Part shown: piece by piece, positions 1 through 18,917 of the stretch
How the letters are laid out: each line of letters begins with the position of its first letter
How positions within the stretch are numbered: the stretch's first letter is position 1
Source of the DNA: a virus
Virus genome (UHGV): UHGV-0096894
Direction: 5' to 3' (one strand)
Length of the DNA stretch: 18,917 nt
Translations under genes and position numbers: made by a program
The notes under the pieces: generated by a model
Told to the model about the DNA's origin: nothing
What the model saw: only the letters and a program-made list of their open reading frames with translations
The model's database searches: none

Positions 1-357
1 CGCAGCCATCAATGGGACAACAACAGCCTTAACTGCATAGTCCGTTGCGACAATGGTATAAGTTAGTTCTGCCGTCATGGGGTCAAATTTACTTGGTTTC
101 AGCAGAATCGCGATATCGGTGAGAATTTGTTTTACCGGCATAGCAAGTTCTTTGGCACGTAGTGTGGGAACCATACCGTGACTGGTGCGAACAAAGAGAG
201 GATCGCAAAAATAATCACGTAATCGAATAAGCATGCCACTGACAGCGGGCTGCGTCAGGGAGAGTCGCTGTGCAGCCCGAGTCACGCTTCCCTCATCCAT
301 TAACGCATCAAAGGTCTTAAGTAAGTTAAGGTCGAGGGTTTTGATATCATTTTTCAT
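1..357 (-). CDS. LysR-family transcriptional regulator, N-terminal part only (gene continues beyond window start)
   Basis: Reverse complement of 1-357 translates from an ATG (rc of 355-357) as MKNDIKTLDLNLLKTFDALMDEGSVTRAAQRLSLTQPAVSGMLIRLRDYF..., the canonical LysR N-terminal winged-HTH signature. AGGTGA Shine-Dalgarno about 8 nt upstream on the minus strand. No stop codon before the window edge. Not in the ORF track because it is truncated. Confidence 0.85.
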   Translation of the reverse strand, partial: MKNDIKTLDLNLLKTFDALMDEGSVTRAAQRLSLTQPAVSGMLIRLRDYFCDPLFVRTSHGMVPTLRAKELAMPVKQILTDIAILLKPSKFDPMTAELTYTIVATDYAVKAVVVPLMAA

Positions 358-689
358 AATGAAGTCACCTGACAGATATAAAAATGTTGATTGAGGCTAA
401 TTGCCCCGATGAGGATTGTCGAGGGGAGACAGGAGTTTTTTCTTTTGGGTGATCTCCATTGCTGGATAGTTCCCTTTTACAGATAAGTCCGTTCTTCGCA
501 CAAAGCGGACTGGAAGGTTAGCTTGAGTCGGACTTTGCGTATTAAAAGAAGTGCTGGTGGTGACTGGTTCTTGAGTCCCATTTCCCCAGAAAAAAATCAG
601 AGAAACTATACCCAATAGTTGTATTGATTCACTGACGAGACAGCCTCATATTGATCGGGACTGGTGTGCATCCAATACAGGAGGTTGTT

Positions 690-779
690 GTGCTGGTTCT
701 CAAATGTGCGCTGGCTATTGCGGCTGTAATGGCAATTTATTGTCTTGCTGTTGTTCTTATGGATCGCCTTTCTGATTGA
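690..779 (+). CDS. Small hydrophobic ORF (29 aa), candidate membrane peptide
   Basis: Near-consensus SD AGGAGG at 679-684, 5 nt before GTG at 690. Translation VLVLKCALAIAAVMAIYCLAVVLMDRLSD then TGA at 777-779: one hydrophobic helix with a charged tail. Sits divergent from the LysR gene. Coding status rests only on the RBS and composition. Confidence 0.3.
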   Translation: MLVLKCALAIAAVMAIYCLAVVLMDRLSD

Positions 780-990
780 TTTCATATTGGCGAGGTAACG
801 GTAGTTAAGTAGAATGCCTGCGGGTGCTTGAGGCTATCTGCCTCGGGCATGAACACCAAAGGCAGATAGAGAAAAGCCCCAGTTAACATTACGCGTCCTG
901 CAAGACGCTTAACATTAATCTGAGGCCATATCTATGCCATACACACGTAGGTTAGCCTCTTACGCGCCGAAAGGCAAGGAGAAGCAGGCT

Positions 991-1146
991 ATGAAGCAGC
1001 AAAAGGTGATGTTAATCGCCCTGATCGTCATCTGTTTAACCGTCATAGTGACGACACTGGTAACGAGGAAAGACCTCTGCGAGGTACGAATCCGAACCGG
1101 CCAGACGGAGGTCGCTGTCTTCACAGCTTACGAACCTGAGGAGTAA
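991..1146 (+). CDS. hokD: Hok/Gef-family type I toxin (51 aa)
   Basis: ATG at 991 preceded by aaggcaaggagaag RBS. Product MKQQKVMLIALIVICLTVIVTTLVTRKDLCEVRIRTGQTEVAVFTAYEPEE has the Hok layout (N-terminal TM helix, conserved Cys, short polar tail) and closely matches my recollection of E. coli HokD/RelF. The track ORF starts at 934, but that in-frame extension has no RBS and is probably leader. Confidence 0.75.
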   Translation: MKQQKVMLIALIVICLTVIVTTLVTRKDLCEVRIRTGQTEVAVFTAYEPEE

Positions 1147-1215
1147 GAGACCCGGCGAGGGAGAAATCCCCCGCCACCTCTGATGTGGCAGGCATCCTCA
1201 ACGCACCCGCACTTA

Positions 1216-1238
1216 ACCCGCTTCGGCGGTTTTTTTTA
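1216..1238 (+). terminator. Rho-independent terminator after hok
   Basis: GC stem ccgc(1218-1221)/gcgg(1226-1229) closed by a TTCG tetraloop, followed directly by an 8-T run (1230-1237). Confidence 0.6.
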
Positions 1239-1266
1239 TAACCGATAAAAAAATTAACCAAAATGG

Positions 1267-1294
1267 TTTACATAAATTTCCTTTGTGGTAAATT
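1267..1294 (+). promoter_or_regulatory. Candidate sigma70 promoter for the HTH/peptidase operon, with overlapping inverted repeat
   Basis: -35 TTTACA (1267-1272), 16-bp spacer, extended -10 TGgTAAATT (1286-1294), about 85 nt upstream of the HTH start. Inverted repeat AACCA-aaa-TGGTT (1256-1268) overlaps the -35 and could be an autoregulatory operator. Sequence-pattern call only. Confidence 0.35.
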
Positions 1295-1377
1295 AACTCG
1301 CATGTAAGGGGGGTACACTACCGATCATACCCTTAACGAGCGCGCTCAATTACTGACACTAAACTGAGGAATTACCT

Positions 1378-1731
1378 ATGGCACTCACTGAATTCGGTAA
1401 GGCCGTGAGAAAAGCGAGAATTGATACAGGTTATACACTTCTTACCATGGCAAAAGCATTGGGCACCACACCAGCTTTCTTGAGTGGGCTTGAAACCGGA
1501 GCAAAAAAGATTCCAGCAAAATGGGTTACAGCAATAAACGATTTACTTGCTGAGCAAGGGTACAAAATTGAAAACTTGGATTTGTTAGCCAATATTTCAA
1601 ATGAGTCAATTCCTGTTGAAGGTTTACCCTTGCAGCAACAGATGTTGGTTGCAGGATTTGCTAAATCAGAATTCACACATGAAGAATTGAAAAAGTTCGC
1701 TGAGCTTTTAGCGGAAATCAATAAGAAATAA
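1378..1731 (+). CDS. XRE-family helix-turn-helix transcriptional regulator (117 aa)
   Basis: GAGGA RBS 8 nt upstream of ATG at 1378. N-terminal segment GYTLLTMAKALGTTPAFLSGLETG fits the HTH_3/XRE motif (helix, turn, helix ending in ...E.G). Followed 16 nt later by the peptidase gene. Confidence 0.8.
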   Translation: MALTEFGKAVRKARIDTGYTLLTMAKALGTTPAFLSGLETGAKKIPAKWVTAINDLLAEQGYKIENLDLLANISNESIPVEGLPLQQQMLVAGFAKSEFTHEELKKFAELLAEINKK

Positions 1732-1747
1732 TTTTGGGGCCAATTTT

Positions 1748-2230
1748 ATGTATCAAATGCGAGGGACAAGAGTCCAGCCATTAACCGAAATTGACATCAA
1801 AAACAAAGCTATAAATGCCTGTTTTGCTTTGGGATTTACAAGTAAATATAAATACCGTAGGCGTCCGAAGAGATTTGATATTGCTTTAGAAAAGTTGTCA
1901 GAGTGGAATATTGTTTTGGAGCCTATTGATGAGGCTGATTGGCTGGGACTTACTCTTGGCTTAACCATTGGACATTGTGAACCAGAGACATTGACAATAA
2001 GAGTGCCAAATCATATTTATGAAATGGCTTGCGCAGGAGAACGTAGTGCTTTATTTGTTGTTTTTCATGAGTTAGGTCATTTGCTTCTTCAGCATAAACC
2101 AGCACTGCATTTTTCAAATACCCCACCGGAGCAAAACGAAGACTCTGAGTGGCAGGCTGATTTATTTGCAGATGTGATGTTGGAAAAATTAGGATATGAA
2201 ACAGCACAACTTTGCTTCGATTTTTATTAA
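1748..2230 (+). CDS. ImmA/IrrE-type (COG2856-like) zinc metallopeptidase (160 aa)
   Basis: Contains FVVFHELGHLLLQH, i.e. an HEXXH zinc-binding motif in the context typical of ImmA/IrrE peptidases. Immediately downstream of, and co-oriented with, the XRE HTH gene. Confidence 0.75.
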   Translation: MYQMRGTRVQPLTEIDIKNKAINACFALGFTSKYKYRRRPKRFDIALEKLSEWNIVLEPIDEADWLGLTLGLTIGHCEPETLTIRVPNHIYEMACAGERSALFVVFHELGHLLLQHKPALHFSNTPPEQNEDSEWQADLFADVMLEKLGYETAQLCFDFY

Positions 2231-2376
2231 AAAGCCCTGCAATAACAGGGCTTAGATTCGGAAAGCCTAGGAAACTTTCCTGTGTATGATGGAGATCCCC
2301 ACCGCTACACTTAGAATTGACAAAAGCGAGTTTAGCGGTTCTCTCAATAAATTGCAACCTGTATGGGGATACAGGT

Positions 2377-2547
2377 ATGCAGGGAGATGCTGTTGTTATG
2401 GCTATGAAAACTTGTAAGAAATGTGGGAAACCGTGTGAAATTATTTTTCGTTACTCTGCCTGTATCAACGGAGTTATGCGGTATGCGAGAAAAGGGCATC
2501 CTTTTCCGATTCCTGTCTGCGATTGCTCTGAACTTGGTGTCGCATAA
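2377..2547 (+). CDS. Small Cys-rich protein, zinc-ribbon-like (about 56 aa)
   Basis: ATG at 2377 with GGGGA 7 nt upstream. Product MQGDAVVMAMKTCKKCGKPCEIIFRYSACINGVMRYARKGHPFPIPVCDCSELGVA carries CxxC...CxC. The track ORF begins at a TTG (2317). Start and coding status are uncertain. Confidence 0.4.
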   Translation: MQGDAVVMAMKTCKKCGKPCEIIFRYSACINGVMRYARKGHPFPIPVCDCSELGVA

Positions 2548-2553
2548 TGATAG

Positions 2554-2576
2554 AACCCGCTTCGGCGGGTTTTTTG
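2554..2576 (+). terminator. Rho-independent terminator
   Basis: Stem acccgc(2555-2560)/gcgggt(2565-2570) with TTCG tetraloop, then a T-run. Shares the 15-nt core aacccgcttcggcgg with the terminator at 1216-1238. Confidence 0.6.
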
Positions 2577-2758
2577 TTGTTTATTTTTAGTGGGTTTGAT
2601 CTTTTTGATTGCGTCAGCACGGTTGCTTGTAAAGGCATCGCGGGTGTATTGAACAGATAATGGGTCAACATAGAATCAAAAATTCTTAAGTAGCGCGCAG
2701 GGAGAAGAGGGATGGACCCCAAACAGGGGAGTGCTATTTATCTGGAAGGATTCTGTTG

Positions 2759-3016
2759 ATGAAAATCGAAGAATTACGTGAAATTTTTAGTGAAGATGGC
2801 CTCTATACTGTGCGCGTTGAGAATGGCGCTATTGTCAGCCACTGCCGTATTAAATGTTTACAGTCTCAACAAAGGAAGAGTGGAGCTGCGTTAATTCATT
2901 TTGTGGATGGGCTTGTGACGGATGGTTTTATTTTGCGTGCAAATGAATTTGTCACATCGTTGCCGTCTCTGAAAGAAGCTGGGATTAAGGCTGGTTTTTC
3001 TGCTTTTGAAGATTAG
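2759..3016 (+). CDS. Hypothetical small protein (85 aa), possibly Rem-like
   Basis: GGAAGGA RBS 8 nt before ATG at 2759 (the track starts at the adjacent TTG 2756). Product MKIEELREIFSEDGLYTVRVENGAIVSHCRIK... has no motif I recognise. The Rem-like label is only by position relative to the hok and DUF968 genes, as in the Qin prophage. Confidence 0.5.
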   Translation: MKIEELREIFSEDGLYTVRVENGAIVSHCRIKCLQSQQRKSGAALIHFVDGLVTDGFILRANEFVTSLPSLKEAGIKAGFSAFED

Positions 3017-3085
3017 TGAATTCATCTACAATTCAGCGCAGGGCTGAACCCCTGTTGAGTAACACTGTGCCACCGGAGAAAGCCG

Positions 3086-3364
3086 ATGGCGCAAAATTCC
3101 AGACTACACAATTCTGATAATTCAGCCGTCTTTGTCAGCAGGCACGGGCGGCGTTCTCACACATTCAAATATGACTGGTACCAGCATGACCCCTGCACTG
3201 AAGAACAGGCCGAATGGCTGATTCAGAACTACCGCAGACGTGGGTATGTGTTTAGGAAAGCCCTCACCCTCGATTATCGTCTCTGGATAATCTCCGTCAG
3301 GCTCCCTTATTCCGAACGCCCGCCGCGTCCGTCCCGCACATTCCAGCAACGCATCTGGAGGTAA
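3086..3364 (+). CDS. Hypothetical protein (92 aa), basic and Arg-rich
   Basis: GGAGA RBS 7 nt upstream of ATG at 3086. Stop TAA at 3362-3364 lies 1 nt before the next gene start, suggesting translational coupling. Confidence 0.45.
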   Translation: MAQNSRLHNSDNSAVFVSRHGRRSHTFKYDWYQHDPCTEEQAEWLIQNYRRRGYVFRKALTLDYRLWIISVRLPYSERPPRPSRTFQQRIWR

Positions 3365-3365
3365 C

Positions 3366-4421
3366 GTGCGGGTATTGCTTCGACCTGTTCCTGTACCGGA
3401 ACTTGGGCTGGTGGTCCTTAAGCCTGGCCGTGAATCCATGCAGGTATTTCATAACCCTCGAGTGCTGGTAGAGCCGGAACCGAAAAGCATGCGCGGCCTG
3501 CCGTCCGGGATTGTTCCTGCCGTTCGCCAGCCACTGATGGAAGATAAATCATTACTGCCATTTTTCAGCGACGAACGGGTGATTCGCGCTGCCGGCGGTG
3601 CTGGTTCACTGTCTGACTGGCTCCTGCGTCATGTTAAATCCTGCCAGTGGCCTCATGGTGACTATCATCACAGTGAAATCGTCATACATCGTTACTGTAC
3701 CGGCGCGATGGTGTTGTGCTGGCACTGCGACAACCAGCTGCGTGACCAGACATCAGAATCACTTGAACAACTTGCTCATCAAAACCTGGCAGCATGGATG
3801 ATTGACGTCATCCGTCACGCAATGAATGGCACGCAGGAGCGGGAATTATCGCTGGCTGAATTGTACTGCTGGGCTGCTGTAAATGATGTAGTGGATGCCA
3901 TGACCGAAAATATGGCGCGTCGAATCCTGAAGCTTCCGGGTGAAAAAATCTGCTCAGTATACCGCGAGAGCGACATCATACCGGGAGAGCAGACAGCCAT
4001 CAGCATACTGAAGCAGCGCACAAAAAATCTTGCGCCGCTGCCTCACGCCCACCAGCAAAACCCGCCACAGGAAAAGACGGTGGTCAGCATTGCCGTTGAT
4101 CCGGAGTCACCGGCTCAGTATCTCCAGCGCCAGAAACCACAACGGGAAGATATGCCTGTATACACGCGCTGGGTAAAAACGCAGAAATGCATGACGTGCG
4201 GTAATCAGGCAGATGATCCGCATCACATCATTGGTCATGGGCTGGGAGGGATGGGAACAAAGGCTGATGATTTGTTTGTTATTCCGCTGTGCCGTAAATG
4301 TCATAACGAACTGCACGCCGGGGTAAAAGATTTTGAAGAAAAACACGGCAGCCAGCTGTTGTTGCTGATTCGTTTTTTAATGCACGCGAGAAATTCGGGT
4401 GTCCTGAAGTGGAAAGCATGA
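3366..4421 (+). CDS. DUF968-like lambdoid prophage protein with Cys/His-rich (HNH-like) C-terminal region
   Basis: GTG start at 3366 with GGAGG 5 nt upstream. The C-terminus CMTCGNQADDPHHIIGHGLGGMGTKADDLFVIPLCRKCHNELH has the paired Cys plus His pattern I associate with the DUF968/YdfU family of nin-region proteins. Stop abuts the rusA start. Confidence 0.65.
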   Translation: MRVLLRPVPVPELGLVVLKPGRESMQVFHNPRVLVEPEPKSMRGLPSGIVPAVRQPLMEDKSLLPFFSDERVIRAAGGAGSLSDWLLRHVKSCQWPHGDYHHSEIVIHRYCTGAMVLCWHCDNQLRDQTSESLEQLAHQNLAAWMIDVIRHAMNGTQERELSLAELYCWAAVNDVVDAMTENMARRILKLPGEKICSVYRESDIIPGEQTAISILKQRTKNLAPLPHAHQQNPPQEKTVVSIAVDPESPAQYLQRQKPQREDMPVYTRWVKTQKCMTCGNQADDPHHIIGHGLGGMGTKADDLFVIPLCRKCHNELHAGVKDFEEKHGSQLLLLIRFLMHARNSGVLKWKA

Positions 4422-4799
4422 ATGACTGAACGCATAGAATTTGTTTTGCCTTACCCGCCGACGGTGAATACTTACTGGCGACGTCATGGCAATACGTATT
4501 TCATCTCGGAGGCCGGAAAGCGTTATCGCCGTGATGTGGCGCTAATTGTTCGCCAGCAGCGGCTGAAATTAAACCTGTCCGGAAGGCTGGCGATAAAGAT
4601 TATTGCAGAGCCACCGGATAAGCGCCGTCGTGACCTGGACAATATCCTGAAAGCACCACTGGATGCGCTGACGCATGCCGGACTTCTCATAGACGACGAT
4701 CAGTTTGATGAAATCAATATTGTGCGTGGTCTGCCTGTTTGCGGTGGGCGACTGGGTGTGAATATATTCGTAATAAGAGGATGTAATGATGTTGCGTGA
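4422..4799 (+). CDS. rusA: RusA-family Holliday junction resolvase
   Basis: Product [40 protein letters not shown]...[30 protein letters not shown]...GGRLGVNIF carries the RusA landmarks (PP..N.Y, RRRDLDN, DALT.AG, DD.Q, GGRL). ATG immediately follows the upstream stop. Confidence 0.85.
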
Positions 4800-5160
4800 T
4801 ATTCAGCTGGTTATGGAGCGGTGGGGAGCATGGGCAGCAAATAATCATGAAGATGTAACATGGCCCTCGATAGCTGCTGGTTTTAAAGGATTAATCCCGG
4901 CTAAAGTGAAATCACGTCCTCAGTGTTCTGATGATGACGCCATGATAATTTGTGGCTGTATGGCACGATTAAACAAGAATAATCAGTATTTGCACGATTT
5001 GTTGGTGGATTATTACGTAGGTGGAATGACATTTATGGCTCTTGCACGTAAGCATAGATGTTCTGATGGGCTTATTGGTAAAAGACTTTATAAAGCGGAA
5101 GGTATTATTGAAGGAATGCTTATGGCTCTGAATGTCAGGTTAGATATGGATATGCGGTAG
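4786..5160 (+). CDS. Late-gene antiterminator Q (Q21/QuuD-like family)
   Basis: Product [36 protein letters not shown]...[14 protein letters not shown]... matches my recollection of the small phage-21/DLP12 QuuD-type Q proteins. AGAGGA RBS upstream. The position (after rusA, before late genes) fits. Confidence 0.65.
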
Positions 5161-5250
5161 GGATATAGTGACAAGGGTTATGTTTTTTGTGTTTATAATC
5201 AACGTGTTTATTTTTTGTGATCGTGAATTTTATTGAAGGTAAACAAAATG

Positions 5251-5279
5251 TTGCCAGGTGAATTGAAAATATTGATAAT
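5251..5279 (+). promoter_or_regulatory. Candidate sigma70 promoter (possible pR'-type late promoter)
   Basis: -35 TTGCCA (5251-5256), exactly 17-bp spacer, -10 GATAAT (5274-5279), in the Q-to-next-gene intergenic region where lambdoid pR'/qut elements lie. No hairpin terminator seen between here and the downstream gene. Confidence 0.35.
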
Positions 5280-5310
5280 CAATATTCATCATTAAATGAA
5301 AGGAGTGTTT

Positions 5311-6129
5311 ATGTGGATTGTGTTAGCACTGTCACTGTCAACTCTCAGTTGGCATAAGGTAGTGGCTTTTTCATTGTTGACGGTGTCTGCTGTCCTGGCT
5401 GTACTTAATGATATTATTGATTGGCCGGTGTTGTTTTTTGTTGCTACAATCGTCTTTTTTATTATTTTGAAGTTCAACTGGAAATATAACGCTTGGGCTA
5501 AATCCATATATGAAGCTGGCATAGTTTTATCAGCCATAGCATTATCTTTCCATTTATGGCCAGGGTTTCACAATCCTGTAGTGCTAAAGTCTGTTACTGT
5601 CGGACCTCAAAGCACTCCCTATACAATGTATTTTAATTTTGATAAAGCGCTGGTGCCATTTTTGTTAGTCCTGTGTACAGCTTCTTTGTTTAAAAAAGAA
5701 GTGAAATCAGAAGTGTCTTTGTGGAAATGGGGGGCTCTGTTGCTCTCTGTTCCTCTTATCCTGTTTTTGGCTGTTTTTTTTGGTGGGTTAAAGCCAGAGA
5801 TTCATTTTCCTGAGTGGTTGCCAGAGTTTATATTGGCTAATTTGTTTTTTGTGTCTCTGGCAGAGGAATCATTATTTAGAGGGTATATTCAATCACGGCT
5901 ATCAGAAGTAACGTCTCCATTGATTGCGTTAATTGTGGCGTCTTTGTTGTTTGGTCTTTTTCACTATTCAGGTGGTGCTTTACTTGTATTATTTGCCACG
6001 TTATCTGGTGTTGTGTATGGATTGTCATGGATGTGGAGTGGGCGCTTGTGGGTGGCAACCCTTTTCCATTTTGGTCTGAATCTGTGTCACTTGTTATTCT
6101 TTACCTATCCATTCTTAAAACATAATTGA
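5311..6129 (+). CDS. CPBP-family (Abi/CAAX-protease-like) intramembrane metalloprotease
   Basis: AAGGAG RBS 6 nt before ATG at 5311 (the track starts at 5296). Polytopic hydrophobic protein with all three CPBP motifs: EESLFR (EExxxR), FGLFH (FxxxH) and HFGLN (HxxxN). Confidence 0.8.
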   Translation: MWIVLALSLSTLSWHKVVAFSLLTVSAVLAVLNDIIDWPVLFFVATIVFFIILKFNWKYNAWAKSIYEAGIVLSAIALSFHLWPGFHNPVVLKSVTVGPQSTPYTMYFNFDKALVPFLLVLCTASLFKKEVKSEVSLWKWGALLLSVPLILFLAVFFGGLKPEIHFPEWLPEFILANLFFVSLAEESLFRGYIQSRLSEVTSPLIALIVASLLFGLFHYSGGALLVLFATLSGVVYGLSWMWSGRLWVATLFHFGLNLCHLLFFTYPFLKHN

Positions 6130-6210
6130 TTTTTTTCTATGGTTTTAAATTTATAACACTGAAAAATAGCAGGATGTGACATTTGCATGAGAAATATGCA
6201 CGGCAAAGCA

Positions 6211-6224
6211 TTTACGTACGTAAA
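6211..6224. promoter_or_regulatory. Perfect 14-bp palindrome TTTACGTACGTAAA, candidate operator
   Basis: Exact reverse-complement symmetry at 6211-6224, flanked by AAGCAT/ATGCTT arms, in the untranslated region downstream of the CPBP gene and about 200 bp upstream of the small winged-helix ORF. Confidence 0.3.
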
Positions 6225-6270
6225 AAATCATGTATGCTTTTAAGAGTGGTTATTTCACCGCATAGCCTGA

Positions 6271-6293
6271 ACCCGCCTCTGAGCGGGTTTTTT
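6271..6293 (+). terminator. Rho-independent terminator
   Basis: Stem acccgc(6271-6276)/gcgggt(6283-6288), loop ctctga, then a 6-T run. Confidence 0.6.
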
Positions 6294-6417
6294 GTGCCCG
6301 CAAAGTAGCGCAGTGCGTTAAATGTGCTAGTGGTTATTAATACTGGTCTTTCTGCTTGCTGGCTTTTTCGACAAGAGGTATTGGTATGTCACGTTAACCA
6401 GAAAAGGGAAAAAGACA

Positions 6418-6614
6418 TGCTAAAACAGCAAGATATGACCGAAACCGCCAGAGTGGTGTTTAATGAATTAAGCGTCACCGAACCGGCGACCGTCGGGGAG
6501 ATTGCGCAGAATACTTACCTTTCACGCGAGCGCTGCCAGTTAATACTGACCCAGCTTGTTATGGCGGGCCTGGTAGATTATCAGTTCGGTTGTTACAGAC
6601 GCCTTCCGCAGTGA
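6418..6614 (+). CDS. Small winged-helix DNA-binding protein (65 aa), PapI/FaeA-like
   Basis: ATG at 6418 with AAGGGA upstream. ATVGEIAQNTYLSRERCQLILTQLVMAGLV resembles the recognition-helix region of small PapI/FaeA-type regulators. The track ORF starts earlier at 6324 without an RBS. Confidence 0.5.
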
Positions 6615-6764
6615 AGGCTTTTTTATTTGTGGTAATGGGCGGCTGGTGGGTGTTAGCGGCACCTGCCAGCCATCTGCTCATGCGTTGGGGTCACAAGCAA
6701 ACCTCAGGCCCATCTGCTTTGCGCAAAAGCGGAATGAGCCTATCAGAGAAGTGCTTATTGATCT

Positions 6765-7811
6765 ATGGTTAATACTGTAAAAATATCCAGTTGTGAGTTG
6801 ATCAACGCTGATTGCCTGGAATTTATCCAGACCTTACCGGAAAACTCTGTCGATTTGATAGTCACAGACCCGCCATACTTTAAAGTGAAGCCCGAGGGCT
6901 GGGATAACCAGTGGAAGGGTGACGATGATTACCTGAAGTGGCTGGACCAGTGTCTGGCGCAGTTCTGGCGGGTACTGAAGCCCGCCGGAAGTCTTTACCT
7001 GTTCTGTGGGCATCGTCTGGCATCTGATATCGAGATCATGTTGCGTGAACGTTTCAACGTGCTTAACCATATCATCTGGGCGAAGCCGTCCGGACGCTGG
7101 AACGGGTGCAGGAAGGAAAGCCTGAGGGCATATTTCCCGGCAACAGAGCACATACTGTTTGCTGAACATTACCAGGGGCCATATCGGCCAAAAAATGATG
7201 GCTATGTGGCAAAGGGGCGCGAGCTTAAACAGCATGTCATGGCTCCGCTGATTTCTTACTTTCGTGATGCGCGTGAATCACTGGGGATAACGCCGAAACA
7301 GATAGCGGAAGCCACCGGAAAGAAAAACATGGCTTCGCACTGGTTTGGTGCCAGCCAGTGGCAGTTACCGAACGAAGCTGATTACAGAAAGCTGCAGGCG
7401 TTGTTTGCGCGTGTTGCAGCAGAAAAACATCAACGCGGAGAACTGGAAAAGCCACACCACCATCTGGTCAGCACATACAGCGAACTGAACCGGCAATATG
7501 TCAGCCTGCTGGAAGAGTATAAATCTTTGCGGCGTTATTTTTCCGTATCGGCAGCCGTTCCTTATACGGATGTCTGGACGCACAAACCTGTGCTGTATTA
7601 TCCGGGTAAACATCCGTGTGAGAAGCCAGCAGATATGTTGCGGCAGATAATTACAGCCAGCAGTCGTCCGGGGGAACTGGTTGCAGACTTTTTTATGGGA
7701 TCGGGGGCGACTATAAAGGCTGCGCTCTCTCTGGAACGTAGAGCTATTGGTGTAGAGCTGGAAACGGACAGGTTTAATCAAACGTTTGATGAAATAAGAA
7801 ACAATGGTTAG
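6765..7811 (+). CDS. Orphan DNA amino-methyltransferase (N6-adenine or N4-cytosine, beta-class)
   Basis: Catalytic motif IV DPPY (LIVTDPPYF) near the N-terminus and AdoMet motif I FxGxG (DFFMGSGAT) near the C-terminus, the circularly permuted order of beta-class amino-MTases. No restriction endonuclease gene adjacent. Confidence 0.85.
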   Translation: MVNTVKISSCELINADCLEFIQTLPENSVDLIVTDPPYFKVKPEGWDNQWKGDDDYLKWLDQCLAQFWRVLKPAGSLYLFCGHRLASDIEIMLRERFNVLNHIIWAKPSGRWNGCRKESLRAYFPATEHILFAEHYQGPYRPKNDGYVAKGRELKQHVMAPLISYFRDARESLGITPKQIAEATGKKNMASHWFGASQWQLPNEADYRKLQALFARVAAEKHQRGELEKPHHHLVSTYSELNRQYVSLLEEYKSLRRYFSVSAAVPYTDVWTHKPVLYYPGKHPCEKPADMLRQIITASSRPGELVADFFMGSGATIKAALSLERRAIGVELETDRFNQTFDEIRNNG

Positions 7812-7977
7812 CTTTTTTTTGCGAACTTTTTAATTTTTATAATATTGTATAATTATGTTTTAAATACCTGACATTGTTTGTATTGAAACAGGAGCGGAAT
7901 TCATTATTATTCTTCGTCGGTTCCAAGGGAGGGTAATTTATGTATCCGGGCATCTCATCCACACCTGAGGAACCAAT

Positions 7978-8053
<76 letters not shown>

Positions 8054-8056
8054 TAT

Positions 8057-8131
<75 letters not shown>

Positions 8132-8485
8132 TCATTATTCTGGCAACACGAATTATACAGCACTGGCGTGTTTTTTACGTGGGGGCAGGTTGTTTTAAGA
8201 CATCTTTGGTCCTCAGGCTATGGTTTGAGGTCGGTTATAGCCTCAGTGCTGATTTTTTACAACAATGGAATGGTGCATTATCGGTGGAGATTTCGTATTT
8301 CCTGGCAGGGCTGATGATGCACTATCCCGGTGTTGTAAAAACACTACAGAGGTGTTCCTCAGTGCGAGGGTGGTTTAAAGAGTCGGTTTAGCGGGAAACC
8401 ACAGTATCCTTGTGGGGCTGGATGCTTCGGGTGGCACCCGACACTTCTGAATACAATTAAATCATGCGTTTTTATATGCCATTAA

Positions 8486-8509
8486 CCGCCGCTCCAGGCG
8501 GTTTTTTTT
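8486..8509 (+). terminator. Rho-independent terminator
   Basis: Stem ccgcc(8486-8490)/ggcgg(8497-8501), loop gctcca, followed by an 8-T run (8502-8509). Confidence 0.55.
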
Positions 8510-9129
8510 ATTCAAAGTTTGGGGTTACAAGTGCTCGCTTCCACTACTTTGGTTTTTACAATTATAGTTTTTGGGAGAATCTTCATGGGGTGTGCTTCAT
8601 CCTTTGCAATTCGCTGCTCCTGGTGTATGAGACAATGAAGTCCATGCGGTAACGAAGGTCGGATATCTGCTCGGTTTTATTCTGGTAATTTGGGGCCTTC
8701 GCTTTTTACGGATGCGGGCAGCACAAGGTTATTGGGGCGACGGCCATCATTGTTGCATTTGCAGGAGTTATTCTGAGTCCGACAAGAATGTGCTGTTGAG
8801 TGCACTGCTGGCTGAAAGAAACTGCCACCTGAAGAATGGTGAACTTATTTAGTAGGGGATCCTGGATGAAAGTGAACGGGATGATAACTTCGAAATTAGT
8901 CCACTGAGGAATGCCTTATACAAGAGATCATGGATAACCCTCGGACATTTACAGGAAGCAAACGCCACTTACTTCACTACCCCGGAGAAGTGGGGCCTGC
9001 CAATATGACAGATAACAAAATCTGAAAATGAGTCTCTCCAGTTGAGAAATATACGATGAAGGAGCATTCTGTTCAGCGCAAAGTAATCCGTTTTGTGATG
9101 AATAATCTCGAGAGTCATTTTTCATTCCT

Positions 9130-9158
9130 GCCAGCCTCCCCAGAGCTGGCTTTTTTTT
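9130..9158 (+). terminator. Rho-independent terminator
   Basis: Stem gccagc(9130-9135)/gctggc(9145-9150), 9-nt loop, followed by an 8-T run (9151-9158). Confidence 0.55.
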
Positions 9159-9221
9159 AAGGCCTGTTCCGACGGGCTTTTTTGTATTCGCTCCACGTCC
9201 CATACATATCAAATCTGAATA

Positions 9222-9268
9222 ACACCACACAAAGGCATCTGCGGATGTCTTTGGTGTGGTGTTTTTTT
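9222..9268 (+). terminator. Strong rho-independent terminator immediately upstream of the lysis cassette
   Basis: Long imperfect hairpin ACACCACACAAAG (9222-9234) / CTTTGGTGTGGTGT (9249-9262) with one bulge and a 14-nt loop holding a catc/gatg mini-stem, followed by a 7-T run. A second T-run at 9285-9290 precedes the holin RBS. Confidence 0.6.
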
Positions 9269-9309
9269 GGGTCCGCTGGTGGCCTTTTTTAATTTACAGG
9301 AGAAAAAGT

Positions 9310-9702
9310 ATGTCTGAACCCTTATCCGGTTCCGGCACCGCTGCTGCGCTCGGTGGGGCGACTGTTTTCGGGCTGTTTACCGGAACGGATTTCGGGATTG
9401 TGTTTGGCGCATTTGCGGGGGCGTTGTTTGTTGCAACGATACCGCAGGCGCTTTCAGCATGGCGGGTGGCGGCACATTTTCTTGTGTCATTTATCGTCGG
9501 CGTGCTGGGTGCGCGTTTGCTTTCAGCCTGGGTGGCATCAAAAACTGGTTATGACGGCACATCTGCAGATGCATTGTGTGCGGTGCTGGTATCGCTGGTG
9601 TCGGTAAAGATTATGTCATTCATCCACCAGCAGGATATCGCATCACTGGTGTCTGGCCTGTTCTCGCGCCTGCGGGGCGGAGGAGGCGGCAATGTTAAGT
9701 AA
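9310..9702 (+). CDS. Putative holin (130 aa, 3-4 predicted transmembrane segments)
   Basis: AGGAG RBS 7 nt before ATG at 9310; the track's 9256 start runs through the terminator T-tract and is unlikely. Gly/Ala-rich hydrophobic segments, short charged C-terminus. Sits first in a block that ends with endolysin and spanins. No similarity to lambda S that I can see. Confidence 0.6.
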   Translation: MSEPLSGSGTAAALGGATVFGLFTGTDFGIVFGAFAGALFVATIPQALSAWRVAAHFLVSFIVGVLGARLLSAWVASKTGYDGTSADALCAVLVSLVSVKIMSFIHQQDIASLVSGLFSRLRGGGGGNVK

Positions 9703-9967
9703 CCTTCCCGGATTGCTGAATGTGGCGTTATGCACGGTTATCGTGCTGACGCTCTTTTTTTATCGTCGTCGTGACTCCAGACACAAACCGCTGATGTCAT
9801 GGCTGGCCTGGCTGCTGATGCTGCTGTATGCCTTTGCCCCCCTCAGCTATCTGTGTGGTCGCCCGTTAGCAACGGGCTGGCTGGAGGTGTTTTTTAATCT
9901 GCTGTTCTGCGTGCTGGTGATACGCGCACGCGGGAACGTCACAAGAATCTTTCCATTGTTGAGGTGA
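9692..9967 (+). CDS. Small membrane protein in lysis cassette (possible second holin or antiholin component)
   Basis: ATG at 9692 overlaps the holin stop by 11 nt, with GGAGGAGG RBS upstream. 91 aa with 2-3 hydrophobic helices. Its TGA stop (9965-9967) sits 3 nt before the endolysin ATG. Confidence 0.5.
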   Translation: MLSNLPGLLNVALCTVIVLTLFFYRRRDSRHKPLMSWLAWLLMLLYAFAPLSYLCGRPLATGWLEVFFNLLFCVLVIRARGNVTRIFPLLR

Positions 9968-9969
9968 AT

Positions 9970-10347
9970 ATGTCGGGTAAATTCAGATTCAGCCGCCGGA
10001 GCGAGAAAAATCTGGAGGGTGTCAAACCACAGCTGGTTGCTGTAGTTCGCCGTGCCCTTGAACTGACGGAGGTTGATTTTGGTATTACGGAAGGTCTGCG
10101 CACGAAAGAGCGCCAGAAACAACTGGTTGCGGAAGGAAAAAGTCAGACTATGAACAGCCGTCACCTGACAGGTGATGCAGTGGATGTTGTGGCCTACGTT
10201 GGCAGCCAGGTGTCATGGGACTGGCCTCTGTACGAGAAAATCGCACAGGCATTTAAGCAGGCTGGTGCAGAGCTGGGAACCGCCATCGAATGGGGCGGGG
10301 ACTGGAAAACACTGAAAGACGGACCACATTTCCAGCTGAAGCGCTGA
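9970..10347 (+). CDS. Endolysin, M15-family peptidase (L-alanyl-D-glutamate peptidase type)
   Basis: Product MSGKFRFSRRSEKNLEGV...SRHLTGDAVDVVAY...WGGDW...GPHFQL has the zinc-ligand pattern (H..G.A.D ... H) of VanY/M15 phage endolysins such as T5 Lys. The track starts at GTG 9964; ATG 9970 is preferred. Confidence 0.8.
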   Translation: MSGKFRFSRRSEKNLEGVKPQLVAVVRRALELTEVDFGITEGLRTKERQKQLVAEGKSQTMNSRHLTGDAVDVVAYVGSQVSWDWPLYEKIAQAFKQAGAELGTAIEWGGDWKTLKDGPHFQLKR

Positions 10348-10362
10348 CAGCTGGGGCTGAAT

Positions 10363-10830
10363 ATGAGCAGAGTTACTGTGATTATCTCCCCTCTGGTTTT
10401 CTGCATCATTGTCTGCCTGTCATTGGCTGTTAATCATTACCGTAATAATGCCATTACCTACAAAGCGCAGCGCGACAAAAATGCCGGAGAACTGAAACTG
10501 GCGAACGTGACAATTACTGACATGCATCAGCTCCAGCGTGAGGCTGATGCACTCGATGCTAAATACACGAAGGAGTTAGCTGATGCGAAAGCTGAAAATG
10601 ATGCTCTTCGGCGCAAGCTTGATAATGGTGGCAGGGTGCTCGTCAAAGGAAAATGCCCTGTGCCATCCTCAGCCGAAACCTCCAGCGCCTCCGGCATGGG
10701 CAATGATGCCACCGTCGAACTCTCTCCAGTTGCTGGACGAAACGTTCTCGGTATCCGGGACGAAATTATCCGCGACCAAACAGCACTGAGAACGCTTCAG
10801 GAATACATCAAGACGCAATGCCTGAATTAA
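10363..10830 (+). CDS. Rz-type i-spanin (inner-membrane spanin subunit)
   Basis: N-terminal TM helix ([18 protein letters not shown]), then a long coiled-coil-like periplasmic region ([44 protein letters not shown]). Directly follows the endolysin gene and contains an embedded +1-frame lipoprotein gene. Confidence 0.8.
10583..10789 (+). CDS. Rz1-type o-spanin lipoprotein, embedded in the +1 frame of Rz
   Basis: AAGGAG RBS 5 nt before ATG at 10583. Product [21 protein letters not shown]... has a lipoprotein signal with lipobox VAGC, followed by a Pro-rich segment ([16 protein letters not shown]). Entirely nested within Rz in another frame. Confidence 0.7.
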
Positions 10831-10871
10831 TCCCTCTGTATCAAAAACGAGCTCAATTTGTTGGATAGTGA

Positions 10872-11183
10872 ATGAAAATTTATATTTCCGGGCCAATGAC
10901 GGGATATGAGAACTTTAATCGTGACGCCTTTAATAAAGAGGCAGATCGTTTGTCACGACATGGTCACTCTGTCTTGAATCCAGCCACTTTGCCTAATGGT
11001 CTGACACAACGTGAATACATGGATATTTGCTTTGCAATGCTTCGTTGTGCTGATGCTATTTTGATGCTTCCTGGCTGGAAAGCGTCTGCTGGAGCAACTG
11101 CTGAGTATCATTACGCATACAAGATGGAGATGCCGGTATTCACTACGCTGAATTACCCGCCAGTTTGTTCCTCTGTAGCATAA
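10872..11183 (+). CDS. DUF4406-like protein (nucleoside 2-deoxyribosyltransferase-like fold)
   Basis: MKIYISGPMTGYENFNRDAFNKEADRLSRHGHSVLNPA...CADAILMLPGWKASAGATAE matches the pattern I recall for DUF4406 (KIY.SGPMTG ... NP ... D.I..LPGW..S.GA..E). Confidence 0.65.
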   Translation: MKIYISGPMTGYENFNRDAFNKEADRLSRHGHSVLNPATLPNGLTQREYMDICFAMLRCADAILMLPGWKASAGATAEYHYAYKMEMPVFTTLNYPPVCSSVA

Positions 11184-11528
11184 AATCTCTTTGTTTCTCG
11201 TGTGCGACCGCGGTCGCACGCTAAATTCCGCGCTGCATCGTCGCCGTATTCCCGCATTAACCATGACCGCAGCCCGATGGGGAACTCCTTCTGCGCGAGT
11301 GTGCGGGAATAATCAAAAACGATGCACACCGGGTTTTTACCGCGCTAATGATTCGCGGGTTTATCCCGGTGCGATGGTGGAAGAAACCGGAAGCTGTATT
11401 ACAGAAAGTGCTACTACTGTATCCCGATGCGATGTATGTAATGTGAGTCAGATAATGGCACAGGATGTGGTGATGTGGCAGTCTGGAACACAGGATATAT
11501 TGTCAGAATAAGACCCGTAGGAATAAAA

Positions 11529-11855
11529 ATGAAAAGACGCCTTTTACTACTTTTTCTGTTATCTGTCCTGGCAGTGGGATGCTCGCAGCAAAAAGCTGAT
11601 GAGCCCCGGCAATTAGTGACGGTGTATCCACGATATCCGGAATATGCTGCAGCAAATTATATCAAGGGGCTGGTTGAGGTTAAGTTCGATATTGGTGCTG
11701 ATGGGACTGTGACACGGATCGTTTTTCTCCGCTCAGAGCCTCATAATTTGTTTCGTGATGAAGTGGTGAAGGCCATGGCGAAATGGCGATTTGAAAAGAA
11801 TCGCCCCTGTCAGGGAGTGAAGAGACAATTTATCTTTACGCCGTCACGTCCCTGA
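11529..11855 (+). CDS. Lipoprotein with TonB C-terminal-like domain (108 aa)
   Basis: ATG at 11529 with aggaataaaa upstream (the track starts at 11475). Signal peptide with lipobox LAVGC (MKRRLLLLFLLSVLAVGCSQ). Mature part VYPRYPEYAAANYIKGLVEVKFDIGADGTVTRIVFLRSEPHNLFRDEVVKAMAKWRFE fits the TonB_C pattern (YP..A...G.V.V.F.I..DG.V....V..S.P...F...V..A...WRF). Confidence 0.7.
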   Translation: MKRRLLLLFLLSVLAVGCSQQKADEPRQLVTVYPRYPEYAAANYIKGLVEVKFDIGADGTVTRIVFLRSEPHNLFRDEVVKAMAKWRFEKNRPCQGVKRQFIFTPSRP

Positions 11856-11977
11856 TGCTTCCAGGTAGAGAGGGGCTGTAAGCAGGAGAAAAATGAAAGA
11901 GCCAGCGGTTATATTTTTGTCATGGCTGACGAGGAATGATGGAAGAAGGCGTTGTATGCCACACAACGCCTCACTGT

Positions 11978-12157
11978 TCATTTCTTCTTTTTCTCTGGTG
12001 GAACCCGATGAATAAGAGTTGCACTGGTTTCCGATGAGATGGCGATATACTCGGGCAAAGTATGCTGGCAGTTTTCCAACTGGTCAAAAATACCTGCTCT
12101 CGTCTGTTGCAATGCCTGCAGCATGCGGCGGCAATGCGCCTTGCTTTTACTAACCAT
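11978..12157 (-). CDS. Hypothetical small protein (59 aa)
   Basis: Minus-strand ATG with strong GAGGAAGGAAAG SD directly upstream. Product MVSKSKAHCRRMLQALQQTRAGIFDQLENCQHTLPEYIAISSETSATLIHRVPPEKKKK. It is the C-terminal portion of track ORF 11978..12331, whose N-terminal part overlaps the next ORF in another frame. Confidence 0.3.
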   Translation of the reverse strand: MVSKSKAHCRRMLQALQQTRAGIFDQLENCQHTLPEYIAISSETSATLIHRVPPEKKKK

Positions 12158-12218
12158 CTTTCCTTCCTCTATCAGTCGCTGCGTGAACTCATCATGGAAT
12201 ACCAGGTAAATGCGGATG

Positions 12219-12470
12219 TTATCGGTTTTGGCTACGCAGCATAGTACAAAACGGACAGGTGCATCCCGGGACGGGGGAGGCGTCACATGTCCCTGTGATG
12301 GTTGTTCCGGGTAATGTACTGTGTGGGGCATAAAAATGTCCGATAATTTTACTTTCTACCGCAGTTAGTTGATTCGTTGGTCCTGGTAGCACATTGGGCG
12401 AGGATTTAAATGCCAGGCAACTGAAGGATGATGTCGCAAGGGAGATAGCGAGAATATTTCTGATTTTCAT
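12219..12470 (-). CDS. Hypothetical secreted Cys-rich small protein (83 aa)
   Basis: Minus-strand internal ATG (rc of 12468-12470) of track ORF 12219..12539. Product MKIRNILAISLATSSFSCLAFKSS... has a plausible Sec signal peptide followed by a Cys-containing mature region (CDASPVPGCTCPFC). No recognisable family. Confidence 0.35.
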   Translation of the reverse strand: MKIRNILAISLATSSFSCLAFKSSPNVLPGPTNQLTAVESKIIGHFYAPHSTLPGTTITGTCDASPVPGCTCPFCTMLRSQNR

Positions 12471-12618
12471 TTGATGATGCCTCTGTGTGAAATGACGGTA
12501 AACGACGCACTTGTGCCGGCACATAATAGCAAGCACCATAATAGATCAGATTCGATCCTTGCTGTAAGTGATAATTATTCTCGTTTTCGGGTCCTTTCCG
12601 TCGATCCAACAGGTTACG

Positions 12619-12630
12619 GGGCGGCGACCT
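12619..12630. other. cosN cohesive-end site of lambda-type cos (cosQ upstream, cosB downstream to about 12800)
   Basis: ...CAGGTTACG|GGGCGGCGACCT|CGCGGGTTTTCGC... matches the junction of the lambda right and left ends as I recall them, with the 12-nt cohesive end GGGCGGCGACCT 189 nt before the Nu1 start. cosB contains a 14-bp-arm inverted repeat (12729-12742 / 12768-12781). Confidence 0.7.
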
Positions 12631-12807
12631 CGCGGGTTTTCGCTATTTATGAAAATTTTCCGGTTTAAGGCGTTTCCGTTCTTCTTCGTCATAACTTAAT
12701 GTTTTTATTTAAAATACCCTCTGAAAAGAAAGGAAACGACAGGTGCTGAAAGCGAGCTTTTTGGCCTCTGTCGTTTCCTTTTTCTGTTTTTGTCCGTGGA
12801 ATGAACA

Positions 12808-13327
12808 ATGGAAGTCAACAAAAAGCAGCTGGCTGACATTTTCGGTGCGAGTATCCGTACCATTCAGAACTGGCAGGAACAGGGAATGCCCGTTCTGCGA
12901 GGCGGTGGCAAGGGTAATGAGGTGCTTTATGACTCTGCCGCCGTCATAAAATGGTATGCCGAAAGGGATGCTGAAATTGAGAACGAAAAGCTGCGCCGGG
13001 AGGTTGAAGAACTGCGGCAGGCCAGCGAGACAGATCTCCAGCCAGGGACTATTGAGTACGAACGCCATCGACTTACGCGTGCGCAGGCCGACGCACAGGA
13101 GCTGAAAAATGCCAGAGACTCCGCTGAAGTGGTGGAAACCGCATTCTGTACTTTCGTGCTGTCGCGGATCGCAGGTGAAATTGCCAGTATTCTCGACGGG
13201 ATCCCCCTGTCGGTGCAGCGGCGTTTTCCGGAACTGGAAAACCGACATGTTGATTTCCTGAAACGGGATATCATCAAAGCCATGAACAAAGCAGCCGCGC
13301 TGGATGAACTGATACCGGGGTTGCTGA

Positions 13328-13353
<26 letters not shown>
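12808..13353 (+). CDS. nu1: Terminase small subunit Nu1 (lambda-type)
   Basis: 181 aa product MEVNKKQLADIFGASIRTIQNWQEQGMPVLRGGGKGNEVLYDSAAVIKWYAERDAEIENEKLRREVEELRQ... matches phage lambda Nu1 as I recall it. Sits 189 nt from cosN and overlaps A by 26 nt, as in lambda. Confidence 0.95.
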
Positions 13354-17034
<3,681 letters not shown>

Positions 17035-17054
<20 letters not shown>

Positions 17055-18354
17055 TCTCCCGCATATTGCCAGCATGGCCTTTAATGAGCCGCTGATGCTT
17101 GAACCCGCCTATGCGCGGGTTTTCTTTTGTGCGCTTGCAGGCCAGCTTGGGATCAGCCGCCTGACGGATGCGGTATCCGGCGACAGCCTGACTGCCGGAG
17201 AGGCACCCGCGGCGCTGGCGTTATCCGTTGATGATGACGGACCACGACAGGCCCGCAGTTATCAGGTCATGAACGGCATCGCCGTGCTGCCGGTGTCCGG
17301 CACGCTGGTCAGCCGGACGCGGGCGCTGCAGCCGTATTCGGGGATGACCGGTTACAACGGCATTATCGCCCGTCTGCAACAGGCTGCCAGCGACCCGATG
17401 GTGGACGGCATTCTGCTCGATATGGACACGCCCGGCGGAATGGTGGCAGGGGCATTTGACTGCGCTGACATCATCGCCCGTGTGCGTGACATAAAACCGG
17501 TATGGGCGCTTGCCAACGACATGAACTGCAGTGCAGGTCAGTTGCTTGCCAGTGCCGCCTCCCGGCGTCTGGTCACGCAGACCGCCCGGACAGGCTCCAT
17601 CGGCGTCATGATGGCTCACAGTAATTACGGTGCTGCGCTGGAGAAACAGGGTGTGGAAATCACGCTGATTTACAGCGGCAGCCATAAGGTGGATGGCAAC
17701 CCCTACAGCCATCTTCCGGATGACGTCCGGGAGACACTGCAGTCCCGGATGGACGCAACCCGCCAGATGTTTGCGCAGAAGGTGTCGGCATATACCGGCC
17801 TGTCCGTGCAGGCTGTGCTGGATACCGAGGCTGCAGTGTACAGCGGTCAGGAGGCCATTGATGCCGGACTGGCTGATGAACTTGTTAACAGCACCGATGC
17901 GATCACCGTCATGCGTGATGCACTGGATGCACGTAAATCCCGTCTCTCAGGAGGGCGAATGACCAAAGAGGCTCAATCAACAACTGTTTCAGCCACTGCT
18001 TCGCAGGCTGACGTTACTGACGTGGTGCCAGCGACGGAGGGCGAGAACGCCAGCGCGGCGCAGCCGGACGTGAACGCGCAGATCACCGCAGCGGTTGCGG
18101 CAGAAAACAGCCGCATTATGGGGATCCTCAACTGTGAGGAGGCTCACGGACGCGAAGAACAGGCACGCGTGCTGGCAGAAACCCCCGGTATGACCGTGAA
18201 AACGGCCCGCCGCATTCTGGCCGCAGCACCACAGAGTGCACAGGCGCGCAGTGACACTGCGCTGGATCGTCTGATGCAGGGGGCACCGGCACCGCTGGCT
18301 GCAGGTAACCCGGCATCTGATGCCGTTAACGATTTGCTGAACACACCAGTGTAA
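17035..18354 (+). CDS. C: Head maturation protease/scaffold gpC (lambda-type)
   Basis: GTG at 17035 preceded by GAGGAGGAG RBS gives a 439-aa protein, the length of lambda C, beginning VTAELRNLPHIASMAFNEPLMLEP. The track's longer ORF (from 16888) lies inside B and lacks an RBS. Confidence 0.9.
17749..18354 (+). CDS. nu3: Scaffolding protein Nu3, nested in-frame in the 3' part of C
   Basis: In-frame ATG at 17749 (MDATRQMFAQKVSAYTG...) lies exactly 606 nt before the C stop, the same relationship as lambda Nu3 to C. Called by lambda collinearity, not by an independent signal. Confidence 0.6.
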   Translation: MDATRQMFAQKVSAYTGLSVQAVLDTEAAVYSGQEAIDAGLADELVNSTDAITVMRDALDARKSRLSGGRMTKEAQSTTVSATASQADVTDVVPATEGENASAAQPDVNAQITAAVAAENSRIMGILNCEEAHGREEQARVLAETPGMTVKTARRILAAAPQSAQARSDTALDRLMQGAPAPLAAGNPASDAVNDLLNTPV

Positions 18355-18363
18355 GGGATGTTT

Positions 18364-18696
18364 ATGACGAGCAAAGAAACCTTTACCCATTACCAGCCGC
18401 TGGGCAACAGTGACCCGGCTCATACCGCAACCGCGCCCGGCGGATTGAGTGCGAAAGCGCCTGCAATGACCCCGCTGATGCTGGACACCTCCAGCCGTAA
18501 GCTGGTTGCGTGGGATGGCACCACCGACGGTGCTGCCGTTGGCATTCTTGCGGTTGCTGCTGACCAGACCAGCACCACGCTGACGTTCTACAAGTCCGGC
18601 ACGTTCCGTTATGAGGATGTGCTCTGGCCGGAGGCTGCCAGCGACGAGACGAAAAAACGGACCGCGTTTGCCGGAACGGCAATCAGCATCGTTTAA
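18364..18696 (+). CDS. D: Head decoration protein gpD (lambda-type)
   Basis: AAGGGA RBS 5 nt before ATG at 18364. 110-aa product [52 protein letters not shown]... matches lambda D from memory. The track start at 18358 adds two residues. Confidence 0.9.
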
Positions 18697-18717
18697 CTTT
18701 ACCCTTCATCACTAAAG

Positions 18718-18738
18718 GCCGCCTGTGCGGCTTTTTTT
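18718..18738 (+). terminator. Hairpin plus U-tract between D and E (terminator-like attenuator)
   Basis: Stem gccgc(18718-18722)/gcggc(18727-18731), loop ctgt, then a 7-T run, about 14 nt upstream of the E start codon. Confidence 0.4.
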
Positions 18739-18751
18739 ACGGGATTTTTTT

Positions 18752-18917
18752 ATGTCGATGTACACAACCGCCCAACTGCTGGCGGCAAATGAGCAGAAAT
18801 TTAAGTTTGATCCGCTGTTTCTGCGTCTCTTTTTCCGTGAGAGCTATCCCTTCACTACGGAGAAAGTCTATCTCTCACAAATTCCGGGACTGGTAAACAT
18901 GGCGCTGTACGTTTCGC
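18752..18917 (+). CDS. E: Major capsid protein gpE (lambda-type), 5' part only
   Basis: ATG at 18752; MSMYTTAQLLAANEQKFKFDPLFLRLFFRESYPFTTEKVYLSQIPGLVNMALYVS matches the lambda E N-terminus from memory. Runs off the window end. Confidence 0.9.
   Translation, partial: MSMYTTAQLLAANEQKFKFDPLFLRLFFRESYPFTTEKVYLSQIPGLVNMALYVS

Follow-up and report, generated by a model that had tools for sequence, protein, structure and literature searches.

[quoted passage not shown] The R1 mRNA is activated by 3' processing, and the duplex formed between Sok and the mRNA is cleaved by RNase III. Closer to the locus described here is the hokW-mokW-sokW system of phage 933W and prophage Sp5 (AF125520; Takada et al. 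2021, PMC8621323), in which mok and hok are in frame, sok lies on the opposite strand, and the toxin has about 44% protein identity to R1 Hok. Experiments on Sp5 hokW-sokW demonstrated that the expressed HokW peptide is toxic and depolarizes the membrane and that sokW functions as an antitoxin, with partial dependence on RNase III and Hfq. When Sp5 was treated with mitomycin C, sokW RNA was lost and membrane HokW appeared, in a RecA-dependent manner, and hokW-sokW raised phage release twofold (PMC8621323). Two other forms are relevant. One is the Qin-type relBE-hokD (relF) arrangement, represented here by locus L095 of E. coli ECDA1023; the other comprises the hokC (gef)-like loci of the Escherichia chromosome (for example L102-L109), which belong to the same family. 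According to a summary given in a preprint (bioRxiv 10.1101/2025.08.07.668861), chromosomal hok loci reportedly do not mediate post-segregational killing, which makes the biological role uncertain.

The window analyzed here, a stretch of 18,917 nucleotides from the viral genome UHGV-0096894, covers early-right and late regions of a lambdoid prophage, with genes for a DUF968 protein, RusA, antiterminator Q, tRNAs, holins, terminase and portal. We are confident that the hok/mok/sok type I toxin-antitoxin cassette at positions 803-1237 of this window, in the early-right (nin) region, is complete and belongs to the hokW/hokD lineage. The system is already known: this is an ordinary copy of a kind common in E. 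coli lambdoid prophages, and its mechanism is not new. From 803 to 1218 the DNA is collinear with phage 933W at 92.5% identity, and transfer of the 933W annotation places sokW, mokW and hokW at 872-942 (minus strand), 934-1146 and 991-1146, respectively. The ends of the cassette, at about 803 and 1237, are sharp, and the span between them is conserved in more than 100 loci. Like the 933W/Sp5 locus, that of the window lies in a lambdoid prophage. The 933W locus is, however, elsewhere in the genome and has no counterpart of the small upstream open reading frame (mini-ORF) module considered below. The coordinates of all features are collected in Table 1.

Table 1. Features of the hok cassette and of the DNA upstream of it (positions are those of the window)
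Feature	Position	Strand	Description
LysR gene, partial	1-357	-	Pfam HTH_1
Separable module with mini-ORF	486-794	+	about 310 bp: the ORF plus about 200 nt of conserved upstream sequence
Mini-ORF	690-779	+	29 codons, GTG start; SD AGGAGG at 679-684, 5 nt before the start
hok mRNA promoter, candidate	787-815	+	TTGGCG (787-792), 17-nt spacer, TAGAAT (810-815); 9/12 in consensus scan
Full-length hok mRNA, predicted	822-1237	+	about 415 nt, from +1 to the T-run of the terminator; both ends predicted
tac, 5'-end element	822-833	+	GGGUGCUUGAGG; pairs with 1196-1208 in the minimum free energy (MFE) structure
5' hairpin	823-880	+	houses the 9-bp inverted repeat; first helix of the Rfam model
Sok-like antisense RNA, predicted	872-942	-	about 70 nt; 5' single-stranded tail, long stem-loop, then UUUUCUCU; ends predicted
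mok	934-1146	+	70 codons, ATG, in frame with hok, shared stop; SD GAGG at 922-925
sok promoter, predicted	949-977	-	TTGCCT (977-972), 17-nt spacer, TAACCT (954-949)
hok	991-1146	+	51-aa membrane toxin; SD AAGGAG at 976-981; Pfam HOK_GEF (PF01848)
UACG at Tyr47	1129-1132	+	reported A-to-I editing position (Tyr to Cys)
fbi (fold-back inhibition) box	1196-1208	+	CCUCAACGCACCC; complementary to the 5' end; C1202 bulged
Intrinsic terminator	1218-1237	+	CCGC (1218-1221), UUCG (1222-1225), GCGG (1226-1229), U8 (1230-1237)

That hok itself had been called correctly in the original prediction, which was made from the sequence without database searches, is clear from the match of its product to Pfam HOK_GEF (82.8 bits against a cut-off of 22, E = 1.2e-23, profile positions 2-42 of 42) and to PHROG 251, 'MokW-like host killing' (1.7e-31). 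The protein keeps the N-terminal transmembrane helix and the TRK-x-LCE motif of the family. Substitutions that might inactivate the toxin, a possibility raised with the prediction, were sought by alignment with HokW, HokD, HokC and R1 Hok; none was found, and all 18 invariant columns are retained. The HokC and R1 Hok sequences in this alignment are those that we take to be the standard ones, so that this part of the comparison should be read as a lead and not as the outcome of a database search. The window toxin is nearly identical to HokD of locus L095, 49 of the 51 residues being the same; the two differences (A6V and A22T) are conservative and fall at positions where HokW, HokC and R1 Hok also show variation, R1 Hok presumably having T at the second of them. 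From HokW it differs at 6 of 51 residues (V6A, T22A, T45V, A46D, P49S, E51K). RefSeq gives window-type genes the name 'HokD'. Since HokW is toxic and membrane-depolarizing and is 88% identical to the window protein (PMC8621323), the latter would by analogy have the same activities. A-to-I recoding of Tyr to Cys has been claimed for the hokC, hokD and hokE mRNAs in a single source (bioRxiv 10.1101/2025.08.07.668861), and the UACG in question is present in the window gene.

The original prediction found no obvious mok frame beside hok. Inspection revealed one of 70 amino acids that overlaps hok in the same frame and is preceded by a GAGG Shine-Dalgarno (SD) sequence, a layout identical to the mokW/hokW annotation of phage 933W. 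Its ATG and the AGGC of its SD sequence are invariant or nearly so in an alignment of 51 loci. This alignment, which was used for all the covariation analyses below, is made up of non-identical relatives from Escherichia, Kluyvera, Pseudocitrobacter and Erwinia and from viral contigs.

A structured leader had also been predicted for hok, and it is borne out by a match to Rfam family RF01794 at 822-996 on the plus strand that spans the entire model (positions 1-157 of 157) with 112.1 bits and E = 3e-25, the gathering score being 59. Because the match ends at the hok AUG, this model, although named 'sok', describes the leader of the hok mRNA, to which Sok is antisense; and because it lies on the strand of the leader, the match supports the leader and not the antisense RNA itself. 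The promoter candidate for this mRNA puts +1 at about 822, which is where the Rfam match starts. Its -35 hexamer is not in the conserved cassette, since in many related loci homology begins only at about 803. The RNA from 822 to 1232 folds with an MFE of -160.5 kcal/mol (z = -6.8). Together with the E-value of the Rfam match, this far exceeds what chance would give.

In the predicted structure the 5' end of the mRNA is paired with its 3' region through tac and fbi. RNAalifold, applied to the 51 loci, recovered the same helix of 11 pairs, which is present in essentially all the sequences; in five Kluyvera loci one of its GC pairs has become AU through a double change, and others have G-U intermediates. 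The tac sequence itself is nearly invariant, and overall 17 of the 75 predicted pairs show compensatory changes. The perfect 9-bp inverted repeat noticed at the outset (CTATCTGCC at 834-842 and GGCAGATAG at 861-869) is present and turns out to be the core of a 21-nt dyad (823-843/860-880) that forms the 5' hairpin, for which compensatory changes are seen at alignment pairs 19:51 and 25:45. In the computed fold of RNA 822-1190, which is shorter by about 40 nt at the 3' end, the 5' end is fully refolded into this hairpin. The computed fold-back and refolding agree with the folding pathway of R1 hok mRNA, and the refolding of the shortened RNA supports a model in which the window mRNA would be activated by 3' processing. 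Because 811-821, which precede the assumed +1, are complementary to 1188-1198, the actual 5' end may lie a few bases away.

At the 3' end, the UUCG terminator of the original prediction was confirmed, with a 4-bp GC stem, a UUCG loop and a run of eight T residues. It was not listed by the terminator scan because the stem is shorter than the 5-bp minimum. The cassette boundary on this side is at about 1235-1237; the 933W sequence diverges from 1218 on and differs 3' of this point, so that its terminator is a different one. An isrK-like match in the hok 3' untranslated region (1155-1236) scored 22 bits where the gathering score is 50, and was judged sub-threshold.

A Sok-like antisense RNA was expected from the dyads in the leader, and homology to sokW predicts one on the minus strand; its coordinates are carried over from the sokW misc_RNA feature of 933W. 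The candidate (minus strand of 868-945) folds with -30.2 kcal/mol (z = -4.3) and has a U-rich 3' end. As regards its promoter, the consensus scan reported none on the minus strand; that of sok was missed because its -10 hexamer, TAACCT, matches the consensus at only three of six positions. Reading of the sequence nevertheless finds the arrangement TTGCCT-17-TAACCT, both hexamers of which are identical to those of 933W/Sp5. It is exactly this -10 element that primer YO-421 replaces in the 'pro-less' sokW construct of Sp5, which is toxic unless sokW is supplied in trans (PMC8621323). Judged from its sequence, then, the cassette appears to encode in cis an antisense Sok that has its own promoter and extends across the mok start.

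How such a cassette would work is suggested by the paradigm of R1 hok/sok and by the experiments on Sp5 hokW-sokW. The modest promoter would drive synthesis of a stable mRNA for hok, about 415 nt long, whose 5' end (822-833) would be locked to fbi (1196-1208), so that the full-length RNA is neither translated nor able to bind Sok. Slow trimming from the 3' end would take off fbi and let the 5' end refold into the 823-880 hairpin, exposing the mok ribosome-binding site and the Sok target. For as long as it is synthesized, the unstable Sok RNA (about 942 to 872, minus strand) would pair over the mok start and block translation of mok, and hence also that of the coupled hok, and the duplex would be cleaved. 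Once Sok transcription stops, whether on prophage induction or through DNA loss or damage, mok and hok would be translated, and the 51-aa Hok would enter the inner membrane and depolarize or lyse the cell. The role proposed for the window cassette, as a prophage system, is in phage release, in place of the plasmid maintenance of R1.

How does the window form relate to the relBE-linked hokD with which it was originally compared? The prediction that neither relB nor relE precedes hok in the window is right, a partial LysR gene and the mini-ORF being found there instead. The comparison had, however, taken a truncated form as its reference. Homology between the window and the relB-relE-hokD locus L095 begins only at 977, and the hokD copies at L079, L091, L137 and L144 likewise share homology only from 977 or 978. 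The relBE-hokD form therefore lacks tac and the mok start along with the hok promoter and all of the Sok RNA; in it relE abuts the hok SD sequence, whereas the window has the complete cassette. The relBE-hokD form is a truncated derivative cut at 977, and the window form the complete ancestral cassette. The annotation should be corrected to match: the window hok is not an orphan but belongs to a complete cassette of the hokW/hokD type, and relBE-hokD is the truncated exception.

With plasmid R1 the window shares the mok-hok overlap, the antisense Sok over the mok start, the fold-back and the 5' hairpin, which are the features scored by RF01794. In the hokC-like loci, tac, fbi and the SD regions of mok and hok are conserved, but these loci have only about 74% DNA identity to the window, encode a 50-aa Hok and lie in the core chromosome. 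A further difference is in the stem that holds the Sok target, which in the window has an extra GC-rich hairpin (about 892-907) relative to both the Rfam consensus and the hokC-like loci. This hairpin measures 16 nt by the Rfam alignment and corresponds to a gap of 18-21 nt at 888-908 in the multiple alignment.

The original prediction took hok to be an orphan, and one could still suppose that it is an orphaned or decayed gene that, like relBE-linked hokD, has no functional antitoxin or mok and is silent or controlled in some other way. The lack of relBE and the weak -10 hexamer of sok might be read in this way, and truncated hokD copies do exist, as noted above. But mok, tac, fbi, the hok promoter and both the promoter and the RNA of sok are all present in the window and conserved, and the locus is collinear with hokW-sokW, whose activity has been shown by experiment, so that a decayed locus is highly improbable. 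For the window cassette, the analysis establishes each of the sequence elements and their conservation, as well as the pairing of the two mRNA ends; by analogy with hokW-sokW, this copy would be expressed and would behave in the same way. The mini-ORF is not part of the hok cassette. It belongs to a module of its own, the left edge of which falls at 485-497 in 97 of 118 tallied loci (and at 475-502 in 105) and the right edge at about 794. Seven viral contigs have the module without hok, followed by unrelated sequence, and hok occurs without the module in 933W and in most other hok loci. One idea might be that the mini-ORF is coupled to hok, for instance as a leader whose transcription or translation runs into the hok promoter region and modulates it: it ends (stop codon at 777-779) 8 nt short of the hok -35 hexamer, and exactly 132 nt separate its GTG from the start of the hok mRNA in 106 of the 107 contigs that carry both. 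The independence of the two modules goes against this, however, and the fixed spacing is what shared descent of the joined pair would produce; we consider such coupling improbable. A possible promoter of the module (TTGATT at 624-629, 17 nt, CATATT at 647-652) was spotted by eye only.

The mini-ORF is present as predicted, with its GTG start and near-perfect SD sequence, and its product is predicted to be a single hydrophobic helix with a 23-residue core between K5 and D25 and a charged DRLSD tail. Whether it is a gene at all needs to be weighed, because the frame could have arisen by chance in conserved non-coding DNA, for example at a regulatory or recombination boundary. None of 30 RefSeq genomes sampled has an annotation at this position. 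All 144 copies found in viral and genomic contigs (30 nucleotide haplotypes) are open and 143 have exactly 29 codons, although the sequences compared are closely related and intactness by itself is therefore weak evidence; moreover the opposite strand is also open (606-785) in most variants. This minus-strand frame is, however, interrupted in 4 of 19 variants, and the pattern of change in the mini-ORF itself is that of a coding sequence. Among the 30 haplotypes, 15 changes are synonymous (over 22 sites) and 17 non-synonymous (over 62 sites), giving a dN/dS of about 0.4, which is only moderately low, and an excess of synonymous changes with a binomial P of 0.009. Variation peaks at third-codon positions, the replacements are conservative (A/T/V, V/I, M/T, R/H, D/E/N), and the ORF is less variable than either flank. 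In addition, two lineages whose upstream homology ends at about 664-678 still keep a GGAG-type SD sequence and the GTG. On balance a chance frame is a possibility to be kept in mind but the less likely one, and the mini-ORF is rather likely to be a real small gene; it is probably an independent neighbor of hok that encodes a single-pass membrane peptide. A terminator-like site within it (714-733) was taken as chance, one such site being found where 0.9 were expected.

What might such a peptide do? The original prediction allowed that it could be a membrane-depolarizing toxin, which would add a new type I toxin to the locus beside hok, with an RNA antitoxin of its own within 486-794. The size and hydrophobicity of the peptide, the strong SD sequence, the signs of purifying selection and the self-contained mobile module of about 310 bp with some 200 nt conserved upstream would all suit a toxin, as would its prophage location, which is shared by many type I toxins. 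None of the following tests supports it. For a partner RNA we searched the minus strand, in which the scan found no promoter-like site, and Rfam, in which no family scored above noise; these, like the minus-strand fold given below, are weak tests. The only Rfam hit for the region was a sub-threshold minus-strand 'sok' echo at 725-880 (21.8 bits), which arises because the 5' hairpin of the hok leader is nearly palindromic. Nor is there a sign of structure that would hide the ribosome-binding site: the RNA of 487-800 folds no better than shuffled sequences (z = -0.48, with 28 of 100 shuffles folding as well; z = +0.15 for the minus strand), compared with z = -6.8 for hok, and a freely accessible consensus SD sequence would be unusual where a toxin must stay silent. 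Searches of Pfam, NCBIfam, PHROG and PADLOC gave no family match. Protein database entries found with a 42-aa, TTG-extended form of the ORF as query are all from Escherichia and are named only 'hypothetical' or 'putative membrane protein', and the peptide string does not occur in the searchable literature. With neither an antisense promoter nor a fold nor a family behind it, the idea of a toxin is speculation, and we think it unlikely. We hold the same opinion of the broader proposal that the mini-ORF encodes a new small prophage membrane protein with a defined activity, be it that of a membrane-active toxin or of a modulator of lysis or exclusion. If it did, the mini-ORF, which usually lies directly upstream of hok, would make up a two-peptide membrane-attack unit with it. 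That said, comparative sequence evidence of the present kind favors a real, selected small gene and is silent on its activity. The mini-ORF is the sole residue of novelty at this locus, and small membrane proteins of prophages are under-explored.

With regard to the genomic setting, the left end of the window, where the partial LysR gene lies, was considered as a junction between chromosome and prophage. This was rejected since in E. coli A36 LysR and a polyketide cyclase gene form a cargo block inside the prophage, at the same position beside 'hokD'. A match of 342-515 to the 'YkgR' region proved to be intergenic similarity beside another LysR gene and not ykgR. The module that carries the mini-ORF occurs in no fewer than 1676 of the 5426 complete E. 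coli genomes (about 31%). Of the same genomes, 4767 have a match to positions 600-1300 of the window, a query that takes in the mini-ORF module as well as the hok cassette, and in 1530 the match covers at least 80% of it. Among phages, 110 records match 520-1300, and relatives are encoded in 587 of 600 viral candidate stretches.

The ends of the hok transcript are complementary in the window (91% between 811-821, AGAATGCCTGC, and 1188-1198, GCAGGCATCCT), and this complementarity reaches 11 nt 5' of the assumed transcription start. The hok mRNA of this allele may accordingly have its true 5' end not at 822 but a few bases before it. The corresponding complementarity in the Stx2 phage 933W is weaker. 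The 3' UTR of hok with its terminator (1155-1236) has an Rfam match to isrK, an Hfq-binding sRNA of a Salmonella prophage, but at 22.4 bits (E=0.019) this is below the gathering score of 50, and it is probably noise or the result of a terminator shape in common.

An extra GC-rich hairpin in the Sok-target stem of the window is missing from the Rfam consensus, the hokC-like chromosomal loci and some viral hok loci (e.g. L038, L059, L068, L102-L109). It appears as a 16-nt insertion in the Rfam alignment and as an 18-21 nt gap in the multiple alignment. Its minus strand would form the tip of the stem-loop predicted for Sok, the candidate antisense RNA.

Features of the window outside the hok, mini-ORF and LysR coding sequences
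Feature	Position	Sequence	Context
Hairpin	487-510	GTCCG...CGGAC	start of mini-ORF module
Additional GC-rich hairpin	888-908	CGCGUC-CUGCAA-GACGC	Sok-target stem
Promoter-like site, extended -10	1267-1294	TTTACA-16-TAAATT	5' of HTH/metallopeptidase genes
HTH regulator gene	1378-1731		directly downstream of hok
M78/ImmA-IrrE-type metallopeptidase gene	1748-2230		downstream of hok, after HTH regulator gene
tRNA-Thr(UGU) and tRNA-Gly(UCC), two phage-borne genes	7978-8131		

On the 5' side, a variable cargo site separates the prophage replication genes (DUF977) from the mini-ORF and hok modules, as a comparison of window 1-486 with four related loci (L001, L002, L003 and L006) reveals. The cargo genes are on the minus strand in every case. 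The window and E. coli A36 have LysR and a polyketide cyclase; the others are an ATP-dependent nuclease in MB06231, SMEK with a methyltransferase and a hypothetical gene in SY3626, and a hypothetical gene of 450 aa in mEp460. The stretch 342-515, which overlaps the left edge of the mini-ORF module (~487-515), has 87% identity to intergenic DNA found at another site in many E. coli chromosomes, where it is flanked by a ykgR pseudogene and by a LysR gene other than that of the window. There is no ykgR-like ORF in the window, and the similarity probably stems from a LysR promoter region in common. In E. coli RM9088 (locus L004, 4643-5856) an IS3-family element is inserted at the equivalent of window ~603-605, i.e. 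in the upstream region of the mini-ORF module, with LysR on one side and the mini-ORF on the other. The LysR gene of this locus is frameshifted.

On the 3' side, related prophages have rem at the site where the window has the HTH regulator and metallopeptidase genes. PADLOC returned weak CapH/CapP-like and RmrA/Lit-like matches for these two genes. One possibility is that they form a regulator pair responding to DNA damage, another that they are a toxin-antitoxin-like pair. Farther downstream, the tRNA genes are flanked by a DNA-methyltransferase-like ORF on one side and the lysis genes on the other; E. coli MB06231 has a related prophage in which this arrangement recurs.

Follow-up and report, generated by a model that had tools for sequence, protein, structure and literature searches.

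A membrane-protein gene stands directly behind the antiterminator gene Q in UHGV virus genome UHGV-0096894 (18,917 nucleotides, analyzed as a whole and called the window here), and its position raises the question of what it encodes, from which promoter it is read, and whether phage growth or the lysogen profits from it. The reading that we consider probable is that of a lysogenic-conversion cassette of ∼1.06 kb, lying between Q and the late promoter pR′ of a 933W-type lambdoid E. coli prophage and encoding a polytopic inner-membrane protease of the CPBP/Rce1 family, together with the proposals on its expression and role made below. The gene is already annotated in O157 (Z1787/ECs1085) and is, in kind, an ordinary prophage conversion gene.

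The open reading frame given for the gene in the ORF listing runs from 5296 to 6129 on the plus strand (277 amino acids). Because its ATG at 5296 is not conserved, reading ATA in close relatives (alignment A1), and because RefSeq starts the protein at the second ATG, we take the true coding sequence to be 5311-6129 (plus strand, 272 amino acids, about eight predicted transmembrane helices), the orthologue of Sakai ECs1085 and EDL933 Z1787. A Shine-Dalgarno sequence, AAGGAG at 5300-5305 on the same strand, lies 5 nt 5′ of this ATG and is kept in alignments A1 and A4. The original prediction had the gene carry all three CPBP catalytic motifs, and this proved correct. A profile search places the protein in PF02517 (Rce1-like) with E = 4.8e-20 and 72.1 bits against a curated cut-off of 22.4 bits, the match spanning residues 174-263 in the 277-residue numbering. 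In the 272-residue numbering, the motifs read from the sequence are EExxxR at E185-E186...R190 (5863-5880), FxxxH at F214...H218 (histidine codon 5962-5964), and HxxxN at H253...N257 (6067-6081), and all six of the residues E185, E186, R190, H218, H253, and N257 are invariant in 33 homologues with identities down to 48% (alignment A3).

The remainder of the protein is also characteristic. It is matched along its full length by phrog_13291, and the N-terminal half of the subfamily carries a conserved block, HLxPGFHNP...YNFDKALxPF, that is specific to it. The AF2 model (pLDDT 95.5) has long helices all along, and a Foldseek search of the PDB returned Rce1 (4CAD) and SpdC (6U0O) as the sole top matches, with probabilities of 0.98-0.99 and weak E-values (8e-3 to 3e-2). 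A profile search of the PDB sequences with alignment A3 gave noise only (E ∼0.8). Against NCBIfam the protein has weak sub-threshold matches only, to the myxosortase, MroQ, and ABC-CPBP models, with scores so far under the cut-offs that membership in these equivalogs is ruled out. With dN/dS values of 0.06-0.21 the gene is under purifying selection. Judged from its sequence, the gene at 5311-6129 encodes an intact CPBP-type membrane protein in which all catalytic residues are present, and protease activity is predicted.

We then place the gene with respect to the two elements that flank it. Upstream, Q (4786-5160, plus strand, 124 amino acids) belongs to the Q21/933W family (PF06530, E = 5.9e-51) and is 78% identical to 933W Q, its last codons being part of the inserted cassette; the DNA homology of Q stops at 5151 in comparison with 933W and at 5124 in comparison with L003. 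A blastn alignment with 933W (L008) pairs window 4790-5151 with L008 1743-2104 and window 6211-6293 with L008 2167-2248, such that the cassette at 5152-6210 (plus strand, 1059 nt) replaces 62 nt between the end of the Q homology and pR′ of 933W. Downstream, the pR′ homologue occupies 6211-6238 on the plus strand, with a −35 element TTTACG at 6211-6216, a 16-nt spacer, a −10 element TATGCT at 6233-6238, and a probable start at A6245. It includes the perfect palindrome TTTACGTACGTAAA (6211-6224), a candidate Q-binding element, which recurs 80-100 nt after the stop codon of every CPBP copy of 60-100% identity, each of which has a 933W-type Q directly upstream.

The window stretch 6211-6293 aligns with the annotated pR′, qut, and hairpin of 933W (NC_000924). 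Within it, 6241-6293 (plus strand) begins with the initially transcribed block TAAGAGTGGTTA (6241-6252), after which come a GC hairpin and a T-run (6270-6293); the stretch is pR′ backbone outside the cassette, with invariant columns across the window, 933W, phiP27, Stx2_14040, L003, and O157 (alignment A2). The terminator scan missed the hairpin at 6270-6293, probably because extension of the stem through A/T pairs uses up the T-run, and it was established by sequence reading, homology, and folding (−20.6 kcal/mol for 6244-6300, z = −3.29); its homologue in 933W is annotated as a "possible rho-independent terminator." For Sakai Sp5, counting 258 nt, the published length of StxS, back from the T-run of tR′ puts the transcript start 7 nt beyond the homologous −10 element. 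The homologous Sp5 hairpin is passed by these pR′ transcripts (StxS_L = 258 nt), so that the CPBP mRNA may end at the hairpin or farther downstream.

As the CPBP stop codon at 6129 precedes the pR′ homologue, the gene is outside the pR′ transcription unit; on the evidence of these alignments it is located between Q and the late promoter and not in the late operon. Antitermination by Q cannot act on a gene upstream of pR′, because Q modifies only polymerase that starts there. Of the earlier placement of the gene in the classic moron slot after Q, the adjacency to Q thus stands, but the gene does not belong to the late operon.

A separate sigma-70 promoter with no terminator before the gene had also been proposed. 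The predicted promoter lies at 5251-5279 (plus strand), with TTGCCA at 5251-5256, a 17-nt spacer, GATAAT at 5274-5279, and a start that would fall at ∼5286. It agrees with the consensus at 10 of 12 positions, is the best such match between 4700 and 7000, and ends 32 nt upstream of the coding sequence. The consensus match alone is within chance, seven promoter-like sites being observed against 5.4 ± 2.5 in shuffles. Both hexamers and the spacing are kept in the O157, E. albertii-type (85%), and L060 (86%) variants, and they persist between variants whose CPBP genes differ with dS = 0.55 (alignment A4), although substitutions and indels have disordered the 70 nt that precede them. We judge the promoter to be above chance because it has been conserved while the flanking DNA diverged. 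The terminator scan found none between the Q stop codon (5160) and the CPBP ATG, and the RNA fold of 5150-5320 is no better than that of shuffles (z = +0.24), so that the proposal is supported, the promoter as a conserved prediction. Two other promoter candidates were rejected, TAGATA-17-TATAGT (5141-5169) on account of a 2-nt indel that alters the spacing in relatives and TATAAT at 5194-5199 for want of a −35 element. With 5 pairs and an 8-nt loop, a terminator-like site within the open reading frame (5820-5837) is too weak to be regarded as functional. Directly after the gene, 6130-6245 holds no stable structure (z = +0.44), leaving the gene with no terminator of its own, and an Rfam scan of the whole window found nothing in 5100-6700, its only hits being sok and two tRNAs elsewhere.

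Published expression data can be brought to bear on this point. Both qRT-PCR primers used for Z1787 (PMC2654852) match the window exactly, at 5328-5348 and 5803-5822, and the data obtained for Z1787 hence apply to the window gene. Its transcript was found by RT-PCR and microarray in uninduced cultures of EDL933 and CL56, its level being 2.7-fold higher in the presence of HEp-2 cells (PMC2654852); a "CAAX protease" was likewise regulated in uninduced O26 and O145 STEC by RNA-seq (PMC7649339). By published detection, then, the gene is transcribed in the uninduced lysogen, and with pR′ downstream of the gene this agrees with the expectation of lysogen expression independent of Q. Array signals for EDL933 Z1346-Z1348 (PMC2907692) were not used as evidence, as the gene-order tie to the CPBP gene is unconfirmed. 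A literature search found nothing on ECs1085 or on CPBP together with an antiterminator, and Z1787 is named in one paper only.

To see who profits from the gene, its distribution is informative. It is present in 572 of 5426 complete E. coli genomes as a Q-CPBP-pR′ unit, which persists down to 60% protein identity, and the carriers include O157:H7, O145, O111, O103, and O55:H7. Megablast and tblastn searches found the gene in none of 50,697 deposited phage records. The slot between Q and pR′ is empty in 933W and in the Stx2a phage Stx2_14040, holds a GIY-YIG gene (L22) in phiP27, and holds an ORF6N gene in L003 and L004; with close relatives having an empty slot or different genes, the CPBP gene behaves as a dispensable insert. 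It is intact even in the IS-riddled prophage Sp4, where the flanking gene order is the same as in the window, and the O157 copy differs from that of the window by 12 nonsynonymous and 18 synonymous changes. Full-length, monocistronic orthologues of ∼50% identity occur in Enterobacter, Dickeya, Salmonella, Providencia, Hafnia, and P. aeruginosa, those of Hafnia and Providencia at the same modF-flanked chromosomal site, and plant-associated and environmental bacteria are among the carriers of orthologues; RefSeq labels some CPBP copies "lysostaphin resistance A-like." Of six chromosomal orthologues, two adjoin iron-uptake genes. A chromosomal copy appears to be absent from E. coli itself, and the Enterobacter orthologue DNA used as a query in E. 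coli finds the prophage copies only. Because close Stx phages are viable without the gene and deposited phage genomes lack it, the benefit would seem to go to the lysogen.

Leaky read-through from pR/Q could in principle account for the published transcripts, and in that event the gene would have no working promoter of its own, would be the last early gene of the pR operon, and would serve a lytic role such as exclusion of superinfecting phage or a membrane change before lysis. The absence of a terminator after Q, a Q-CPBP linkage that stays tight through 40% protein divergence, and the chance-level consensus match all fit this account, which we nevertheless regard as unlikely: the promoter hexamers and spacing are conserved between diverged flanks, the transcript is present in uninduced cultures and regulated there (PMC2654852, PMC7649339), and the gene survives in the decayed Sp4 and is missing from deposited viable phages, close Stx relatives included.

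We would give similarly little weight to an anti-phage function of the prophage gene, be it abortive infection or the superinfection exclusion that had been suggested originally. A prophage-borne gene that is expressed in the lysogen and whose product is predicted to be in the membrane is suited to such a role, and the family name "Abi" is a historical link to abortive infection. However, the PADLOC-DB v2 scan of the protein returned no family at E ≤ 0.1, the orthologues at the six chromosomal sites examined stand alone in ordinary neighborhoods rather than in defense islands, and published reports contain no phage phenotype, leaving the suggestion without support.

A further lead concerns the control of the promoter. 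The palindrome AATATTGATAATCAATATT at 5268-5286, which covers the −10 element and the predicted start, is a candidate Fur box that agrees with GATAATGATAATCATTATC at 15 of 19 positions. When the 150-nt intergenic region is shuffled, 0.3% of the shuffles score at least 15, as against 7% when the whole window is shuffled. Across alignment A4 the core ATTGATAATCAAT does not vary; the right arm is lost in L060 (13/19), variants score 13-14 of 19, and the 60% variants score 12. In prophages with a lambda-type Q, a box matching at 17 of 19 positions, located at 3946-3964 in L065, lies 37 nt before the ATG of a 56%-identical CPBP gene; a score of 17 was never reached in 20,000 shuffles, and 567 kb of pooled loci contain no other site of at least 17. 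Upstream of the six chromosomal orthologues no Fur boxes were found, and the same method recovered the 16/19 box expected before an Enterobacter ferric ABC transporter. Consensus counting does yield false positives, given that the second-best Fur-like site of the window falls in the lambda-like cosQ region. Among the published data, the 2009 array (PMC2654852) groups Z1787 with exbB, chuU, and entE, and in O145 strain 4865/96 chuA was up 10-fold and the CAAX protease down 3- to 6-fold (PMC7649339).

We suggest tentatively that the palindrome over the −10 element may make the promoter iron-responsive through Fur. With still more reserve, one may speculate that the protease was recruited beside the Q/pR′ junction in two lambdoid lineages with unrelated Q families (upstream of pR′ with a 933W-type Q, downstream of tR′ with a lambda-type Q), in both under Fur control, and that it gives E. 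coli an envelope function, induced by iron limitation, that the species lacks. If so, the protease might guard the cell against TonB-dependent bacteriocins or phages, or it might process an envelope protein that matters for colonization.

The first of these possibilities touches on the earlier idea of immunity to a bacteriocin or toxin, in a form in which the gene would be induced together with the Fur regulon and would protect the cell, by immunity or tolerance, from a membrane-acting bacteriocin or microcin whose uptake rises under iron limitation with the derepression of siderophore receptors. In Gram-positives, CPBP "Abi" proteins are reportedly bacteriocin immunity proteins, as Kjos et al. 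described in 2010. The Fur-like boxes in two independent prophage lineages, the iron-uptake genes beside two of the six chromosomal orthologues, and the array clustering with exbB, chuU, and entE (PMC2654852) are consistent with this idea. Set against them, no bacteriocin structural or export gene is linked to CPBP in the prophages or beside the six orthologues, Fur boxes are lacking in the 60% variants and the chromosomal orthologues, and in one RNA-seq study the gene behaved opposite to chuA (PMC7649339), and we find the proposal rather improbable and not borne out by gene linkage.

The sole published phenotype of Z1787 concerns the host: its deletion in EDL933 abolished suppression of STAT-1 phosphorylation, and it was proposed as a virulence factor that directly blocks IFN-γ/STAT-1 signaling (PMC2654852). 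We think a direct action of this kind very unlikely, as the modeled protein would be an integral-membrane protein of ∼8 helices with no secreted domain, making release to host cells implausible, and orthologues exist in plant-associated and environmental bacteria. Moreover, complementation and transfer to HB101 were only partial (PMC2654852), and the deletion sits between Q and pR′, where an indirect or polar effect is possible.

That 5251-5279 is itself the Q-dependent pR′ with a hidden terminator before the gene, which would make CPBP the first late gene or put it between pR′ and tR′, is hardly credible. The original prediction had raised this arrangement, and although 5251-5279 is the best sigma-70 match directly after Q, lambda-type cassettes have pR′ in that place, and a hairpin with a T-run lies 3′ of the gene, the window has a Q close to that of 933W and carries the 933W pR′/qut homologue after the gene, in agreement with the mapped StxS transcript, while 5251-5279 shares nothing with pR′ of 933W, L003, or phiP27 and TTTACGTACGTAAA is 3′ of the gene in every 933W-Q lineage.

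Returning to the lysogenic-conversion cassette, the following course of events can be proposed. In the lysogen the CPBP gene would be transcribed from its own promoter at 5251-5279, the transcript ending at the pR′-proximal hairpin (6270-6293) or, after read-through, at the next terminator (6601-6628). After induction, transcription of the N-antiterminated pR operon would also reach it as the last gene, and Q would play no part in its expression. The enzyme may cleave an envelope protein or peptide of the bacterium, at a segment embedded in the membrane or close to it. Not every CPBP protein is a protease, SpdC being a scaffold and LnsB acting in lipoprotein N-acylation (PMC7387801). With this cleavage activity the prophage would provide E. 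coli with what many other Enterobacterales possess in the form of a stand-alone chromosomal gene, and the beneficiary would be the lysogen rather than phage growth. The gene merits attention in that about 1 in 10 complete E. coli genomes carry it and that purifying selection keeps it intact even where the prophage has decayed. It is also directly testable, lying outside the late operon with a conserved and possibly iron-responsive promoter of its own and being the orthologue of a widespread Enterobacterales gene.

Compared with known systems, the gene is the same as EDL933 Z1787 and Sakai ECs1085 ("phage CAAX amino terminal protease family protein"). The Z1787 paper (Jandu et al. 2009, PMC2654852) treated the protein as a possibly released protease and does not contain the membrane topology, the Q-pR′ position, the promoter, or the Fur-like box described here. 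The top structural match, the type II CAAX prenyl endopeptidase Rce1 of M. maripaludis (4CAD), shares the Pfam family and the three motifs, but is only 17-18% identical to the window protein, with a TM-score of ∼0.36-0.38, and the conserved N-terminal block is specific to the subfamily of the latter. To our knowledge E. coli has no prenylated CAAX substrates, a further difference from the setting of Rce1. With SpdC/LyrA of S. aureus (6U0O, the second structural match), MroQ, and LnsB the protein has the bacterial polytopic CPBP fold in common; in contrast to SpdC, a scaffold for SagB, and LnsB, with its part in lipoprotein N-acylation, it keeps all catalytic residues. The "Abi" self-immunity proteins of lactic acid bacteria likewise share the CPBP domain and motifs. 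Their genes are said to be located in bacteriocin operons (Kjos et al., in 2010), whereas the CPBP gene had no linked bacteriocin gene in the contexts examined.

Like the lambdoid morons bor, lom, and stx, the CPBP gene is an extra gene that is dispensable in related phages, has a promoter-like element, and is expressed from the prophage; unlike them, it is upstream of pR′ and has no terminator of its own. The stx genes of phiP27 and 933W, in particular, are downstream of pR′ and of tRNA genes. The closest parallels in position are L22 of phiP27 and the ORF6N gene of L003 and L004, which are likewise inserted where a PF06530 Q gives way to the conserved pR′ block, although their proteins are unrelated to CPBP and the ORF6N cassette has its own strong promoter and leader hairpin. 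In 933W- and phiP27-type phages, cargo genes have thus repeatedly come to lie in the gap between Q and pR′, a site distinct from that of stx.

The open reading frame listed at 5296-6129 (+) encodes a 277-aa hydrophobic protein. Because its ATG at 5296 is ATA in the closest relatives (alignment A1) and the RefSeq annotation is an 819-nt version, we take the CPBP coding sequence to be 5311-6129 (+; 272 aa), with AAGGAG ahead of it at 5300-5305 (+). A profile search places the protein in PF02517 (Rce1-like/CPBP; E = 4.8e-20; 72.1 bits, cut-off 22.4), in line with the original prediction of a CPBP gene with all three family motifs, and a phrog_13291 match spans its full length. The motifs are all found (E185-E186-xxx-R190, F214-xxx-H218 and H253-xxx-N257 in 272-aa numbering), and their six residues are invariant among 33 homologues with identity down to 48% (protein alignment A3); the subfamily also has an invariant N-terminal block (H81, G85, N88, S101, N109, D111, K112, P116 and F117). 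An AlphaFold2 model built on this alignment is confident (pLDDT 95.5), and its only meaningful PDB neighbours are both solved CPBP structures, Rce1 (4CAD) and SpdC (6U0O). At the level of sequence, the alignment shows an intact active site.

The upstream gene, 4786-5160, is a Q of PF06530 by profile search, which is the Q21/933W family (bioRxiv 10.1101/651190), and is 78% identical to the Q of phage 933W. The record of 933W has annotations for pR' (TTTACG-16-TATCAT), qut and a hairpin directly after Q. A pR' start adjoining Q was mapped by Sy et al., with a 258-nt StxS_L transcript ending at tR' (PMC7547250); in Sakai Sp5, a transcript of that length ending at the tR' T-run would start 7 nt past TATCAT, which fits the annotated 933W promoter. 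The 933W pR' block aligns with 6211-6293 of the window (alignment A2), giving a pR' homologue at 6211-6238 (+; -35 TTTACG at 6211-6216, 16-nt spacer, -10 TATGCT at 6233-6238), followed by an invariant TAAGAGTGGTTA and then by a GC hairpin with a T-run, a block that folds with z = -3.29. Given that 1059 nt (5152-6210) replace 62 nt at the same place in 933W, the CPBP gene has been inserted between Q and pR'. Judged from these alignments, the hairpin after the gene is part of the phage backbone, and the promoter predicted ahead of the gene (5251-5279) is distinct from pR'. The original prediction had therefore identified the gene and its independence of Q correctly, but had assigned it to the wrong transcription unit, the late operon, when pR' lies 3' of the gene; it had also named identity of the upstream promoter with pR' as the case against itself, and the pR' homologue is found at 6211-6238 instead.

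In the 933W-type pR', -35 and spacer together make a perfect palindrome of 14 bp, TTTACGTACGTAAA (6211-6224), which reads TTTACGATCGTAAA in 933W (2167-2180 of locus L008), also occurs in the compared loci L022, L024 and L025, and is kept in every prophage with a 933W-type Q. The palindrome is a candidate binding element for Q, even though that of Q21 has been described as a direct repeat (bioRxiv 10.1101/651190).

The promoter TTGCCA-17-GATAAT at 5251-5279 (+) was recovered by a consensus scan, where the match alone is at chance level (7 promoter-like sites against 5.4 expected). Its support comes rather from conservation amid a diverged flank: the O157, E. albertii-type and L060 variants retain the -35 (as TTGCCA, TTGCCT or TTGTCA), a spacer of 17 nt and GATAAT. 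Their coding regions differ by dS = 0.55, and the 70 nt 5' of the promoter carry many substitutions and indels. The sequence comparison thus shows a conserved putative promoter, and the 60-62% variants have other promoter-like sequences at the same place. As had been predicted, nothing interrupts it, a terminator scan and RNA folding revealing no terminator and no stable RNA structure between the Q stop (5160) and the CPBP start codon. The first ~50 nt past the Q stop (5161-5212; GGATATAGTGAC...TGTGTTTATAAT...TGTTTA) are better conserved among the variants than the next ~35 nt (alignment A4) and contain a perfect TATAAT at 5194-5199 that has no -35.

The qRT-PCR primers for Z1787 of EDL933 (Jandu et al., PMC2654852) have perfect matches in the window at 5328-5348 and 5803-5822, which identifies the CPBP gene as Z1787. 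That study detected its transcript in EDL933 and CL56 without induction and measured a 2.7-fold rise with HEp-2 cells present (PMC2654852), and RNA-seq of O26 and O145 STEC found a regulated 'CAAX protease', with levels in adhered cells 3- to 13-fold below those in planktonic cells (PMC7649339). These published data show transcription in uninduced cultures and support the Q-independent expression in the lysogen that had been proposed. In a lysogen, transcription would start from the 5251-5279 promoter, and after induction read-through from pR would enter the gene as well; the transcript would end at the hairpin at 6270-6293, or at 6601-6628 if read through like its Sp5 homologue.

Deletion of Z1787 abolished suppression of IFN-gamma-induced STAT-1 phosphorylation, with only partial complementation (PMC2654852). 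A directly secreted virulence protease is unlikely, since the model is that of an integral membrane protein. The defence or bacteriocin immunity originally suggested gained no positive evidence, the protein having no match in PADLOC and no toxin gene being found linked to the gene. The predicted target of the enzyme is a protein or peptide of the bacterial envelope, on which it would act in or at the inner membrane.

At a query coverage of at least 80%, the Q-CPBP pair is present in 572 of the 5426 complete E. coli genomes, with O157:H7, O145:H28, O111:H8, O103:H2 and O55:H7 among the carriers; the Sakai copy is ECs1085 of prophage Sp4. In variants of 85%, 62% and 60% protein identity, a 933W-type Q (79-99% identical) is always directly upstream and the palindrome TTTACGTACGTAAA lies 80-100 nt past the stop codon. 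A dN/dS of 0.06-0.21 between copies shows purifying selection. Because related Stx phages without the gene are viable and no carrier was found among 50,697 deposited phage genome records, the gene appears dispensable for phage growth and maintained in lysogens.

Full-length proteins of ~50% identity occur in Enterobacter, Citrobacter, Salmonella, Dickeya, Serratia, Pantoea, Providencia, Hafnia, Photorhabdus and P. aeruginosa. At the six chromosomal loci examined the orthologue is always monocistronic and stand-alone in differing neighbourhoods, with neither a conserved partner gene nor a bacteriocin gene linked to it: it directly follows modE/modF genes in Hafnia and Providencia, and adjoins a ferric ABC transporter and TonB-dependent receptor in Enterobacter and FTR1/P19-type iron-uptake genes in Salmonella. 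Searched against E. coli, the Enterobacter orthologue DNA matches only prophage copies. To our knowledge, this gene is absent from the E. coli core genome, and is therefore supplied by the prophage. On a P. aeruginosa chromosome (L019, 5001-5819), a homologue (62% identity over 74% of the query) sits between a phosphoglycerate mutase gene and M23 peptidase and S41 (CtpA-like) protease genes, which hints at a cell-envelope context for the family. In an IMG/VR contig (L068, 3184-4822), a 48%-identical CPBP gene follows phage tail-protein and LPMO_10 genes with no Q nearby, a prophage position different from that of the Q-linked copies.

The 19-mer AATATTGATAATCAATATT (5268-5286), a perfect palindrome over the -10 and predicted start, matches the Fur consensus at 15/19, a score reached in 0.3% of intergenic-region shuffles and 7% of whole-window shuffles. 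A 56%-identical CPBP protein (P0006; loci L065 and L071-L073) is found in prophages with a lambda-type Q (PF03589), in the order Q, pR', tR' hairpin, ~120-nt spacer, GTTAATGATAAACATTATC, CPBP, holin. Here GTTAATGATAAACATTATC, 37 nt 5' of the ATG, is a 17/19 Fur match, a score seen in 0 of 20,000 shuffles, and is the only site of at least 17 in 567 kb of pooled loci; this lineage lends independent support to a possible iron link. Z1787 was grouped with exbB, chuU and entE in an array cluster adjoining that of chuA, chuS, chuT and entF (PMC2654852). Several observations speak against Fur control: in O145 strain 4865/96 chuA was up 10-fold and the CPBP gene down (PMC7649339), the palindrome's right arm is missing in L060, which scores 13/19, the 60% variants reach no more than 12/19, and a consensus search found no Fur box at the chromosomal orthologues. 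Fur control of the CPBP gene is a tentative hypothesis, more doubtful than probable. The window's second-best match belongs to a cluster of 14-15/19 matches at 12564-12588, in the lambda-like cosQ/right-end region shortly ahead of cosN (GGGCGGCGACCT, 12620-12631); these are probably unrelated to Fur, and count further against the hypothesis by showing that consensus counting yields false positives.

Elsewhere in the window, a TonB C-terminal domain ORF (11475-11855, +; 126 aa; PF03544, E = 1.1e-12) is placed after the lysis cassette (holins 9256-9967, M15 endolysin 9964-10347 and Rz 10363-10830, listed with a DUF4406 gene at 10872-11183) and before cos and Nu1, and may be another conversion gene, tied to TonB-dependent uptake. 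The product of the first ORF past pR' (6324-6614, +) is a small winged-helix protein resembling TrmB/MarR (phrog_331; weak PF01978 match). The ORF is conserved in phiP27 and in many Stx2 phages, and O157 Sp4-type prophages have a frameshifted copy; its terminator (6601-6628) is followed by a DNA methylase gene (6765-7811) and two tRNAs (7978-8128). A sok antitoxin RNA of a hok/sok module (822-996, +; RF01794, 112 bits) lies upstream of the DUF968-RusA-Q block.

Compared across phages, the Q-pR' slot is, by its gene content, a recurrent cargo site. It is empty in the Stx2a phage Stx2_14040, where the pR' -10 lies within ~35 nt of Q, and is occupied by the GIY-YIG nuclease gene L22 in phiP27. 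An ORF6N gene fills it in prophages L003 and L004, along with that gene's own strong promoter and a leader hairpin; stx, if present, is further downstream, past the methylase and tRNA genes. In L003 and L004 (3892-4010 in each) a near-consensus TTGACC-17-TATATT directly follows Q, and a hairpin with a T-run ~100 nt past it, 5' of the ORF6N ORF, could mark a leader/attenuator or a small RNA. The CPBP gene itself, real and common, is a prophage conversion gene that had been annotated before, with an earlier report under the name Z1787. New here are that it is located between Q and pR', that Q, CPBP and pR' form a conserved unit, and that the gene has also been recruited next to a second Q family unrelated to the first, together with the Fur-box lead and the family of chromosomal orthologues.

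Follow-up and report, generated by a model that had tools for sequence, protein, structure and literature searches.

Does a small winged-helix protein encoded immediately upstream of an orphan DNA methylase, and preceded by a perfect palindrome, constitute a self-contained regulatory unit, or does it belong to a larger transcriptional programme? The question is raised by positions 6211-7811 of a stretch of viral DNA of 18,917 nucleotides, analysed as a whole and termed here the window, for which the first-pass annotation had suggested a stand-alone module of regulator and methylase. The palindrome, the small open reading frame and the methyltransferase were all found where it had placed them. 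However, the stretch that they occupy is the promoter-proximal portion of a late operon that depends on Q and belongs to a lambdoid E. coli prophage. All features described below lie on the + strand except the palindrome, to which no strand is assigned.

The gene at 6765..7811 encodes a beta-class N6-adenine DNA methyltransferase of 348 aa from the M.EcoGII family (PF01555, 4.6e-41, spanning residues 29-339). The protein is 84% identical to M.EcoGII over its full length (347 aligned residues) and 87% identical to the active reconstructed ancestor Anc291, both of whose sequences were machine-read from Table S1 of PMC11551740, the M.EcoGII copy containing a few errors. Given the 84% identity to M.EcoGII, it is therefore an enzyme of known kind. 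The enzyme of phage 1720a-02, which is named as very similar to M.EcoGII in the available text of PMC5778455, is likewise 84% identical to that of the window, and 1720a-02 has the matching gene order. The motifs run in the order DPPY at the N-terminus, target-recognition domain in the centre and FxGxG at the C-terminus; both DPPY (residues 35-38) and FFMGSG (309-314) are intact, and the family alignment shows no variation at D35-P36-P37-Y38 or at F309-F310-x-G312-S313-G314. The enzyme also appears to be an orphan as first described, a scan of neighbouring ORFs (RusA, DUF968/HNH-like, Q, CPBP protease and holin) having revealed no gene for a restriction enzyme. Generic methylase models were all that PADLOC returned; for the small protein and the CPBP gene it gave no informative match. 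M.EcoGII and M.EcoGI, from prophages of E. coli O104:H4 C227-11 (Murray et al. 2018, PMC5778455), are likewise prophage-borne, orphan, beta-class enzymes of ~349 aa, although M.EcoGII differs from the window methylase by 16% in sequence. In the accessible parts of the literature, M.EcoGII is characterised as a non-specific N6-adenine methylase (PMC5778455) that needs no partner protein for activity (PMC11551740), stays silent in lysogens and does harm on expression, and is discussed as serving to overcome restriction barriers (PMC5778455); the enzyme and its reconstructed ancestors are described as largely non-site-specific (PMC5778455, PMC11551740), Anc291 among them (PMC11551740). By homology, and allowing for the 16% divergence from M.EcoGII, the window methylase would be expected to modify adenine in nearly any sequence context.

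The genes of the window have the context of a lambdoid phage late operon. Upstream, 4786..5160 encodes a Q antiterminator of the Q21 family (124 aa; PF06530, 5.9e-51; phrog_79 'anti-termination protein Q-like'), a distant homologue of the solved Q21 structures 6P18/6JNX (E 7e-8). Between it and the late promoter lies a gene for a CPBP/Rce1-like intramembrane protease (5296..6129; PF02517, 4.8e-20), which is inserted cargo outside the module; elsewhere this place is empty or taken by other cargo, and Q stands 60-2900 nt from the promoter box. The TAnnnT hexamer TATGCT (6233-6238) and the box TTTAAGAGTGGTTA (6239-6252), together 6233..6252, occur at fixed spacing in all loci with this Q family and are the putative -10 element and initial transcribed region of PR'. 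Downstream follows a tR'-like intrinsic terminator (6270..6293), in which AACCCGC-CTCTGA-GCGGGTT folds into an 8-bp hairpin ahead of a T run; hairpin and T run are kept across loci despite different stem sequences, and the equivalent in phage SfV is annotated as a rho-independent terminator. A terminator scan identified a second intrinsic terminator at 6601..6628, GCCTTC-CGCAGT-GAAGGC followed by TTTTTTATTT, which overlaps the stop codon of the small ORF; where the small ORF is missing, a terminator likewise stands directly 5' of the methylase leader described below. Both the small ORF and the methylase thus lie 3' of the Q-type late promoter box with one intrinsic terminator 5' of each. The order Q, terminator, small ORF, methylase and then tRNAs, stx or lysis genes is common to phiP27, SfV and 1720a-02. 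In the window the next late-operon cargo behind the methylase is a pair of tRNA genes, tRNA-Thr(UGU) and tRNA-Gly(UCC), at 7978..8131 (ARAGORN; Rfam tRNA 69.8 and 60.3 bits). Taken together, we hold the identity of the methylase and its late-operon setting with high confidence.

The association of the two genes is conserved. Among the 162 usable loci found through the small protein, at identities of 34% to 98%, the methylase lies downstream in 159 (72/73 close and 87/89 distant loci), with a gap of 40-160 nt from small protein to methylase in all 159. Two of the three exceptions are rearranged loci that retain a remnant of the leader, and the third has a weak leader match. The earlier view that these are not two unrelated morons is thereby supported. 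The notion of a self-contained module is not: the pair occupies a late-operon position behind a Q-type promoter box with a terminator before each gene, M.EcoGII is described as active on its own (PMC11551740, as far as its text was available), and in about 21 of 80 species loci, about a quarter, the methylase occurs without the small protein, which stands 5' of it in about 57 of the 80 species genomes. As judged from these neighbourhoods, the small protein is an accessory gene found almost only beside the M.EcoGII-type methylase family.

This accessory gene, at 6417..6614, encodes a 65-aa protein of phrog_331 (function unknown). The ORF is under purifying selection and, by that signature, is a real gene. 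Within the late operon it comes after Q and before the genes for lysis and terminase. The structure model is a confident winged helix with the topology H1-S1-H2-H3-S2-wing-S3, in agreement with the winged-helix fold first proposed. The further description as PapI/FaeA-like did not survive: in the profile search that had been suggested against PF04703, that family was absent from the hits at E<=1, the fold neighbours are generic winged-helix proteins, and no entry described as PapI or FaeA stood among the top fold matches. The best profile matches were TrmB (3.5e-4, below the TrmB cut-off) and MarR_2, and NCBIfam holds no model for the protein. The phrog_331 family is tiny and acidic, with a median pI of 5.1.

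Two known kinds of regulator invite comparison. The PapI/FaeA regulators, which are encoded in fimbrial operons under Dam and Lrp, are also small proteins with a DNA-binding fold that work with adenine methylation; in contrast, the window gene belongs to a phage late operon and has no PF04703 match. C proteins resemble the window protein in being small, in having a DNA-binding fold and in being encoded beside a methylase. They are, however, Xre-type helix-turn-helix proteins with a palindromic C-box at their own promoter and an adjacent partner nuclease, whereas the window protein is a winged helix for which none of these was seen. We rejected the C protein assignment on the fold, on the position of the palindrome, which lies beyond a terminator and tracks Q, and on the lack of a nuclease gene among the ORFs scanned. 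The small protein is not a PapI-type or a C-type transcription switch. Our best guess is that it would be a modulator or partner of methylation or of methylated DNA, and we put the chance that it acts through the methylase or through methylated DNA at a little under even. Upstream of its ORF lies an invariant two-part motif (6355..6392) with promoter-like spacing, CTTGCTG (6355-6361), a variable stretch and CAAGAGGTATTGGTATGTCAC (6372-6392), which is conserved in 53/53 species loci spanning E. coli to Xenorhabdus. We also considered that this 5' region might hold a conserved RNA structure but dropped the idea, as RNAalifold gave no consensus structure, and a sequence motif remains. It might allow some autonomous, Q-independent expression of the small gene.

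The perfect 14-bp palindrome TTTACGTACGTAAA (6211..6224) is, taken alone, at chance level: the window holds three perfect palindromes of at least 14 bp against 1.3 expected, and the probability of at least one is 0.73 (Markov-1 shuffles). On these shuffles, and since the palindrome is absent from phiP27, SfV and 1720a-02, it was set aside as a chance occurrence, a judgement that was revised because position-matched palindromes follow the Q clades. Related phages carry different palindromes at the same promoter position, among them GCGTACGC and GCGGTCCGC in other clades. Seven palindromes were found at this position in 33 loci, and the four recurrent types (30/33 loci) each belong to one Q clade, giving a one-to-one correspondence between Q clades and palindrome types; Q proteins are 62-84% identical within palindrome groups and 40-60% identical between them. 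The match is kept across 60-2900 nt of unrelated cargo between Q and palindrome, although it could partly reflect physical linkage. Within Q clade A the 14-mer is invariant and both flanks diverge. The first-pass annotation had offered the palindrome as the operator of the small protein, and this we reject: the window, phiP27 and 1720a-02 encode small proteins 98% identical and have three different palindromes, and a palindrome is present at loci L011, L012 and L021, where the small protein is missing. We therefore read the palindrome, whose type matches the Q clade and bears no relation to the small protein, as a probable Q-binding element and not as an operator. If TATGCT (6233-6238) is the -10 element, the palindrome fits between -35 and -10, where the known Q-binding elements of PR' are located (PMC6606751). 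The window Q, a PF06530 member, is a detectable homologue of the phage 21 Q (Shi et al. 2019, PMC6606751; Yin et al. 2019), and the layout is phage 21-like, with a short variable element immediately 5' of a conserved TAnnnT hexamer, both preceding a terminator. The phage 21 element, however, consists of two direct TGAGCA repeats at -21 and -13 (PMC6606751), whereas the candidate in the window is an inverted repeat. Weighing these comparisons, we give Q binding by the palindrome about an even chance.

Between the second terminator and the methylase, at about 6630..6764, lies a conserved, structured, non-coding leader of ~140 nt, recognised by its covariation, its position and the absence of a conserved ORF. 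In fold A, P0 pairs 6636-6640/6708-6712, P1 6641-6652/6660-6671, P2 6673-6682/6692-6701 and P4 6714-6720/6726-6732. In the alternative fold B, 6635-6640 pairs with 6676-6681 and ~6688-6693 pairs onto 6759-6764, directly before the AUG. The two folds are mutually exclusive, and fold B covers the six bases before the methylase start codon, ahead of which there is no Shine-Dalgarno sequence. In a structure-blind MAFFT alignment 92% of cells were paired, compared with 26-43% in slid controls, 14 pairs had changed on both sides, and none of 500 shuffles reached the observed values. In the model-fitted alignment fold A was 94.5% paired and the alternative 88%; fold B has fewer two-sided changes than fold A, and the model-fitted counts lean to fold A. 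The covariance model, with matches in 53/84 sources and then in 65/92 further loci, gave one match per locus, always abutting the methylase ATG, and leader identity is 74% against 49% at methylase codon position 3 (52/52 comparisons). Rfam listed nothing for ~6432-6800, leader included, even at E<=10, and a literature search with the leader sequence found no paper. We consider it very probable that the leader is a selected RNA structure, and rate control of methylase translation by it at even odds. Across the loci compared, the leader is the constant partner of the methylase.

Could the small ORF and the methylase be functionally unrelated cargo that travels together in one recombination cassette? 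The late regions of lambdoid phages are mosaic, the M.EcoGII methylase works alone in vitro according to the available text of PMC11551740, and about a quarter of methylase loci lack the small ORF. But the order and 40-160 nt spacing of the pair hold in 159/162 loci while protein identity falls from 98% to 34%, the small-protein family is tiny with only three of the 162 anchored loci lacking a methylase downstream, and even these keep traces of the leader, a remnant in the two rearranged loci and a weak match in the third, so we regard unrelated cargo as improbable. More improbable still, to our minds, is the opposite extreme, in which the winged-helix protein is a PapI- or C-protein-like regulator that acts on the palindrome and forms with the methylase an autonomous, possibly methylation-sensitive switch. 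Its fold, the tight gene linkage and the invariant promoter-like motif 5' of the small ORF would all suit such a switch; against it stand the unmatched PF04703 and the merely generic winged-helix neighbours, the acidity of the family, the many methylase loci without the small protein, and a palindrome that lies ~190 nt upstream with a terminator in between, differs where the small proteins are 98% identical, occurs in loci without the protein and follows the Q clades.

It is still conceivable that the palindrome arose by chance or serves something other than Q, such as a host protein or a DNA or RNA hairpin, a reading that we consider rather unlikely, though the least so of the alternatives. 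A window should contain one 14-bp palindrome by chance alone, the element bound by Q21 is a direct repeat, and the weak isrK alignment discussed below would put a 5' end inside the palindrome, leaving part of it in the transcript. Neither chance nor another factor, however, readily explains seven types at one position with the recurrent four each confined to one Q clade, or a 14-mer that is invariant between divergent flanks; and the palindromes at this position, inverted repeats of 8-14 bp whose loops measure 0-1 nt and whose central base switches between T and A, fit a symmetric protein site better than an RNA hairpin. For the leader, conservation of 6630-6764 for a DNA-level or coding reason is very unlikely. 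A Chi octamer (GCTGGTGG, 6642-6649) is present in most Enterobacteriaceae-type leaders, and an upstream ORF could start at the ATG at 6635, which is kept in 52/53 leaders with GTG in the other and which in the window opens a frame running to 5 nt beyond the methylase ATG. Yet where P1 has changed, it has changed in both arms at once, with loss of Chi; G-U pairs are confined to the + strand (27-47: UA 21, UG 21); and long-range pairs covary as well (17-94 in L009). The ORF from the conserved ATG varies from 3 codons to open through the leader end (3/53), 23/53 stop after 7 codons, and no frame is open in more than 13/53. A coding upstream ORF was accordingly rejected because no frame is conserved, the ORFs at 6590-6772 and 6646-6780 being spurious. 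Of the readings weighed for this stretch, we retain a selected RNA structure.

The arrangement recalls antQ-isrK-orf45-anrP of Gifsy-1, in which translation of the downstream gene is kept silent by the structured leader of a read-through mRNA (Hershko-Shalev et al. 2016, PMC4825925). The two are alike in architecture, with a Q-like gene, a promoter, a terminated short RNA, and a structured leader on the mRNA that arises by read-through. The downstream gene of Gifsy-1, however, is an anti-repressor, unrelated to the methylase of the window. The isrK family (RF01394) matches 6216-6293 weakly, at 21.9 bits against an Rfam threshold of 50, and pairing of the short RNA made near the promoter with either leader was not significant (20% and 6% of shuffles did equally well). 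With different genes, a score far below threshold and no significant RNA duplex, we do not regard the locus as a homologue of isrK-orf45-anrP.

From the gene identities, the synteny, the terminators, the RNA covariation and the match between Q clades and palindromes, we infer a model in which the transcription start, the action of Q on the palindrome and the roles of leader and small protein are conjectural. First, transcription would start at the late promoter just 3' of the palindrome. Without Q it would be expected to stop at the terminator at 6270-6293, with that at 6601-6628 as a second barrier. The Q21-family antiterminator encoded at 4786-5160, for which the palindrome is the probable loading site, would load on RNA polymerase and allow readthrough of both terminators. 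The first gene read would then be that of the 65-aa winged-helix protein and the second that of the M.EcoGII-type methylase, the translation of which may additionally be gated by the ~140-nt leader, one of whose two folds pairs the six bases before the AUG. The methylase would be kept silent in the lysogen because it is toxic. Its late synthesis would lead to hypermethylation of replicating phage DNA ahead of packaging, blunting many host restriction systems. As a whole, we believe this explanation, a late-operon M.EcoGII-type methylase module with Q readthrough, a small protein and a gated leader, to be likely. That the leader represents a new cis-regulatory RNA family acting as a two-state translational gate, with the winged-helix protein as a partner of the leader or of the methylase, we put forward as a tentative proposal.

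M.EcoGII has become a standard reagent in chromatin and protein-DNA footprinting, with many such uses in the literature. Text searches of the accessible M.EcoGII literature turned up no account of the winged-helix gene upstream, of the leader or of the late-operon position, and the small winged-helix protein, the folded RNA leader and the Q-tracking palindrome are apparently undescribed companions of the methylase. If the two-state gate is real, it would be riboswitch-like, ribosome- or protein-dependent, and would keep a toxic, non-specific methylase silent until late infection; the small protein could be, for example, a reader or shield of N6-methyladenine DNA; and leader, small protein and palindromic Q-binding elements would together form the natural control circuit of a chromatin-footprinting enzyme. 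The match between Q clades and palindromes would provide a natural specificity series for Q21-family antiterminators. The leader is found in 961-1399 of 5426 complete E. coli genomes, roughly a fifth, and in Shiga-toxin phages it lies upstream of stx; given this distribution, it may therefore affect the expression of late operons and possibly of toxin. In conclusion, the M.EcoGII family would be placed in a defined circuit, Q readthrough of two terminators followed by a structured leader, plus a dedicated small partner, which bears on how a phage may deploy a genome-wide adenine methylase without killing its host too early.

The window is a lambdoid E. coli prophage, 98-99% identical to its nearest complete-genome matches, and its stretch 6100-7900 shares 80-90% identity with phiP27, 1720a-02, many Stx2 phages and the Shigella phage SfV. 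RusA (4422-4799) is followed by a Q antiterminator gene (4786-5160; PF06530, 5.9e-51), a CPBP/Rce1-like membrane protease gene (5296-6129), a 14-bp perfect palindrome (6211-6224), a hairpin terminator (6270-6293), a 65-aa ORF (6417-6614), a second terminator (6601-6628), a gap of 150 nt and the methyltransferase gene (6765-7811); beyond these lie genes for tRNA-Thr(UGU) and tRNA-Gly(UCC) (7978-8131), a holin, and lambda-like terminase and portal-sized ORFs. Since the block of terminator, small ORF, conserved gap and methylase also sits 3' of Q and 5' of tRNAs, stx or lysis genes in phiP27, SfV and 1720a-02, we place the locus at the start of the late operon under Q control. The tRNA pair, with a promoter-like site (10/12 score) 5' of it at 7883-7910, occupies the slot of ileZ/argO and stx in Stx phages. 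The intramembrane protease gene, which has its own good sigma-70-like promoter-like site (5251-5279), separates Q from the late promoter as an insertion; in phiP27 the equivalent place is taken by a GIY-YIG nuclease gene, other loci carry 60-2900 nt of differing cargo, and the site resembles a hotspot for cargo genes expressed in the lysogen.

The methyltransferase, METHYLTRANSFERASE, matches PF01555 (4.6e-41) and shows 84% full-length identity to M.EcoGII, the same figure to the phage 1720a-02 enzyme, and 87% to Anc291, an experimentally active reconstructed ancestor (M.EcoGII and Anc291 sequences machine-read from Table S1 of PMC11551740). The first-pass annotation had allowed for degenerate motifs; on the family alignment, DPPY and FxGxG are intact and invariant. 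Given these motifs and the identities to M.EcoGII and Anc291, we assign the enzyme, on sequence grounds, to the M.EcoGII family. The M.EcoGII paper names the 1720a-02 enzyme as very similar to M.EcoGII, which it describes as methylating adenine regardless of context, as silent in the lysogen and as harmful to the cell when expressed (PMC5778455); M.EcoGII is also described as requiring no partner protein (PMC11551740). By homology, the window's methylase probably methylates adenines non-specifically.

The palindrome had been proposed as a possible operator for the small protein. Our own first view was that it arose by chance, because about one 14-bp perfect palindrome is expected in window-sized DNA and this one is absent from phiP27, SfV and 1720a-02, but this was dropped once all loci were aligned on a conserved box, GTTAAGAGTGGTTA (6239-6252 in the window). 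Every locus has a common layout: a TAnnnT hexamer directly before the box, an A run, then a short locus-variable palindrome, the types being TTTACGTACGTAAA or TTTACGATCGTAAA, GCGTACGC, GCGGTCCGC or GCGGACCGC, TTCGTWACGAA, TGTTATAACA and GGAATTCC. Four recurrent types account for 30 of the 33 loci compared, each restricted to one clade of the upstream Q, and three others occur at one locus apiece; Q identity is 62-84% inside palindrome groups and 40-60% across them, and the two TTTACG variants accompany separate Q sub-clusters. The match persists despite the 60-2900 nt of unrelated cargo between Q and palindrome, and in the window's Q clade the 14-mer is invariant, with divergent flanks on either side. 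Since the small protein is 98% identical among phages bearing three different palindromes, and is absent from several loci that have a palindrome, it is not the specificity partner, and the operator proposal fails. The binding element of characterised Q proteins lies between the -35 and -10 of the late promoter (PMC6606751), and the Q of the window is distantly homologous to Q21. Based on that position, the homology and the Q-clade match, we read the palindrome as a candidate Q-binding element, a case that we consider evenly balanced; the Q21 site is a direct repeat (PMC6606751), whereas the window's element is a palindrome. A short late-promoter transcript predicted at 6245-6293 (~48 nt, two hairpins) is similar to IsrK and other small RNAs made close to prophage promoters; the Rfam isrK match is weak (21.9 bits against a threshold of 50), and its alignment would set a 5' end inside the palindrome. 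Further perfect palindromes are ATCAAACGTTTGAT at 7777-7790, in the 3' end of the methylase gene, and the 18-bp GTGCGACCGCGGTCGCAC at 11202-11219.

Judging from codon changes among 36 distinct homologous DNAs (254 synonymous, 38 non-synonymous) and a Shine-Dalgarno-like site, the small ORF is a genuine gene. Its AlphaFold2 model is a canonical winged helix (pLDDT 93), which bears out the fold first suggested. The suggested kinship with PapI/FaeA did not hold: sequence and fold searches returned only generic winged-helix matches, namely TrmB and MarR (below threshold), ArsR, MarR and IclR, with O-methyltransferase N-terminal domains and Z-alpha as further generic relatives, and no PapI or FaeA entry was among them. 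The family is a small one (60 representative clusters in 1.84 billion proteins) and is listed in PHROGs as of unknown function; its members are acidic (median pI 5.1), which is unusual in a sequence-specific DNA binder. Of the loci anchored on the small protein, 72 of 73 close ones and 87 of 89 distant ones, the latter reaching down to 34% identity, carry a methylase homologue 40-160 nt downstream, whereas among 80 species genomes anchored on the methylase the equivalent upstream spot holds the small protein in ~57 and other cargo or nothing in ~21. Thus, the small gene depends on the methylase context and the converse does not apply; of the proposed self-contained regulator and methylase module, the linkage stands and the self-sufficiency does not. 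We infer an accessory role tied to methylation: the protein may act with the enzyme or modulate it, or it may bind either methylated DNA or the leader RNA. Upstream of its ATG, by 25-60 nt, an invariant two-part motif (6355-6392: CTTGCTG, ~12 variable nt, CAGAGTTAYNTGTRTG) is kept in 53 of 53 species loci from E. coli to Xenorhabdus, with conservation above that of the small protein. The two parts are spaced much as in a promoter, but the -10-like element is missing its last T. A search for a consensus RNA structure there was negative, and the motif may serve as an internal promoter or be bound by a protein.

Conservation of the 150-nt gap that separates the small ORF from the methylase equals that of the coding sequences. 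This gap holds what we term the leader (~6630-6764), which is retained in loci without the small ORF. Identity to the window's copy is 74% for the leader against 49% for methylase codon position 3, and the leader is higher in 52 of 52 comparisons. Its reading frames show it to be non-coding: at most 13 of 53 sequences have any given frame open, and the ORF from its conserved AUG ranges from three codons to open through the leader's end (3 of 53). No Shine-Dalgarno sequence precedes the methylase ATG. We found no matching Rfam family, no RefSeq annotation at the leader and, in the literature searched, no paper giving its sequence. Of 5426 complete E. coli genomes, 961-1399 carry the leader.

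A structure-blind MAFFT alignment of 45 species sequences supports four helices (P0, P1, P2 and P4) and a weak P5. Paired cells reach 92%, against 26-43% with partners slid by 1-3 columns, and 14 pairs carry two-sided changes, where the slid controls have 4-8; none of 500 shuffles matched the observed values. Two-sided changes affect 8 of the 10 P1 pairs, one P2 pair is seen as C-G, U-A, A-U and U-G, and the long-range helix P0 has one clean double change. From this alignment we built a covariance model, which in 53 of 84 sources finds exactly one match at each locus, invariably adjoining the methylase ATG; it also matches 65 of 92 further loci fetched via distant small-protein homologues. Single-sequence folding gives a differing structure, in which AUGGGC pairs with GCUCAU, replacing GCCCA, and the 3' domain is closed by GGUCA pairing with UGAUCU directly before the AUG. 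As this alternative is also well paired across the family (88%), the RNA can take two mutually exclusive conformations. Our preferred reading, held with about even confidence, is that the leader gates translation of a toxic enzyme.

A Chi octamer, GCTGGTGG (6642-6649), is part of the 5' arm of P1; most Enterobacteriaceae-type leaders retain it, and it disappears where the helix covaries. Other Chi sites lie at 553, 3407 and 9275 (+ strand) and at 4049 and 9624 (- strand); the + strand sites face the cos-proximal right end, the active orientation against RecBCD entering there. phiP27, SfV and 1720a-02 have another Chi in the 5' region of the small ORF, where the window has GCTAGTGG (6327-6334). 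Weak or partial leader copies occur where the methylase has been replaced (L126 4208-4358, by an AraC-like gene; L193 3194-3338, by a gene for a 481-aa secreted-looking protein; L255 3206-3338; and the E. coli matches H46-H48), and some O157:H7 genomes retain no more than the initial ~68 nt; such copies seem to be relics of rearranged modules. In Xenorhabdus and Photorhabdus loci (L052-L077, L080, L082-L083) the gap is much shorter, at about 40-60 nt, has no covariance model match and retains only a P1-like hairpin (AAUG..GGCUGGUGG..CCAGCC).

As first written, the finding is largely ordinary, because the enzyme family is already known, and its regulatory reading is mostly wrong. The dedicated winged-helix partner, the structured leader and the Q-clade-specific palindromes are three surrounding features that we have not found described. 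In the model that we propose, late-promoter transcription in the lysogen would stop at 6293. After induction, Q would bind the palindrome and modify RNA polymerase, such that both terminators are read through and the small protein, then the methylase, are produced late, with the leader setting the amount of methylase translated. The methylase would hypermethylate the adenines of replicating phage DNA before packaging, and the packaged genomes would therefore resist many restriction systems in the next host.

Follow-up and report, generated by a model that had tools for sequence, protein, structure and literature searches.

The window analysed here, the whole 18,917-nt stretch of viral DNA (UHGV virus genome UHGV-0096894), has the late-region order of a lambdoid E. 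coli prophage: Q (4786-5160) is followed by the tRNAs (7978-8131) and, from 9310, by two holin genes, endolysin and Rz. The tRNAs, tRNA-Thr(UGU) (7978-8053) and tRNA-Gly(UCC) (8057-8131), both on the + strand, were identified by ARAGORN and matched the Rfam tRNA model with 69.8 and 60.3 bits. Outside the spacer under study, a sigma-70-like tRNA-operon promoter (TTGAAA-16-TATTAT, 7883-7910, + strand) scores 10/12, and in other loci TTGAAA/TTGCGA...TATTAT/TATCAT sites occupy the equivalent position ahead of tRNA-Thr; this promoter is the likely source of transcription entering the spacer. The downstream boundary is the holin gene at 9310-9702 (+ strand; phrog_198 holin, E = 5e-41), with its ribosome-binding site, AGGAGA, at 9297-9302.

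The spacer between these boundaries, 8132-9309, had been described in a sequence-only reading as ORF-poor, and indeed no conserved ORF was found in it. ORFs of at least 60 aa were limited to 8071-8391 (106 aa) and 8099-8314, both overlapping tRNA-Gly, 8464-8652, which crosses a terminator, and 8949-9230 on the minus strand. Likewise, PGAP placed no feature in the spacer in the six genomes that carry a 98%-identical locus, E. coli E24377A being one such carrier. The spacer is a mosaic of a structured RNA (8158-8509), a dead cargo gene with terminators (about 8520-9185) and pre-holin terminators (9222-9290). Its composite nature shows in the distribution of its parts: among 5426 E. coli genomes only 6 have the entire spacer, at 98% identity, 8160-8513 is found at 70-87% identity in 428 genomes, 8523-9151 is missing from relatives, and the distance from the terminator of the structured RNA to the first pre-holin terminator (T3) falls into three classes of 73-84, 264-276 and 694-766 bp, with differing cargo. 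These parts are mostly of known kinds and of moderate interest.

The first structured domain, D1 (8158-8258, + strand), was delineated by folding and covariation as a four-way-junction RNA. It starts about 26 nt 3′ of the operon's last tRNA, and its closing stem, in which CAGCACUG (8158-8165) pairs with CAGUGCUG (8244-8251), encloses three hairpins and is followed by U6 at 8253-8258; it thereby ends in the first terminator-like stem and U-tract of the spacer on the + strand. A weak terminator had been proposed at 8212-8258; the U6 is there, and the stem is the one that closes the four-way junction. D1 folds with a z-score of -4.5 and four diverged homologues with z-scores of -2.1 to -5.4, and the topology is constant between groups despite unrelated hairpin sequences. 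A covariance model, R2, recovered 78 D1 copies; compensatory changes were seen at 27 of 39 pairs with 92% of cells paired, counts that are inflated by the fitting of the alignment to the model and that 0 of 500 shuffles reached. Screening with ARAGORN and the Rfam tRNA model found only the two tRNAs and nothing tRNA-like over 8158-8258 (E<=1).

D1 is probably a leaky terminator or the 3′ trailer of the tRNA operon and, from its position and its terminal stem and U-tract, would be released by tRNA 3′ processing. In lying 3′ of the last tRNA and ending at a terminator-like stem it resembles 3'ETS-leuZ of the glyW-cysT-leuZ operon. However, the two share no sequence similarity, and 3'ETS-leuZ is a short single hairpin whereas D1 is a 100-nt four-way junction. 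Unlike 3'ETS-type sRNAs, moreover, some D1-like copies stand alone with no tRNA in front.

The second domain, D2 (8254-8341, + strand), again defined by folding and covariation, is an imperfect hairpin of about 36 bp whose 5′ arm starts within the D1 U-tract. Its 3′ arm bears TGTTGTAAAAAC, and this sequence lines up with the -10 region in the promoters of canonical STnc100. D2 folds with a z-score of -7.4 on the + strand, at -41.9 kcal/mol compared with -26.1 kcal/mol for the minus strand. As helix 2 of alignment A2, it shows compensatory changes at 9 of 22 pairs, with 97.8% of cells paired. Rfam matches of miRNA models on this hairpin were set aside as chance.

The third domain, D3 (8347-8509, + strand), recognised by covariance models and shared motifs, includes its own terminator. 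Its structured core (8347-8449, + strand) is closed by an outer helix of CAGAGGUGU with ACACUUCUG and contains two almost invariant hairpins, CCUC-AGUGC-GAGG and CGGG-UGGCA-CCCG. The covarying pairs of D3 include 249-345 (UA 28, CG 20) and 300-326 (GC 26, AU 14); the core by itself folds no better than shuffles (z = -1.4). The conservation profile marks the A/U-rich single-stranded linker that follows (8450-8483, + strand) as the least conserved part of the element. The domain closes with an intrinsic terminator found by pattern scan (8484-8509, + strand; AACCGCC...GGCGGUU followed by U8), the stem of which is unchanged across 48 distinct homologues.

Several lines of comparison connect D3 with the sRNA STnc100 (Rfam RF02076), which is EcOnc27 / sRNA103 of E. 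coli O157:H7, and with the related PasD1/PasD2 (EcOnc13) of EPEC. The Rfam scan suggested with the sequence-only reading returned the STnc100 model over its whole length (1-206) on D3, scoring 20.6 bits (E = 0.014 for 291 nt searched) and so under the gathering threshold of 47; PasD2, which is regarded as related, also scores under this threshold, at 41.4 bits. In the cmscan alignment the outer helix and the CCYC-GUGCG-GRGG and CGGGAGGCACCCG hairpins are all common to D3 and STnc100, and these signature structures are invariant or covarying in the 48 homologues. The dyad GGGTGgCACCC, reported earlier at 8431-8441, is present, with those coordinates two bases off; at 8428-8440 (CGGGTGGCACCCG) it corresponds to the near-invariant CGGG-AGGCA-CCCG hairpin of the STnc100 family. 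In the reverse direction, model R1, built from the D3 family, matched canonical STnc100 over its full length with 35-37 bits (E 2e-6 to 5e-6, 341 kb searched), and the matches in STnc100 loci fell exactly on the CATGGTGAATCCCCC / CATGGTGAATCCCCCTGTGC motif. The two PasD loci, L090 and L091, were unmatched by R1 at E<=1.

Judged by these homologies, D3 is a diverged member, below the Rfam threshold, of the PasD-related STnc100 / EcOnc27 family. It occupies the same lambdoid-prophage slot, between Q and holin, as STnc100 and PasD, which are related to each other (bioRxiv 10.64898/2026.05.13.724894; PMC8550237). It also follows the plan of STnc100, in which an outer helix encloses CCYC-nGUGCG-GRGG and CGGG-AGGCA-CCCG hairpins and is followed by an A/U-rich linker and a long-U intrinsic terminator. 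In contrast, no blastn similarity to STnc100 is seen, the central hairpins and the linker differ, and D3 is fused behind tRNA-Gly with the covarying D1 and D2, which canonical STnc100 and PasD are without. The canonical STnc100 promoter, TTGTCT-18-TGTTAAAAG, is not kept intact at D3, and a consensus scan found no sigma-70 promoter ahead of it, only the positional match to the STnc100 -10 region. PasA, PasB, PasC and PasD were each rejected as the identity of D3, since blastn similarity was confined to generic terminator ends and R1 misses the PasD loci. Rfam gave no match at E<=1 for AgvB, AsxR, Esr41, IsrK, C4, GOLLD, ROOL and others, and the E2348/69 PP10 sRNA that adjoins a pseudo-tRNA-Gly (E2348C_2757.EST5UTR) is non-homologous.

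STnc100/EcOnc27 is an Hfq-binding sRNA encoded downstream of stx2B (PMC12711010, PMC12370729), and the seed of PasD lies at the position equivalent to 8450-8483 (PMC8550237, supplement). By analogy with both, the linker of D3 is presumed to be its Hfq-binding and seed region, and D3 most likely acts in trans through it as an Hfq-dependent base-pairing sRNA. It is odd for a purely base-pairing sRNA that this putative seed varies most whereas the loops of the structured core stay invariant.

Covariation of the element (8158-8509) was also assessed on an alignment of 48 distinct sequences, with D1 treated separately as described above. In this alignment 98% of cells are paired, and compensatory changes occur at 17 pairs (110 cells) compared with 12.2 pairs and 41 cells in shuffles, a comparison that ignores phylogeny; related sequences can beat the shuffles without structure. 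When partners were slid as a control, 0-6 pairs showed such changes and pairing fell to 35-60%. Pairing is kept by compensatory changes in sequences that are merely 69-80% identical. Furthermore, G·U cells outnumber A·C cells by 347 to 25, and the structure is therefore read on the + strand. The small structured RNAs ending at terminators that had been suggested for the whole spacer are hence found at 8158-8509, as three covarying domains with the last homologous to STnc100, and not beyond.

tRNA-Gly lies directly upstream in 55 of 55 homologues of the element. About 8% of complete E. coli genomes contain the element, as do about 160 plasmids, and it adjoins varied Q genes, holins and cargo. 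The domains also occur in other combinations: D1 and D2 are found without the D3 core in one fetched locus (L009) and many genomes, and D2 and D3 without D1 in plasmids (H104-106). In two variants, L009 and L092, D2 and the terminator are retained and the sRNA body is exchanged, as would suit a cassette whose 5′ control element and 3′ terminator stay fixed while the body between them can be swapped. A scan of genome contigs for the taxonomic breadth of the element, with the core motif (16 specified bases), gave only chance matches in unrelated G+C-rich genomes. The plasmid matches and the long hairpin also brought a single-stranded DNA promoter of the conjugative-plasmid leading region (Frpo/ssi) into consideration; it was rejected because the plasmid copies sit among cargo genes and IS elements, not by ssb, psiB or ardA, and because the G·U asymmetry indicates RNA.

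Downstream of the D3 terminator, 8520-9025 (+ strand) is akin to a gene of the phrog_6315 family whose product is a hypothetical protein of 164 aa, as seen by tblastn, blastn and translation. An intact gene of this type (WP_021560133.1; E = 2.4e-27 against phrog_6315) occupies the same slot in another prophage, L092, after the same tRNAs and terminator. In tblastn its protein was 56% identical along a stretch of 43 aa (8862-8990, 48.5 bits) and 31% identical along one of 128 aa (8655-8996); blastn gave 74%. The remnant has an in-frame TAG-TAG at 8850-8855 with more stops upstream, and a frameshift ahead of a kept C-terminal ...DNKI-stop (9011-9025). In a 90%-identical relative, L040, the stops lie elsewhere and no codon-position bias is seen, with substitutions at positions 1/2/3 numbering 5/3/2 and 1/4/2. 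The stop-removed translation had no phrog_6315 match among the PHROG HMMs at E<=0.1, the remnant being either too diverged or too short, or only distantly related. On this homology, about 8520-9025 is a decayed cargo gene, or moron. Two cargo ORFs found at other loci, one of 141 aa (TerB-family) and one of 126 aa, are non-homologous to the insert of the window.

A decayed moron had been among the explanations offered for the spacer, and it applies to about 8520-9185, with its phrog_6315-like remnant, stops, frameshift and terminators, rather than to the whole. Similarly, the outcome named in advance as contradicting a spacer of structured RNAs or insulators, fragments of a frameshifted gene, holds for the middle third only and not for the structured RNA. 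Across loci the slot contains TerB/DUF3927, the 126-aa ORF, the phrog_6315 gene or nothing; as in other phage morons, it is a variable cargo slot ahead of the lysis genes with terminators at its borders, but here the cargo is dead.

The description of the spacer as terminator-dense was also confirmed, all four named sites being present together with two more (9159-9185 and 9269-9290). Six sites on the + strand consist of a G+C-rich stem-loop followed directly by a U-tract. A pattern scan counted six terminator-like sites in the spacer compared with 1.3±1.3 in dinucleotide shuffles; T2 is among its matches, and the limits that the scan sets on loop and stem exclude 9130-9158 and 9222-9268. T1 (9130-9158; GCCAGC...GCUGGC followed by U8) and T2 (9159-9185), both on the + strand, mark the end of the decayed cargo gene and are kept in L040, L092 and L093, in L092 after the intact gene.

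T3 (9222-9268; a stem of about 18 bp followed by U7; folding z = -7.7) and T4 (9269-9290) stand in tandem on the + strand and end 8 nt short of the holin ribosome-binding site; the T4 stem is weaker in the window than in relatives. Among the fetched loci, 73 have the T3/T4 module ahead of their lysis genes, as do 527 of 5426 E. coli genomes (about 10%), irrespective of holin family, and in another prophage it lies immediately after TerB/DUF3927 cargo. By analogy with Q-dependent late operons of lambdoid phages, which likewise contain terminators, it is reasonable to predict that 9222-9290 are Q-antiterminated insulators, a stack of which had been offered earlier as a reading of the whole spacer. 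They differ from those operons and their morons in being tandem and in being kept as a module across holin families.

Taken as a whole, the locus is probably best explained as a four-module mosaic in which D3 is a trans-acting sRNA and the terminators shield the lysis genes. For transcription starts, processing, Hfq binding, targets and Q-dependent read-through we infer the following scheme. In lysogens the promoter of the tRNAs would be active, perhaps together with one for the sRNA, and D1 would end the tRNA operon as leaky terminator or 3′ trailer. One source of D3 could be a weak promoter within D2, where the 3′ arm corresponds in position to the STnc100 -10 region. Alternatively, late transcripts or those reading through from the tRNA operon could be cleaved at the D2 duplex, which resembles an RNase III substrate, to release D3. 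D3 would then pair with its targets in trans, with Hfq, via the A/U-rich linker. In the lysogen the terminators would keep transcription from the constitutive tRNA and sRNA promoters off holin and endolysin, and upon induction Q-modified RNA polymerase coming from upstream would pass all of them.

Other explanations were weighed against this mosaic. It is unlikely, if worth entertaining, that the tRNA-linked D1-D2(-D3) unit is an undescribed mobile phage RNA module with a function beyond termination and Hfq-sRNA action. The D1 junction, the 36-bp duplex and the tRNAs would then form one processed transcript, or a platform launching interchangeable sRNA bodies. Its present range, some 8% of E. 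coli genomes and some 160 conjugative plasmids, would be the outcome of its spread.

We give still less credence to D1, D2 and D3 being a single phage RNA of about 350 nt, a 3′ trailer of the tRNA operon that functions as a whole fold, for example in protein binding, tRNA-related chemistry or defence and counter-defence. Its logic would be comparable to that of the tRNA-adjacent GOLLD and ROOL RNAs rather than to that of an Hfq sRNA with accessory hairpins. All domains covary and are contiguous behind tRNA-Gly in 217 genomes, the stretch 8132-8515 folds as a whole with a z-score of -5.7, and the missing good promoter ahead of D3 and the invariant loops beside a variable seed point the same way. 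However, the domains part freely (D1 and D2 without the D3 core, D2 and D3 without D1, lone D1-like copies), D1 closes with a terminator-like stem and U6, the homologue of D3 is an sRNA of about 170-200 nt that stands by itself, and Rfam has no GOLLD or ROOL match. The likeness to these two is one of genomic setting only, as structured non-coding RNAs adjoining tRNA genes in prophages; the element is far smaller, its modules recombine apart, and it belongs to Enterobacteria rather than to Firmicutes and others.

An improbable alternative is that the element acts in cis, as an attenuator- or riboswitch-like leader whose terminator at 8484-8509 controls the next cargo or lysis gene. The arrangement does place a conserved structured domain, and then a terminator, directly ahead of genes: the phage cargo slot opens immediately after the terminator, and in plasmid L004 a DMT transporter gene begins 22 nt past it. 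Against this, the 35-50 nt between core and terminator vary in sequence and length with no conserved anti-terminator pairing seen, the terminator stem is strong and invariant, many loci have just 73-84 bp of terminators after the element, and STnc100/EcOnc27 and PasD, the homologues of the element, accumulate in the form of sRNAs bound to Hfq (PMC8550237, PMC12711010).

Very improbable is a spacer that is functionless decay throughout, its conservation due only to a recent common ancestor and to its hitch-hiking along with the tRNAs. The middle third is a dead gene, the full 1.2-kb arrangement is rare (6 genomes), and kinship may lift covariation above shuffles. These points stand against the compensatory pairing of diverged sequences, the D1 topology kept by unrelated hairpins, the G·U over A·C asymmetry, the drop in pairing of the slid-partner controls and the persistence of the module by different Q genes, holins and cargo and in plasmids. 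Finally, it is scarcely credible that the 106-aa ORF 8071-8391, the small ORFs called by PGAP in D1/D2 or a 34-aa ORF at 9056-9160 that had been put forward earlier are real proteins: ORFs are present in the window, and PGAP annotates a 'hypothetical protein' under partial D1/D2 matches in several genomes and one phage, but the 106-aa ORF starts within tRNA-Gly, homologues differ by 1-2-nt indels and by paired, RNA-type substitutions, no PHROG match was found, and the ATG and frame of the 34-aa ORF are missing in all three homologous loci (L040, L092 and L093), where an indel breaks the frame.

The comparison with the toxin slot of Stx phages, drawn before any homology search, proved apt, as stx2B is followed after 75 nt by canonical STnc100 (PMC12370729). 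The Q-to-holin slot houses Shiga toxin, other virulence cargo and Hfq-binding sRNAs (STnc100/EcOnc27, PasA-D, AgvB and AsxR), and automatic annotation leaves it blank. The resolution of an 'ORF-poor spacer' into structured RNA, dead moron and insulators provides a worked example. D3 widens the STnc100 family by a diverged relative that the Rfam threshold misses, set in a fixed arrangement after phage tRNAs and the covarying D1 and D2; hundreds of E. coli genomes, as well as plasmids, carry it. The combination of fixed 5′ hairpin, exchangeable body and fixed terminator is a testable cassette pattern. We propose that the conserved tandem terminators allow a prophage to keep constitutive promoters for tRNAs and an sRNA ahead of its lysis genes with the lysogen surviving.

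The window represents the late region of a lambdoid prophage from E. coli. A DUF968/HNH gene (3366–4421), a RusA gene (4422–4799) and a Q-like antiterminator gene (4786–5160) are followed by three cargo ORFs, including one Rce1-like protease and one DNA methyltransferase, then by tRNA-Thr (7978–8053), tRNA-Gly (8057–8131), the spacer (8132–9309) and, from 9310 onward, the holin, second holin, endolysin and Rz genes in that order. The protease ORF (5296–6129; Rce1-like CAAX family, PF02517, E = 5e-20; phrog_13291) lies directly 3′ of Q, and in E24377A a Ser/Thr kinase and a PP2C phosphatase occupy the corresponding place, so that a second variable cargo slot is indicated. The full spacer was found at 98% identity in only 6 of 5426 complete E. 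coli genomes, ETEC E24377A among them, and PGAP annotates no feature within it in these six. As a sequence-only reading had described, the spacer is poor in ORFs, those of at least 60 aa only overlapping tRNA-Gly, crossing a terminator or sitting on the opposite strand, and the four terminators named there were all found, together with two more (9159–9185 and 9269–9290). A pattern scan, which skips two obvious terminators owing to its own loop and stem limits, gave 6 terminator-like sites against 1.3±1.3 in shuffles.

Comparison with relatives indicates that the spacer is made up of independent modules. In phage SerU-LTIIb and in many prophages, 7978–8522 and 9152–9320 are matched and 8523–9151 is missing. 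Of 5426 E. coli genomes, 428 contain the segment 8160–8513 at 70–87% identity, and its 3′ two-thirds are carried by ∼160 plasmids, mostly conjugative. Spacing from the terminator at 8509 to terminator T3 (9222–9268) falls into three classes (73–84, 264–276 and 694–766 bp); in the longest, the cargo varies by phage: some carry a 141-aa TerB-family gene with DUF3927, others a 126-aa ORF or a phrog_6315 gene, and some nothing intact. The TerB-family and DUF3927 genes fill the slot before T3 and its neighbour T4 in L337 (NZ_CP096902.1, 1939–2601), L014, L015, L022 and other fetched loci; in L039, L048 and L056 the TerB gene is broken into ORFs of 65 and 72 aa, a second case of cargo decay in this slot.

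Module A (8158–8509) comprises three RNA domains, D1 to D3. Homologues were gathered from E. coli genomes, from plasmids and from IMG/VR contigs; each of the 55 has tRNA-Gly directly 5′ of the element, and RNAalifold predicted 58 pairs from a 51-sequence MAFFT alignment. Among the 48 distinct rows, 98% of cells were paired; 17 pairs were changed on both sides (12.2 in shuffles), as were 110 cells (41 in shuffles), and the pair count was matched by 1 of 500 shuffles and the cell count by none of 500. Sliding the partners by 1–3 columns lowered the double-changed pairs to 0–6. Furthermore, G·U cells far outnumbered A·C cells (347 vs 25), so the structure is read as RNA on the + strand rather than as DNA or from the other strand, and the minus strand folded much more poorly. 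The element might instead be one large tRNA-linked RNA; however, the modules come apart freely in other genomes, and we consider this unlikely. On mostly conjugative IncF plasmids, D2, D3 and the terminator occur at 70–77% identity (L004, NZ_OU342920.1, 4816–5290; L003, L005; ∼160 plasmids). In L004, an intact tRNA (Lys-UUU by ARAGORN) lies 112 nt 5′ of the element and a DMT-family transporter gene begins 22 nt past the terminator; in other plasmids the element sits amid IS elements and virulence-type cargo.

D1 (8158–8258, + strand) has an 8-bp closing stem (CAGCACUG / CAGUGCUG) around three hairpins, followed by A and U6. The same four-way junction recurs in five sequence groups with unrelated hairpin sequences, one group being without one hairpin, and the folding z ranges from −2.1 to −5.4. 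A covariance model from one D1 group found 78 copies, diverged groups included; in the resulting alignment, 27 of 39 pairs showed compensatory changes, a number that none of 500 shuffles reached (mean 13.2) and that compares with 8–12 in slid controls, with the caveat that the alignment was fitted to the model. D1-like copies with no tRNA directly 5′ (L006 2438–2542, L023 2066–2167 and L005 5803–5893; D1 model R2, 27–43 bits) favour a terminator or transcript-end role for this domain. Two of these three sit between a methyltransferase gene and a tRNA promoter. D2 (8254–8341, + strand) is a hairpin of ∼36 bp (z = −7.4), its 5′ arm starting within the D1 U-tract and its 3′ arm containing an invariant TGTTGTAAA; nine pairs are compensatory (e.g. 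GC 28 / AU 18, UA 40 / CG 6) and G·U pairs are many.

D3 (8347–8509, + strand) aligned over its full length to the Rfam STnc100 model, at 20.6 bits, below the gathering score of 47 (E = 0.014, 291-nt search). The outer helix, a CCUC-AGUGC-GAGG hairpin, a CGGG-(A/U)GGCA-CCCG hairpin, which is the ‘dyad’ previously picked out in the sequence, and the terminator were all aligned. Conversely, a covariance model (R1) built from 22 representatives of the element matched canonical STnc100 loci, fetched via the published STnc100 primer sequence, at the exact site and full length (35–37 bits, E 2e-6 to 5e-6, 341 kb). PasD loci gave no match with R1 in the 341-kb search, and the Rfam model scores PasD2 itself at only 41.4 bits; on these grounds, and from the two-way model matches, we place D3 in the STnc100 superfamily as a diverged member.

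In Stx2 phages, STnc100 is found 75 nt past the 3′ side of stx2B (PMC12370729). It overlaps EcOnc27/sRNA103, an Hfq-binding sRNA identified by experiment; when this sRNA is overexpressed, fimZ and espA transcripts rise (PMC12711010). PasD1 and PasD2 of EPEC (172–173 nt) are abundant, depend on Hfq and have numerous partners in RIL-seq (PMC8550237, table S6). A shared PasD/STnc100 ancestry has been proposed, and these sRNAs all lie after Q and before the holin/lysozyme operon (bioRxiv 10.64898/2026.05.13.724894), which makes the earlier analogy with Stx phages apt. D3 resembles STnc100 in occupying this slot with the outer helix, signature hairpins and terminator, but differs in being joined, behind phage tRNAs, to two more covarying domains. 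That it is a cis-acting attenuator seems distinctly improbable, since it is homologous to a free-standing sRNA. The proposed Hfq-sRNA reading of D3 is itself not neat, as the core loops are invariant and the presumed seed linker (8450–8483) is the least conserved part. In L099 (IMGVR_UViG_2861053794_000003, ∼2270–3950, minus strand), five STnc100-like copies (R1, 18–33 bits) and a D1/D2-like match within ∼1.7 kb look like an array of related sRNA genes.

Canonical STnc100 copies have TTGTCT-18-TGTTAAAAG immediately 5′. At the aligned position the window has TGTTGTAAAAAC, within the D2 3′ arm and with no acceptable −35, and a consensus promoter scan ahead of D3 found none; a good promoter (7883–7910, TTGAAA-16-TATTAT), its position kept in other loci, lies 5′ of tRNA-Thr. 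D3 might therefore be made from a weak promoter within D2, or be cut at the D2 duplex out of read-through tRNA-operon or late transcripts. Between this promoter and tRNA-Thr lies a conserved hairpin leader (GGTTCYRAGG ... CYYGARGAACC, 7911–7977), with equivalents in L001, L002, L007, L011 and others, though the loop sequence diverges.

Body-swapped variants retain D1, D2 and the CCGCC...GGCGG-U8 terminator. In L009 (E. coli 13P484A, 3190–3270) the D3 core is exchanged for an A/U-rich body of about 60 nt, within a unit of about 75 nt that closes with this terminator, and the ‘mini’ D3 of L092 (2093–2167) retains the outer helix, the linker and the terminator, its structured core being cut to 6 nt. 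Such constant surroundings with a changed body suggest a cassette whose ends stay fixed and whose body can be swapped. The L009-type arrangement is also present in many genomes with query coverage 27–208; its A/U-rich unit gives a weak CyaR-like match (E = 0.08), and a PGAP ‘hypothetical protein’ spans D2 there. The ‘mini’ D3 precedes an intact phrog_6315-family gene.

This gene, in L092 (strain 2015C-4136CT1), encodes a 164-aa hypothetical protein (WP_021560133.1; phrog_6315, E = 2.4e-27; no Pfam family) after the same tRNAs and terminator. The window matches it at 74% DNA identity, and the protein at 56% over 43 aa (8862–8990, 48.5 bits) and 31% over 128 aa (8655–8996). The frame is disrupted by TAG-TAG (8850–8855) and earlier stops, and by a frameshift ahead of the retained C-terminal ...DNKI-stop (9011–9025); in the 90% identical L040 the stops lie elsewhere, and substitutions against the window have no third-position excess. 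The stop-removed translation did not reach a PHROG HMM match, so the assignment rests on the pairwise match and synteny. By this comparison ∼8520–9185 is evidently a dead cargo gene with its own terminators, the tandem T1/T2 (9130–9158 and 9159–9185), which come after the intact gene in L092 and are kept in all four homologues. A small hairpin CUGAAAAU...GUUUUCAG (9017–9041) spans the cargo-gene stop codon and is kept in L040, L092 and L093, whereas the window has a degraded copy. The sequence from this hairpin to T1 (90 nt) is variable, and this region could be a 3′-UTR-derived sRNA of the cargo gene. Non-functional decay throughout the spacer is very improbable in view of the strong covariation of module A. 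A protein-coding spacer is scarcely credible. The 34-aa ORF once suggested is not a gene, its start codon being missing in homologues of the remnant and its frame broken by an indel.

T3 (z = −7.7) and T4 (9269–9290), together spanning 9222–9290, lie 5′ of the lysis cassette. The pair precedes this cassette in 73 of the fetched loci and 527 of 5426 E. coli genomes, with phrog_198-type or essD-like holins alike, and in another prophage stands directly 3′ of TerB/DUF3927 cargo. T3 has a conserved upper stem and a variable lower stem; T4 (GGGCCGCTGGTGGCCC-T6) is nearly invariant among relatives and weakened in the window.

We propose that the late operon has, upstream of the lysis genes, a tRNA promoter that is active constitutively and possibly a promoter for the sRNA as well, with D1, the D3 terminator (8484–8509), T1/T2 and T3/T4 as successive terminators. 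In the lysogen these terminators would keep such transcripts within the tRNAs and small RNAs and leave the holin and endolysin genes unexpressed; once the prophage is induced, polymerase modified by Q would pass them all. D3 would work in trans as an sRNA dependent on Hfq. D1 is much more complex than termination calls for and does not sit neatly with this mechanism. Each of the three alternatives first offered suits a different segment: small structured RNAs suit 8158–8509, with its covariation and STnc100-related D3, a decayed moron suits ∼8520–9185, with its broken phrog_6315-like gene, and a stack of Q-antiterminated insulators presumably suits 9222–9290, with T3/T4. The spacer is built of known kinds of element; what is new is the variant form of its structured RNA, an STnc100 relative missed by Rfam that is joined to two more covarying domains behind phage tRNAs and occurs also on plasmids.

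Follow-up and report, generated by a model that had tools for sequence, protein, structure and literature searches.

[quoted passage not shown] DmtZ has the nucleoside 2-deoxyribosyltransferase (NDT) fold, is specific for dNMPs and works after DutZ, to which it is fused in phage Wayne (PMC12884076); its setting is the biosynthesis of 2-aminoadenine (Z) genomes, beside PurZ0. Human DNPH1/Rcl (O43598, PDB 4P5E/8QHQ), a eukaryotic pool sanitiser, is a 2′-deoxynucleoside 5′-phosphate N-hydrolase with the catalytic residues Tyr24, Asp80 and Glu104, and binding of the 5′-phosphate involves the amides of residues 29–31 and Gly100 together with Ser98 and, from the other subunit, Ser128 (PMC10483697). 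The MilB, BcmB and BlsM enzymes are CMP (hydroxymethyl-CMP) N-glycosidases of ~150–160 aa, which are ribonucleotide-specific, belong to antibiotic clusters and have no sequence-level similarity to the DUF4406 protein. At the orthologue level, the counterparts are gp57 of N15, gp58 of phiKO2 and the PY54 homologue, which occupy the same place after lysis or spanin genes, near the right end before cos. The literature searched contained no functional study of DUF4406 (PF14359) or of N15 gp57. Thus, the view of the original prediction that the function of such proteins in prophages is not established still holds, although a characterised phage precedent of the fold exists in DmtZ (PMC12884076).

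The window analysed in this study, a stretch of 18,917 nucleotides of viral DNA (UHGV virus genome UHGV-0096894), is the late region of a lambdoid prophage. It carries at positions 10872–11183 of the plus strand a gene that is already catalogued, as RefSeq ‘DUF4406 domain-containing protein’, and that has N15 gp57 as a close relative.

The DUF4406 gene and its cassette between Rz and cos

The gene order of the window starts with DUF968, RusA, the antiterminator Q (4786–5160) and an Rce1-like membrane protease, and continues with an N6/N4 DNA methylase (6765–7811), tRNA-Thr and tRNA-Gly. Then follow two holin-family genes, an M15 endolysin, the i-spanin gene Rz (10363–10830, plus strand; Pfam Phage_lysis E = 5e-28, phrog_13 E = 8e-69) with the ORF of Rz1 embedded in it (10583–10789, plus strand), and the DUF4406 gene, with a TonB_C lipoprotein gene (11529–11855), Nu1 (12808–13353, E = 4e-101) and the large terminase gene on its 3′ side. 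When the window was aligned with the right end of phage 21, cos fell near 12618; the DUF4406 gene lies 41 bp 3′ of Rz/Rz1 and ~1.4 kb 5′ of cos. Both phage 21 and PhiR47_2 have bor at this place, on the opposite strand, which bore out the earlier placement of the gene between spanins and cos in the bor slot.

The ORF comprises 103 codons and a stop codon, from ATG to TAA. Its product matched Pfam DUF4406 (PF14359) with E = 5e-34 and 117 bits at a gathering cut-off of 22, over residues 1–90 and model positions 1–90 of 91, and matched phrog_355 ‘nucleoside 2-deoxyribosyltransferase’ at 8.8e-45; the DUF4406 assignment made before was correct. DUF1937 and Nuc_deoxyrib_tr appeared as weak secondary Pfam matches below threshold, and the score against the latter (PF05014), 17.3 bits with E = 0.0055, left the protein outside that family, whose threshold is 28.8 bits. 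A search of NCBIfam gave no match, and no defence-system model of PADLOC-DB v2 matched the protein at E ≤ 1. Comparison with relatives of 75–87% identity gave a dN of 0.06–0.12, a dS that was saturated or above 1.5 and a dN/dS of at most ~0.06. The low dN together with the saturated dS therefore identifies 10872–11183 as a constrained coding gene under strong purifying selection; an antisense ORF of the same length (10953–11264) was without comparable support. Upstream, the sequence contains a weak Shine-Dalgarno-like GGATAG (10863–10868, plus strand), separated by three bases (10869–10871) from the ATG. This hexamer is invariant in five aligned cassettes and may serve as a ribosome-binding site.

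Blastn boundaries, alignment and annotated contexts delimited a DUF4406 cassette of ~435 bp (10795–11229, plus strand), in which the final ~35 bp of Rz are followed by a spacer of 41 bp, the gene itself and a further 46 bp that contain a hairpin. The piece 10795–11367 is shared at ~97% identity with further E. coli prophages, and with linear plasmid-prophages, that carry DUF4406, and the cassette is missing from phage 21 and PhiR47_2, relative to which similarity is lost over 10611–11229 and comes back at 99% from 11230. The GC content of the gene and cassette is 0.43, compared with 0.50–0.54 in the lysis genes. Presence or absence between otherwise conserved genes, combined with a deviating composition, is a moron-like trait of the gene. 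At the right edge of the cassette, where the similarity to phage 21 resumes at 99%, lies a junction segment of 138 bp (11230–11367, plus strand), and the same segment is duplicated around a 1.65-kb insert in other DUF4406 prophages (L003–L005); it is likely a homologous-recombination linker for cargo swapping. Like lambda bor and E. coli iss, the gene sits in the Rz–cos slot and is exchanged by recombination at shared flanks. It was swapped into the bor/iss slot in this way, and is an ordinary accessory gene in this window. The usual arrangement in E. coli is Rz-iss/bor-TonB_C-Nu1; the DUF4406 gene was present in 38 of 5,426 complete E. coli genomes, and the exact gene combination of the window was found in none of those examined.

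The GC-rich hairpin (11200–11221, plus strand) begins 17 nt 3′ of the stop codon and has a 9-bp stem and a 4-nt loop, with a folding energy of −18.9 kcal/mol and z = −2.0 (RNA fold). Its stem is kept in four other cassettes with one or two substitutions, and its exact 18-nt palindrome was found in the window alone. A role as a canonical intrinsic terminator was rejected, as the hairpin is without a U-tract and was not called by the terminator scan.

The DUF4406 gene lies on the strand of the late operon. A consensus scan, which provides weak evidence, found no promoter-like sites on the plus strand between 8072 and 12686 and no terminator-like sites between 9514 and 12326, i.e., from the holins on. 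In relatives, the gene overlaps or abuts the spanin gene, often with gaps of −4 to +8 nt, and therefore has no room for a promoter there. Relatives with at least 69% identity are always located 3′ of spanin genes, and these belong to at least three unrelated types, namely Rz/Rz1, DUF2514 and a two-gene i/o-spanin pair. Strand, layout, scans and spanin overlaps taken together point to a passenger of the late transcript, and judging from this layout and the weak scans the DUF4406 gene is probably co-transcribed with the lysis genes in a Q-dependent manner. For the same reasons, the term ‘moron’ used in the original prediction is not supported in its strict sense. The bor gene differs in this respect, since it encodes an outer-membrane lipoprotein on the opposite strand and has its own annotated ribosome-binding site, whereas the DUF4406 gene encodes a predicted cytoplasmic enzyme on the late-operon strand. 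Lambda bor is expressed in lysogens.

The constant position of close relatives after spanins led us to consider a lysis-related role as well. It was rejected, as neither a signal nor a membrane segment is present in the protein, and as relatives with 57–67% identity follow replication genes.

Fold and active-site residues

The AlphaFold2 model of the protein, built with 47 homologues, had a pLDDT of 94 and a pTM of 0.87 and showed four strands (residues 2–6, 33–35, 62–65 and 89–91) and three helices, with the domain ending near residue 92. Among the best 50 PDB matches of a Foldseek search, almost all were NDTs, MilB, BcmB and DNPH1, with NDTs at the top; MilB was the second-best match in a structure search, and both structure searches ranked NDT-family matches above TIR matches. 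The modelled fold thus makes the protein a member of the NDT/DrHyd superfamily, in agreement with the fold originally proposed. Searches at the sequence level reached less far. Phmmer against all PDB sequences returned nothing at E ≤ 10, NDT matches obtained with a profile built from close homologues were no more than marginal (E = 0.11), and no solved structure of any DUF4406 protein was among the PDB sequences searched.

In the model, the domain stops after strand 4, so that the fifth strand of NDT/DrHyd proteins and the C-terminal segment that completes the neighbouring subunit are missing. Without this half, a more open active site would be expected, which could admit a ligand that is larger or of another kind. 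Compared with NDT, the missing C-terminal part is the one with Asn123 and the C-terminal carboxylate; compared with DNPH1, the protein is ~50 residues shorter and has no counterpart to Ser128′–Met130′ of the adjacent subunit.

Residue correspondences and geometry were taken from alignments and not from model coordinates. The sequences of human DNPH1 and L. leichmannii NDT (LlNDT) were checked against the PDB. With a shallow alignment, hhalign gave partial or spurious results for DNPH1 and LlNDT, and a profile of 253 family members still failed on LlNDT; the mapping therefore used the alignments of DNPH1 and DmtZ and a HMMER alignment of the Leishmania NDT. The 253-sequence profile aligned to human DNPH1 with E = 0.0046 and to DmtZ with E = 0.03–0.06, which leaves the protein outside the DmtZ clade by sequence; such profile E-values (0.005–0.06) are weak, and the family HMM scored ~0 bits on DNPH1, NDT and DmtZ (−0.4 bits on DNPH1 and 1.6 on DmtZ). 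On these alignments, the likeness of the protein to DNPH1, NDT and DmtZ is one of fold and motif only, and there is no significant sequence similarity to DNPH1.

The hhalign result paired Tyr4 with DNPH1 Tyr24, Met9–Gly11 with Ile29–Gly31, Cys53 with Asp80 (the third triad residue), Ser72 with Ser98, Gly74 with Gly100, and Glu78 with the nucleophile Glu104, so that the same-subunit 5′-phosphate binders of DNPH1 are aligned in the DUF4406 protein. In the HMMER alignment, Glu78 fell on the Glu within the Leishmania NDT motif GTAFELGYA. Key residues of this minimal NDT/DNPH1-fold protein are Tyr4, Pro37, Cys53, Ser72, Gly74 and Glu78. Ser72 and Phe20 are invariant in the 253 family members, and Pro37 (99.6%), Tyr49 (99%), Gly74 (99%) and Glu78 (98%) are nearly so; position 4 is Tyr in 89% and Phe in a further 8%. 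The motif G-W-x-x-S-x-G-A-x-x-E, represented by Trp69, Ser72, Gly74, Ala75 and Glu78, is 92–100% conserved in the same 253 members, and none of these five residues varies among ten members whose identity goes as low as 30%. A lack of conserved catalytic residues would have told against the original prediction, but such residues were found, with the Glu nucleophile, the Tyr that partners it and the phosphate-binding Ser-x-Gly element conserved at 89–100%. Position 53 is more variable, with Cys in 75% of the family and Asp in 9.5%. The Asp occurs in actinophage members, which supports the register of the alignment. In the present clade the triad Asp is changed to Cys, an observation that weighs against an enzymatic proposal.

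In LlNDT, which acts on nucleosides, the sequence check showed an Asp at the position of Ser72, and we take this residue, Asp92, to have the role assigned to its class. Asp92 lies six residues before Glu98 in sequence order, and this class of residue binds the 5′-hydroxyl of the deoxynucleoside; the hydrolases and DmtZ are without the Asp or Asn that binds the 5′-OH in transferases (PMC12884076). Moreover, a water-excluding proline after strand 2 is kept in all transferases and in the bifunctional DmtZ (PMC12884076), and Pro37 of the DUF4406 protein, aligned with DmtZ Pro57, is this ‘transferase’ proline, which hydrolases such as DNPH1 are without. As for the substrate, deoxynucleosides and deoxynucleotides had both been suggested before; the residue pattern favours 5′-monophosphates and disfavours deoxynucleosides.

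The similarities to DmtZ extend to the Thr/Ser-x-Gly-x-x-x-Glu motif, the aligned Tyr, the aligned Pro-Ala after strand 2, a third triad residue that is not Asp, and a coupling, sometimes as a fusion, to a dNTP pyrophosphatase. Unlike the DUF4406 protein, DmtZ has 161 aa, five strands and a lid residue from the second subunit (Trp124), and no Pfam model. PurZ, DutZ, DatZ and DpoZ were found neither among the scanned genes of the window nor in the sampled lambdoid and N15-like neighbourhoods.

Relatives, fusion partners and the proposed reaction

N15 gp57, phiKO2 gp58 and the PY54 homologue are 83%, 85% and 67% identical to the protein, respectively. N15 gp57 follows a DUF2514 spanin gene and gp56 and is overlapped by a C5-cytosine methyltransferase gene; in the window, the DUF4406 gene stands alone and the TonB_C lipoprotein gene comes next. 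Relatives with 57–67% identity lie directly 3′ of replication genes, usually with a 4-nt overlap, and these neighbours are O/DnaB, or DnaC-like plus DUF1627/DUF977. In actinophages and vibriophages, the gene is found among genes for exonuclease, sliding clamp, RusA, dNMP kinase and pyrophosphatase. These settings therefore identify DUF4406 as primarily a replication and nucleotide-metabolism accessory, and the present lineage has come to sit where the lysis cassette ends.

Direct links with producers of dNMPs were found as well. Mycobacterium phage Redno2 gp158 is a DUF4406 protein fused to a MazG-like PRA-PH domain, and phrog_12019 is a family of such fusions; BFVD contains DUF4406 fusions with a dATP/dGTP diphosphohydrolase domain. 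A PF18909 protein immediately adjoins the DUF4406 gene in one lineage, and a pyrophosphatase, dNMP kinase or NTP-PPase adjoins it in Chelms, Tweety19 and Vibrio phage 1.087.A. The fusion partners make dNMPs from dNTPs.

The Ser/Gly phosphate motif, the fusions and neighbours that produce dNMPs, and the precedent of DmtZ argue for reading the protein as a dNMP/NMP N-glycosidase. Specifically, we propose, with a probability of about one half, that it would be a small cytoplasmic (deoxy)nucleoside 5′-monophosphate N-glycosidase, possibly with transfer activity, that acts on the nucleotide pool late in lytic growth. The gene, its family, the fold, the conserved residues, the position in the genome and the fusions and neighbours are shown here; we infer the chemistry, the preference for monophosphates, when the gene is expressed and what it does for the phage. 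In the proposed reaction, Glu78, placed by Tyr4, would attack C1′ to form a covalent (deoxy)ribosyl-5-phosphate-enzyme intermediate with release of the base, and the 5′-phosphate would be held by the hydroxyl of Ser72, the amide of Gly74 and the backbone of the loop Gly7-Pro-Met-Thr-Gly11. Water would then resolve the intermediate, yielding the base and (d)ribose-5-phosphate. Because the ‘transferase’ proline Pro37 is kept, another base may resolve the intermediate instead, as in phage DmtZ. Transcribed from the Q-dependent late promoter together with the lysis genes, the enzyme would act late in lytic growth, in a phage late operon in place of the eukaryotic context in which DNPH1 works. Its task there may be to trim or sanitise the pool of nucleotides, at a step after dNTP pyrophosphatases in those cases in which they are present.

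DUF4406 is among the larger uncharacterised phage families. A single-sequence search gave 10,816 representatives of clusters formed at 50% identity; DUF4406 occurs in 559 deposited phage genomes, including those of N15, phiKO2, PY54 and D6. The names in the records of relatives conflict, and include ‘deoxycytidylate deaminase’ or ‘dCMP deaminase’, ‘MazG-like pyrophosphatase’ and ‘nucleoside 2-deoxyribosyltransferase’. The value of the present analysis lies in a precise, testable prediction and in the mending of such annotations. If the N-glycosidase reading is true, the family would represent a minimal enzyme of 90 residues, either an N-glycosidase of (deoxy)nucleotides or a phosphodeoxyribosyl transferase, and its annotations would need correcting. 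It would also add a widespread step to the control of nucleotide pools in phages with ordinary DNA, and offer a very small scaffold for nucleotide-analogue biocatalysis.

Alternative readings and a possible link with DNA methylation

The phage record names and the label of phrog_355 suggest a classical nucleoside 2-deoxyribosyltransferase (EC 2.4.2.6), which would swap bases between free deoxynucleosides in salvage. NDTs are the best Foldseek matches, the invariant Pro37 aligns with the proline conserved in transferases, and a metagenomic phage NDT (PF05014) showed dA-preferring transfer. We nevertheless consider this activity quite improbable, given the PF05014 score below threshold, the replacement of the 5′-OH-binding Asp by the invariant Ser72, the loss of the part with Asn123 and the C-terminal carboxylate, and fusion partners that produce dNMPs and not nucleosides. 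A TIR-like enzyme for NAD+, ADP-ribose-derived or other signalling nucleotides, or a binder of these, might serve the phage in counter-defence, with Thoeris-like, retron or other immunity that signals by nucleotides as the target. It would fit the fold neighbours, the open site and the Ser six residues before the Glu; TIR NADases likewise have a Ser six residues ahead of their catalytic Glu, and the motif is thus not unique to phosphate binding. Yet the fusions and neighbours belong to dNTP/dNMP metabolism and replication, with no NAD-pathway context, NDT-family matches stood above TIR matches in both structure searches, and a survey of viral NAD-network domains is without DUF4406 (PMC9503650), so that a signalling-nucleotide role appears unlikely.

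Position has also to be weighed. As an occupant of the bor/iss slot with a GC content below that of its flanking genes, the gene might be a lysogen-expressed, host-protective moron, whose product would either deplete a nucleotide or break down a modified one needed by a superinfecting phage (e.g., hydroxymethyl-dCMP of T-even phages). The second place of MilB, a hydroxymethyl-CMP hydrolase, among the structural matches and the NDT-like effector with which Retron-Eco1 defends are in line with this. We give it little credence, however, since no promoter of its own was detected, orientation and spacing are those of the late operon, PADLOC gave no match, most homologues reside in early replication modules, also in lytically propagated phages, and no partner or regulator that could restrain a toxic depleting enzyme is evident. 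Defence by depletion, as raised in the original prediction, was accordingly not borne out, the family being widespread in replication and nucleotide modules of phages.

The neighbourhoods contain one further recurrent association, on which an accessory to phage DNA methyltransferases could be based, clearing by-products or derivatives of methylation such as methylated dNMPs (m6-dAMP, 5-methyl-dCMP) or S-adenosylhomocysteine. The C5-cytosine methylase gene that overlaps N15 gp57 is gp58, and a C5 methylase follows the gene at four other loci (L015, L016, L018 and L022). In Vibrio phage 1.087.A and LESphi3-type Pseudomonas phages, a Dam-type or site-specific methylase gene overlaps it upstream, with a gap of −4 in 8 loci. 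Methylases account for 7 of the 142 non-redundant neighbour clusters and are the largest functionally annotated class among them; an N6/N4 methylase is encoded in the same late operon in the window and in linear plasmids, and m6-dAMP has been described as a danger signal used by a defence system. On the other side, adjacency was found in ~10% of loci, or 4 of 41 lineages among the seeds used, and its enrichment is statistically unproven, the loci being phylogenetically redundant and methylases common in the same regions, so that we treat it as a lead. The methylases involved belong to three different classes, and no biochemical link is known, all of which makes this accessory role hardly probable. 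More specifically, DUF4406 enzymes would destroy methylated or non-canonical dNMPs (m6-dAMP, 5-methyl-dCMP) in infected cells, as counter-defence or housekeeping partners of DNA methylation; we regard this as a long shot. If true, it would mean that a danger signal is silenced, for example that of the PUA-Calcineurin-HAD system reported in 2026, and would explain the repeated translational coupling to three classes of phage DNA methyltransferases.

Finally, a Pfam scan of 49 longer family members told little about fusion partners, with single finds of HTH, DUF551, MqsA and a ClpX zinc finger and with most extensions belonging to no family. Many phage proteins resembling DUF4406 were present in the viral structure library, several as fusions with other domains, and Tweety19 gp28, a remote DUF4406 member, reached PF05014 at 29.2 bits.

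Junction segment at the right edge of the cassette

The exchangeable DUF4406 cassette is bordered on its right edge by a 138-bp junction segment (window 11230-11367), which is non-coding or carries a small ORF. In three other DUF4406 prophages (L003-L005), this segment was found twice, at about 4359-4496 and 6143-6280, and the two copies form a direct repeat that encloses a 1.65-kb insert with two hypothetical genes. This arrangement therefore suggested that the segment serves as a recombination linker for cargo swapping in the Rz-cos region.

Other candidate cargo genes

Downstream of the junction segment lies a gene (11529-11855, + strand) for a 108-aa lipoprotein, which is made up of a signal, MKRRLLLLFLLSVLAVGC, and the C-terminal domain of TonB (Pfam TonB_C, E=7e-13). 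In phage 21, as in thousands of E. coli prophages, the gene is conserved beside bor/iss. Its family is named "Rz-like spanin" in PHROGs, which looks like a mis-annotation. Once secreted, such a domain could present TonB boxes with a decoy, blocking TonB-dependent phages or colicins. Between this gene and cos, a 117-aa ORF on the minus strand (11978-12331) gave no Pfam match and carries a hypothetical label in the PhiR47_2 annotation. This ORF may be a further cargo gene expressed in the lysogen. Another candidate is the Rce1-like CAAX-protease (Abi-type) membrane protein gene (5296-6129, + strand), located directly 3′ of the antiterminator Q gene, a position occupied by toxin genes in Stx phages. 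This gene may represent abortive-infection or immunity-type cargo.

DNA methyltransferase genes near DUF4406 genes and names in phage records

DUF4406 genes recurrently adjoin, and often overlap, genes for DNA methyltransferases, which fall into three classes (C5-cytosine, N6/N4, and Dam-like). Such adjacency was observed in phage N15 (L095 3501-4809) and at the loci L006 (2940-3779), L009 (2500-4028), L015, L016, L018, and L022, while the window carries an N6/N4 methylase gene (6765-7811) in the same late operon as its DUF4406 gene. Of 211 loci, 20 had a methylase at position +/-1 of the DUF4406 gene. Among the 142 non-redundant neighbour clusters, 7 were methylases. As for nomenclature, the DUF4406-only proteins Shambre1 gp62, Kuleana gp54, LESphi3 P31_11, and Tweety19 gp28 bear the label "deoxycytidylate deaminase" or "MazG-like pyrophosphatase" in phage records. 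Since the Pfam scan of those tested returned DUF4406 alone, with or without a sub-threshold nucleoside 2-deoxyribosyltransferase (NDT) match, such labels seem to be errors carried over from record to record.

tRNA genes, lysis module, and early-region regulators

The stretch from the late-region methylase gene to the holin genes contains genes for tRNA-Thr(TGT) and tRNA-Gly(TCC) (7978-8131, + strand); at the equivalent place, phage 21 carries tRNA-Asn and tRNA-Thr. Two tandem holin-family genes follow (9310-9967, + strand), Phage_holin_8 and then a 3-TM Phage_holin_3_7, which are different from each other, and an M15 peptidase endolysin gene is located 3′ of both. The lysis module is heavily mosaic, because the cassettes of phage 21 and of other DUF4406 prophages differ from that of the window. 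In the early region, an XRE-type HTH gene followed by an M78/IrrE-like peptidase-domain gene (1378-2230, + strand) constitutes an ImmA/IrrE-style regulator pair.

Follow-up and report, generated by a model that had tools for sequence, protein, structure and literature searches.

The window analysed here, 18,917 nucleotides of the virus genome UHGV-0096894 given as one strand, comes from a lambdoid (pro)phage, of which it forms the late region. Its gene order runs from hok/sok, HTH and IrrE-like genes, DUF968, RusA and the Q antiterminator, through a DNA methylase, two tRNAs, two holins, an M15 endolysin and Rz with its embedded Rz1, to a DUF4406 gene, the gene studied here, small ORFs, Nu1, terminase A, portal, the C protease/scaffold and the D decoration protein. 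The gene studied here encodes a small lipoprotein with a TonB C-terminal domain (TonB-CTD). It lies between Rz and cos, in keeping with an earlier sequence-only reading of this DNA, and the features of the gene and its surroundings are collected in Table 1.

Table 1. Coordinates of the TonB-CTD lipoprotein gene, its parts and its neighbours in the window.
Feature	Position	Strand	Remarks
Rz i-spanin	10363-10830	+	Complete spanin pair with Rz1
Rz1 o-spanin, embedded in Rz	10583-10789	+	Complete spanin pair with Rz
DUF4406 / nucleoside 2-deoxyribosyltransferase-like gene	10872-11183	+	Sits at the position of bor/iss (minus strand in relatives)
Upstream non-coding region	11230-11528	+	99% identical to prophage Perceval; promoter probably inside
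Shine-Dalgarno sequence AGGA	11519-11522	+	6 nt 5′ of the ATG; annotated as RBS in phage 21
CDS of the TonB-CTD lipoprotein, 108 aa, complete	11529-11855	+	ATG start; ORF read from the sequence
Lipoprotein signal peptide MKRRLLLLFLLSVLAVGC, residues 1-18	11529-11582	+	Read from the sequence; Cys shared between clades and genera
Short tether, residues 19-29 (SQQKADEPRQL)	11583-11615	+	Low confidence in the model
TonB C-terminal domain, residues 30-105, topology α1-β1-β2-α2-β3	11616-11843	+	Pfam, TIGR01352, TonB alignment, AF2, Foldseek
Lambda Nu1-type small terminase	12808-13353	+	First of the packaging and head genes

The N-terminus has the layout of a bacterial lipoprotein signal, with a basic n-region (MKRR), a hydrophobic h-region (LLLLFLLSVL) and a lipobox (AVGC), after which the protein continues with SQQ. 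The lipobox cysteine, Cys18 (11580-11582), is present in both E. coli clades of the protein and in all 13 of the homologues examined from Raoultella, Klebsiella, Erwinia and Pantoea. The residue that follows a lipidated cysteine predicts outer-membrane sorting (the +2 rule), and since this residue is Ser here, and Asp in none of the family members described below, the lipoprotein is predicted to be sorted to the outer membrane. Fifteen residues separate the lipid-anchored cysteine from the PxYP motif of the domain.

Residues 33-99 match the Pfam family TonB_C (PF03544) with E = 7.3e-13 and 49.2 bits, some two-fold over the gathering cut-off of 24.6, and TIGR01352 is matched with 47.4 bits against a cut-off of 27.1. 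The closest protein of solved structure is E. coli TonB, to which residues 24-103 align without gaps over TonB residues 151-230 (E ~1e-14; 32 of 80 positions identical, 40%), a resemblance far above chance. Residues retained, in TonB numbering, are P161, Y163, P164, G174, F180, G186, F202, W213 and F230; Y215 is replaced by F. The phage protein ends in TPSRP, the final four residues of TonB being missing. Where TonB has R158, N159, Q160 and R166, the phage protein has T, V, Y and Y, and these positions are variable in the family. In TonB, R158, N159 and Q160 belong to the segment proximal to the TonB box, and R166 is a FhuA contact.

An AF2 model built from a 24-sequence family alignment reached a mean pLDDT of 85.7, with values above 94 for residues 30-105; an earlier alignment of 8 close sequences had given a pLDDT of only 62. 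Strand β3 (residues 94-103) is well modelled. When the model was compared with the PDB using Foldseek, the top matches were all TonB-CTDs, with rmsd values of 0.9-1.6 Å. They include the free domain (1u07; 1.1 Å over 83 aligned columns), TonB bound to BtuB (2gsk_B; 1.1 Å over 81 aligned columns, TM 0.94) and TonB bound to FhuA (2grx_C; 0.9 Å over 73 aligned columns). Structures of TolA domain III appeared as distant fold matches only, with TM scores of about 0.35-0.4. The sequence-only reading had described an ORF in which a lipobox signal peptide is joined to a TonB C-terminal domain; the ATG and AGGA, Cys18, the Pfam match and the predicted fold confirm this description, and the possibility it had raised, that structure prediction would reveal some other fold, did not materialise.

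Resemblance to TonB is confined to the C-terminal domain. The N-terminal membrane anchor through which TonB couples to ExbB-ExbD is absent, the signal peptide being of the cleavable lipoprotein type, and in place of a proline-rich spacer about 11 residues lead from Cys18 to the start of the domain. Scores with the NCBIfam equivalog models for TonB are 45-69 bits, where the cut-offs are 265-448, and the matches are confined to the C-terminal parts of these models. The phage lipoprotein is therefore a member of the TonB_C domain family and not a TonB, and it lacks an energy-transducing N-terminus, as had been supposed.

The sequence itself is already known and annotated, from classical phage 21 onwards, and is very common, of which the sequence-only reading was unaware. 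Proteins 100% identical to it are encoded by phage 21 (CPT_21_73, "TonB C-terminal domain protein"), Perceval (PERCE_65, "TonB fragment"), ev017 and three PhiR phages, and are represented in RefSeq by WP_000830178.1 ("TonB family protein"). A 72% variant occurs in Stx1a phages, JLK-2012 and Lys8385Vzw, a 41% relative in one Klebsiella phage, and IMG/VR holds 220 relatives. Of 5426 complete E. coli genomes, 1617 (~30%) carry the gene, and in 1612 at least 80% of its length is covered; 1202 copies have at least 99% identity and 392 about 74%. In ST131 it lies between iss and nohD in a phage-21-like prophage integrated at icd, with sitABCD at the far end. Full-text literature searches found no study of the function of this protein.

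Between the two E. coli clades dN/dS is 0.13, with dS saturated at ~1.4, and the signal peptide and the domain behave alike in this respect. Transcription has been recorded for the identical gene of Perceval, LF82_160, which Misson et al. (2023) classed as a moron expressed 8-fold above the prophage background in LF82 lysogens (PMC9928086). Its log2 values are 5-6.6 in every condition, with ~2.3-4.3 for its neighbours, Rz and the small terminase, and it is unchanged in a macrophage-mimicking condition (log2FC 0.26, not significant; PMC9928086, Table 1 and S1). Transcription in the lysogen apart from the lytic programme, the hallmark of a moron, is thus documented in Perceval rather than in this window. 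Because dN/dS is low and the identical gene is transcribed in lysogens, this is a functional gene under purifying selection rather than a remnant. The database names "partial tonB-like" and "TonB fragment" speak for a decaying, functionless piece of a captured tonB. Against them stand the selection and the autonomous transcription just described, the acquisition of a lipoprotein signal peptide of its own, and full-length copies in roughly 1600 genomes and several genera; we consider a dead fragment extremely improbable, and close to refuted.

The window and Perceval share 99.0% identity over a stretch that runs from 11230 past 12300 and includes the 299 bp 5′ of the start codon. Given this upstream identity, a promoter belonging to the gene, as in Perceval, is probably present upstream of 11529. 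A consensus promoter scan of the upstream region found no promoter on the + strand; GATAAT at 11451-11456 is the sole candidate conserved in both clades, and a good -35 element is absent. A Fur box was considered in the same region and rejected (~8/19 matches by eye). The upstream element gave no family match in an Rfam search, and its RNA folding was unconvincing (z = -1.8).

An earlier proposal had the gene occupying the same moron slot as lambda bor. This holds for the Rz-to-cos region as a whole but not for the slot itself: bor/iss adjoins the gene in phage 21, Perceval and ST131 prophages, and in this window the bor position is occupied by the DUF4406 gene, not by the TonB-CTD gene.

The company that the gene keeps in these prophages raises the possibility of a role in lysogenic conversion, by which the product would retune host metal uptake or transporter signalling instead of serving defence, and might act together with the TonB-independent SitABCD importer and Iss in phage-21-like prophages of ExPEC. 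sitABCD is found in 7 of 7 phage records with the identical gene, a co-occurrence confounded by shared ancestry; the ST131 icd prophage combines iss, the TonB-CTD gene and sitABCD, and in LF82 the sit genes and the TonB-CTD gene are both expressed morons (PMC9928086). On the other hand, an E. coli GE3 prophage has the identical gene without sit, as do the clade 2 phages and the Klebsiella phage with their versions of it, and the flat expression of the gene in macrophage-like conditions also argues against such a role, which we rate as quite unlikely.

Exhaustive HMMER and profile searches delimited a family of 107-133-aa proteins that consist of a signal peptide and TonB_C and nothing else, with members in Escherichia, Klebsiella, Raoultella, Enterobacter, Salmonella, Pantoea, Erwinia, Rahnella and Serratia. 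A lipobox is found in 18 of 30 members and an ordinary signal peptide in the other 12, so that all 30 are predicted to be periplasmic; none has a TonB-type anchor. In prophages the gene stands directly after the lysis cassette and before terminase on unrelated backbones (this window, phage 21, JLK-2012, the Klebsiella phage, E. coli GE3, Rahnella and a Salmonella plasmid-prophage), and in Pantoea and Erwinia it stands directly before the holins. This recurrent position, the orientation, which is that of the late operon, and the presence of a relative near a holin/lysis set on a bacteriocin plasmid are what would be expected of an accessory to lysis or release, an outer-membrane lipoprotein aiding the holin-endolysin-spanin cassette in phages or in bacteriocin-release modules; it may, for example, engage outer-membrane proteins while the envelope is being disrupted. 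The protein also matches PHROG 1267, labelled "Rz-like spanin", from end to end, a label that most likely derives from position and lipobox alone. An o-spanin is a short, proline-rich, Rz1-like lipoprotein that pairs with an i-spanin; the protein has no o-spanin similarity and carries a globular TonB_C domain instead. Since the window already contains a complete Rz/Rz1 pair, the TonB-CTD lipoprotein is not the spanin of this phage. In addition, lysogens transcribe the identical Perceval gene at a time when the lysis genes beside it are silent, and homologues occur in chromosomal and plasmid settings that are not phage. A lysis accessory is, in our judgement, very unlikely.

Outside prophages, several family members lie beside bacteriocin genes. 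In Serratia, a 68-bp spacer separates the TonB_C gene from an E1-type colicin immunity gene downstream of it, and both converge on a pore-forming colicin with a ColA_N domain; this triad was found in three contexts, on a chromosome, on a conjugative plasmid and on a plasmid-like contig. The TonB_C gene can also remain at this chromosomal site with SIR2 downstream in place of the colicin. In 4 of 5 sampled IncF plasmids of Klebsiella and Enterobacter, the gene for the lipoprotein form precedes that for an Exc2-family lipoprotein, with cloacin immunity encoded alongside, and one plasmid of this sample has both a phage-type lysis set and an intact cloacin-like bacteriocin. In Pantoea, 1.7 kb separate a homologue from a pore-former with the TolB box DGTGWSSE. 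Based on the ColA_N domain, the TolB box or, in Klebsiella, a cloacin-like N-terminus, the adjoining bacteriocins are probably imported by the Tol-dependent (group A) route rather than through TonB. The motifs "DSMTV" and "GTMTI" in the Serratia and Pantoea colicins were considered as TonB boxes and ruled out by the ColA_N domain or the DGTGWSSE box. Other family members have ordinary chromosomal settings, in Raoultella, in Erwinia and in a cellulose-synthesis (bcs) operon. A PADLOC scan returned no match to a defence-system model.

The probable Tol dependence of these neighbours motivates a further explanation, that the proteins capture translocation segments of bacteriocins or phages in the periplasm by β-strand pairing, and so confer immunity at the level of entry beside the classical immunity proteins. 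Among the ligands may be some whose usual docking site is TolA domain III, a domain of the same fold. Consistent with this, the Serratia TonB_C-immunity pair moves with the ColA_N colicin across three replicons at constant spacing, the TonB-family and Exc2 lipoproteins form a pair beside cloacin immunity on the IncF plasmids, and the Pantoea homologue has its TolB-box pore-former close by; the side chains of the TonB contacts are not conserved, and TolA domain III does appear, weakly, among the fold matches. Those matches are nevertheless poor, the sequence is clearly TonB-like, no bacteriocin is found near the phage copies, and persistence of the Serratia gene at its site without the colicin means that the linkage may in part reflect an integration hot spot. 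We regard segment capture as unlikely, and the lysis, metal-uptake and dead-fragment explanations as less likely still.

The reading that we favour, tentatively, is the decoy put forward in the sequence-only reading, which is in part supported: the lipid-anchored TonB docking domain would damp TonB-dependent import of phages and toxins. The gene product would consist of the receptor-docking part of TonB and nothing more of that protein, exported and tethered by a lipid. The gene's own promoter would drive its expression in lysogens, the Q-dependent late transcript presumably contributing late in the lytic cycle, and the protein would be anchored to the outer membrane, facing the periplasm. At this site, the exposed β3 edge, as in TonB, could pair with the TonB-box strand of FhuA, FepA, BtuB and Cir. 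TonB boxes, on transporters or on incoming TonB-dependent ligands, would then be occupied by a domain that has no link to the ExbB-ExbD motor and hence does not pull, and TonB-dependent import would be damped as a result. The expected phenotype would be partial resistance to TonB-dependent phages, colicins and microcins, with some cost to siderophore and B12 uptake.

Several lines of evidence are in keeping with a decoy. In TonB it is β3 that pairs with the TonB box (PMC11658791), and, as reported in PMC9841981, overproduction of a periplasmic TonB domain inhibits the import of iron by TonB-dependent transporters (Howard 2001), and a TonB-box pentapeptide lowers colicin killing and phi80 infection (Tuckman 1992). 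Phage T5 provides a precedent in Llp, a small periplasmic phage lipoprotein that jams FhuA, itself a TonB-dependent transporter (PMC9586334). A function that protects the lysogen requires transcription in the lysogen, and the expression of the identical Perceval gene fits this requirement and thereby supports the decoy. Taken together, a fold close to that of receptor-bound TonB, purifying selection, lysogen transcription, the laboratory precedent and neighbourhoods that contain Exc2 and bacteriocin immunity genes make the decoy plausible.

Other observations lower our confidence. As the equivalents of R158, N159, Q160 and R166 differ, specificity for canonical TonB boxes is only putative. Transporters greatly outnumber TonB, so a decoy would have to be abundant, and the level of the transcript in lysogens, which is only moderate, argues against this. 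Because the adjacent bacteriocins are probably Tol-dependent, the neighbourhoods are not a specific pointer to TonB. It is for these reasons, the contact residues, the transcript level and the Tol-dependent neighbours, that our confidence in the decoy stays somewhat below even. The ordinary chromosomal settings of some family members and the outcome of the PADLOC scan also count against it.

If the decoy operates as proposed, it would amount to generic exclusion, in which one small protein blunts every TonB-dependent invader, unlike the receptor-specific block imposed by Cor and Llp. Phages of the T1, phi80 and H8 types, group B colicins and several microcins would be affected, as possibly would siderophore-antibiotic conjugates (cefiderocol-type) that enter through TonB-dependent transporters. 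Since the gene is carried next to iss and sitABCD by the icd prophage of ExPEC and occurs in so large a share of E. coli genomes, it could influence the host range of therapeutic phages, colicin and microcin competition in the gut, and the uptake of Trojan-horse antibiotics. The "TonB fragment" annotated long ago in a classical lambdoid phage would also gain a function; the gene has been in the databases for a long time, and what would be new is its function as a natural TonB mimic. An exclusion or immunity factor of this kind would extend the set of mobile-element lipoproteins that disable outer-membrane import. More broadly, and this we consider rather doubtful, secreted proteins consisting of a TonB-CTD only could form a widespread, unrecognised class of mobile-element "entry immunity" in Enterobacterales: dominant-negative mimics of the TonB or a TolA-like docking domain that accompany bacteriocin-immunity or exclusion modules and the junction between lysis and packaging genes in prophages, and that protect their carriers by capturing the β-strand boxes which phages, bacteriocins or their receptors have to offer to the import motors of the host. 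If such a class exists, about 30% of E. coli genomes, including ST131, would carry one copy.

Among known proteins, the C-terminal domain of E. coli TonB (1u07 and 1xx3; 2gsk with BtuB, 2grx with FhuA) shares with the phage protein its fold and topology, the YP motif and an aromatic core, but the phage protein has a lipobox anchor instead of the membrane anchor of TonB and is without the proline-rich spacer, the ExbBD partner and the last four residues. Bor of lambda and Iss are likewise outer-membrane lipoproteins encoded by morons of the Rz-to-cos region and expressed in lysogens; they are unrelated in sequence, are encoded on the opposite strand, and co-exist with the TonB-CTD gene in phage 21, Perceval and ST131 prophages. 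T5 Llp is also a small, phage-encoded outer-membrane lipoprotein that faces the periplasm, and inactivates FhuA from the inside (PMC9586334), while Cor of phi80 and N15, again small and phage-encoded, inactivates FhuA as well (PMC11436027). No relation to Cor or Llp in sequence or fold was found, PHROG and Pfam scans giving TonB_C, PHROG 1267 and weak spanin matches only, with no match to an exclusion-labelled PHROG. Llp binds the plug of FhuA and acts by reverse allostery on this single receptor, whereas a TonB-CTD mimic would target the TonB box common to many transporters. Closest in design are the engineered TonB fragments of Howard et al. (2001, J Bacteriol 183:5885, as described in PMC9841981), which are likewise exported without the energy-coupling part. 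In that description they are laboratory-made from host TonB, soluble and overproduced, whereas the phage protein is natural, diverged, lipid-anchored and borne on a mobile element, and its activity is putative. By analogy, its function would resemble that of Llp and Cor in outcome and that of the engineered TonB fragments in mechanism.

The TonB-CTD lipoprotein matches PHROG 1267 from end to end (E=5e-43), a family labelled as an Rz-like spanin. We rejected this identity for the protein, and the label looks like a mis-annotation, because the family is that of a TonB_C lipoprotein and the window already has its own Rz/Rz1 pair.

In the non-coding stretch listed in the table below, identity between the two phage clades is ~95%, whereas the TonB-CTD coding sequences of the same clades are just 73% identical. 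Of 5426 E. coli genomes, 3839 contain the stretch, so that it is commoner than the TonB-CTD gene, and it is nearly always left without annotation there. It matched no Rfam family, and its RNA fold z-score was -1.8. The stretch may act as a promoter or in regulation, or may mark a junction at which lambdoid modules recombined. The neighboring DUF4406 gene occupies the place of bor/iss in related phages, where bor/iss lies on the opposite strand. The combination of modules in window 10300-12900 appears uncommon, since coverage of this interval exceeded 74% in no complete E. coli genome.

Features of the window and of homologue loci in other genomes (L numbers, each in its own local coordinates)
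Feature	Location	Remarks
sok antitoxin RNA	window 822-996	Rfam, 112 bits, E=3e-25
HTH protein and IrrE/ImmA-type M78 peptidase pair	window 1378-2230	
tRNA-Thr (TGT) and tRNA-Gly (TCC), two phage tRNA genes	window 7978-8131	
DUF4406/nucleoside 2-deoxyribosyltransferase-like gene	window 10872-11183	
Non-coding stretch	window 11230-11400	Upstream of TonB-CTD gene
Element with sitABCD and TonB-CTD lipoprotein	L104:9968-13417; L106:8273-11722	Phage 21; ST131 prophage
TonB_C/immunity/colicin unit	L110:6001-8510; L119:5001-7447; L121:4001-6498	Serratia
Pore-forming colicin, 360 aa	L093:2208-3290	Pantoea MAG
TonB-family lipoprotein and Exc2 loci	L122:3956-8282; L126; L128; L129	Klebsiella and Enterobacter IncF plasmids

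In phage 21 and the ST131 icd prophage, a single element carries the TonB-CTD lipoprotein gene, iss and sitABCD, a TonB-independent Fe/Mn importer. All seven phage records bearing the identical TonB-CTD gene contain sit (7/7); in the E. coli GE3 prophage, by contrast, the gene is present but sit is absent.

Elsewhere, homologues lie close to bacteriocin or bacteriocin-immunity genes. The Serratia unit has three genes: one for a secreted TonB_C-only protein, one for E1-type colicin immunity, which lies 68 bp downstream of it, and a convergent one for a ColA_N pore-forming colicin. The unit is mobile across chromosome, plasmid-like contig and conjugative plasmid, and the TonB_C gene in it may serve the ColA_N colicin system as an unrecognised accessory. 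The Pantoea colicin, which has a TolB box (DGTGWSSERG) at its N-terminus, is encoded 1.7 kb from a lipoprotein TonB_C homologue, with an integrase fragment alongside, and the ORF at L093:1885-2187 is likely its immunity gene. The gene for the TonB-family lipoprotein WP_170933330.1 on the IncF plasmids has an "Exc2 family lipoprotein" gene downstream of it on the same strand, at a spacing of 49 bp in three of the four plasmids, and the pair adjoins a cloacin immunity gene. In plasmid pFF979_2 a cloacin-like rRNase bacteriocin is intact, with a phage-type holin/lysis set upstream of it.

A hok/sok toxin-antitoxin locus, marked by the sok match, lies at the window's left end. The HTH/M78 peptidase pair gave weak PADLOC matches to CapH/CapP, regulators of CBASS-type defence. 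The tRNA genes lie between the DNA methylase and lysis genes; the corresponding region of phage 21, downstream of Q, contains tRNA-Asn and tRNA-Thr.
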